64,000 bases of DNA from the human T2T-CHM13v2.0 reference genome, Homo sapiens. The notes under the pieces were generated by a model. The model was given only the letters and a program-made list of their open reading frames with translations. It made no database searches and was not told the origin of the DNA. Both the position numbers and the translations under genes were made by a program. Shown here piece after piece: positions 1-64,000 of this stretch. The stretch lies in NCBI RefSeq assembly GCF_009914755.1, contig NC_060941.1, one strand, 5' to 3'. Position 1 is the first letter of the stretch, and each line of letters starts with the position of its first letter.

Positions 1-2509
1 TTTGTGAAATGTCTGAGTTTTTTGTCCATTAAAAATTATTATTTTTTAACTTTTACTTTTGGGTTGTAAGAGTTGTTCATATATTCTGGATTCAAGTCCT
101 TTGTCAGACACATGTATTGTAAATATTTTGTCCATACCACCTATAGTCTGTGGCTTACCTTTTCATTTTCTTAATGGTATCTATTTTTTAAAATCAACTT
201 CAGAAGATATAATTTATATACAATAAAATGCATCCATTTTAATGTTCAATTTAATAAATCTTTAGAAGTGTATACACCCTTGTAACAACTACCCTAATCA
301 GATATAGAACATTTCCATGAATCCCCAGAATTTCCTATTTGCAGTCACTGCCTCCCTGCCAACCCTCAGGCAACCCCCAATATGCTTTCTGTTGTTATAA
401 ACTAGATTTGCCTGTGTTAGTGTTGTATATAAATAGAATCAGACAGTATGCATTCTTTTGTGTTTGGCTTCTTTCTCTCAGCGTAATGTTTTTGAGATTC
501 ATTCATGCTTTTGCACGTATCAGTAGTTCATTCTCTTTTATTGCCGAGTTTTACTTCTTCCTTTCTAGTCTTTATTATTATTTTTATTTCTTTTTCTTAC
601 CTTGCTGTATTAGCTAGAAACTCCAGTATCATGTTGGAATAAAACTGGAGAGAGAGGATATCTTCCCTTTTTCCATCTTAGGAAGGAGGGTTCATTATTA
701 CACCATAATATATTAGGAATATATTTTTCTTAGATGTGCTTGTCACATTGAGAAAGTTCTGTCTTATTTCTCATTTGCTGAGAGTTTTTATCATCAGTGA
801 TATATATTTTGGCAAATATACTTTCTACTTCTATTGAGATGATCACATGATTTTTCTCCTTCATTCTATTAACACAGTGAATGGTATTGATTGATCTGAA
901 GAAGCTGAACCCAACTTACACTCCTGGGATAAACTCCACTTAGTCATAATTTATTATCCGCCTTATATGTTGCTCTATTCAATTTGCTAATATCTTGTGG
1001 AGGTTTTTTGCATCTATGTTTATGAGGCATATTGTATTTAATTTACTTTTCTTATAACCTCCTTGTCAAGTTTGGGTATTGGGAGTGTGCTGACCTCATA
1101 AAATTAGTTATCAAGTGTTTCCTCTTTCTCAATTTTTTGAATTTGTACGGACTTGGTACCATTTCTAACTTAAATGTTTGATAGAATTTGCCAGTGAAGC
1201 CATCTGGACCTGGTGATTGTGTGTATGCGTGTGAAGATTTTTAATTATGAATTCAACTCTTTTAATAGATACAGAGACATTCAGATTTTCTATTTTTGTT
1301 CTTGTGCTAGTTTTGGTAAGTTGTGTTTTTTCCCCAAGGAATTTGTTCATTTCATCTAGATTTTTGAATTTGTGGGCATAAAGTTGTATGTAATATTCTT
1401 ATCATTTTTTAATGTCTGTAGGATTTACAGTTATGTCTTTTCATGTCTGATTACTGGTAATTTGTATTCTATTTTTCCTTATTGTTAATAATTTCTAATT
1501 TCATTATGTTTTGGTCAGAAAACATCCTCCCCATGGTTTCATTTCTTAAACATTTATTGAGATGTTTTTATGATACTGGACAAGAAAAATAAATCAATGT
1601 TCGATTTTGTTGAATGTTCCACGTGCACCTGAAAAGTATATGCATTCTGTAACTGTTGGCGTACTGTTTTACAAAAGGCAATTAGGTTTAGTTGTTTAAT
1701 ATTGTTGCTCGGATCTTCTATATCTTTACTAATTTTTTCATCTGCTTACTAATCAGTTATGAGAGAGGAGTATCAAAACATCTAACTATGACTATGGACT
1801 TGTCTGTTTCTCCCTTTAGTTTTCTCAATTTTTGCTTTGGGTATTTCTGAAACTTATTAGGCATATACATATTTAGGATTGCTACATCTTCTGGATGACT
1901 TGACCCTGTCATCATTGTGAATAATCATCTCATACAATGTCCTTGTTTTGAAGTTTACTTTGCATGATAACAGACATGGCAGCTTTATTCTCCTACTATT
2001 TATCTTTTTCCATCTACTATTTTGTTTTCATCCTTCTACTTTTAACTGTCAGAATCTTTATATATTTAAGGTACATCTCTTTTTGAATGTGTTTTTAAGG
2101 TACATCTATTTGAGTGTTGTATCTTATCCTGTCTGACAACCTCTCTGCCTTTTAATTGGAAGGTTTGATCTATTTACACTTAATGCAATTTTTGATATAG
2201 TTCGGTTGAAGTTATCATGTTGTTCTTTGTTTCCTATTTGTACCGATTTCTAGTTCTCCTTTTGTTCTCTCTCTTCTGACTCTTTTTGGGTTAATTGAAT
2301 ATTGTTTTAGTAGTTCATTCTGTTTTCTCCATTGAGTTTCAATTTATAGCTCTGTATTATTATTCTTAGTTGTTGCTCCAGGATTTACAATATTCATACT
2401 TAACATCACAATATACCTTGAATTAATATTATGCCAGTTCACATATAATTCTATTTATATTGCTTCTGTGTCATATATTTTACTTCTACATCTGTTATAA
2501 GCACTATAA

Positions 2510-2823
<314 letters not shown>

Positions 2824-3063
2824 ACACTGTTAATATTATTTTTGCCTTAAGCAGCCAGTTGACTTTTAAGGAAGAAAGAAAGTTACGTTTTATATTTATC
2901 CACATATATACCATTTTCATTGTTCATCATGCTTCTTACAGATCTGAATTTTCCATTTGATATCATTTCCCATCATGCTGAAGAATCTCTTTTAACTTTT
3001 TTTTTTTAGAATGGGTTTACTTATGGCAAAATTTCTCAGTTTTCATTTAAATATACAATGTTG

Positions 3064-4618
3064 GGCTGAGCATGGTGGCTCATGCCTGTAATCCCAACAC
3101 TTTGGGAGGCAAGGCCGAAGGATTCCTTAAGGTGAGGAGTTCAAGACCAGCCTAGGCAACATAGTGATACCGATGGCAGTGGCTGCTTACATTATGCCGG
3201 CTGCAGCTGTGCAGCTGTGTAGCTGGGGCTGCACACTCCGTAGAGCCAGTGGGAACCCTGACCCTTCTGAGTTAAGACTGGAGCTCCCCATGCCACTGCA
3301 CCCACAGCTGCAGACCCAGGCCTCCTGTAGCTCCTGGGCGGGGCTACAGCCGCCCAAACTGCAGCTGTGTATCTGAGCCTCCCTGTGCTCTTCTGGGAGC
3401 TGGCAACAGGCAGGATCTGCCTTCCTGGGGGTGCAGCTGCAACTGCGGCACCCACGGCTGCAGACCTGGGCCTCTCACTCCAGCAAGCAGGCAGGAGCAG
3501 GGGACAAGTGGGAGCCCTGCCCCTTCCAAGTTGGCAGGTGGGAGCTCCCAGGTACAGCTGCAGCTGCCCTCCCAGGTGCAGGATCTGGGCATCTCTGCAG
3601 CCTGCACCCTCAGTGGCCCCAGAAGGGACCACCCCAACCCATCCCTGCAGGCTGGTGGGTGACTCCTCCCACTGCCTGGCCTCTCTATGCTCTTGGAGCC
3701 TCCTCTGAACTTGGAGCAGGGTTGGGGCCATGAATGACAGCAGGAGGCAGATTGATTCCTGGCAGGAAGGGGATGGGTCCCCAGTAAGGCCCCACCTTCA
3801 GACCAGAGAAGGCCTGAAGGCTGTGGGAGGGACTGCCAGTCTTGCTCACTGGAGTTGGGACTCAGGGTGCCCCTTCCAGGCCCACCCATGGGTGCCCATG
3901 CATGAATCGGCACACACTTCCTCCCCTCTGAGGTCCATAAAAGCCCTGGGCTCAGCCAGAGCAGAACAGAGAATGGCCAGAGGACCAAGAGGTCAGAGAG
4001 ACAAGGGGACAGGACGACCAGCTGCAGAGAGGAGTACTCTCTCTGCTGATAGCGGAGACGATGAGATGATCAGCTGCAGAGAGGTGTACCCTCTCCACTG
4101 AGAGCTGCAGAGATGGCCTGCCAGCAGAGAGGAGCTACCCTCCAGGGCCTCCTCGCTGCTGAGAGCTGAGCACTCGATGGGGTGAGCTGCCTGCAGAGAG
4201 GAGCTACCCACTTCTCTGAGCTCTTCTAACACTAAATAAAACTCCTCTCCTTCTCCTCCTTCTTCTTTTTCTTCTTCTCCCTTCACTTGTCTGCATCCTT
4301 CATTCTTCCTGGATGCAGGATAAGAACTCAGGCAAAGGCACCGTGGCCACAGAGGTTTCCAGCCAGAAAAATCGGCACCCTAGAGATCCTGTAACAATAC
4401 CCTGTCTCTAGCAAGTAAAAAATATAGTCAGGAGTGGTAGTGCACCCCTGTAGTATCAGCTACTCATGAGGCTGAGGTGGGAGGATCGCTTGAGCCCAGG
4501 AGTTCAAGGCTACAGTGAGCTATGATTGTGCCACTGCACTCCAGCCTGGGTGACAGAGCATGAGACTCCTCTAAAACAAACAAACAAATAAACAAACACC
4601 CAAAACCAACTTAAAAAA
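3064..4618 (+). mobile_element. AluJ split by an LTR (left part 3064-3170, right part 4397-4618)
   Basis: ggctgagcatggtggctcatgcc...ggcaacatagtgatac, then after the LTR ataccctgtctcta...gagctatgattgtgccactgcactcc and an (AAAC)n tail. Confidence 0.9.
3171..4396 (+). mobile_element. MER52-family ERV1 solo LTR
   Basis: GC-rich 1.2 kb starting cgatggcagtggc (TG>CG) and ending tgtaaca; AATAAA near 4235; agctgcagagaggag repeats; 4-bp TSD ATAC (3167-3170, 4397-4400). Confidence 0.8.
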
Positions 4619-6289
4619 CCTATAATGTCTTAGTTTTTTTTTGTTATTTTTGAAACATTTTGGCTGTAGATAGAATTCTAGGTTGATAAGTGTTTTCTTC
4701 CAGAATTTCAAAGGTGTTATTCCTCTGTCTTCTGGCCTCCATTGTTTCTGATGAGAATCAGTCATATTCTTTTTATTGTTCCCTGCAGGTATTATGCCCC
4801 CTTTTCTCCCTCTGGCTGCCTTTGTGCTTTTCTCTCGGTCTTTGCTTCTCAGGATTTAAACTACATTATGCTTAACTGTGGCTTTCTTTGTAGTTATCCT
4901 GCTTGGGGATTCTTGAGAATCCTGGATCTATGAAATGATGCTTTTGAACAAATTTGAAAAAATATTAGCCAGTATTTCTTCAACTGTTTTTCTGCCTTAT
5001 TCTGTCTCTCCTTTCAGGGATACCACTTATATGCATGTTGGAGTACTTGACACTGTTCACAAGTCATTGGCGTTCTATTCCCTTCCATTAGTCTTTTTTC
5101 TCTTTATGTATTATTTTAATAATTTTTATTAACCTGTGCTCAAGTTTGGCATTCATTTATTATTTTGTAACCAATCTTCTATTGATTCCATGCAACAATT
5201 TGTAAATTTCAGATGGTGTGATTTTCAGTTCTAGGGCTTTCATTTTTTTAAAGGTTTCCATATCTTGACTAAAAGTTTCTCATTATTTACATCTTTTTCT
5301 GCAATTATTTAACATGTTTATGATTGTTATTGTAAAGTTGCTGTTTTCTAATTCTAACATTGGGGTTATATGTAGATCTATTTCTATTGGTGGTTTATTT
5401 TTCTTTTCCTGTTTTCCCTCTTCATGTGTCTAGGAGTTTTTGATTGTATACTAGGAGAGAGTCATTTTTATTAGATACTGAACATTTCAGATAACTATTT
5501 TTGGTGACTCTGGGTAGATTATCTTTCTCTGAATACTGTTGAGTTTTGTTCTAGTAGGTGGTTAAATTAATGGTGAACTACTTTGATTTCATGGAGACAT
5601 TATTTAAGGCTTTGTTTAGAGATAGGTATATTTTAGTTTTGTCTTTAGTCCTGGGGTTTAGCCCCTGGTCTTGGGAAGCGATCTTAACTCCTAAGGAACA
5701 ACACTTCTGGGTTTAATGGAAAGCCTGAGTTGTTCATCAAGATTTTCTAATTTGGTGAGACTTATATTGTAGCCTATCTCCCCATGCAATGGCAGCAACT
5801 GAAATTACTGCTCAGCTCTTTCAACTGTTGTCATCCCCCTGGGCTTTTTAGACTCTCTCCCTATCCACATACAGTTCAAAGTTCAACCTAGATTTGTGTA
5901 AAAATTTGAGGGCTCCTCCTCTGTGGGTTCCTCTTTTCTAGGATTTTCCCTTCCAATTTTCAGCCTTTCTGGCAACCCTGAATACTGATTTCTGGTTTCT
6001 TAACTTAATGCCTGCTGATTTGTGGTTGAGCTCCATCCCCAGTATTCCCTTAGAACTTTGAAATGCCCTCAAGGGAGAACTCAGGTAAATAAACCTGTGC
6101 TGTCCAGTTTGTGCCTGGTTTTGGTCTCTCTCCGGTGCTGTCAAATAGTAGTTTTAAAATATTTTGTCCACAGTTTATGATTGCTATTTCCAGGAGAGTT
6201 AGTCTGATATTAGCTTCTCCACCATTACTGAAAACCAAAAGGCTTTATACTTACTTGAATATTTGCAGGGCTCTTTTTTTAGGTAGATG

Positions 6290-6420
6290 TTCCTATTATC
6301 ATGTTATTGATGAGGAAACTGAGTTTCAGGAAGGTTAAGTAGCCTGTGCAAGATCACATAGTGATCTTGTGAGGGGCAGAGTCAGCAGATTTCAGATCCT
6401 AAACTTGTGCTTGCTAGTGA
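6290..6420 (-). mobile_element. MIR
   Basis: MIR core gatgaggaaactgag...ggttaagtagcctgtgcaagatcaca. Confidence 0.65.
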
Positions 6421-6499
6421 CCCAGTGCCACAATGCCCCATAGGTCAAGGAAATCGATGGGAGGGATGGAGAAACCCTCCATGGAGCACTTTTCAGACA

Positions 6500-6783
6500 T
6501 TATTTATTTAATTAGTTAGTTTTAGAGACAGAGTCTTGCTTTATCACCCAGGCTGGAGTGCAGTGCCATGATCATAGCTCACTGCAACCTTGAACTCCTG
6601 GACTCAAGCGATCTTCCCGCCTCAGCCTCCCAAGGAGTTAGGACTACAGGGATGTGCCACCACAGCCAGCTAATTTTTTGAACTTTTTTTTTTGGTAGAG
6701 ATGGAGTGTTGTTAGGGTCTCAATCCTCCTGCCTCTGCCTCCTAAAGCACTAGGGTTACAGGTGTGAGTCATCATGCCCAGCC
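6500..6783 (-). mobile_element. AluJ with internal deletion in the left arm
   Basis: gatcatagctcactgcaaccttgaactcctgg (J-type); segment missing after gttagggtct. Confidence 0.85.
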
Positions 6784-7028
6784 TTTCTTTTGTTTTTCTC
6801 TAACTGCCCTGTTCTTCCTTTCCCATGAAGCCTTGCTCTACTTTGTCATGTTCCTCTTTCTTTTCAGTTTGTGAGCTAAACAGGCTTTCACAGAGATTTC
6901 CTGTATGACCTTGAATAAGTCACTGCTCCCCTCTGGACCTTAGTTTCTCATCTGTAAATAAGAAGGAATTGGGGGCTAGACACCACCAAGTCCCATTCAA
7001 GTGTTGATATTCTATGATTTAGAATCGG

Positions 7029-7224
7029 AGGGAGAAGGGTGGGAGGAGGGAGAGGAGCAGAAAAGATAACTATTTGGTATTGAGCTTAATAACTAGGTGA
7101 TGTAATAACATGTACAACAAACCCCTGTGACATGTTTATCTATGTAACAAACCTTCACATGTACCCTCAAACCCCAAATTAAAAAAAATTAGCCAGGTGT
7201 GGTAGCAAAAAAAAAAAAAAAAAA
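7029..7224 (+). mobile_element. 5'-truncated old L1PA/L1PB 3' end with a short Alu-like extension and A18 tail
   Basis: L1 3'UTR motifs (tgtacaacaaacccctgtgacatg, tgtaacaaaccttcacatgtaccc); TSD agaatcgg (7021-7028) / agaattgg (7224-7231). Confidence 0.75.
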
Positions 7225-7689
7225 GAATTGGTTGGATCCCCTACATTGCTCAATATTGGATCCATGAACACACAATCTGGATTTTGGAAGGACTAATCAT
7301 GCCTTTTGGGCAGGGACTGGGGGTCTAAAATGATGCAGGTTAACTTTGGGGGAAACTCGTTTCTCTTCTACTAAAATGGGTTCTTACAATGGGTGGACAA
7401 TGAATGTAGCTGGTGAAGCTCTGGAGATGGGCCAAGGTTTGTTCAGGGTCAGCCACTTCCCCCTCTTTTTTTTTTTTTTTTTTTTTTTGCAGAGGTCATG
7501 ATTCAGATACCCCTCCAGCCCTGCTGTGGCTGGTTCATCATTTGCTCCATCAGCGTCTCTGAAGCCTCACACACAACAGCAGCTGGAAAATTACTGTGTG
7601 CACAGCACCGACTCTTGCTTACCAATGAGTGTCTGAAAGTGGGTTGGAGTATTTGTTTATCCGGGTAAGCAAAGACTCAGGAGGACCCT

Positions 7690-8065
7690 GAAGCACCATC
7701 TTCAAATATCTGAAGAACTGTCTCAGGGAAGAATTAGATTTGTTTTCTGGCATCCCAAGGGAAAGATAGACACAAGAATAGTTGTAATACGGAACGTGGG
7801 ATGATAATAACGTTTATTTTTGTTGCAGGCACTGTGGTAGGTAGGCACATTATAAGCATTGGATACATTCTGGCTCAACATAAGGAAGAACTTTCTAATC
7901 CACTGGTATAATTCAATAATAAAATCACTGTCTTGGGAGTGACTTCTCCATCACCAGGGCTGTTCAAGTAGAAACTATACAACTATTTGGCTGGGATGGG
8001 AAGAGAGAGAGATTCAAGCATTGGGTGTACAGTTAGATGAGATGACTTCCATGATCTCTTAAGCC
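7690..8065 (+). mobile_element. L3/CR1 LINE relic
   Basis: ccatcttcaaatatctgaag, aggaagaactttctaa and gatgagatgacttcc resemble the CR1/L3 3' region. Confidence 0.55.
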
Positions 8066-11000
8066 TTTGTGTCTAATCATAGACCTTAAATCTACTATTC
8101 TAATTTGAGAATGAGAGATAGCAGAATGACCCATGCAGAACCTCGAACTCCTCTCTTTCATGAGACAGCTGTGTGACTTTGGGTAAGCTACACAGCCCCA
8201 TCCCTCAGCCCCAGCTTTTAGTTTCCTTATCTGATTAAATAAGTTCAGTGCCCAGATGCTAGTAGGTACTTGCCAAGACTTAGTTCTCATCACCTTCTCT
8301 TAATAAACTCCTTCATGTTTTTCTATCCTTTCATTTATTCAACAAATATTCTAGCTCCACCTTGGCTCTCTTTACAATTTGGCTAAACAGGCCAGCAAAT
8401 CTCTGCCTTTTTGGCTTAAGTTATTTTGAGTTGAGTTTCTTGTGATAATGACTCCTGCCCGGTTCAGACATCCAAGTCAAGATGTTACCAGGAAGATGAA
8501 TCTATGGGAGTGGAGCTGGGAGAGAGATCTGGGCTACAGACATGAATGTGGGAGTCATTAGTGTATAATGAACATGTAGGGTGGATGAGCTAGCCCGGAG
8601 ATCGAGGAGAGACACCCAGGATTGAGATGCTCCTGCATGTACTTGACAACTCATCCTCCCCCACTCTTTCTCCACTGTGCTATGGAACTGGAGGCTTTGA
8701 TAATTGCTTAAATTTATGAACAGAGCAAGGAATGCAGAACTTTTGTGATTAAATACCCTGGTGCATGTCTTTCATTGCTCCACTGTCTGGAGCTTCTCTC
8801 AACAGTCGCCTTCATTTTGTAGAGAGAAGCTGATGTTTGCCCTTAACCTGCCTGGGGACATCCTTATGTTGTTCTTCAATCATTGATTTTTCCAGCCTCT
8901 CCCAGACCAAAGATCCTAAGGCACACCAGTAGGTGGCGCTGCAGCAAGCACAGCTGCCCAAGGCCTCCGCAGCCCTCGCAGCCCTAAGGGGAGTCCAGCC
9001 AATCTCCTAGGACCTTGCCAAGCTCCCTGGGCCCTTCCCTCCTTTGTGTCTGCATCCCACACTCTGAGGCTTTGACTTAGATGCTGCTGTGAGTGGATGC
9101 TGAGAAGATGATGAAACTGCCTAAGAGTATGTGGTTTCTGCTTCTGGAATGGGCAGGAAAGCATATATGAGGAGAGAGGAAAAAGGAGGGAGACAGGGAG
9201 AGATATCCACCTGGCTCACCTGATACCCACCTGGCTCTTCTGTTATGTCAGTCACTAGGCCTTCTGCCACAGGGATAGGACACGGTGCTCACAGGGCTGT
9301 TCCATGGTGCCACAGGGATTGGACATTTGCTCACATGGACCAAATTCCATTAGGCTTGGGGGTATCCCTGAGGGTTCCTGCCCAGGTGGAGGTCAGGATC
9401 CTCAGCCTTGCCTGGCCTGGCCTCCTCCCTTTCCTCACTGACCCGTGTGTCTGAGATCCTGGCTCGTCTTCCGCTGGGAATGACTATTTAAGAGCCTGTG
9501 CTCCGTGGTCAAGATTAAGCTGGCTTTGAATCTTGGCCCTGACACCACCTTAGCTGGGGGACATTGGACAAATGGTTGAGCCTCTCTGACCTTTCCTTCT
9601 GCATGAGATCAATCCTGAGATATTGGCTGCTTCAGAGGATGCTGTGATTTTTGAACATGTTAAAGTATGTGTAACCCAGATATTACCCTTGGCTGACATT
9701 TGCTCTCTGTTCTGCATAATAGGACCTGACATAAAATGCAGCCCCTTGTTAAGTTGTACAGAAGGCCCACTCACCCAAAGCATTAGAACACACAGAAGAT
9801 GTCAGAGGGAGTTGGAGGAGGGGGCTACCTCAGAGCAAAGCAAAACCTTCCACTGGAAGAGAGGATTCTACTCCTCCTTCACCTGCCTGATCCTGCTCCC
9901 TCCCCATCTTTTTCTCTCTTTCTTCTCCCTCCTCCTTTCTCTCTCACTCATGTGCTCTTACCCTTTTCCAGGAGCAGAATCAACATGTTCCTAAGCAGTT
10001 TCATCCTATTCTGAAGTCTTGGCACATGGCAACATCCTTTCCCACAGAGTCTCACTATATCATAGTATTTTCCCAAGGAAAGGAAGTTCCCTCCCTAAGA
10101 GGAATTCCGAGGCTAGATGTTAAGATATTTTTCTGCCTTGTTGTGTAACAAGATGGAACATCTCCAAGAGTGCCTGATGTATACAGATGGTGAATAAACG
10201 GCAGCCATGGTTTCACTGTGAGTCAGTATTGCCCTTCTATCTCCCTAGTTAGGAGGTTGGCTCAGGGAGTGCAGTGAGTGATGGCTGGAGCCCACCTGGC
10301 CATGCCTTTGCATCAGTCATGAAGAGACACACTCCAATGACCTATGGTTCCAATGAAGTCTCCTCTCTGGGATCTCTGTCTGTGTATTATTGGCTGGGAA
10401 GCTAGCATCCAACAGTTTGACCACTTCTTCACAATGGTGTCAGCAATGCAATGTAGTGGCTGGTGGTGTGAGAAGAGCACTATTGGGGCAGGAATTGTAA
10501 CCTCTCAGCCTAATGTATCTGCTCCACTAAATCAGGGGTCTGGACCAGATAGTTTCTAAGCTCCAGGGTCTTCAAAGTCTTTGAGTCTACATATCTCACT
10601 TACTGCCATCCAGGACAGATGGTGGTAGGTGGATGGGCTACTCTCAGATGATTAGGGTGGTCTAAATGTTTAGGTCAGAACATGCTTTCTTCCTTTTCTT
10701 TGTCTGGAGAAACCGATCAAGACGAGGCCAGCATGACCCTGGCTTAGAGCCAGCAGAAAGCCTTCTCTCTGAGAAAAACTGCCTTGGGAACGGAGGCAAA
10801 AAGTCTCCTTTGCAGTCTGTTTTTCAGACAGCATAGTCAAAAGGAGTGTTCAGCTTGCTCAGCAAGGCTCTATCATTGACAAGATAGTGCTCAACCTGAT
10901 GGACGTGTCCTTTGAAAGTGTGAGAGACAGGAGTGGGGGTGCGCCCTGGGCTGTTACCTTGTTGGGGGCCTCAGAAAGGCTTTTGTTAGCCCAACCAGCT

Positions 11001-11229
11001 GAGTGGTCCAACCTAATCATATAAAGACTTCATTAATTCCTAGGATGCGTCAGGCACAGGGCCAGACACTGGGGCTATAGAGATGAGTAAAACAGGGTAC
11101 TTGCTCTCAAGGGGCCCCTGTTTGCCTGAGCCCCTCCCGCTACCATCTTGAGGCACATCTCCAGAGCCCTGGAGCCTGTTCTCTCCCTCCTCCTCCTGCC
11201 CACACAGCTGAGGGGTGGTGGGAAGAACT

Positions 11230-11390
11230 GATGAGCTGTGTGGTCTTGGTCAAGTTACCTAACTACTCTGGGCCTCAGTTTCCTTATCTGTAAAACAGAG
11301 ATAATAATTTGCAACTCCTAGGACTTCCTGAGAGTTAAATTAGACAATAGACATGGATGCACCTTGCACAGTGTTTACATGCGTTTGTTG
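11230..11390 (+). mobile_element. MIR
   Basis: gctgtgtggtcttggtcaagttacctaactactctgggcctcagtttccttatctgtaaaa. Confidence 0.75.
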
Positions 11391-12564
11391 AGTCTGAGTC
11401 TTTAGGTTAGGAAAGCACTTATGAAAGTCCTTCATTCAAGATGGCAGTATGGTGGCTGGTCTCTTTGCCTGTCCTAATTGCCATCCTCCTCTCAGAACAT
11501 CCCCACATCTCTTCTTGCTCACTGGATCTCAGACTTTGACACATAGTGGGTGCTTGATGCTTGCTTGTTGAATGAATGAATGAGCGAGCAAATGAATGAA
11601 TTTCCCTATCCTACTTTCTCCCAGCCCCAGACCAGAGGATAAGTACAAGAGACTGCCTCCTCTAAGCCAGAACTCGGGTTCTAACCACTGGAATTGACAA
11701 TTCCCCTTTGGCTAGGGCTGGCTTAAATGCTCCTTCTGTGGGTGTCAGCTGAGTTCTGCACTCTGCTGAACCAGGCTGAAGCCAGGCAGGAGCAGAATGT
11801 CCATGCTGGTCCTCATGGGCTCTACAATGAGGTGGGCTTAGCACCAAATCACATCTGAGTTCAGGACTAGCCGATGGTCAGGATTTCCAGTGTGATCTTG
11901 GGCATGACACTCAACCTTTCTGGGCCTTTGTGCCCCATCTGTAAGGGGCACTATACTCCGAGAGGCCCTAGGTTCTAGGATCAGGTGGCCCTGTGAGGTC
12001 CCCCTGTTTCTAACCTTGTGCCTTGTCAGCTCCCCTCTTTTTCCTGCCTCCCACTATAAGTGCAAATTTCTGTCTTGCCCCACCCAGTTGGAGGGCAAAT
12101 CAGAGCCTGCTTTTTGAGCCATAATGTTCAGTTTGATGTTTTTATTGCATCCTGCTGCATGATTTAAGTGTGTTTGTATATGATTATTATTGTGCTCCTT
12201 TTAAACAATTTGGAAATCAAATCACATACTAAAATCAAATCCACCAATCAGCAGGTAACAGAGGCATCAAAGGGGTCTCAGGGGAGACATGTCCTTGTAG
12301 GCAGCACAGAAGCAGTGAGACACCCTCCTCCTGCCTCTGCCTGGCTTCAGTAAGGGTTCAACCCAGAAGGTCAAAGCAGAAAGGATGAGATCAAGAATAA
12401 GCAAAAGTCACTGTTAAGAGATGGAGCAATAACACCTGCCAGTTGGTGTCTGTGGATTAAAAGGGATTTAAGAATATTATCTCTTTTAATCCCCACAATA
12501 ACCCTGTGAGACTGGGTACTACTTGCCCAAAAGACTCACTGTAGATTAACTGATGGTATAAATA

Positions 12565-12780
12565 TAGCTGATATTTGTTGAACCTTTACTATGTGCCAGG
12601 CACTGTTCTAAGCATTTTACTAGAACCGTCTCATTGAATCCTCATAACAGCCTTATGGAATTGAAACTTTGATTGTCTCTGTTGGATACCTGGTGAGACT
12701 GGAGCCCAGAGAGGTTAAATGACTCTGGTCACATTGGACAGTAGGTGGCCTAGCTGGGATTGGAACCCAGCAGATCATAC
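12565..12780 (-). mobile_element. MIR
   Basis: tactatgtgccaggcactgttctaagc...gcccagagaggttaaatgac...gctgggattggaacccag. Confidence 0.75.
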
Positions 12781-12967
12781 TTTTTGCAACCACCTGAGAC
12801 TGCTTTGTCTAAAGAAAGAATATACCACAGCAGGGTGGAGTCCACAGGAAGCAGAGGTAATTACTGAGTGAGTGGCTGGAGGCCATTGCAGAGATTTTTG
12901 AGATAGGGATATGAGTTCTTCAGACCCCAATATGGGAAATATTGCATAGATGCATCAAACAGCTTAG

Positions 12968-13299
<332 letters not shown>

Positions 13300-14276
13300 A
13301 CATCCCCGTTTTACTGATGAGCAAACTTCAGTCACTTGCCACACTGCTAAGAAGTGGCAGAGGCAGGATTCAAAAGCAAGTTGGTCTGACCACAAGGCTA
13401 CTGGCTGGGGGTCAGGGGACATCCTAATCTTGGCTCTGCTATTAACCAGCTCTCGTCTCTAGGAGACTTAGCATTTTCATCTGCAGCATGTAGGTTCAGA
13501 ATAGATAACCTGTTGTGTAGTACAGGTGGTGGGTGCTCTATAAGGCAAACCAGGGGACTGCTCCCCATTCCCTCCAATCCTGGGCATATGGCAAACATCA
13601 CCAATCAATCACAGACACTGTCTTAGAACTTATCTAAACACTGCCATTTGATTGAAATTGGAACTGAGAGGAAATGTTCCATTTTGGGAGGCTTCATATG
13701 TAGAAACCATCAAACCACACATTGCTAAATATTCACAGAGAACAGACAAAACTTATTATGTATTATATAAAATACAGAATGTGCTCAGCATGACTTCCCC
13801 ACAAGAACAGTAACCACAACCTGCCTGCTTGTGAAGGAGTGTCCCTGACTGGCGTTTGGACAATCAGACCACACAGGGAATCACCCCATCAGAATCTGGG
13901 GATGCCCTCCTCCTGCCCTGGAATCACACACAGCTGATTGTTGTGCTGGTTGGAAGCGAAGTTGCAGTAGTAGCTGATATAGCACTTTGATGAGCAACAA
14001 AAATCAATTTAAAAAGTGAACTACCCATGGTTTGTGATGAATAAAATAATAAGCTCATATCCATTGCAAAAATGTCTATGAGTGGGAGAGAATGTGATAA
14101 GAGCAGAAAATGTGAATTGGTTATGCAAAAAAGCAACAGGATTTTTTTTTGAAAGACTATAACTTGACTCATTCTAACACGACTTTTATCTTGGGCCTTG
14201 CTGGCTCTAGATATGCCTCTGGAGCTCTGCGAGAATCCTTTAAGCTTTGATGTCATAAGAGCCTCTGCAGTTTTGT

Positions 14277-14427
14277 TTCCATCTGTCCATCCATCCACCC
14301 ACCCACCCATTATCTGTCCATCTGTTCATCCATCTACCCATCCATCCATCCATCCATCCATCCATCCATCCATCCATCCATCCAACCATCCATCCATCCA
14401 TCTTCCCATGCCCCCCACCCATCCACC
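14277..14427 (+). repeat. (CCAT)n tetranucleotide microsatellite with degenerate flanks
   Basis: Long run of ccat units visible; lies at the 3' tail of an L2. Confidence 0.95.
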
Positions 14428-14444
14428 TTCTATGTGTCCAATAA

Positions 14445-14740
<296 letters not shown>

Positions 14741-15160
14741 CCAATAAACATTTATTAAGCACTAATCTGTTCCAGAAACACTGCTAGGAATTGAGGCTAT
14801 GAAGATGAATAAGATATGATTCCTACACCCATGGGGTTTAGTCTAAAAGAACAGACATGCACATAACCAAGCAAATGCTATAGTGGGGTCATAATGTCCA
14901 GGCGTAGTGGGGGCACTGAGGAGGGCATGATCCAACTAATTGGGGGTGCCATCCGGAAAAGACTTTATGGAGGGGGTGGTCACCTTTGAGCTGAGTTTAG
15001 AAAGACTATGTTTTTTTAGGCAGATCAGGAGTGGGAAATGTGTTCTGGGTAGAGGATACTGCATGTGCAGAGATACAGAGGTATAAAGAGGTATAAAGAG
15101 GTGGGGAAGCCTCAAGCAATACAGCAAGGCTGGCATGTGGGTGAGTGTTGGGCTGGGGTA
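14741..15160 (-). mobile_element. L2 3' region
   Basis: aaacatttattaagcact...gaagatgaataagatatgattcct...tttgagctgagtttagaa. Confidence 0.65.
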
Positions 15161-16007
15161 CAATGCCCGGTGCCTATGGAGCAGCCCCAACACTGTACCA
15201 GCTGAGGGCCTGAACAGTTCTCCATAATTGTTAATGTGAATCCTACCCATGCACTAGTAGGTATCACCCTTGTTAAATGATACTGTGAATCCTAGGTATC
15301 ACTAGCAGGTCTCGCCCCTGTTAAATCTGTGCCCTCCCTTCCTCTCCCCAACATAAGAGCCGCCTCAGCAAGAAGAGTGTTTTCAGTGTGCCTGTGCATG
15401 CCGACGCACCATTATAATCACATCTTCATCGGGACACAATTTCTTGGGCGAGTGCTGTCAGCGGCGCCGGAAGCATGTTCCCAGCAAATTGCCTCCGTGT
15501 ATGATTTGTTGATTGAAACAGGGGGAGGAGAAGTGTTCCAGGGATGCAGGTGGGGAGGTGGACTCACCCACAGGAAGGAGCCTGGGCTTTGGAGTTACGC
15601 AGGTGTGGCTTGGCTAATGGGGGGCTGGCCAGGCACTTTACCTCTCAGAGCTCAGCTTTTCTTCAGCCCCTCCAGCCACAGGCTAGGATATCAGCTTTGT
15701 CTTTTCTGGGCCAGGGTCATGGGGGGGGCCACCATCTGACCTGCCAGTGCTGTTGGGATCCTCAAGACATAGTACTGAGAGGGAGAGTCCTGACTCCTCT
15801 GTAAGCTGGAAAGGGGCAATTTTCATTCCAGATTGCATCTCTGTCCTGCATTTTCTCCCCACACGCCTTCTCCTCCTCCGTTTCCTCTTTTTCTTTTTAT
15901 GGTTGCATTTCCATCTTTCTAAGAAAATTCCTGAGTCCAACTTCCACCCTCAGCTGAAGAATCTGAAGAGGTCAGGAGAAGTGACCTTTCTCTATGTGAA
16001 TTGGACC

Positions 16008-16130
16008 ATCTCAGAGCTGCCGGGTACAGCTATGCAGAGCATGCACTGCGCAACTGCAAGAGGGTCTACTCATATGGACTAAGGTGTGAATGAAGCCTCC
16101 AGAGAGTGCACAGGCGCAGCCGTGAATTGT
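16008..16130. mobile_element. MER91-like hAT MITE
   Basis: cagagctgccgggtacagctatgcagagcatgcactgcgcaa resembles the MER91 terminus. Confidence 0.45.
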
Positions 16131-17422
16131 TTGTTTCCCTGTACTGTGGTGTCATTTGGGGCTTGACTCTGCTCCTTAGCTAGTCATCCATCTTCAATTC
16201 CCATCATTCTACTCTTCCCCTTAACATAGATTACACATATGACATTTACATGGCAATGGAGACATTCCTGGATGAGTGACAAGGGCAGGGGATTGGGGTG
16301 GGGTCAGGAGTGCGTTTGTTGGGGTATAAATTGGCTTCCATTCACTATCTCTTTTGGAATAGCGGCCTTTTATTTCCTTGCTTTTTTCAGTGGGTGTATT
16401 TGAAATGGAAGTTGGGTCCAGGTTGGAATATTTGCTTAATGGGTTTTCTTAAAGTAGAGCACACCTCAATGCATTTGCTGCAATTTTGGCTTTTGCTCTA
16501 TTCAAAATCCACTTTCCCCCACCTGAGTGGGAAATGAAGGAGTGTCTCTTGTCCCAGGGTGGCTTTTGCCCAGGCTGGGAGTGTGAGGGAGTGGGTGCTG
16601 GGTGTGTGTGTGTGGGGAGCTGAATACAGGGGAAGCCTGCCCAGCTCTGGCCTCTGCAGCCCGCCTGTCCTCCCCTCCAGCCATGCTCCCCCACCACAAC
16701 CTTAGCCCTCCATAGCCTCAGAACAGATTTGTTTTCAGCTGACCCAGCACCAAGCTTCAGGGCTTAGCCCTGAATAAAAAAGGAAGGGGATGTCTGTTGA
16801 GCCCCTGCATGGGTGGCAACATGTCAGGGTCTGTGTGTGTGCAGCCTCAGTTAATCCTCACTGATAATTCTCCCTTGAGTGGCAGCTGCAGCAGATTGAC
16901 AACTCCACGCCCAACACTCCACCAGGGAGGCCGCTGGAGGCCGGGCAGAGTCGTCAGAATGAGCCCCAGTCACCTTCTTCCTTTGGGACACTACTGCAGG
17001 GGCAGGGGGCCCACAGGGCAGAACCAACCCCGGAGCCCAGGCTCAAGAGCTGGATGAGTTTCTTCCCTGCACTCGTGATGCCGCATGATTAAGGCTCTGC
17101 TGCATCCCTCAGCGCCTGAGATGGCCTCGCAGGAAGCTCTGTGCACACCAAGCAGTTGCCATAAAATTCATCTTTTATTGTCCTCTTCCTGAATCTTTTC
17201 AGTGGGGGAATAGTGGATGCTTACAGGCATAAAACATGTGTGGCTTTTATGGGATTCTGCCAGGGTGAAATCTGGGATCCAAACTTTATGTTCTTGACCC
17301 CCTTCCCTCTCAGAGTTGAGGGTGAATTCCCTGTCCTCATCCCTAGAAATGCTGCAATCCTTGGCATACTGGGGCACATGTCTCACATGGGGCGGAGCTA
17401 CTTTACAGATCCCTCCCCCCAC

Positions 17423-17849
<427 letters not shown>

Positions 17850-18003
17850 TAAAGTCTCTGGGGTACATCATGAAAACTTTGAATGGGAATTGGGCAGATG
17901 CTGCCCTTCATAGATGTAATCTTGAATGCTTTGACAATTAGGAAGGACTGCGATGGAAAGATAAATATACCATCTACCTCAGGAGTTCAAAGTCATTTTT
18001 ATT

Positions 18004-18388
18004 TGTGATGGACTGAATTGTCTGTCTCTCCTCCCCAAAATTCATATATTGAAGCCCTTACCCCCAGTGTGACAATTTTTGGAGACAGATCCTTTAAGGA
18101 GGTAATTAAGGTTAAGCAAGATGATAAGGTTGGAGTCCCTGGTGTCTGTTGAAGAGGAAGACATAGCAGAGCTCTTTCTCTCTCCACGTGAGCACTGAGG
18201 AAAGGCCATTTGAGGACACAGCAAGAAGGTGGCTGTTTGCAAGCCTGGAAGAGAGTCCTCACCAGAAACTAACTCTGGCACCCTGATCTCAGACTTTCAG
18301 CCTCCAGAAATAAGAGAAGGTAAGTGTCTGTTTTTTAAGGCACTCAACCTGTGGCATTTTGCTATGGCACCTCGAGCTGACTAAGAAT
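18004..18388 (+). mobile_element. MLT1A/B MaLR solo LTR
   Basis: tgtgatggactgaattg...cccaaaattcatatattgaag...gaggacacagcaagaaggtggc...ctgactaaga. Confidence 0.85.
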
Positions 18389-19460
18389 CTCTCATCTCTC
18401 TCATGGACAGGCACATTTCAGTTTGTGAACCAGTAAAGCCCCATAGCTTCTTGATCACTGCTCACTAGGGCCTCTCGTCTCTGAGGATCATGCCTTAGGA
18501 AACTGGGGATGGCCAGCGAGCTCACACTTGAACGTATCTCTCAAGATCAACCTACAGCTAGGAAGAATTTTGATAGTAAAATCCAGGTAAGGGGCTTAAT
18601 TTCTGGATGGGCCTTGTATGTCCTAATGCATGTTATGGTTATTACTCTCATTTTCCAGAAGAGGAAATTCAGTCAAGAGAGACCACGTCATCTGCTACAG
18701 ATTACACAGGTGGTGCAGTTGAGTCCTTGAAATCTGCTCCAGGTCTGGAGCCCTGGGCCTTAAAAACCTGACTAGTTTCCCCAGTACTCCCTGGATGGGA
18801 GTTCTCCCTGGGTCCTGTGGGCCCATCCCAGGGCCTGGAGTTCCAGGTTGGGTTTGGATCTTTGTCCCTGGTACGGGGGTCTCCCTGTCTGCCTGGACTT
18901 TGGGGTGTGGCTGCAGAGAGTGGATTCCCTGTCAATTTCACCTGATAGAGAGGGTCTGGTCCTACGTATTATTTTCTTTCAGGTTTCCCTGACCTCCTTG
19001 CTGGTCCCCAAGAAGGACATGCACTCTTACCTTTTCATCAGGGGCTCAACCAAGTGACATCAGTGTCCACACAGGATGCCATGTGGGCTTCCAGAAGAGA
19101 TCATTTGGGGATCACAGAGGCAGGAAGGGGCAGGTGGTGTACCATGTTGTGAAAAGAGCGTGGACTTTGGTATTAGGCAGGTCTGGATTCTAATTCTCAG
19201 CTGTCCCTTTGTCTGTAGAAGGGAGACAGCAGTACGGCCCCACAGATTTACTGTTCAGACTGAATGGAATGTCCTAGGAGAGTGTCGGCACAATGGAACA
19301 CAGTGACTTCTTTGTCAATATTTGGGAGTAGCATGGTGTGGTTAAAAGACTTAGCTGTGTGCCAAAGGTAGACAGTTTGGGGCTGGCTGTCTCATTTATT
19401 GGCCCAGTTTCCCTGTCTATAAGCTGGGAATAACAGCTCATATCTCACTGTTTGAGAATT

Positions 19461-19643
19461 TCTATGTTTCATCATTTTAAGATGCATAATTTTCTATATC
19501 CTAACATGTCTATAACGTCTTACCATTAATGGCCTCTTAGCATTGTGTTTAGTTTAATTAGTAGTGTTTTTCTTTCCTACTGTCACATGAAATAATATTG
19601 ACCCTTACAGTTGGAGTTGTTACCTTAGATTTGATGAGATACA
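19461..19643 (+). mobile_element. MER104 (Tc2/Kanga-type MITE)
   Basis: tttcatcattttaagatgca...cttagatttgatgagatac, TIR-like ends matching recalled MER104. Confidence 0.6.
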
Positions 19644-22600
19644 CAGCAAATGGACTCATGATTGCAAACGGCTCAGTACAGTGCCTGGAACACAGCTGGT
19701 GCTCAGTCAATGGCAGCTGTTGTTATTATTGCCTGTAGACCATGGGTAAGTTTTACAAATGCTGTTGAGCCTCGGTTTCCTCATCTGTATAATGGGAATA
19801 CTTAGCTTTACATTACAGGGTTACAGGGAGTTTTAAATGAGATTAACATATAGACTGAAGCATCTACCGCAGCATTTTGCATAAAACAGGCGCTCCAAAG
19901 TGTGCTCCTCTTCCCCAGGACTGCACCAAGAGAAATCCCCCATGCCCCTCACCATTTTGGAATTATGGCAAGGTGGGTGGGACAGGGAAGGGAGGAAGGG
20001 GAAAGAGACTCCTCATGCCTGTGCTCTTTTGTGCCACTGGACTATCTGTCTCCTGCTCACTGTTGCCCCCTAGTGGTCCCAAGGATCAGGGCAAGGCTTT
20101 TTGAACCAGATGGGAATGTTAGGAAAGAAAATGCTATCGGGTAAGCCTGCTCAGCCTGAGGAAGACCTCAACGGAAGACCTGAGCCCCACCTCAGGAACT
20201 TCAACTGAGACGATGTAACCTGCTGAGCCTTCTGCTGAGGTTTTCTTTATACCTGAACGTGGCCGCTGGGAAATTTTTTCAGATCTCAGATCTAAACTGA
20301 GAGGCCATTCCTCAGCTCCCACTCGCCTCTCAAAACACACCTCTATGCTGGAGACGTAGTAACAGAGGGCAAGTTTGGTTGACAAAACGTATTGGCGGCA
20401 TCCCTTCTCTTGTATGCTCAAGAGACCATGGTCTGGATTGGGATCAGTCAGCCTCAGTATCAAATCCTGGCTCTGGATGACCATGGCCTGTGACATCCTC
20501 TCTATAGGCCTCAGTGTCTTTATTGCATGTATAGGGTCTGCCATATAGTCTGTGCTCAAAAATATTAGGTTGCCTATCCCACTTCCCTCTTCCCTAACTC
20601 AGGGGCATTGGAAAGAGCACTGGAAGAAATCGTAAGCAATATTGACTTTAACTACAAAATGCTCAGATGTCTTTCCTGCTGCTCTGATGAAGTGGTCTTT
20701 GAAGTGAAACATCCCCTGCAAGTCTGTAACATCATAGATGAGCAGATGCAAACTGTTAGACCATGAGGAAATCCCGGGTGCTCACTTTTCAAAGAGGAAC
20801 AAATAACCTTCATTCAAGCCTGGCTACTTGAGATTGTTCCATGGACCATGGCCCTCCTGCTTGGTGGTGGGGAGACTGGCATGTGGAAACACCATGAGAA
20901 AGTGTGGGAGGGTAGGGGTGCAGGGAAGGTTGGACTGACACCCTCTGGTCCTGGTGCTTTGCATAGATTAGGTATGAGGTAGGTACTATTGTTATCCCTG
21001 CTATGCAGATGAAGAAATTAAGATGGAGACATGAAGAAACTTGCTCATGGTCTCATTGTTGGCTAGTCATGGAGTCAGAATTTAGATTTCAACAGTCTAA
21101 TGTTGAAGCCCTGCACTACTATCCTATAGTCCCATACCAAGGTACCCCTCCTTGTCTAATACCAGATGGTGCCCATTGCCCCTGGATAGACCTTCTTTTC
21201 AGAGACCCATTGAGAGATTTCTGTATGTCTCAGGATGCTTTGCCAAGGGTCTCTTTCCCTTTCAGTGGAGGACAGGCATATCATCACCATTTTACAGATT
21301 GAAGACAGACTCGCAAAGGCAAAGTGATTTTCTAGAAATAATTTAGCAGGTCAGAGGTACAGTTTGAATGAGAACCCAAGTCTTTTGAATCCTGGTCCTA
21401 CCGCACACTGAACCAGCTGTCTCCCAATCCTGTGCCCTGCCCAGCTCTCTTTCTGGGTTACTGTGTGAGGAAGAATATGATCCCATACACTGCAAGCTAG
21501 ACCCCTGAATTGACTATCACAATATTCACAGCCCTGTGAATTCAAGTTTTGTCATTTCCTGGAAGCTTTACAAAATATTAATAAGCTGATTTACTCCCTG
21601 GCATCTTCTTGAGACTCCTGTAGGCAAGCACCTCATCTGGGGACTGGGTTGAGGTTGGAGTCAGATGTCCTAAGCTTGAAATTCATCCTTGCCACCTGCT
21701 AGCTTGGTGACCTCGGGCAAGTTAGTGAACTTCTTTGAGTATCAGTTACCTCTGTGTGAAATAGGAATACCATTCTTCATCTTGGAGGGGTTTTATGAGA
21801 TATAAGAACAGAATCTAGCGCACTGCCTATATGACATATAGAAGGCGGTCAATATAGCAGAGATCCTCATTGGCAAAAGAGGACAGAAAAATTTTGTCTG
21901 CCTTAAGAAAATCCAGTCTGTGAAATTCACCCAACCTTGGGTCAGGGCAGACATTATTTCAATTATTCAAGGATCCATGATTTTCACAAAGGGTTTATCC
22001 AGGGCCCTTTAAGTGGCAGCTACATGTGCAAGCTGCCATGCCTGTTTACGAATCATTAGCTACTTGACGGTGATGGTAGCGGGAAGAGAAAAAGAGCAAA
22101 GCCCACATTATGGAAAGCCAGTGCTGGGAGCCACTGACTGCTAGAAACCAAATGGGACTGCAGAAAAAATAGGTCTGAAAGAGGAACCCATGGAAAAGAT
22201 TTCATTTATAAATACGTATCTCACCCTTGTTCTCAGAAACCCATCCTTCAGTTGTTGAAAGCAAGATATGAACACACAGAGTCAGGCACCGCCAAATGCT
22301 TTCCCCTAAACTTTAAAAGCTCAGTGACAGGTGACTGGAATGAGCCTTCACAATGTAAGATGCCAATTACAAAATTGTTAATTCTTCTGGCTGTAATTTA
22401 TCCTGCTATCCCTTTGGGTAGCTAAACAGCTTTGATCATGAGTTGCCCAATCAGCTTATAAGTCTTCTTGATGAATCACTGTCATTCTCCCCGTCCTTTC
22501 TCTGGGCTGCAGTAATTCTTGACAACTGCCTTAGAGCCTCTGTCTCCTGTCGATGCGAGAGGGAAGAGCCATCTATTAGGAGGAGCATGTGGAGAACAGG

Positions 22601-22829
22601 AAGCTCCTGGCATTGAGGAGCTTGGCAGGTGGAGGATAAAACTCTCTCTTCAGGATAGATAGGGCAGAGGACAGGATGATGGATACAGCCTCTACCCAGT
22701 GACCTCCAGGGTATGAGGTCCCTGCTTGTTGGGGTCTTTGGGTCGGGGGTGGCTAGGCAAATCGTGCCCACTGAGCTCTAGCGGGTATCCAGAACATCTT
22801 CAGTAAGAAAATGCCATGTGCTAACAGTG

Positions 22830-23238
22830 AGTTCACTGCACAGATAAACTAGGGCAGTTCTCCAGTATTGGAATTCTCACCTTCTTCCTGGGCTGACTGC
22901 TTTTCCCAGCTCTCCTTGAATCTAGGAGAGGCACGTGACTAGTTCTCACCATTGAGATGCGGTAAAATAGAAGTGATGTGGGATCCCCTGACTGAGTAGA
23001 TGTGCTCTCTCTTTTACCAGTTGATAGCTAAAGAGAGATGAGCCTGAAAACCTACAGGAGGACAGAGACACCAGTTGAGAGAAGGCTGGGTCCCTGAATG
23101 GCAGCATGGAGAACCGCCCAAATGCCAACTGCATTGGATTGCAATGTGAGTGAGAAACACATTCTTATTGTATTAGTGTTAAACCACTCAGATTTAAGGG
23201 TTGATTGTCACAACAGTTAGCCTCCCCTGCCTAATACA
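22830..23238 (+). mobile_element. Old MLT1 (H/I/J-type) LTR
   Basis: gaaggctgggtccctgaatggcagcatggag...tgtgagtgagaaa...taaaccactcagattt...ctaataca end. Confidence 0.6.
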
Positions 23239-23599
23239 GGCAATTTTTTATTAGTTTTATTAGTAAACAATACTTTATTTAACAGAACTCAAATTATCCA
23301 ACTCAAGAAAATCCCAGGCGGCCGTCTGTTCTGAGTTAGCATGATGGCTTCTATTAACTACATAGCACATTGCAATTCACCTCTGATATCTGTTGTATGG
23401 AAATTTAGCTTATAACTTGAAGAGCACTAACTGCATGGATTCTTAATTTTTAGACCTGAAAAATTATTCTTTTTGGGAGTTGGAGGGAAGAACACAGTCT
23501 CTTTTAAAAAGGACCTTGGCCCCTTTTCCTTCTCCCTTAGCCTCCACTGGAGGTGTGAAAAGGACCTACAGATTCCATTTTCCCAAGTCAATGTAAGCA

Positions 23600-24340
23600 T
23601 CCCTTCTTCTCTAAGTTGAGGCTAATCATTTCTCTCCAGGACTGTTGCAAGAGCTTCTTAACTGGCCTTTGTCTCGTGTATACCCTCCTCCAATCTGACC
23701 CCCACCTGATCTTACTAAAATGCAGACTCAATTATATCATCATCCTCTCTGGTAAAATCCAAAATCCTTTTCTTCAGAAGACCCTCTCTGATGGGCCTTC
23801 CTACCTCCAGTCTCATCTTCCTGCAAACCATCAGGCTCTTGTAGCCACTCTGCCTTTACTCTTTTTTTTCCTTTATAAGAGGAAGCTTTATTGTTAATTA
23901 TTTACCTTAATAGTTTCACAAGAAGGGACATATTAATTCAGTTCAACATGACTGGCAGTTAGCAAAATCTAGTGAAGCAAGCGTTTCTGATTGCTAAGGA
24001 TTTAATCTGGATGCTTTTAATACTTAGCCATCTAACACTTCAAACATAATCCAGAATAAATGCATCATCTCCTTCCCTTTCACCACAATGCCGCACCTAC
24101 CTTTGCTCTCCTGTATCCCTGCCAGGATTGTTCTTTCTGCTTGTCAGCCTGCAACCATCTACCCAGCTTTCAAGGCTCAGTTTGTGCCCTTCTGCCAAGA
24201 TGCCTTCTCCACCCATTCCCTCTGCTTTTGGATCTTGGTGTTCAGCCTGAGTTTTATCCCAGCACCTGCAACACCACATTGTATTTATTGCCTGACATGC
24301 CCATCTCCTGCCAGCCTTTAAGCTTTTTGGGGAGGTAGGT
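23600..24340 (+). mobile_element. L2 relic, split by a retrocopy at 23863-24096
   Basis: ggactgttgcaagagcttcttaactggc...aaaatgcagactc and tttcaaggctcagttt...gccttctc motifs. Confidence 0.55.
23863..24096 (-). pseudogene. 5'-truncated processed retrocopy of an mRNA 3' end (3'UTR only)
   Basis: Minus strand has AATAAA (23892-23887) 17 nt before an A8 tail; degenerate 13-bp TSD ctgcctttactct (23850-23862) / ctacctttgctct (24097-24109); AT-rich body I do not recognise as a TE. Confidence 0.7.
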
Positions 24341-25631
24341 AGGTGACTGATTACTCTTTCCCAGGGCTGGCCCAAATCTGGGGCTCAAATGACTAGACTT
24401 CTGGACTCTGTCGCTGCCAAACCAGTTACCAAGGTAGCTTTCCCTCCCTGGGCCTCAGTTTCCCCATAGGTAAAATTGGGAGCTTGCTTAGCAAGTGATA
24501 GTCCTTGATGGCCTGCCTCTAAGGGCTTTTCCGGTTTCAGCATCCCAGGATTCTATGATTTTACCACTAACATTGTGCAGTCATGTGAGGGAAATCAATA
24601 CTCAGAGTTTTTCCTGTGTGTGAGCCACAATTCTTCAGAAGACTGTCCTTGGGGGTGCATGTGGCTCTCAGCTTTGCCTGACACCAGAGAGAATTTATCA
24701 TTAGAGAAAAGCTTATGGTGCAGGTTTAGCAAATGTGGCGTCTCGGGCGTTCCAGCACTTCATTTATCAAGTAAACACAGCTTCGTTATTTAGACTTCAG
24801 TCACTTGGCTCATAAACCATCACTCAGATATAAAAACTGGGGTAAGATGTCCTATTTATTGACCCTGATGAGAAATGGGCGTGATCAATTATGCCACGGC
24901 ATGGGAAGAAAAGCCTTTTGCAGGCTTGCAACTTGTTACACGGTTGCTTTTATTTTAGGGCGTGATGTAGGGCGGGCAGGGGGAATTCTCAACACATTTC
25001 ATGCCACGCCATTAGCAGGTTCAAGGAGCTCCATCACCATTGGCCACATGGCCTTGGGTCAGTTCCCTCCCCTCCACTCAGCCCATGTCAGCTCCTGGGT
25101 CACAGCTCTCCTACATGCATTTCCCAGGGTTGACATTGGGGTGGTTTACCCCTTTCCCAGCACTCCAGGAATACAATGCAGGACAGTCTGTTGTATCTAA
25201 TGGAGTTACATTCATAGGTTTTACAAGCTCAAAACAGTGAGAATTCATGGTTGTTATGATTCGGGCAACCCCTCCTTGCCAAATGCCTGGCCTGGGATAT
25301 GTCCGATTTGGCCCTGATGGCTGCATGTGCAGGAATTCCTTGGGTGTCCCCCACTCAGTGCTGGCCACCCAACTCACTCTGACTCCAGGGAAGCCCTTCA
25401 CCTCTTAGCTCAGTTGCCACCTTTTCCTCTCCTGCTCCAGGACTCCTCGTTCCTCAACTGTCGCTTCTGGTTACCAAGGGCCTCTGGGGTCAGCCAGCCT
25501 TCCGAGAACTTCCTGCTCCCCCGTCTGCTTCACATTCCTATGTTATGGCTGAATTTTCTGATGAGCCTCTCATGCCCTGCCTCTTCCCGAAAGCTTTTCT
25601 GACTCGTCCTTCCGCTTGTCCTGCTCTGTCA

Positions 25632-25703
25632 GTCAGGCTGGAGTGTAGTGGCATGATCATAGCTCACTGTAAGCTCAAACTCCAGGGCTTAAGCGATCTT
25701 TCC
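25632..25703 (-). mobile_element. AluJ/FRAM fragment
   Basis: caggctggagtgtagtggcatgatcatagctcactg...aagcgatc. Confidence 0.75.
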
Positions 25704-25961
25704 TTTGGCAGTGTATTTCTACTAAGAAACCTCAAGTCCAGGGCTTGGTGTCTGATTTTTATATTCAGGACGCCCTTTCTTTTTTTAATTCAGGAAATTC
25801 GCAAGTTAAATTGAATCCCAGATGGCACTGTTTGAGCCTTTCTGCCCTTGGCCTCTCTTCACGGGAATCATAAGAAAAGCGACTGCGCCATGTTCTCTCG
25901 GTCTTGTCTCCTCCGTGATAAATGGTGGAATTAATTGAATAGCAGAGCTGGATCACCCAGG

Positions 25962-26141
25962 GCAGTGGTTGTCAACCGCACTCTGCGTCAGAATCACCTG
26001 GGAATACTTTTATAAATCACAGAAGCCCTGGACTCAGCCCTAAGATTAGAATTCAGTTGTTTCTGGCATGGACTCCAAGTACTAGTATTTTTCGAAAACT
26101 CCCTAGAGGATTCTCATGCTGGAGCTAGGTTGAGAACCGTT
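25962..26141. mobile_element. MER5A/B hAT-Charlie MITE
   Basis: cagtggttgtcaacc...agaatcacctggg...ggttgagaacc TIRs. Confidence 0.7.
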
Positions 26142-27179
26142 CATCTAGTCCAACCTATTTGACAGAAGGGAAAACTGAGATCCAGAAAGGCCAAGTGATT
26201 TGCCTCTGGTCATGCAGTTGGCTGCAGAGGTGGGGCTAGGCTTCAGTTTTCTGGGGTATCTTTGGATTCCTCATTCAAAGACCCAATCAGCCCACTCCAC
26301 TGAGATTTTGCTGTAGCCACAGGTGGACACACCAACACACCCAAAGATACACAGCTGAGTGTATGAAATTCACTCTGTATTGGAAAATCCAGGCAGAAAT
26401 TAACAATAGAACTTGGAAATGAATCGAAGTGAAAGTGTCCAAGTTAAAAATGGACATGCTTAATGTTGTTTGCTTGACCATAACCCCTGACAGTTTGGGG
26501 TTGGGGGAAGATAGCTCCTTCCCAGCCACCCCCCTCCCTGGCCCAGTAGGATTCAGCCTTCTTTAGGGAATAGACACAGGTTGAGCCATGTTGGGACTCT
26601 CTGTGAACCTTTTCCAAGCTCCTTATACCCTGCTGTCAGAGAGCCTGACATCCCCACTGTAACGTGCTGGGTGTTCAGGGCTGGTAGCCTAGGACGCTCT
26701 ATAAAGTTTACTGGCCAGCGAATGAATGACTCACCAGGAATCGATACAGTTCCCATCTGGGATTGCTCTTAGAAAGAAATTAATGAGCAGAATAGGCTAT
26801 TAAATTATGTAGGAATATAATACCCCATTGAACTGGTGTCTTCAAGCCAGTGAGCTGCTGTCATCAGAAGGAGCTGAGCACGTTTTCAGCTCTTCTCCAG
26901 CCACCCAGGGTTTCCTTCTGAAGCCAGAGAGGGGTTCACATATGCTGTCACTTGCATTATCTCTCAAAGCTACTGACCATCTGTTGAGAAGCCCAGGCCA
27001 CATTGTACTTTGGTCTCTCTAGATTTTGAACTTGCCTATTTATTTACTTCCACAACATCAACAGGCCCAGTGTGAATGGTGTGTGTATGTATGTGTGTGA
27101 GTGTGTGTGTTTAAGGAGGCGGGAAGGGAATGGAAGCCACAGCAGAGATGAGCTAAATTAGGGCTGTCTGCTATAATAT

Positions 27180-27352
27180 TAGGGCCCTGGGCACTGAATG
27201 GCAAGAGGATCTGCATTACAGGGAGGCTTGTTAGAAATGCAGATTCCTGGGCCTCACCTTGAGAGAGTCCCATGCAGTTGGTGTGGGGTGAGGTCCAGGA
27301 ATGCATTTAACCTGCTTCCCGGCTGCCTCTAACACACACTGGAGTTGGAGTA
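27180..27352. mobile_element. MER5A-type MITE
   Basis: cttgttagaaatgcagattcctgggcctcacc core. Confidence 0.65.
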
Positions 27353-28759
27353 CTTCATTCTATACTTCAAATTCTATACTAGCTTAGGAAAACTTCATTC
27401 TATACTTCAAATATTATTGTGGTAAGGAGCAGTGTGAAATCACCCCCTCTGAACCTCCATACCTGAGCTATAAATCAAGGGGAAGGACTTGATGATCTTT
27501 AGGTCTCTTCTGTCTCTATGTGCTTGTCATTTTCCTAACTGTCCAGGGAGGTGGACCTGAACATGATGGCTGGAAGCCAATGCAAGAGTTTTAAGATGCT
27601 GGATAACATCTTTGCAGGGCTGGCTTTGTTGTGACGACTGACTACCAAACCCCAGAGTCTTCCAAGGTTTTTCTGGGCAGAGGAACTGCCCTTTCTGGAA
27701 CAACCCTCCAGAGAATGGAGGAAAGAACATTTCTAAGCAGAAGCCCAGTGATTCTGGGTTGAACCGCCTGGAAACCCCGTGGAATGGTTCTGGTTGAGGC
27801 TTTGCCTCCAGGGCTGACCTCCAGGGCAGGAAGTTCTGGGGAGGAGCTATGGCTGAGATCCTCAGTGGTTAAGTCAGCCCAGTCACATAGAACAGTCATA
27901 GAGTCATAGGCCAGCCCAACTCCAGAGGCCATCAGAGTCAGCACACTTCTACTGGCATTAGAGGTGGGGCATTTGGAAGGGCACAGAGGACTGAGGCTGA
28001 ACCTGCACAGATTCTGGATGAAGTTGGGTGTGCCTCCCTTTACAAATTCGAGTTTCCCAGTAAAAGTTAAGCATACATCTTTTTAATACATTGATGAAAG
28101 TCTATTTTCAGGGAACTACATATTAAAAAAAAAGGTATGTATGCCAGATGCCCTCTGTATAGCCATGAAAGTCCCTGTACCATGGAATGGCAATTAACGA
28201 GGAAATTAATTTTGACCAGGAGATAATATAAGTGATTGAACTTTTACAGAGTATTTTCATATACACAAGCTTATTTATCCTGATAATAACCCCTGGGAGG
28301 TAGGTAAGGCAGGCTGGTAAACCGAGGCACAGCTGTTCAATGACAGACCTGAAGTTGGAACTTGGGCCTCCTTTGTCAATGCTCAGAGGTGAGGCCGACT
28401 GGAAAAGGATGGGAGATTTGTTTGGTAAGAGTAGATTTCCACGGATTGTTATTTTTTAGCAAGCCAACTCTTAGAGTGATTGAAAATACCTTTACTTCAT
28501 TAATCTACATGCAATTTTCTACCACTGTTTTTTCTCCCTTCTGAGAAGTCAAAAAAAAAAAAAAAAAAAACAAAACCCAAAACAACAACAAAAAACACCA
28601 AACATCTTTTTGCTTCTTATCACTTCACTTTGACGGAGCTCAGCTCATAATACAATTCTACTGCTGGCAGGCCCTGGTTTTTCTTGTCTATGACTGTCAG
28701 CTGTCCAGTAACCATCTATCTTCCTTTCGGCCCCTACTCTCTCTTCTCTTTTTTACATG

Positions 28760-29233
28760 AAAATCTTTGGGAAAATACATTTGGCAATATTTTTTTTCAA
28801 GAGCCTTGCAAATGCTCATTACCCCTGATGCAGTCATCTCACCTTTCCAGAAACCAGCGTAAGGAAAGAATTAAAATTAGCCTAATAAAATAATCTCAAA
28901 GCTCTATGTACAAAGATGTTCAGCAGAATATTATTTATAATAGCAAAAACAGATAAAGCAATTCAAGTGTTCAACAATAGAGAGATGATAAGTAAATTAT
29001 ATGTCTGTTTGATGGAAATATTATGCAATCGTTAAAATGATGGATATGGAGAGTACGTTGGATCAAGGAAATGACACTTCCAACATAATGTTGAACAGAG
29101 AGGAGCAGCACCTGCTTATACTGTATGGTTATGGCTCTAAAAAAACCAAAAACCAAAAACCAAACCCACAAAACTATATGCGGAAAAAGATAACTGAAAA
29201 ACTGTTTTGAAGTATTAAACTCAGGATGTCTTT
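28760..29233 (+). mobile_element. Old L1ME/MC 3' fragment (target of the L1PA insertion; resumes at about 34898-34990)
   Basis: tatgtacaaagatgttcagcagaatattatttataatagcaaaa...gataagtaaattat motifs. Confidence 0.6.
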
Positions 29234-29454
29234 ATATATATATATATTTTATTATACTTTAGGTTCTAGGGTACATGTGCACAACGTGCAGGTTTGTTAC
29301 ATATGTATACATGTGCCATGTTGGTGTGCTGCACCCATTAACTCGTCATTTACATTAGGTATCTCTCCTAATGCTATCCCTCCCCACTCCCCCAACCCCA
29401 CAACAGGCCCCAGTGTGTGATGTTCCCCTTCCTGTGTCCAAGTGTTCTCATTAT

Positions 29455-33281
<3,827 letters not shown>

Positions 33282-33344
33282 TATGATGTTAGCTGCTTAT
33301 TTTCCTCATTAGTTGATGCAGTTTCTTCCTAGCATCGATGGTCT

Positions 33345-34359
33345 TTACAATTTGTCATGTTTTTGCAGTGGCTGGTACCAGCTGTTCCTTTCCATGTTTA
33401 GTGCTTCCTTCAGGAGCTCTTGTAGGGCAGGCCTGGCGGTGACAAAATCTCTCAGCATTTGCTTGTCTGTAAAGTATTTTATTTCTCCTTCACTTATGAA
33501 GCTTAGTTTGGCTGGATATGAAATTATGGGTTGAAAATTCTTTCCTTTAAGAATGTTGAATATTGGCCCCCCCTCTCTTCTGGCTTGTAGAGTTTCTGCT
33601 GAGAGATCAGCTGTTAGTCTGATGGGCTTCCCTTTGTGGGTAACCCAACCTTTCTCTCTGGCTGCCCTTAACATTTTTTCCTTCATTTCAACTTTGGTGA
33701 GTCTGACAATTATGTGTCTTGGAGTTGCTCTTCTCAAGGAGTATCTTTGTGGCATTCTCTGTATTTCCTGAATTTGAATGTTGGCCTGCCTTGCTAGGTT
33801 GGGGAATATCCTGGATAATATCCTGCAGAGTGTTTTCCAATTTGGTTCCATTCTCCCCGTCACTTTCAGGTACACCAATCAGACGTAGATTTTGTCTTTT
33901 CACATAGTCCCATATTTCTTGGAGGCTTTGTTCGTTTCTTTTTATTCTTTTTTCTCTAAACTTCTCTTCTCGCTTCATTTCATTCATTCGATCTTCAATC
34001 ATTGATACCTTTTCTTCCAGTTGATCGAATCGGTTACTGAAGCTTGTGCATTTGTCACGTAGTTCTCGTGCCATGGTTTTCAGCTCCATCAGGTCCTTTA
34101 AGGACTTCTCTGCATTGGTTATTCTAGTTAGCCAGTTGTCTAGTCTTTTTTCAAGGTTTTTAACTTCTTTGCGATGGGTTCACACTTCCTCCTTTAGCTC
34201 GGAGAAGTTTGATTGTCTGAAGCCTTCTTCTCTCAGCTCGTCAAAGTCATTCTCCATCGAGCTTTGTTCCGTTGATGGTGAGGAGCTGCGTTCCTTTGGA
34301 GGAGGAGAGGCGCTCTGATTTTTAGAATTTTCAGTTTTTCTGCTCTGTTTTTTCCCCAT
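33345..34359 (-). pseudogene. L1 ORF1p, inactivated
   Basis: ATG at 34359 (MGKKQSRK...); premature TGA at 34182-34180; frameshift near 33810 between ORFs 33688-34089 and 33345-33878; C-terminus ...QPLQKHDKL*. Confidence 0.9.
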
Positions 34360-35259
34360 CTTTGTGGTTTTATCTACCTTTGGTGTTTGATGATGGTGAC
34401 GTACAGATGGGGTTTTGGTGTGGCTGTCCTTTCTGTTTGTTAGTTTTCCTTCTAACTGTCAGAACCCTCAGCTGCAGGTCTGTTGGAGTTTTCTGGAGGT
34501 CCACTCCAGACCCTGTTTGCCTGGGTAATCTTCAATACCTGTTTGCCTGGGTTTGTGGGTTCAGCAGCGGAGGCTGCAGAACAGCGAATATTGCTGAACA
34601 GCAAATGTTGCTGTCTGATCATTCCTCTGGATGTTTCATCTCAGAGGGGTACCTGGCCGTGTGAGGTGTCAGTCTGCCCCTACTGGGGGGTGCATCCCAG
34701 TTAGGCTACTCGGGGGTCAGGGACCCACTTGAGGAGGCAGTCTGTCTGTTCTCAGATCTCAAACTCCGTGCTGGGAGAACCACTACTCTCTTCAAAGCTC
34801 AGTTGGAAACGCAGAAATCACCCATCTTCTGCGTCACTCACGCTGGGAGCTTTAGAATGGAGTTGTTCCTATTCGGCCATCTTGGAACCCCCAATTCAAA
34901 CTCAGTATGTCTTTTGGTGGTCCACATTTTATTCTTTCTACTTTTCTGTGTTTTCCAAGTTTACAGTCATGCACATGCAGAGCTTCTGAAATGGAAAGAT
35001 GATATGTCCTTTGCACAGTACTGTGGGGAATGATTGAGAACATGGAGTTACAGAGAGGCTTGGGCTTGAATTAGAGCCCAGTCACGTAGAAGGTTTGTGG
35101 CTTGGGGAAGGTCATTAAATTCTCTTATTGTCAGGTTCCCCAGCTGGGAAATGGGGACATATCACACTTAATAGGCAGGTTTTTTTTTTGAGAGTGTGTT
35201 TAATTTACTGAAATTAATGGCACATAATAGGGGCTCTGTATTTATTGAAAATGATTGAA

Positions 35260-35655
35260 CATATATATTTTTTGAGACAAAGTCTTGGTTTGTCACCCAG
35301 GCTGGAGTGCAGTGGTACAGTCATAGCTAACTGCGGCCTCGAACTCCTGGGCACAAGTGATCATCCCATCTCAGCCACCTGAGTAGCTGGGACTACAGCT
35401 GCTCAGTCACCACTTCCTGCTATTTTTTTTTTTTTGAGAATTGGGGTCTCACTATGATGCCCAGGCAGTCCTCAGAATCCTGAGCTCAAGCAGTTCTCCC
35501 ACCTCAGCCTCTCAAATAGCTAGGACTACAGGTGCACACCACCACATCTGGCTAATTTTTATTTTTTATTTTGTTGTAGAGTTGGGGGTCTTGCTTTGTC
35601 GCCCAGGCTGGCCTCAAACTCCTGGCCTGAAGCCATCCTCCTGCCTTGGCCTCCC
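35260..35655 (-). mobile_element. Three-monomer AluJ-type element, 5'-truncated
   Basis: Three Alu monomers separated by A-rich linkers; single 11-bp TSD aaatgattgaa (35249-35259, 35656-35666). Confidence 0.8.
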
Positions 35656-36857
35656 AAATGATTGAATTCTTATTAGTCAAATAATATCTGGAGGAGGATA
35701 GGGGAGGCAACTTCCATTCTCAACTTCCACTCACTCATCTAGTGTGTATTTGTTAAGTGTCTACCATGTGCAAGAAGTAGAGGTAAGGGAATGTGTCATT
35801 AACATTAGCCTCATGAGACATAACAAACTGAGGGAGAAAAATCAGGCTATGTAATTGACAGAATAAAAAGTGGAGTAAAATGAAAAACTATATGTCCGAT
35901 TTTTAAAGTTTTTATTCATTTATCCTTCATAGGAGCCCTTTGAAATTGGAATGATTTTCAATCCACTTTGACGGATGAGGCCCGAAAAGTCAAGGCCTTT
36001 GTATGAGATCCTACAGTGATAAAGGTAGGGCTGGGCTTCTGTCTCAGACCAGTGGGATGTTAAGGCGACACATCAAGCCCCCTCCCAACCTACAACAGAA
36101 AGGCTCTCTTTGACCATGTGCTTCCCACCATGGCGGGACACCTGGGCCCCATTTCCTAACAGGATTTCCTCTCGGGGAGTATGAACCCATCTCCAGCGAG
36201 TCCTTTCCCCGTGGCAGCTGATGTCTTTTTATTTGGGGGAAGGCAAGGGCTTCATTGCTCAGGGGCAGTGAAGAACTTCCAGAATTGGGGACTTGGTAGT
36301 GAGGGCTGAGAGAGAACAACTTGGAACACATCTGGGTGAAGACTTTTAAAAACTGTGATACCTGGGAGAAGAATGGCTGTCTCTGATAATGAACACAAAC
36401 TCTGGCGTGCATGGTGTGTGGATTCTCACCCTGCTAGCAGTTGGCGAGGTCCTGGACCCCATGACCCATCTAATACTTATTCAGCAGATGTTTAGTAGAG
36501 CTTTGGAGGCCACCCAGCCTGGTGCTAGGCTTAGGCTGGAGGGTAAAGGATGTCCTCATGGGCCATTTAAAGAGACAAGACACGTACATATTGAAGATTT
36601 TCGGCTAAAAACTCAGCGTCATGGAACCAGGATCAGGAAAGGGGAAACTTGGCAGGGCCCTCCCTTTCCATCAGATCCAGTGCCTTCACTTTACAGATGG
36701 ACAATTTGAAGACCTATAGAGGAAAAGTGACTTTACCAAGGCCACACAACCATGTTAATCCATTGTTGGTTCAGGATAAAGTAAATCAGGGCAGGCTTTT
36801 GGAGGTGAGCTACCTGCTATACCTGGAAACCACGGCTTAGAGCTTTGAAGCAAAATA

Positions 36858-37700
36858 ATTCATTCAACAAACATTTCCTAGATGCTTCCTGGGGCCAGGT
36901 CCTCTGTTGGACTCTGGGGATATAAAGGTGAGGAAAATGAAGGATTCCCTCAAGGTGCCCCAGAATACTCAGGGGACAGAGATACAAAAATATGGGTGAT
37001 TACAGGGCAGTAAGTAGTACTCTTGGCAACAGGCAGGAGCCTGGGGAGTCTGGAAGGTAAACCTGGGATTGTAAAATGATGGATGAGTTAGTTACCAAGC
37101 AGGCCTGAAGGAAGGGCATCACTGGCAGTGGGAACATCGCAGGCAAAAGACCAGAATCTTTGGCGAGCATGGCTCTCCGGGGCACTGACAAGACAATTCT
37201 AATGGCCAAAATAGAGTTCTTGCAGATAAATAATGGGGCCAACTCATGAAATGGCCAAGCCTAGGCAAGGGTTGAAAGATGGGGATTCTACTTTCAAGGA
37301 AGGATTGGAATCTGAGTCAAGAGACATCTGTGGATTAATAACTCGTGTACCAAGGGCCACAGACAAAGTTGATTCAGAGGAAAAGACCTCTGTGGGCATC
37401 TGAGAAGGCTTCCTGGAGGAGGTGGCATGGAAGGAAGTGTTGGATTTGTATATGAGTAGCTAGAGGAGATGGTAGCATGGAAGAAAGTGTTGGATTTGTA
37501 TATGAGGAGCTAGAGGAGATGGAATTCTGAGAAAGATAAAAGGGCAGGCAAGGTTCAGAGATGGGAATCTGCAGGGCACACTGAGTAGCTCTTTTTGACA
37601 GAGCATCACATCAAGTATGAAACTGGATCACAGGAGGCCTTGAACTTTGGCTTCAAGAAACCACACTTTATTCTTTAGAGTGCAGTTCAACCACTTCAGT
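36858..37700 (-). mobile_element. L2 relics
   Basis: ttcattcaacaaacatttcc tail and gaaggcttcctggaggaggtggca motif. Confidence 0.55.
37421..37520 (+). repeat. Tandem duplication, 50-bp period, 2 copies
   Basis: ggt(g/a)gcatggaag(g/a)aagtgttggatttgtatatgag(t/g)agctagaggagat twice, 3 mismatches. Confidence 0.93.
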
Positions 37701-38393
37701 AGGGAGCCACCAAGGGTGTCTAAGTGAGGGTGGAGCAGGTTTAGGGATGCCTGTAAAGTCTGACTTTCCAGAATGTCTCAATTGCCTGAAATATAACTGA
37801 ACTCTCATCAGGGTAGAGAGAAACAGCAACTTTGCAAAGTTAAAAAAGAAGAGAAGTGAATCCTCATGGCTAATGAGAGGATGGAGGTGGGCCAGGACGA
37901 GGCGAATTGTTCCTTCAAAGCCACTTTGCCTTGGCTGTTGGGAATGACTTCTTTAATGCATCATCAACCTTTTCTGAGTAGTCCACAACCCCTGCAGAGC
38001 AGCCTGGGCCCAAAGCAAGGGGAGGATTAACTAAATGTATTTGCTGCATGGGGCTCTGGAGAGAGAGGGCTCCGGGCAAGACCTTGTCTCTGACCTGGGA
38101 GAGCCAGTACCGAGAGGAGGTCAAATAAAGATGCTTGCCCACTCAGACAACCCAGAGAGTGCAACGGCAGGGGAAAACCTGGTAAGTGAGATCCCTTTGT
38201 GGGCTTCTAGGTGACTGGACCTGGGGGGGTGGAAGGGTGGAATTATCAGAGGGATGCAGGCCTAGGTTGACCAATAATTTCAGTTTTAGAATTGAAAGTC
38301 TCACTTCCCCAAAGACCCTCAGTCATGAGCAAGCCAGGATGGTTGGTCACTGTAGAGGCAACACCCAGAGGCAATAGAAAATAAGTGATTGTG

Positions 38394-38649
38394 CCTGAGG
38401 TCAGGAGTTCGAGATCATCCTGACCAACATGGAGAAACCCCGTTTCTACTAAAAATACAAAATTAGCTGGGCATGGTGGTGCATGCCTGTAATCTCAGCT
38501 ACTCAGGAGGCTGAGGCAGGAGAATTGCTTGAACCTGGGAGGCAGAGGTTGCAGTAAGAAAGCTGAGACTGTGCTATTGCCTGGGCAACAAGAGCGAAAC
38601 TCCATCTCAAAACAAAACAAAACAAAACAAAACAAAACAAAACAAACCC
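38394..38649 (+). mobile_element. 5'-truncated AluSp with (CAAAA)n tail
   Basis: catggagaaacccc, caacaagagcgaaactcc; perfect 16-bp TSD aaaataagtgattgtg (38378-38393, 38650-38665). Confidence 0.9.
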
Positions 38650-40382
38650 AAAATAAGTGATTGTGAATTTAAGCAGTTGCAACTCAGTGCCAAGCCCTAA
38701 ATTGGTAAATATATTGGCATACAATTATTTATAGTTTTCTTATATCACCCTTTGTACACATGGAGTCTGTGCTGTGTTGCCTCTCTCACTTTTAATGATA
38801 ACTTGTGCTTTTTCTTTTTCTGATCATTCTGGTTAGAGGTTTATCAATTTTATTAATATCAAAAAAAATCTTTTGGCCTCCTTGTTTTTCTCTATTGTTT
38901 TTCTATTTCATTGATTTCGGCTGGAATCATCATCATTTTCCTTGCCATGCTTAGTGTTGGCTCAATTTGCTCTTCTTTTTTTTTAGTTTTTTAATGCAGA
39001 AGCTGAGGTCATGATTTAAGACTTTTCTTCTTTTCCTAATATAGGTATTTAATTCTGTAAATTTACCTGTTGGTATTGTGCTACTGGCAGCACATAAATT
39101 TTTATATGATAGGTTTTCATTTTAACCTCTTCAAAATTCTTTTTAATTTCACTTTTGATTTCTTCTTTCATCCATGGATTATTTAGAAGTGTGTTATTTT
39201 GCTTCTGAATATTTGGAGATTTTCCAGCTATCTTTCTGTTATTGTTTTAACTTAATTTCATTATGATCACAGGACATACTTTCTATGACTTGAATCCTTT
39301 TGAATGTATTGAGGCTTGTTTTATGGCCCAGAATATGGTCTATCTTGGTAAGCGTGCTGTGTGTACTCGTAAAGAATGTGTATTTTGCTATTGTTCTGTG
39401 GAGTGCTGTATAAGCCATCATTGGGTCAACTTGGTTGAGAGTGTTGTTCAAATCTTCTATATCCTTGCTGGTTTTCTGTCTACTTGTCCTATCAATTATT
39501 GAGAGAGGGGTTTTGAAGTCTCCAGGCATAATTGTGGATTTGTTGATTTTTTTTTGCAGTTCTATCAGTTTTTGCTTTCTGTATTTTGAAACTCTGCTAT
39601 TAGGTGCATAAATATTTAGGTTTGCTCTGTCCTCTTGGTGACTTGACCTTTTTATGATTATGAAATGACCTTCTTTGTCCCTGGTGATATTATTTGTTCT
39701 GAATCATATTTTGTCTGATATTAGCATAGCCATTTCAACTTTGTTTTTGATCAGTGTAAGTATGGTATATATGTTTCCATCCTTTAAAAAAAACTATTTT
39801 TACCTTTATATTTAAAATACATTTTTTCTGGGTAACCAGCATATAGTTGAAACTTTCTTTTTTTAATCCAGTTTGGCAATTCCTTAAATTGTTGTGGTTA
39901 AAACATTTGCATTAAATGTGATTATTGATGTGTTAGATTTAAGCCTATTATTTTGTTATATGTGTTCTACTAGTCCCATTTTTTTCTCTTTTCTCCCTTC
40001 CCTCATTTTCTGCCTCCAACTGCAGTAAATGAAGATAAAATATTTTGGACTAAAATTGGACATTTTTGTGATTTCATTTATACCCTTTGTTGGATTATAA
40101 GCTAAAACTTTTCAGTTTGCTCTTTTAGTGGCTGTTGTAGAGTTTATATATAAATCTTTAAGTCATCATAGTCTACCTTCAAGTATAGCACTTCAGGCAG
40201 AGTAGAAGAATTTTCCAATGGTATTCTCCCATTTTTTCCATCTTGTCCTTTACGATATTGCTGTCATTTATTTTACTTATACATATGTTATAAAGTTCAT
40301 AATATGTTGTTATTATTTAAGCATTCAACTATCTTTTAAGTAAATGTAAATAACAAGGAAAATATATTTACCATTGTAGTTA

Positions 40383-40751
<369 letters not shown>

Positions 40752-43700
40752 ATACAATTTCTGGTGCTCCTCATTCCTTTTGTGTGAACCCATATTTCCA
40801 TCTGATGTCAATTTCCTTTTCCTTGAAGAAAAATCTCTTGGAATACAGATCTGCTGGTGATAGATATGCTGGAGTAAGGATCCGCTGGCTCTTCTGCTTT
40901 TATATGTCTGAGAAGACTTATTTTGCTTAATTTTTGGAGGCATTTTTACTAGATATAGATTTTTAGATTGACAGCTTTTTTTTTTCTTCCAATACTTGAC
41001 AGATATTGCTCCACTGTCTTCTCTGTTGCATTGTTTCTGGTGAGGAATCTACTGTCTTCCTTATCTTTATTCCTCTGTAGGTAATGAGTTATTTTTCTCT
41101 GGACGCTTTTAACATTTTCTTTTATAACTGGCTTTGAGCAATTTCGGTATGACTTTGCTGTAGTTTTCTTCATGTTTCTTGTGCTTGGGGTTCTTTGAAC
41201 TTTTTTATGTGGATTTATAATTTTCATAAAATTTGGAAAGGATTTGGCCATCATTTTATAAAATTTTTGTTTCTGCCCTCCCACCTGCCCCATACTTCTT
41301 GAAAGACTCTAAATACCAGTATGTTAGGCCACTGGAAGTTGTCTCATTGCTACATTCTTCATTTTAAAAATCCTTCTTTTTCTATTTCATTTCAATCTCC
41401 TCAAGTTAACTAATCTTTTCCTCTGCAATGTTTAATTTGCTGTTCATCTTATCCAGTGTATTTTTAAAATCAAAGCCATTGTAGTTTTTAATCTCTAGAA
41501 GTTCAACTTGGCTTTTTAACAAATGTATTCCATGTCCATCCTTTGAACTTATGAGATTTAGCTATAAATGTTTTAATGTCCTTGCTGGCAATTTCTAATA
41601 TGTGTTCATTCTGGGTTATTTTAATTGATTAATTATTCTCATCATAGGTCATATTTTCCTGCTTCTTTGCATGCCAATCATGGATGCCAGACATCATGAT
41701 TGGATGCCAGATGTCATGAATTTTAACATGTTGGGTATTGAATTTTTTATATCCCTATAAATATTCTTGAGCTTTGTTCTGGAACACATTTAAGTTACTT
41801 AGAAAGAGTTTGACCCATTTGGGTTTTGCTTGAAGATTTGTTAGGCAGAAACAAAGCAGCTTTTAGTTTAGGGCTAATTATTTCCTGTTACTGATGCAAG
41901 ACCCTTGTGGATACTTTACCAAGTGTTCCATGAATTATGAGGGTTTCCAGTTTGACTAGTAGGAATAGGCACTATTCCCAGCTCTGTGTGAGTGCTGCCA
42001 GGCACTGTTTCCTCTCATCTTCTCAAATCATTCTTTCTCTGGTTTTGGGTAGTTTTCTCACATGCCTACCCCAATGAGGAATATGCTGAATTTTCAAGGA
42101 GGATTTTTCAGATCTCTGGAGTTCTGTCTCTGTGAAGTCCTCTCCTCTCTGGTGCTCTGTCCTGTGAACTCTGGTTGTCTCGGTCTTTCTGGACTCATAG
42201 CTCTGTGTCCTTGACTCAGGGAGTCACTGGGCTCAACCTGGGTCCCCCTCCCTGTGCAGGGCTGGAAAGTCTTTCAAGGGCATAAGCTGGGGCAATCATA
42301 GTGCTCACCTTTGCTTATTTCTCATCTCTTTGGGGTCACCATCCCTTGTTGCCTAATATTCAATGTCTTGAATAATTGTTTTTCATATATTTTGTTTTTG
42401 GTGTTACTGTTGAGGGTAAGTCCACAAGCTGTACCTACATCTTGGCTGGAAGCAGAAGTCTCTGAAGTGGAAGCAGAAGCCTCCACTGCCATCATTCGTC
42501 CAGGCCATCTCAATAACAGGCTAATTTTAATACCAATAACAATAACACTAAATGCCATTCCAAAGTAAAGAGTAGACTTGTATCAGGTGGCCCATCTCTA
42601 CTACGTGTCATTGCTTCTCCATTCAGAAAAGAGTGACATAGCTGCTTCACAACTGAAGTACTTTCATAGCTATTGCCAAATCTGATCCTCTCAACAGCCA
42701 GGTGACGTACGTAGGCAGGCATTCGGCCATTTGACGGGGAGAGAGTTTGAGGTCCAAAGAGGTATAGTGATCTGCTCATGGCTACCTAGACAGCAAATGG
42801 GAGTCAGAACTATAACCAGGACCTCTGTCCTAGACTCTAGGGATGGATTTGCTGCTTCCTCTCTCCTGCACATCAAGGCACCAGGCAGGGGCCTTAGCTT
42901 TCACTCCTGATCAATAATGAGACATTCATTTCCCCACTGGGAAGAAGGAGGATGAGTAATCCACTCCCCCTGCTAGAAAACACAAGGGGAAGTGATGCAG
43001 CAATCAACGCCATCCCAGGCGAGCCTCTGTGCTGCCTGGATTCACGGCACGCAGGGCACAATGCTGTATTTTTCTGACCATTGCCATGGTGTGTGGACAA
43101 AATATGAGCACGTTTCCTTGGAAAACTTCAACAGTGACTCACCCTCATTTCTACCGGGATCAGTTGAAGAATGGGCAAGCTGGTAGTTGGGGGGAGGGAA
43201 TAGCCGGGAGCAAAATCAGGACACAGATAACAGCAATGTTTGCTACCTGTCAGCAAGTGGGTTGCTAATGCAAAGTGGTTTCTTAAAAGCTTGGAAAATA
43301 AAAACAACAGCCATTACATTCAAAGAGAAGTTAGCATTAGAAAACGATGTGTAGCTCTGAAATGAATTCTCTTTAATCAAGGATCTCATTTTCTCTTGGT
43401 TACCAAAAGTTCTGTCCACATGGAGTGGTCAGAAGGCTCTGGTCCCTTTGCTGGCCTGCGAGCTCAGAAGCAGCATGGGGTGGTGAAAAGAGCACAGGCT
43501 TTGGAATCTGAAAGGTCGGGGTTTGAATTGTATCTCTCCCTTAGCAAGCCTTAGTTTCCCCATGTATAAGATGGGCACAGGGAAGCCTATCTTGCAAGGT
43601 GGCTGTGATGAGGCAGCCTGGATAAAGGAGCTGGTGCACGGTGCTCACTCATTGCGACCATCACAATGGGGATCCCGAGAGACTAAGAACAGGGAACAAT

Positions 43701-45118
43701 GGGGTTGATAATGGCAGCTCCACTCAGTGAACCGTGATGGAATGCTAAGACTCATTTACAGAGACGTCCTCATGGCAGGAGAAGATGTTTATGGGAAACA
43801 ATGTTGAGGGACAAATGGAGAAAACAATATCAAAATCCAATGGACAAACTGGGCTAGAGATGATCATCGGAAGCTGCTTTACCCAGAACCCTACTGAAGG
43901 GGCCCAGCCGCTATGGGCTGTGGGTAAGGGGAGGTTTTGAGGAAGTGGAACCTTGTGTAAGCAGGGTTAGGAGTCCTGCCAACAGAGGGACAGAAGAGGG
44001 AGAGGGGAGAGAGGACAAGGGAGAGGGATCTGAGGAGAGAGAACAACAGAGAGAATAGCTCCTTAGCTCTCAGTCTTAGTACCAGCAGGTGTGTGTGTTT
44101 GCTTTCCAGTGAGCTCTTCCCAGCCTTCAGTAACCACTGCCTTTGGCTCTAGCCTCCGAGGCTCTCTGCTCCTTGTATCCCCAGGAGCCCTAACTGAGGC
44201 AGAAACAGAGAGTTATATAGAGAGAAAATTGCAAGGAAAGATACCAAAAGCATAACCATTACTTTCAATAGATGGAGGTGCTATGGGTTATGTTTTTCTA
44301 TTTTTGTTTCCTCCCTGGCATTTTCTACAGTAGCCATATAGTAAAATCTTCAAGGAAAAATAAAACAAAAGCATGGTCCACAGGCCTCTGGGGCTGCTGT
44401 TGCCCACCCTCCCTTCTGTGTTGGCCCTGCCCCTTGTCATACCCTCTCCATGCCTTTTTTGGAGGTGCTGTGTGCCTTTGCTGGTTGCAGGTCTGAGTGG
44501 TCCTCCTCCCCTTTCCCCAGGCCTGGTAATTTCCACTTCGATTTGCTGAGCTGACCTTCCTTCCCGAGCACCTGGGGTTCCTCACGGCATCTGCCCAGGA
44601 GAAGGCCTTTGGGTTCCATGTCTAGGTTCCTCTATCTCTGAGTTCCTCAGAGCTTGCCTTGTTCTCCTGGGCAGAATAAAAGCAGAACACCTGAGGGCAA
44701 CTGCAGGCAGTATTGCTCAATGGTTAGAGCCAGGCGTTGGTGCAAGCTGATTCCAATTCTAGGCTGTATCACTTTCTAGCTGTGTGTCCTTTAGCAGGTT
44801 TCTTAACCTCTCAGTGCTCCAGTTGTATTTTCTGTAAGATGATCTCCAGTCATTGCTACCTAATTAGATTTGGGAGGTACACCTGAGATACTGGGTATGC
44901 TGCATTTAGAAAGGTTCTGGACTTTATAGATAAGACTTTCAAGGAATTGTACCAGTTATGATGGTGAGCGTGGTGGCTCCACTCAATGAACTATGATGGC
45001 ATGCAAAGATGGATGTTACAGAGGCCTCCTCATGACAGGTCTGATATCAGTTATGATTCCTTGAAAGTCTTCCGCAGAGTGAGGTCACCTCCACTGCCAT
45101 GTCCCCTCTGAGAGGTGG

Positions 45119-45477
45119 TAATATGGTTTGGCTGTGTCCCCACCCAAATTTCATCTTGAATTGTAACTCCCACAATTCCCATGTGTTGTGGGAGGGACTA
45201 GGTGGGAGGTAATTGAATCATGGGAGCGGTTTCCTCCATACTGTTCTCATGGTAGTGAATAAGGCTCATGAGATCTGATGGTTTTATAAGGGGTTTCCCC
45301 TTTTGCTTGGCTCTCATTCTCTCTTGTCTGCCGCCACGTAAGACATGCCTTTTACCTTCTGTCATGATTGTGAGGCCTCCCTAGACACATGGAAATGTGA
45401 GTCCCTTAAACCTTTTTCTTTATAAAGTACCCACTCTCGGGTATGTCTTTATCAGCAGTGAGAAATGGACTAATACA
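45119..45477 (+). mobile_element. THE1 (B/C/D) MaLR solo LTR
   Basis: t(a)atatggtttggctgtgtccccacccaaat...ggactaataca; perfect 5-bp TSD GGTGG (45114-45118, 45478-45482). Confidence 0.93.
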
Positions 45478-46559
45478 GGTGGGAAGCCCTGCTTGTCCTT
45501 CTCCTCACTGAGGTTCTGAATATAGCTAAGCCCAGATTCCTCTCCCTGCTCTGCCATCAGTAAGCACCAGAAATGTGTTCAGGAAAGGGGCGAGACAGTC
45601 TTCATTATCACCCTTTCAGGTCACAGAAGCAGCTGCCTCAGTGATGAGGCTGTTTTGATGCTTGACATCAGGGCAGCCTGACACCCCAGGTAAAATCCCC
45701 TCCCCTGCTGGTCTGCTCCTTCTGCTGGTTCCCACCAGGCCTTCTGGGGGAAACTTGGGGGCTCACTTCAATTCCACAAACACCAGCTGAGCCCCTACTA
45801 TGTCCTGAGCACTGGGACAGGTGCTGGGCATGGATAGGAGTTAAGTCTCCTTCCCAGTGTCAGACACAGAACAAGCAAAAGGCATGGAAGTGAAGGACCC
45901 ATTGTCTTTACAGTGGAGAAGGGAGAAGTGACTTCCTAAAACTGAGAGCAGGACATCCCAGTGGTACAGCCCAGAAACTGAGGGCATTGAGTAGGGAAGA
46001 GGAGAATGTGATTTTAGGAGCTAAGGAACAGTTAAAAACGGCTGTCAATCTAATGCAACTAATCAATCCAATTCAAATTAATTGAATCTCATCTAATCCC
46101 CTGAGCTAATTAAATCCATCCTACATGGATGGAAGAATAGCATGGTGACTGGCACTGCTAGAACCTATGCCCTGCCCTCTTCAATGATTTGGGGGAACTG
46201 TGGTCTCTAATCCCAGGTAATTTAAAAAAAAAATTCTAACTTCAAAAACAGACAAAAATCTTTCAAACGTTGCTTTTCCAAAAAGGGAAACTTCTGAGCC
46301 ATAGGCCTCTTGCTATGTCCTTGCAAGTGCTAGGAGCAGAAGTAGGGTCTGATGGAGGCTGTCCACTAAGGAAGGTATTACAGGGGCAGTCCGGGTAGGA
46401 GGCTGTGCCTGGCTACACGGAGCAGGCTGGACCCCTCCTCCTTTATGTGAGCCTGTCTGTCTATTAGGAGTCGGGTCCAAACCATAAAACATATTTGTAA
46501 ATAGCTGCATTATGCACATCCTTAAAAACTGCACAATTAATATATGAATACATAAATTC

Positions 46560-47140
46560 ACACTTATAAATATGCCAGGGATCCAGTAAAAATGAAGAAT
46601 CTTCCTGCACACTCAATTGTGTTCTCTTCCTCTGAGCAGCTCTCAGTATGGTAGGCACCACTCTAGACTTTTTCTGTGTGCTGATATGCATACATGCACA
46701 TTTATAATCATATAGTTTAGGGTGTGGGTATTTTTAATACAAACGGGACCACCTTGTATGTATTGTTCCGCAATTTGATTTTTCACCTACCAATATGTCT
46801 TAGAAATTTTCCCCAAGGGATCTCCAAATCTTCCTTACCCAGTTTAACTGTTGCAGGGGGTGGGGGAAATGCATAGGCATCTTCCCTCCTCAGTATAATC
46901 ATCCTTCTATTGATGAACATTTAAGTTGTGTCTAAATTTCTGCTCATACAAACAGTGCTGCAGGAAAGATCTTTATCTATGTTGTTTGGTGTACATGAGT
47001 ATGTATTTCTTTAGGGCAGATTCTAAGAAGTAAAACTGCCAGGTTGAAGGGAATGCATGCTTTTTTATTTTATGGATGTGTTGTGCCACATCCCCACCCA
47101 TCTCCCCAGCCCAGAGGCTCTACCAGTTTATATTCCCCTC
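46560..47140 (-). mobile_element. L1ME-type 3' fragment
   Basis: tctattgatgaacatttaagttg...acaaacagtgctgca...tatttctttagggcagattctaagaagt. Confidence 0.6.
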
Positions 47141-48681
47141 AACAGCTGTCCCAGCTGCCCTCTCTAAGAGATGGGTGGCTTCTTTGCTGAGATGCAGCTC
47201 CCCTTCTGCTTGTCCCTTCTGTGGTCCCCTTGGCTCTCCTGCAGACCTTGGCCCAAGGCCATCTTCCTGTCCTTTGTCACCCAAATGCATCAAAGGCCCT
47301 ATTTTAAGAACTCTGAGTACTATTTCAAAACACACAGCACATAAATCGGGAGTGATGACTCTCATTTCAGAATGATTTCTTCTTCCACAAGAGGATCTGC
47401 TTCAGGGTTTGGAGCAATTGATGAACCAATATTGATTATGCCTGCCATTTATTCATTCATTGATTTACAGTGTTAGGCTTGTGCTAGCTGCTGCAGAACC
47501 CTTGCCTTCAAAGGGTATTCTCTCATTGGATGGAGCAAGACATGCAAATAACTTACGTTATTAGGTAAAGTTATATTAATAGACAATTGACTGCTATTAA
47601 AACATTTTAATTACTCAAAGAGGGAGAGAGAGAGGGAGAGAGACAGAGAGTGAAAGATCTCAGTAGGTGAGGGACCAGAGGTATTTTGGGGATGGAGCAG
47701 TCTAACAGATAAGCAGTATGATTTACTAGCCAACAGAGAATGATTACTGGGGGCTGTCCAGCCCGTTTGTCACAACATAAACAAATGCAGGGACTTCTCC
47801 AGTTGTGATGGCTGGGCAATAGTTGTTTTCAAGCCTGAAGGAGGAGGGGAGAACAGGAAAGAGGTGTCTTTTTCAGACCCCTCCTTCCCTTACCCTTGTC
47901 AAGGGAGTGTGACAGTCAGCAAGACTGTTCATATTCAGTCATTCATTATAGTTGATATTTCTAAAAGACGTGTTGGTGATTCTTTAAACTTCTCAGTTGC
48001 CAAGAAAAAGATGCAACAGCTTTTGGCCTATGCATGGAAGTGTCCTCTATAGGCCCTTTTTCCCCCTTTAAAAAAAAGTCAGAAACCAAGGCCACACCAT
48101 TTGGAGTTCAGACAGTGAACTGCCCATGAATCAAAAGATAACGTGACACTGGGCAGCAGGACCAACCAAAGCATGGTCTGATTTATTAACTTGTCCCCTG
48201 AGTAAGATAAAGTAGGTGAGTCCATAGACATTAGGGCTCCTTTCTTCTGCCTGGGTCCAAGGAGGAAATAAGCCACCGAGAGATAAGCAGCCAGCTTTTG
48301 ATGTCAGATCCAGTGCTGAGTGGGTGCAGGAGCAGCCAGTTCTCCCTGGAGATGCTAGTGAGGGTGGGCACCACCAAGGGTCTGCACCATGGACCCAGGC
48401 TGGGGCTGCCATGTCAGCACCATTTCTAGCTTATCCTTTCTTCCAGGTCTCAATAAAAAGACTTATTTTTTAGTTCCTAGTGTTCAAAGAGTATTTAAGT
48501 TACACCATATCTGAAGGCTAAGAATTTAAATGGACAGTAAATTATTTAAGTTAGCCCTCAGAGATCATTGCACAATATTCGATCCATCCTTCATTCCATC
48601 TAAGAACTGTAAGACCTAATCTTTTCCCGTAAGAGTTTACAGTATACTGGGGGCATGCTACCAGACAAATAATAGCTCTTT

Positions 48682-48807
48682 TAGTTGATTGATTGATTGT
48701 AGAAATGGTGTCTTGCTATGTTGCCCAGGCTGGTCTCCAACTCCTGATTCTCCCTCTTCAGCTTCCCAAAGTGCTAGGATTATAAGTATGAGCCACCACA
48801 CCCAGCC
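48682..48807 (-). mobile_element. FLAM / free left Alu monomer
   Basis: tcttgctatgttgcccaggctggtctc...gagccaccacacccagcc with a (GATT)n tail. Confidence 0.8.
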
Positions 48808-49184
48808 AGCTATAGCCCTTACTCCATGATTGATTGGTTGATTGATTGGCTACCTCTCCTGCTGGCCTGTAAGCTCTAAGAAGAACCAGGCTAGTCTTGT
48901 CCACTGGTAACCTAACACCTAACACAGTGCCTGGCACATAGTAGGTGATCAATAAATGTCAATATGAGATGATGAGAGAGTAGGACAGGAAGAAGGCTCA
49001 AGGCCTAAGTGGGGCAGTGTGTAGATGAGAGGGGGCTGTGTGCTGGAGGGCAGTGAGATATAATCACTGGGAAAAGTGATGGTGGGAGCCCGGAGGTAGA
49101 ATTTGGGCTTTATTTTATGGGTTGGGAAAGACATTAATGGGTCTCAAGCAGGCTGTGACATGATAAAGTCCTCTCTCTCACATT

Positions 49185-50520
49185 TATTTATTCGTTCATT
49201 TCATCCAATGCAATTTATTGAACATCTTGTATATGTAAGGCACCATGTAAAATATGAAGAATAGAAGTATGATAGAATCATATCCCCAAAGAATTCCCAG
49301 TTTGGCAGGGGAGATAGATAAGTAAACAGACGGTTATAATGTGTACATTTTATGCTGGAGATTTCCACATAATACTCTGGTATGGCCATGTTTGCACTGA
49401 ATCTTGGAGGAAGGACACATACAAGTGAGGTGATGAAAGGGTGGGAAGGGTGTTGCTGGCAGAGGGAGAAAGGAGAGAGTGTGCGATGCTGGGAGGAGGG
49501 CTCTGTTTAATGTGGCTGGGGTGTTGTGTGGGAGGCTGGGGGAGTAGAGTGAGAGGCCACTGAAAGAGAGGCAGGAGCCAGACTGGAGAGGTCTGTGAAG
49601 AGATTCTTGGACTTCATCCTGTGGTTCATGAGGGAGGGAGATGAGCAGGGCTGTATTTTAGAACGGTCATGTTGTTGCAGAGAATGGGTTGGGGAGGGAC
49701 AGAGTGAGCACTGGGGAGGCCAGTGAGGCAGTTGTTGTTCTTATCTGGGTGAAAAAAACATAAGGAACTGAACTAAAGTAGTGTCTGGGGTGGGGGATAA
49801 TAACAGCTAGCATCATTTGGGCACTTACGGTATGCCAACTGTTCTATGGGTATTACATGTATGAACCCACTTAGTTTTCCGGTCCCCCTGTGAGGTAGGA
49901 ACCAGCATTATCCCCATTTTGCAGATGAAGAGAATGAGGAACAAGGTTCCACAACTAGCAAATGGGGATTTGCACTCCGGCCATTTACAGAGTTTTGAAT
50001 CTAGGGGAGCATCAATTATGGGGTGCAGGTGTGGGGACAGGGAGAAGATGAATTTAGTTTTGCCTGTTGATTTGGGATGTCCATGGGACTCTAAGCGAGG
50101 AGTTCAGCAGCCCCTGGAATGTTGGGTCTGGAGCTCAGGAAAGAGGTCCAGGCTGGGGTGGCAGTCTGGGAATTATGGGAAAGGATGCTGTAACCTGGGA
50201 GAGGACAATACAGCAACCTGGAGTACCACTAGGTAAGGGGTGGCAGGGGAAGAATTGCTTATGAAGGGGGCCAAGGCAGAGTGGGCAGGGAGGTGAAAGG
50301 AAGCCAGGCAGGAGTGAAGAGGAGTGTCTCAGGGAGGGTGTGGTCCACAGTCCACATGCTGTTCAGAAACCAGGTGGCATAAAGACTGAGGAGTGTCCCT
50401 GTCAACAGAGGCTGGGTTTAGCCAAAGAGATCTCATGAGCAACCTTGACAAAGAAAAGTTTCAGTGGTGTGCTGGAGGTGGACTGGCAAGAAAAAGGGAA
50501 ATGAAGAATCAGGGATAAGC
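49185..50520 (-). mobile_element. L2, interrupted by a MIR at about 49795-49980
   Basis: ttcatccaatgcaatttattgaacatc tail, ggtctggagctcaggaaagaggtccaggctgg, gagcaaccttgacaaagaaaagtttcagtgg. Confidence 0.65.
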
Positions 50521-50528
50521 GAGTACTG

Positions 50529-51050
50529 CAGGCCCCCCTTATCCACGGGGATACGTTCCAAGACCACCAGTGGATGCCTGAAACTGCAGATAGTACCCAC
50601 CCCATATGTATCATGTTTTTTTTTCCTATATATACATACATACATACATACCTCTGATAAAGTTTAATTTATAAATTAGGCACAGTAAGAGATAAACAAA
50701 AATAACTAATAACAAAACAGAACAATTATAACAATATGCCAGCATCATGACTCTTGCTCCTTGGGGCCATGATTAAGTAAAATAAGGGTGACTTGAACAC
50801 AAGCACTGCCATACCTTGATGGTAAATCTGATCACAGACACGGCTGCTAAGTGACCAGCAGGCGGGCAGTGTATGTATGCAGCGTGGATATGCTGGACAA
50901 AGGGCTGATTCACGTCCTGGGTGGGATGAAGTGGGATGGTGCGAGATTTCATCACGCTATTCAGAATGGTGCACAACTGAAAACTGATTATTTCTGGAAT
51001 TTTCCATTTAATGTTTTCAGGCTGCAGTTGACTGTGTGTAACTGATATCA
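50529..51050. mobile_element. MER44-type (Tigger7) DNA transposon
   Basis: cccccttatccacggggatacgttccaagacc...aagtttaatttataaattaggcacagtaagaga...gagatttcatcacgctattcagaa. Confidence 0.85.
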
Positions 51051-52486
51051 GGGACCGAGAACTTTTTGGTGACTCTTTGTCAGGAAGGCAAGGAGAGGAA
51101 GAGGCTGCAAGGTAGTGGGGAGGTAAAATAAAGAATAATTTTATCTCCTCCTAAGACTGGAGTATATTTTTATGGGATTCAGTTTTTGATTCCCCAACAG
51201 TGCTAAGCACAATACCTAGCTCATCCTAGCCAATCAGCAATTCTTTGAAGAATCCTTCTAATTCCTCCCTCATCCTCTGCTGTCAAGTCCACCTTGAGAA
51301 AATCAAGCTTATATTGTGCAGGAAAAAATGGTGAAAACTTGACTCTTGGCAAAATCGTCTGGGGATCTGAAGATATTACTACTTTAGATGCTGAGTGGCA
51401 ACAAGTGATTAAGTAGCTAAACTAGCATATGCTTAATTGATTCTTATTCTTGGGCTATTCATGGGAAACAGTGTACCCTGTTGATGGTGAAGGCAATGTC
51501 TACACAGCGGGCCATCTCACCTTGTGGCACCTCTCCAGTGCTTTGATGGGGTGGAAATAGATGCTTCCATATTTATGCGGCTCCATCTTTGGCCATTTGG
51601 AAGTCACTAAAGTCATGTGTAATAAATTCTCTCTTCTGCCTTGAAAAAAACCAACTGGGCAAGCTTCCATTTCTAATGGGGTCCATGAAACATGGATATT
51701 AAGGACCATGGATCTGGCTGTCAGATTGACAAATGAGTCTTCCCTTTTGAAAGGCACTTAGGAAGTTATAATTGGAAGCTTGAGAGGAGTTGTCAAAAGC
51801 AGGCAGTGGGCATCCCACCAAGCTGCTGGGCCTTTTTATTTAGGGGTGGGGTGAGGGATACTGTTTCTTCTTGTGAGCCATGGTGGGATTCCCTTCAAAT
51901 GGTGGAAATGTGGCCAACTTATACCAGAGGCAGAGGCTTAGGCTTCTGTAGGAGCCAACTGGTCCTGCCAAAGACCTAACTAGAGCTGGCAAGACCTAAG
52001 TATTCTTATTTGCCTTTATTGTAGTCTAAACAGGCTAGAGAGGCAGTGGTTAGATGCAAGGTGTTGTGTGATGGTAGGCATTCTCAGGGCACTTTAGATA
52101 CAGCTCAAGTGATATAAAGTCTAGGTTGTGGAATGGAAACCCTTCTCATTCCTGATGGTTTCCAGCTGGTAGTGAAAGAGGTTCTTGGTGACAGTGGGAA
52201 GTCTCTGGGAAGGGACATTCAACCCTGGCTCCCCAAGGTGTTTCTGAGGCTGTCAAATATAAACCCAGGGCCAAGATTTCCAGGAAATTTCCCGAACAAT
52301 AACGTTGGTGGGCCAACTAATTGCCCAGAATCTCTAGATTCATTCCCAGGACCACCAAGAAGTATAAGCAAAGTGGTTGAATAAATATTTGATGAATACA
52401 TGGATCAACACTTAGAAAACAAGAATCACCACCAGGCTCTTTGAAGAGAGGGTGGGAGATGATGAAAGGCTTCTGATATCAAATCA

Positions 52487-52832
<346 letters not shown>

Positions 52833-54539
52833 CATGGTTTGAGCAAAGAGTCTGATTGGTGATGTCAACGTTGAAGACAGCTTGGTGCTGTCCCCATACC
52901 GCATGAATATCCCAGCTTTGCAGTTTCACATATATTTACTCACTCATTTAATTTTCCCCGAATTCCAGAATTCTGTGCTGGCTCTCTTATCTGTTCATCC
53001 ACTCTTATCTACACAGATGGCTTCCAGATCTATATCCCTAGCCCTGACCCCTTTCATGAGCTTTTGCTTTGATTAGCTTGTCTAAGCCAGAAACGATATG
53101 AATATATCATCCATCACAGCCCAGCTTCATAACCTCAGGGAGACGGGCTTTCAGGGCAGATTTTTAATGGGACAGTTGGCAGAGGTGAGTTAAGGAGGCA
53201 GCAGGGAGCATTAGAGTATAACATTGGATTGATTATCCAGTTGTACTTCCAACAACTCACATTTATGGATCTTATCTATAAGCAAGGCACTGGGGCCACA
53301 GAATCCAAAAGACACAATCCTTGCTCTCAGAGGGCTCTGAGACTATAAGAGACAAGGGCTGAGAGAGGCAAAAGAAGGCAGTTCTGGAGAGGTAGGTGTC
53401 AGGAGCAGTGATCCACATGAAGTAAGCCTACATGGGACTGTTGTACCCTTGGAAGTGTGACAAAAAATGCCAAATCCCCCACTTCATTCTGTGAGTGCTC
53501 CAAGACAGGGGCCAGGTCTCGCTTATCTTAATTTTTCCAGCACATTCAGTGCTCAGGGAATATTTGCTGAGGGAATAAATGAATGTACAAAATATTGTAT
53601 GGAGCAGCTAACTATTCCTAGGAAGGTGGCAGGATAAGACAGCAAAGTCTTCTTAAAGGCCATGACCTTTGGGTGGTATCTGGAGGTGTGAATAGGCCTT
53701 TGCCAGGTAGATGAAACAAGGAAGGGCAGATGGAACAGAGGGAGCAGATGCACAGAGGCTGCCATCAAAGAACATGGGGTGTTTGGTGGATGGTTCTGCA
53801 TCATTGGGATGTAGGGTCCATCCTAGTCAACCACAGGCAGATGAGGAGGTTGGAGAGGTGAGCTGTGGCCAGGCTAGGCAGGGACTCCAGAGCCATTCTA
53901 AGGGGTTTAGATTTTTGTAAGTTACAGAAAGCCCTGGAATGTAAGGGTGTTATGTTGGGTAGTGCTGTGACCACTGAGGATGTGGGTTGAGGAAGGGGTA
54001 CTACCAAGGAGGGTGGCCAGAGCCTCTCTCCTAGAGTTTTAGGCTACTCCACCCCAGCTCCTGCTTCTCACTAGCAGGAGCCCAGATTCTGCCTCCCAGA
54101 GCTGGGGAGAGGGTTTATCTCACATCCTTGTCATAATTTACCTTATAAGCATCCCATGCCAGCTGGCAGAGCCGGGAGTGGGTGCAGAACTGCTGTCAGC
54201 CAAACTTCCTGGTGATCCTTATGTCCTTGAGTGAGCAGGGGCAGGGACTCCCAGGTGGTGAATGCTAGAGGTCATTTGAAGTCATCTCATGGAATCTTCT
54301 CATTTTACAGATGGAAAAACTGAGGCCCAGAGAGGGCAGTGACCTATCCAAAGTCCCATGACACAGCAGGACTAGAATCCAGGCCTCTGGACTCCTAGGC
54401 TGATTTGTTCTCCACAGTACTGAGTAGCCTTATTTCTTTGGGCTCATGGTAGGAAAAGACCAGCCTGCCAGCCAGTCCCTCCCTGGATTAGCTCCCTGTG
54501 CGCTCTCTCCAGAGAGTCTTCCTGAGTTACAACTGTGCA

Positions 54540-54800
54540 GTGTGGCAGAGCAGAAAGAGCATGGGTGCGGGAACCTGGTAGATTCGGGCTTGAAGCCCAA
54601 CCCTGCTGCTCCCCTAGCTACGCAACCTTGAACAAGTTATTCAACCACGCAGTTTTGTCATCTGCAAAGTGGAGATATCAGAACCCCCCCTGCAGGGTTG
54701 TTGTGGGAGATTAAATGAGATAATGTGCCTCAAGTGTCCCTACAGCATAATGCCTGGCAGGTAGCATGTGCTCCATTGATAGGAACTGTTGTTATTCTTC
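54540..54800 (+). mobile_element. MIR
   Basis: accttgaacaagttattcaacc...tcatctgcaaagtggagata...gagattaaatgagataatg...tgcctggca. Confidence 0.7.
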
Positions 54801-55350
54801 TACCCTTCCCAGGGTTCTATTTCTCCTTCCAGCATATTATCCCGCTGCCTGTCTCTGGTGGTCCTGGGATTGTGCAGAGGATTTTACAGCAACTGAGTTA
54901 ACCAGGGCACTTCTTAAGGTTGTCTAGGAAGGCAGCCAAGGCATACCTTGACTTATTTGTTTTTAGGGCAAATGCAGGTTAAGAAAGCAATCTTTGGACT
55001 GGGTTGTAGCCCAAGAGTATATTCTTTAGGACAATAAAATAAAATTTAAAACATTTGGAAAGGCGTGGTGTGTGTGTAATTATGCATGGGTGAGATAATT
55101 TTCACCATGCAGAAAGACTTTCCCATTTATACAAAGATTCATGGTAGGACTTCTTTAAGTCACTAGTTCCTCTTAGGGCTCTTACTCTGGAGTCAATTTT
55201 CCTAGCATGATTCACACCAACTTTCCAGGAAAGGGCTTTCTACTTCCTACGACTTGTCCCCATGGCCTTCCTGCAAAGTTTCCTTAAACTTTGAGCCAAA
55301 GCAGCAGAATCTTGGATTGATAGCAACGTAGCTGCCACATTTTATGGATA

Positions 55351-55513
55351 TACCATATACTATAAGATGCACCATGATTTTATGTATCACCAAGAAAGAA
55401 TAACAAACACTGCTTATTGTAATTTTAAGACTTAATTGATTGTAAAACGAATCCTTATTTCAGAAATGTTAAAATGTGAACACAAATATGCCTCTTAACA
55501 ATCAATGAAATGA
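55351..55513 (-). mobile_element. MER104
   Basis: taagatgcaccatgattttatgtatcaccaagaaagaa...ttcagaaatgttaaaatgtg...aatcaatgaaat. Confidence 0.6.
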
Positions 55514-56625
55514 AGTGTTTGAGGACCAGGATCAACTGGATAGATTTGCATACTCACAGAATGAGAGCATACAGCTGGGGCTAAATCCTCAAAATATACT
55601 TGGCTTAACATTATTTTTGCCTTTGTTAAAGAAACCGCTAATCTACAGGCTCTGTGAGGGCAGAGACTGCGTCTCTTTTGTTTACCACTGTATCTCTACC
55701 ACTTCACTCATAGTAGGTATTCAGCAAATATTTGCTGTATGAATAAATAGAACAAAGCCACAACATGAAAGAGATGGAAAGCCCACAGAAGAAAATAAAT
55801 TATTCATAATTCCCCCAGTGTGGGTATTTTGGCTGATTTCCTTCAAGTCTTATTTCCTATGAATATGCTCTTTTATATACATGTAAATATAATGTATTAT
55901 TAGATTTAGCTCTGGGATGTGTTTTTGTATTTCTCTATTAATATAAATGAAATGATGAAATGAGATGATGCGGAAATGCTTTGAAGACTGTAAAATGTTT
56001 AACAAATATCTTATTAGTTATAATAATCATGAAAATACAGACATGAATGGGGCTGATTTTCTGAGAATACACTTCAAAGCTAACAGCAAATTTGCCCTCC
56101 GAAGCTGGGAATATGTTCTATTTCCTCATCCTACTCACCATAGGGAGTCCTTCTGTTTCATATTGGGAAGGGAAAGAGAAACTTAAGGATTCCTAGAAGT
56201 CATAGCTCCGACTTCCCACCCAGCCCAGAAATTTCTTCCATCTTACTAATGGAAGATCAGCCAGGGCTAGGGGAGGAAAAAGCACATCTCTCAGGCTGAT
56301 GAAAAATAGCAGCCTACAGAGAACTTCCTCCTCTCCACCCCTTACTAGTGGTGGGGAGAAGTTACACACTGGATTCCAAGGAATGTTGTTCACTTATTCT
56401 GCTGCTAATAACAATGTAGATAGCAAAGAGATGTCAACACAAGTAAGTAATTCATCATAGTAGGGGTAGGTACATTCAACAAGCCACAAAGTCAGATTTG
56501 CCATGGACAACTAATTAACAATTTACTTTTAGAAAGTCACAGAATTTATACACATATTGATGAGTCTAACCTGTTCCTGGTTCTTTGAAGGGATGTGGGT
56601 TTACTCATACAACAGAAGGGAGTGC

Positions 56626-57188
56626 TGACCGATTTTCTCTCCTTGACCAGACTCTAGCCAGGCTCTTCTGAGCCCTCTTCTCTTCTAAGCCTCACCCTTA
56701 GTTGGCCTATGAAGACTTGAACAAACACTATCATAGTTTCTAACAGCCCAAGGTCATATCCCTAGAATACCTCTATCCCCTCTTAAAGTGCCTGCCTGAG
56801 AAAACTCGAGGCTGCCAAGAGAATTTACTCTTTGCTCCAGCCAACACCTGAATATAGGGCCCCTGTCTCCCCGTCTCTGTGGGAGGGTAGGAGCCTAACT
56901 AACTTCAATAAGCACCAGTTAGCAAACCCAGATGCTTTTCACAGGGACCAGCACCCAAGCCCCTTCCTGTTTTTTATGATTTTTTTACTTCTCTGACTCT
57001 GCTGCTCAAGCCCTTGCTGTTGCCTCTGCCCACTCCCTCATTCTCTCTTTGAAACACCCAGGCCCTCTCTATGAATTGGGGTTGAGTTCAGTTCATGCTG
57101 CACCCTCTTCCCTACTGCAAAAGTAAATAATTGATTAAAATCTGCCCTCACCATGTCAACCCATGTCCAGCTTTGTTTACTTTTGACA
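56626..57188 (+). mobile_element. MER67/MER31-family ERV1 solo LTR
   Basis: tgacc...ctccttgaccagactctagccaggctc...aaagtgcctgcctgagaaaactc...tttgaca; ATTAAA near 57134; 4-bp TSD gtgc/gtac. Confidence 0.78.
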
Positions 57189-57659
57189 GTACTGAGGAGC
57201 TCACCTAGGCTAGTAGCTCAGGCTCTCAGCTCACCCAGGCTGCCTGTCCATCTGCATGTCTTTACTGGATAATCCTTGTTCTCACTCTTCTTGACTCTCA
57301 AATCCTTAGCCTTGAACTTTGCCCCTGCCATCCTCATGCCCTCCTTTGTCCTCAAGGATATATTTTCCTGGTTGCACCATTTGGTTTCTACCTTGCATAC
57401 CCTTGGATATTCCCTTTTCTGCTTGCATCACTTGTCTCAGTTTCTGGGATCCCATAGAGGCCAGGCTAACCTTCCAGCACCTCCTGCTCCTGCATCAAAG
57501 CTGCAATCCCATTCCCTATGTGCTTCAGTGAAGGTTGACCTTGGACTTCATTAACTGCCCAGGCATTGGGTACAGGGCACAGTTTGTGAGGCCTATGCCA
57601 TCAACACTTTCCCAGAGAGTAAAAAACAATATAGCTCACGTATAGATTTACAACCAGTG

Positions 57660-57943
57660 TTTTTTTTTTTTTTTTTTTTTGAGACAGGGTCTAGCTCTGT
57701 CTCCTAGGCTTGAGGGCAGTGGTGCAATCTCAGCTCAGTCAGCTCAAGTGATCCTCCCACCTCCAACCGCCCAAGTAGCTGGGATCACAGGCATGCACTA
57801 CCATGCCTAATTTTTTTTTTTTTGGTAGAGATAAGGTCTCATAATGTTGCCCAGGCTGGTCTTGAATTTCTGGGCTCAAGGAATTCTCCTGCCTTGGCCT
57901 CCCAAAGTGCTGGGATTACAGGCGTGAACCACCGTGCCAGGCC
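57660..57943 (-). mobile_element. AluJ with internal deletion
   Basis: Poly-T, gagacagggtct..., missing part of the right arm; TSD tacaaccagt / tacaacaagt. Confidence 0.85.
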
Positions 57944-58948
57944 CTACAACAAGTTTTTAATGCAGAATATCATTTTATAAAATGGCTAAACAGCTGTGAT
58001 CAGTACCAGATGAAAGATGACATTTGAGCCAAATTTTAAAAGCAAGCTGAGCTCATCCATTACGTGCATGTATCCTTCCTTGCTCCTCCGTCATGGTTCT
58101 CCCTGAGTCTCCCTTTCCCACACCCCAGAGCAGGTGCCTTCACTACTCACTGACTTAGCTATGCCTAAGGTCTTCCCCAGAAACTTGTCTTAGATGATCT
58201 GGTTTAGGATTCCCTCCCAGTCACTGTCTCTCCAGTTTTTATTCTAGGAAAACCAGGCAACAAGTATTCAGGAGATAAAAGAAAGAAACGGAGTCCGTGT
58301 CTCTCCGCAGTCCTGCTTTGAGACTGCCTCCTTACTGAGAGTTTGCGAAGGTCTCCCTTTTGAGATGTAAGACTCGCTTCAGACGTGAGGCTGTGCCTGT
58401 CCTCCCTCCACCCACAGACAGAATTGATGCAGCAGTCCCAGCTGGCCAGCTGAGGTCCCCTCCCCAGCGCTATATCAAAGAGAGCAGGCAGGATCCCATG
58501 TAACAAGGGCTCGCTCCACTTAAACTCTGTGATGGGAGAGGGACGCCTCCACCCCTTTTCTTTTTGTAGGCTGCTTTGAATTGTATTAACGCAAGTGATG
58601 AAACATATCAAGCCCTGGTTAGCAGTTTTCCTTAGCATCCCCTGGCCAAAAAAAAAAAAATTTTTTTTAAATTAACTTGTACAAAAAGTCAACTGTAACA
58701 GAATGTTCTGGAAAAGAAAAAACCCAACCAGTTTGGTGAAAAGAAAAATGAGCTGGGTTTCCTTCATGCCCAATTTTAGGGAACAACAGGTGGTACAGGA
58801 GAACTGGTGACGAAGGTTAGCCAACATCTTTCTCTAGTTTCACAGTAAAGCCCTTGACCGAGTGGGAATTCCATTTCTCCTCCTTGTGCCTCTGCAGGGG
58901 GTCGGGGGAGGCTGAGGACCATCAATCCTGGGAGCCCAGGGAACTTAC

Positions 58949-59076
58949 CCTCTGCTCCTGTGTGGCCACAAAGGTCTGGAACCCTGGAGCCACCCCAAAG
59001 CCCAGCTCTTGGATGAAAGGTGGCTCAGACTGACTGTGGATCTGAACTTTCACTCCTGCTTCAAATGTCGTTTCCT
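58949..59076 (-). CDS. ASIC2: Internal coding exon of acid-sensing ion channel 2 (extracellular domain; exon 3 by the usual numbering, from memory)
   Basis: Minus-strand translation [42 protein letters not shown] matches ASIC2. Acceptor ctttgttctttcag|AG (AG at 59078-59077, phase 1); donor CAGAGG|gtaagt (GT at 58948-58947, phase 0). 128 bp = 2 nt + 42 codons. Confidence 0.97.
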
Positions 59077-59172
59077 CTGAAAGAACAAAGATGGACAGAG
59101 CCACGGGTCAGTAACAACAGATGCTCATGGAGTCCTGGGATTGAAAAGCTCAAAGGGATGCTGAAAAGACCC

Positions 59173-59662
59173 TGTGATAAGCAGAATAATGGCCCCCAAA
59201 GGTGTCCACATCCCCACCTCCAGAAACTGTGACTAGGTTGCCTTACATGGCAAAAGGGACATTGCAGGTGTGATTGAGTTAAAGTTCTTGAGACGGAGAG
59301 ACTACCCTAAATTATGCAAGTAGGACCCAATGTAATCACAGAGGTTCCTATGAAAGGGAGGCAGGAGGATCAAGGTCAGAGAGAGAATGGAAAAATGCTA
59401 TGCTTCTAGCTTTGAAGACAGAGGAAGGAGCCATGAGCCCAGGGATGCAGGTAGCTTCTAGAAGCAGGAAAAGGCAGGGGAATGAATTTTCCCCTAGAGC
59501 TGCCAAAAGGAACACAGCCCTGCCAACAACCTTGATTTTATTGAGCCTAGGGAAATCCATTTTGGACTTCTGACCTCCAGAATTTTAAGATAACGAATTT
59601 GTGTTGTTTTCAGCCACTAAATTTGTGGTAATCTCTTGCAGCAGCAATGGGAAACAAATTCA
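59173..59662 (+). mobile_element. MLT1D MaLR solo LTR, 96 bp from the ASIC2 exon acceptor
   Basis: tgtgataagcagaataatggcccccaaagg...ttacatggcaaaagggac...gccactaaatttgtggtaat...gcagcaatgggaaacaaattca. Confidence 0.88.
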
Positions 59663-61881
59663 GGTCAGTTTGCCAGGTCAACTCCTTGCCTCAGTTGCCA
59701 AATCTATAGAATGAGATTATAACATAAGTCAAACTCCTTTATTTTATTGACTAACTTTTCTTCTGGGTCATGAACTGAAGGTGGGGATATCAGGAGGAGG
59801 AAAACATGATGCAGCAGTAGAAATAAAAATGCAGGGCTTTCTTGTATGCCAAGGTGTTTGCCCCTTGGGGCTGCAATGGCCAAGTAGAAGAGAAACTTCC
59901 CTCATTTTTTCCTTTGGCAGAAGAAATGGCCCTTGGCAGTGGGAGGTTGGGGGCGGTACAGAGCCATCATCCTAAATGTTTAGTGCTCACAATCAGTGGA
60001 AAATGAACTTATGGGACTGTATAAGCCTTTACCAGATCCCCCTCTCTGTCTTGTCTTCTCCAAACAGTCTACAGAATGAGCTCTCCAAATGTAAACTGTA
60101 TAACTCCCTCCCATGTTTCCAAGGACCCCAGGCTCCTTACCCACCCCTTCCCTAGCCTTGTTCTGAGTAGCCTCTGCCTCGAGGCACCATGCGGGGCTGC
60201 CTGGATTGGGCATCACTGGTACCCACTCTGCACAAATGCATCTCCTTCTGCCCAGAATGTCTTTCTACCTTGTCCACCTGACCATCTTCCCACTTGTCAC
60301 TGAAGATTCAGCTCTCCATCCCCACCCAAAGCAACTCTTTCTCTTGCTCTGTTGTATCTTCCACATCTGCCTGCTGGAGCCCCTGCCATAGCACATCGTG
60401 ATGAGGCTTTAACTGTTTCCTCCAGCAGGCTGGAGTATCCTGAGGCCAAGTTCTGGGCTGTCTCTCTGGACCTCAAAGGTCCTGCACATGGCTAGGCATA
60501 CACCAGGCACTCAGGAGATGCCTAATGAATGAATAAATGGGAGATTTATGGGTCAAGCCTCAATCATTTATGAATGGACAAGGCCAACCTGGAGGCCAAA
60601 TCAAGGAATGTTCTCAAAGAAAAAAATGGAGAGAGAATGGATAAATGCAGGAAGGAGAGAAGATAATGATGGGGTTGGGGGTCAGGGATGGAGAGGGGGA
60701 GGACATGTCAGCACTCAGGCTGTGGCTTGGGGAGGGTTTGGGGACAAACTAAAGCTGGCACAGAAGAGAGTCACTGGGAAGGAAGGGCTGGGTCCAGCCA
60801 CGGGAAAGGCATGACCCATGGAAAGTGTGGGGGCTATTGACTGAGGTAGGTGCAGGGGTCTGGAGCAGGGCAAGAATTCCAAGGCCAGGGGCTACGTGGA
60901 AAGAAAGGGCTAGCAGGCAGACAGGACCCCAGGGAAGGGTAGGCAGGGCTTTCATCATTTAGACAAGGAGACCCTCAGCCAGGAATCCTTTTGGATATGG
61001 TTCATGGAGTGGGAGAGAATCCAGGCAATCTACAAACACATCCCACTTCCCTCCAGTACAGTCATTGTTCTGTGGTTTCTGTACAGCATCACCCTGTCCA
61101 AACTCCTATCCATATGCTCCTGGAAGCCTGTGGCTTTGTGTCAATCTCTCCTATTGATGGTGAATTCCTCAAGAGAGACCATATTTTATTCAGTCCAGGG
61201 CTCCATCACCTAACCCAGGGCCTGGCCCTCAGGTGGAACCTCAAGGAAGGTTTTTAGATCTGGGAGGAGGACTTCAGGAAAGGGAGGACTGGATGGAATG
61301 AGGGGGTTGAATAGTCATCTTTCAGTGGCTGTGTTTTCAAAAGTCTGTCCAAGACGGGGGTTGAGGAGAGAGTGTGGAGCCTGAAAAACAGACTCAGATG
61401 GGGAAGAAGGGTGAGTGTGGAGGGCTGTTGGGATGACAGGGATGCCCCTGCTGGGAGGAACTGAAGGCTCCTTCAGTGAGCCGTGGGAGGGAACAGGAGA
61501 GATGCCAGAACTTGTTTTCGAGAGCTAGCTGAAGCCGTGTGTGCCTGCTATACAACCAAGCTTAAGAAATCTTACAGCCAGTAAGACAGGCTCAAAAGAG
61601 AGGACCTGTGGTTTACAGGAGAAATGAGAAATGAAGGCTTCCTGTCAGAAATGCCATGAGTAATGGGCAAAACATACAGGCCTGGTGTGCCTCTCTTAGT
61701 GAGAACCGCCCAAGGCTAATTGAACTGGGTTCGGATTTGGAAGAGGTGCTAGCTTATTCTGAAAGCAGCAGTAGCTGCAGCTGAGAGTAAAATCCTAAAG
61801 TAGCCTCAGTTTTTAAAAACATCCAGTGGCTGGATGGACATGAGTGGGAGCAGGTGATAGGTAAGGTTTCTGCTCTCTTTA

Positions 61882-62081
61882 GAGCACTGCGGACCAGTGG
61901 AACTTTCTGCAAAGATGGGAACGTGCTATTCCCTGTGCTGCCCAACATGGTAGGTGCCAGTTATGAAAGGTGGCTTGTGTGACTGAGGAACTGAATTTTT
62001 CATTTTATTTAATGTTAATTAATTAAAACTTAAGTTTAAATAGCCCCATGTGGCTAGTGGAAACATTGCTGGATAGCACAG
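61882..62081. mobile_element. MER3-type hAT MITE
   Basis: gaactttctgcaaagatggg...gtgactgaggaactgaattttt...atagccccatgtggctagtgg...ggatagcacag. Confidence 0.75.
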
Positions 62082-62519
62082 TTCTAGAATATCCAGCTAT
62101 GAGCAGACTACAGCCCTCCCAGAGCTGAGGGGGTGACGAGAACTCCGCCATCTTGCCTTCCTAAGCAGGTGCTCTGGAGATGCCCTTGTCTGGAGTCCTG
62201 GGTAGTTTGGGCAGGGTTCCGAGCAGCAGATCAGTGTGTCTTCATGGTCAAACCACGACCATAGTTCCAGATCCTCTACCCTGCTTTCCCCAAAGCCCTA
62301 CTTGTACATCTACAGATGCATTTCTTTCTATTTCTTACCAGAATTGCCCTTGGCTTCCTTTTAAAGATTGCTTTCCAGGTTGGTAGTGAAGAGCAGCTCC
62401 CTGCAGTCCCTGCCCTCACTCTCTTCCCTTTCCTGGGCATGGCACAGTATTGAGTTGAAGACCCAACTTGAGAGCTGAAGTAACAAATGTAGACTGTTAG
62501 AGCCAAGGCAACTTCACAC

Positions 62520-62700
62520 CATCCACTTTGGAGGTTCCCAAGCTAGAATGCAAGTTAAAATCTCCTAGATGGCTTGGGTGATGCTTCCTGGGATCCACTC
62601 CCAGAAATTCTGATTCAGTCACTCTGGAGTGGAGAGCAGGAATCTGCATTTCCAGAAATTCTGATATAGGTCTGAGGTCATCTACATTTGGGCAGTGATC
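62520..62700. mobile_element. MER5A-type MITE followed by a MIR
   Basis: ccagaaattctgattcagtcactctggagtgg...caggaatctgcatt. Confidence 0.6.
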
Positions 62701-63167
62701 TAGTCCAGGGAAGGGAAGTGACTTGCCCAAGGTCAGACAGCAAGTCAAGAGCAGAGCAGGGGCTAGAAGCCAGGTCTCCTGAGTTCTAATGTGGCACTCT
62801 TTCTACTCCACCAGGAGTGTGGTTTATTTAGTGTGAGCAGATGCCTTAATTCATAGCTCTGGAGTTCTGAATGGGGGCTGAGGGCATGGGATATCTTTTT
62901 CTTTGTAATCACCCCTAATGTCCCTAGCACAGTAGCTGGCACAAAGCAGGGCTCAATAAATGTTTGTTGAATGGAACAAATGAGTGAGGAAGTATCCCTT
63001 GCTTATGTCTGCTGTTCCCTGCTGTATCTGGTCAGCTGTGAGCCTGCCTAGGTTCTGGAGGACACTGGTAAACACCAGCACCGCATAATTCAGGAGGGCT
63101 CACCTGCTGGCATGCAGGTGGGGCTGCACACACAACAACAACACGGCAACAATAACAGTAACAATAT

Positions 63168-63357
63168 GACTGCACTCATAGTTTGTGGGTCCCAGTGCCA
63201 AATGAAAATGCAGGACCCCTTGTTAAAAAATGTTGTTAAAAATTTATAAAAGTAAGCATTGTTATTAAAAAATAAAAGAATTTCAAGACAGCAATCTCAA
63301 GAGCATTAAACCAAGTGAGTGGCCCTTCTGATTGTGGGCCCTGTGTGACCGCCCTGA
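63168..63357. mobile_element. MER45-type hAT-Tip100 MITE
   Basis: gggtcccagtgccaaatgaaaatgcaggacccc...gagcattaaaccaagtg...gggccctgtgtgac. Confidence 0.7.
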
Positions 63358-63514
63358 TAGTAGCATCTCAAACTGGTGCTGGACAGAATTGTTCACATCC
63401 TCATATTTGTCTTATTGGCAACTGATTCAATGCTAAGCTCCTTCAAAGAGTGTAGGTCTCTGGACAGTGAATGATTTGTTTACACATCATGAACACCAGG
63501 ATTCAAGGACAGAA

Positions 63515-63536
63515 AGAGAGAGAGAGAGAGAGAGAG
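63515..63536 (+). repeat. (GA)n microsatellite
   Basis: agagagagagagagagagagag. Confidence 0.9.
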
Positions 63537-64000
63537 TGCAGAGAGAAAGGGAAAGCTACTACATACATACTATGTAGACAGTATGTACATGGGAGTTCTT
63601 GTTAATTGGTACCAAGCTGAAACGCAGACAGCGTAACATGAAAGATAATGCTGAACCAAGAGGAGTGTGGTAAGATGGAGTTCAGCCTGCAGAAGCCACA
63701 GTCTCCCAGCATTTTCCAAGAGCTTGGCCATAGGTGGCACAAGGTGAGATCTACCTGGCCAGGGAGGGAAGTGCATTTTCTGAATATGCAGAAAGGACAT
63801 GGGAGCCCTGTAGGAGGAGGCAGGAGCAATAGGCAGAATGCATAACGGGGCAGGGAAAGTGCATCACGATAAAAGAAGCTAAAATCTTTCATCTTGGCAA
63901 ATTACGGAAAACATGCCAAGGAAATAAACACTGGAGAGAAGTAGGAAGAAAAGTTTATCTGAATAGCTAGGGGGAGTTTTCAGAGCTCAGAGAGTGAACG

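What the first reader, a model, noticed from the sequence alone, without database searches (positions are those of the whole stretch)
34760..34897. LINE-1 integrated from a spliced mRNA (SpIRE97/622): the 5'UTR deletion coincides with L1 splice sites
Seen: the L1 at 29234-34897 has a native 5' end, 3' end and 17-bp TSD but is only 5664 bp; its 5'UTR is 538 nt and on the minus strand reads ...GTTTCCAACTGAG|CTTTGAAGAGAG... at 34798/34797. Established: in L1PA consensus CTGAG is followed by the donor GTACCGG (about +97/98) and CTTTGAAGAGAG is preceded by the acceptor ...TCTGACAG (about +621); joining them defines the SpIRE97/622 class of spliced integrated retrotransposed elements. Inference: about 520 nt were removed as a GT-AG intron before reverse transcription. 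The copy was therefore promoter-crippled on arrival, keeping the YY1 site CAAGATGGCC but losing most of the internal promoter, antisense promoter and ORF0 region. It records an L1 RNA-processing event rather than an ordinary deletion.
Basis: partly seen in the sequence, partly recalled or inferred. Interest (0 to 1): 0.8.

Follow-up and report, generated by a model that had tools for sequence, protein, structure and literature searches.

The report
Known spliced LINE-1 copy in ASIC2
This is an old, dead LINE-1 copy in an ASIC2 intron that was copied into the genome from a spliced LINE-1 RNA, and this very copy is already listed in a 2018 catalogue, so the reading is right but not new.

Summary
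A minus-strand LINE-1 fills window 29234-34897 between 17-bp target-site duplications. Its 5'UTR reads ...CCAACTGAG|CTTTGAAGAGAG... at 34798/34797.

In 25 unspliced relatives from the same genome, the piece missing here (median 524 nt) starts with GT in 22 and ends with AG in 23. The gap therefore falls on a donor and an acceptor to the base, apart from a 2-nt AG ambiguity in where the break is placed.

The same 23-nt junction occurs at 185 places in this genome and at 0 places for the reversed control. On a tree, spliced copies are scattered among unspliced ones. This points to a recurring RNA event, not one inherited DNA deletion.

The locus is already published as SpIRE(97/622)-109: L1PA5, hg38 chr17:33059090-33064891, ASIC2, same orientation, in Larson et al. 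2018, PMC5860796, S1 Data and S1 Table. The flanking sequence is identical to the window.

Both ORFs are broken.

Two points stay untested here. There are no ape orthologues to rule out a deletion after insertion. The 2018 paper did not detect the 97/622 spliced RNA in HeLa cells.

Verdict: correct, ordinary, already known.

The parts
34898..34914 (-). 5' copy of the target-site duplication (AAAGACATACTGAGTTT)
   Evidence: It matches 29217-29233 at 16 of 17 positions. The paper's S1 Table gives TSD 17, 1 mismatch, EN site CTTT/T.
34893..34897 (-). GAATT between the duplication and the L1 G-run: extra (untemplated) bases, or a continuation of the duplication with a 1-base indel
   Evidence: The 3' flank continues AATACT after the duplication.
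34798..34892 (-). First part of the L1 5'UTR, up to the splice donor (corresponds to L1.3 nt ~1-97). It holds CAAGATGGCC at 34875-34884 and ends ...CCAACTGAG.
   Evidence: Searches show 91-95% identity to the 5' ends of other L1 copies. One search shows that the GGGGGTTC-type start is the usual one in these relatives (36 of 37 rows have GTTC before CAAGATGG; 3 rows repeat the same places).
34797..34798 (-). Exon-exon junction (L1.3 97|622): ...CTGAG|CTTTGAAGAGAG...
34360..34797 (-). Rest of the 5'UTR after the acceptor. It includes the stretch that L1PA3 and older elements have and L1PA1/2 lack (the TCCAGAG motif and ...TTCTGCAG|CC, named in the paper's Fig 5 legend).
   Evidence: Motifs are compared. 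One search shows alignment to relatives.
34528..34560 (-). 33-nt extra piece private to this copy: an imperfect tandem duplication of the neighbouring TACCCAGGCAAACAGGGTCTGGAGTG, plus 7-8 more bases. It coincides with the unmasked gap 34529-34559 in NCBI's repeat mask.
   Evidence: This segment is 64 nt here, versus 31 nt in 24 copies and 30 nt in one (25 of the 70 other copies could be measured).
33330..34359 (-). ORF1 remnant: ATG at 34357-34359, first stop at codon 60, further stops and frame changes downstream
   Evidence: translation. One search finds Pfam Tnp_22_trimer, Transposase_22 and Tnp_22_dsRBD in the two open pieces.
29460..33280 (-). ORF2 remnant (ends approximate), broken into several open pieces of 400, 405 and 198 aa
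   Evidence: One search finds Exo_endo_phos in 31786-32988 and RVT_1 in 30461-31678.
29234..29250 (-). Decayed poly(A) tail, now an A/TA-rich tract
   Evidence: The paper's comment on this row reads 'Degenerate 3' poly(A) tail'.
29217..29233 (-). 3' copy of the target-site duplication (AAAGACATCCTGAGTTT)

Best explanation
A full-length L1PA5-type LINE-1 was transcribed from its own promoter. The spliceosome removed about 524 nt of the 5'UTR, between the GT after ...CTGAG (L1.3 G98U99) and the AG before CTTTGAAG (A620G621). The spliced RNA was then reverse-transcribed at a nick in what is now an ASIC2 intron by target-primed reverse transcription. This left a 17-bp target-site duplication and an A-rich tail.

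The new copy kept the first ~95 nt of the 5'UTR, with the YY1-type site, but lost most of the promoter. It has since decayed: both ORFs are broken and a 33-nt duplication sits in the 5'UTR.

Shown here: the junction, the GT/AG ends in relatives, the insertion hallmarks, the recurrence of the junction at many loci, and the identity with catalogue entry SpIRE(97/622)-109.

Inferred: that the piece was already missing at insertion, and that the copy was transcriptionally weak from the start.
For: - Junction and insertion hallmarks are read directly from the sequence.
- In unspliced relatives, 22 of 25 have GT at the start and 23 of 25 have AG at the end of the piece missing here; median length is 524 nt.
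- A further 31 unspliced close relatives all show the polypyrimidine-...ACAG-type acceptor, or a one-base variant, before CTTTGAAG.
- All 39 non-self hits of a 198-nt query centred on the junction align straight through it at other loci.
- The 23-nt junction word occurs at 185 places, versus 0 for the reversed control.
- On a tree of 45 spliced and 23 unspliced copies (867 columns starting 100 nt past the junction), the spliced state needs 18 changes. The shuffled mean is 19.3, 142 of 500 shuffles are as low, and at least 4 changes are forced by well-supported branches. The window copy groups with 3 unspliced and 2 spliced copies.
- The paper's S1 Data and S1 Table list this locus, with identical flanks, as SpIRE(97/622)-109, PA5, ASIC2, same orientation.
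- The paper defines the class by donor G98U99 and acceptor A620G621.
Against: - No orthologous ape locus could be examined, so a deletion after insertion is excluded only by the improbability of hitting both splice sites to the base.
- Placement of the break is ambiguous by 2 nt, because the retained upstream part and the missing piece both end in AG. GT...AG is therefore one of three equivalent placements.
- The paper did not detect 97/622 spliced cDNA or RNA from a wild-type L1.3 5'UTR reporter in HeLa cells. This splice is inferred from genomic copies, not seen as RNA.
- 3 of 25 relatives lack GT and 2 of 25 lack AG at the expected spot. These look like decay or, in one row, alignment slippage.
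- The tree's unspliced rows were chosen by similarity of their first 100 nt to the window copy. One all-spliced group of 14 has no matched unspliced sample, so the test is uneven.
Confidence: 0.93

Rival explanations
1. The splice happened one or more generations earlier. On this view the copy is the offspring of an already spliced element (a SpIRE that was driven by a nearby promoter), not the direct product of splicing a full-length element's RNA.
For: - Among the 39 nearest relatives over 798 nt downstream of the junction, 5 are spliced, 32 are unspliced and 2 cannot be classed. That is above the paper's 1.8% average.
- Only one other copy of the 70 others looked at has a tandem duplication in the same 5'UTR segment. 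It is a spliced, 5'-truncated copy at C2:125.79 Mb.
Against: - Control: the 39 nearest relatives of an unspliced copy (L014) include at least 4 spliced ones, 14 known unspliced and 21 unclassed. The excess of spliced copies is therefore not specific to a spliced query.
- The C2 copy shares 0 of the window copy's 23 rare alleles.
- The C2 duplication has another length and phase (27 versus 33 nt), and both of its units carry a change that the window copy lacks.
- On the tree, the window copy's small group holds 3 unspliced copies.
- The paper's spliced 5'UTR supports only about 7% retrotransposition.
Confidence: 0.05
2. An ordinary full-length L1PA5 inserted here and later lost about 524 nt through a genomic deletion that happens to end at the two splice sites.
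For: - No orthologue was examined, so this is not directly excluded.
- There is a 2-nt AG microhomology at the break.
- The copy has suffered other local rearrangement, the 33-nt duplication.
Against: - Both break points coincide to the base with the junction found at 184 other places and with GT...AG in relatives.
- Two nucleotides of microhomology cannot direct a recurrent deletion.
- The GRCh38 copy shown in the paper has the same junction as this T2T window.
Confidence: 0.02

Closest known systems
SpIRE97/622 class of spliced integrated retrotransposed elements (Larson et al. 2018, PLoS Biol, PMC5860796); this locus is entry SpIRE(97/622)-109
   Same: The donor, the acceptor, the size of the missing piece, the insertion hallmarks, the host gene and the orientation all agree. 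The flanking sequence printed in S1 Data is identical to the window.
   Different: There is no difference of kind. Three details differ.
- The table counts '5' 12 untemplated' bases relative to L1.3, but the GGGGGTT part is the usual 5' end of related copies, so only about 5 bases (GAATT) are extra.
- The table does not mention the 33-nt duplication at 34528-34560.
- One base differs between the GRCh38 text and this window in the ~400 nt I could see (window 34857).
SpIRE97/790, SpIRE97/853 and SpIRE97/976 (same paper; the first and third first seen by Belancio and colleagues, as cited there)
   Same: They use the same donor (G98U99) and follow the same route: a spliced L1 RNA is retrotransposed.
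   Different: They use other acceptors (A788G789, A851G852, or A974G975 in ORF1). The window copy still has the sequence downstream of position 622, including the stretch that holds the 853 acceptor.
Processed pseudogenes (retrocopies of spliced cellular mRNAs made by the L1 machinery)
   Same: An intron is missing, with an A-rich tail and a target-site duplication. This comparison rests on established knowledge and was not tested here.
   Different: Here the spliced RNA is L1's own, copied in cis, and the 'intron' lies in the element's promoter.

Membership tests
SpIRE97/622 | L1 5'UTR sequence up to the donor (...CTGAG, L1.3 nt 97) joined directly to the sequence after the acceptor (CTTTGAAGAGAG..., nt 622) | tested here: met
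   One search places the junction at 34798/34797. One search shows one continuous alignment to other spliced copies and a split alignment, with a gap of about 525 nt, to unspliced copies.
SpIRE97/622 | The missing piece begins with GT and ends with AG in unspliced elements of the same age | tested here: met
   GT in 22 of 25 and AG in 23 of 25; the acceptor context is present in 31 of 31 unspliced close relatives. The break placement has a 2-nt AG ambiguity.
SpIRE97/622 | Hallmarks of target-primed reverse transcription: target-site duplication, A-rich 3' tail, L1 endonuclease-like nick site | tested here: met
   Searches show a 17-bp duplication with 1 mismatch and a decayed A/TA tail. The base before the duplication gives CTTT/T on the bottom strand, as in the paper's row.
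SpIRE97/622 | Listed in the published catalogue | tested here: met
   SpIRE(97/622)-109, PA5, chr17:33059090-33064891 (hg38), ASIC2, Same. The flanks are identical.
SpIRE97/622 | The piece was already missing when the element inserted (same form in all species that share the insertion) | not testable with these tools
   No primate genomes other than the window's own assembly are held.
SpIRE97/622 | The 97/622 spliced L1 RNA exists in cells | not tested
   This cannot be tested from sequence. The paper did not detect the RNA from an L1.3 reporter in HeLa cells.
L1PA5 subfamily | Subfamily-diagnostic positions; presence of the 5'UTR stretch that L1PA1/2 lack | tested here: inconclusive
   The stretch with TCCAGAG and TTCTGCAG|CC is present, which shows only that the element is L1PA3 or older. 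The terminal branch is 0.056 changes per site. The label PA5 is the paper's; no subfamily classifier was run.

The most novel reading that the evidence does not exclude
This copy may not be a one-generation dead end. It and the 5'-truncated spliced copy at C2:125.79 Mb are the only two of the copies examined with a tandem duplication in the same 5'UTR segment. They could descend from one already spliced source that kept moving.

More broadly, the 97/622 class in L1PA4-5 could be about twice as large as catalogued, reaching roughly 10% among this copy's closest relatives.
Probability: 0.06. Interest if true: 0.4.

Novelty: already known. Interest (0 to 1): 0.12.

Why it matters
The copy is a textbook record of L1 RNA being spliced before it is copied back into the genome. 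The splice donor sits inside a promoter element that L1 cannot afford to lose. Nothing about this copy goes beyond the 2018 description, and it is a decayed element with no coding capacity.

Its main use is as a positive control: a reader working from sequence alone recognised a real, published class and placed its junction to the base. The side observation that the catalogue seems incomplete for older subfamilies may be worth a proper census.

Tried and rejected
- **Shared spliced lineage.** I asked whether spliced copies form their own lineage. They do not cluster: 18 changes against a shuffled mean of 19.3. Before the tree I dropped L001 and L011-L013 (repeats of places already held), L017, L033, L044 and L046 (no match to the query), and L003, L010, L024 and L036 (under 800 nt).
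- **Excess of spliced copies among nearest relatives.** 5 of 37 classable relatives are spliced. I rejected this as evidence of spliced-to-spliced descent because an unspliced control query finds at least 4 spliced among its 39 nearest relatives. The two sets overlap.
- **The duplication shared with L115.** The two duplications differ in length and phase, and L115 shares 0 of the window copy's 23 rare alleles. I judged them probably independent.
- **Loci.** I fetched 61-nt pieces around the expected junction instead.

Full report
**What is there.**
Read on the minus strand, the window holds an L1 between 29234 and 34897 (5,664 bp).
- Upstream lies AAAGACATACTGAGTTT (34898-34914) and downstream AAAGACATCCTGAGTTT (29217-29233). 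This is a 17-bp target-site duplication with one mismatch.
- Five bases, GAATT (34893-34897), sit between the upstream copy and the G-run that starts the L1.
- The L1 then reads GGGGGTTCCAAGATGGCCG... The GTTC form of this start is usual among related copies: 36 of 37 rows have it, and 3 of those rows repeat the same places.
- The ORF1 ATG is at 34357-34359.
- The tail (29234-29250) is a decayed A/TA tract.

**Test of the gap ends.**
I searched the window's own genome with the first 100 nt of the element and with 198 nt centred on the junction.

All 39 non-self hits of the 198-nt query align straight through the junction at other loci. Of the 30 loci kept from the 100-nt query:
- one is the window itself;
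- two repeat spliced places already held;
- 25 are unspliced copies whose match to the window's 5'UTR splits in two around a piece of about 525 nt;
- two match only the first part.

In those 25 unspliced copies, the piece that the window copy lacks begins with GT in 22. The exceptions read AT, GC and a one-base loss. It ends with AG in 23; the exceptions are one AT and one row where the alignment end slipped. The piece is 520-528 nt long in 16 of 25, with a median of 524.

The retained upstream part and the missing piece both end in AG. The break can therefore be drawn in three equivalent ways, and one of them is exactly GT...AG.

A second, independent set of 31 unspliced close relatives all show ...CTGTCTGACAG, or a one-base variant, before CTTTGAAG. 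Four of these I classed by eye.

**Recurrence.**
The 23-nt junction word, with one IUPAC position and up to 2 mismatches, occurs at 185 places in the genome (98 forward, 87 reverse). The word read backwards occurs at none.

I built a tree from 867 columns starting 100 nt past the junction, with 45 spliced and 23 unspliced copies. The spliced state needs 18 changes. The shuffled mean is 19.3, and 142 of 500 shuffles are as low. Well-supported branches alone force at least 4 changes.

The window copy sits in a weakly supported group of six, with three unspliced and two spliced copies. The junction therefore arose many times. This fits a recurring RNA-processing event and not one DNA deletion that was then inherited.

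Caveats on the tree:
- The unspliced rows were picked by similarity of their first 100 nt to the window copy.
- One all-spliced group of 14 has no matched unspliced sample.
- Twelve loci were left out: four repeats of places already held, four with no match and four under 800 nt.

**It is already in print.**
Larson et al. 2018 (PLoS Biol 16:e2003067, PMC5860796) is the source. I read sections 6-9, 11, 14, 16, 17, 21 and 22, both parts of S1 Table, and search passages of S1 Data.

The paper defines SpIRE97/622 by donor G98U99 and acceptor A620G621, a 524-nt deletion in L1.3 numbering. It reports 116 such copies in hg38, from L1PA1 to L1PA6.

S1 Data prints 'Clone 109; PA5; SpIRE(97/622)-109: Filled site spans chr17:33059090-33064891'. 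Its flanks and 5'UTR match. The S1 Table row reads PA5, length 5639, ASIC2, Same orientation, CTTT/T, TSD 17, '5' 12 untemplated, 1 mismatch', degenerate poly(A).

**How it works, and what is only inferred.**
The paper shows the following.
- The spliced L1.3 5'UTR drives a reporter about 7-fold over vector, against about 267-fold for the intact one.
- An element with the spliced 5'UTR moves at about 70% of wild type with an added CMV promoter, but at about 7% without it.
- The donor lies in the core of a RUNX3 site that L1 needs.

Applying this to an L1PA5 copy is inference.

The paper did not detect the 97/622 spliced product from the wild-type reporter in HeLa cells, by northern blot or RT-PCR. 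The splice is deduced from genomic copies.

That the antisense promoter and ORF0 lie within the lost piece is my recollection. The text I read says only that both are in the 5'UTR.

**Present state of the copy.**
ORF1 stops at codon 60 and has further stops. ORF2 is in pieces of 400, 405 and 198 aa. Pfam finds the ORF1 domains, the endonuclease and the reverse transcriptase in those pieces. The copy is dead.

**Was the parent itself spliced?**
Among the 39 nearest relatives over 798 nt downstream of the junction, 5 are spliced, 32 are unspliced and 2 cannot be classed. This is more than the published 1.8% average.

As a control, I searched with the same region of an unspliced copy (L014). Its 39 nearest relatives include at least 4 spliced copies, 14 known unspliced and 21 that I did not class. 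The two sets overlap. So the excess belongs to this branch of the family, or to the sampling, and not to spliced queries.

The window copy carries a 33-nt imperfect tandem duplication at 34528-34560. Only one of the 70 other copies looked at has a duplication there: a 5'-truncated spliced copy at C2:125.79 Mb. Only 25 of those 70 could be measured in this segment.

That second duplication is 27 nt and in another phase, and both of its units share a change that the window copy lacks. The copy also shares none of the window copy's 23 rare alleles. I take the two duplications as independent, though not with certainty.

**Not done.**
No ape orthologues are held, so a deletion after insertion is excluded only by improbability. 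No subfamily classifier was run.

**Verdict.**
The element is already known down to the locus, so interest is low.

Noticed in passing
genome-wide (one search list); e.g. G000 C2:107.37M, 145.21M, 169.79M, 185.83M, 228.49M; C3:29.36M; C9:8.21M, 101.07M; C18:54.78M: The junction word has 185 places in T2T-CHM13, against 116 catalogued copies in hg38. The catalogue required more than 95% identity to an L1.3-based 100-nt probe.

Of the 100 places listed, 45 carry the older CCAACTGAG form, while S1 Table has 42 rows labelled PA4, PA5, PA6 or PA4-6. By rough chromosome offsets, about 20 of the 45 have no catalogue row. The catalogue therefore looks incomplete for older subfamilies.

The mapping is by approximate coordinates only, and 85 places were not listed.
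   Followed up: partly
window 34528-34560 (minus strand): A 33-nt imperfect tandem duplication in the 5'UTR, private to this copy. It explains the unmasked gap 34529-34559 in NCBI's repeat mask. It is not mentioned in the catalogue row.
   Followed up: yes
L115 (G000 C2:125795600-125796760): An L1 whose 5' end is only AACTGAG followed by CTTTGAAGAGAG.... It looks like a spliced copy truncated 7 nt before the junction, and it has its own 27-nt tandem duplication in the same 5'UTR segment as the window copy. A probe needing 50 nt on each side of the junction would miss it.
   Followed up: partly
window 34857: One base differs between this T2T window (T on the minus strand) and the GRCh38 text of the same copy printed in the paper's S1 Data (G). 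I could see only about the first 400 nt of that text.
   Followed up: no
window 34886-34897: The catalogue counts 12 untemplated 5' bases for this copy, measured against L1.3. The GGGGGTT part matches the usual 5' end of related copies, so only GAATT is really extra. GAAT may even continue the target-site duplication with a one-base indel.
   Followed up: yes
tree: L041, L050, L051, L053, L055, L058, L060-L062, L066, L067, L069, L074, L079: Fourteen spliced copies form one well-supported group (SH-aLRT 95) with short end branches and no unspliced member. This may only reflect that no unspliced copies of that younger branch were sampled, or it may be a lineage of spliced elements. It was not tested.
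   Followed up: no
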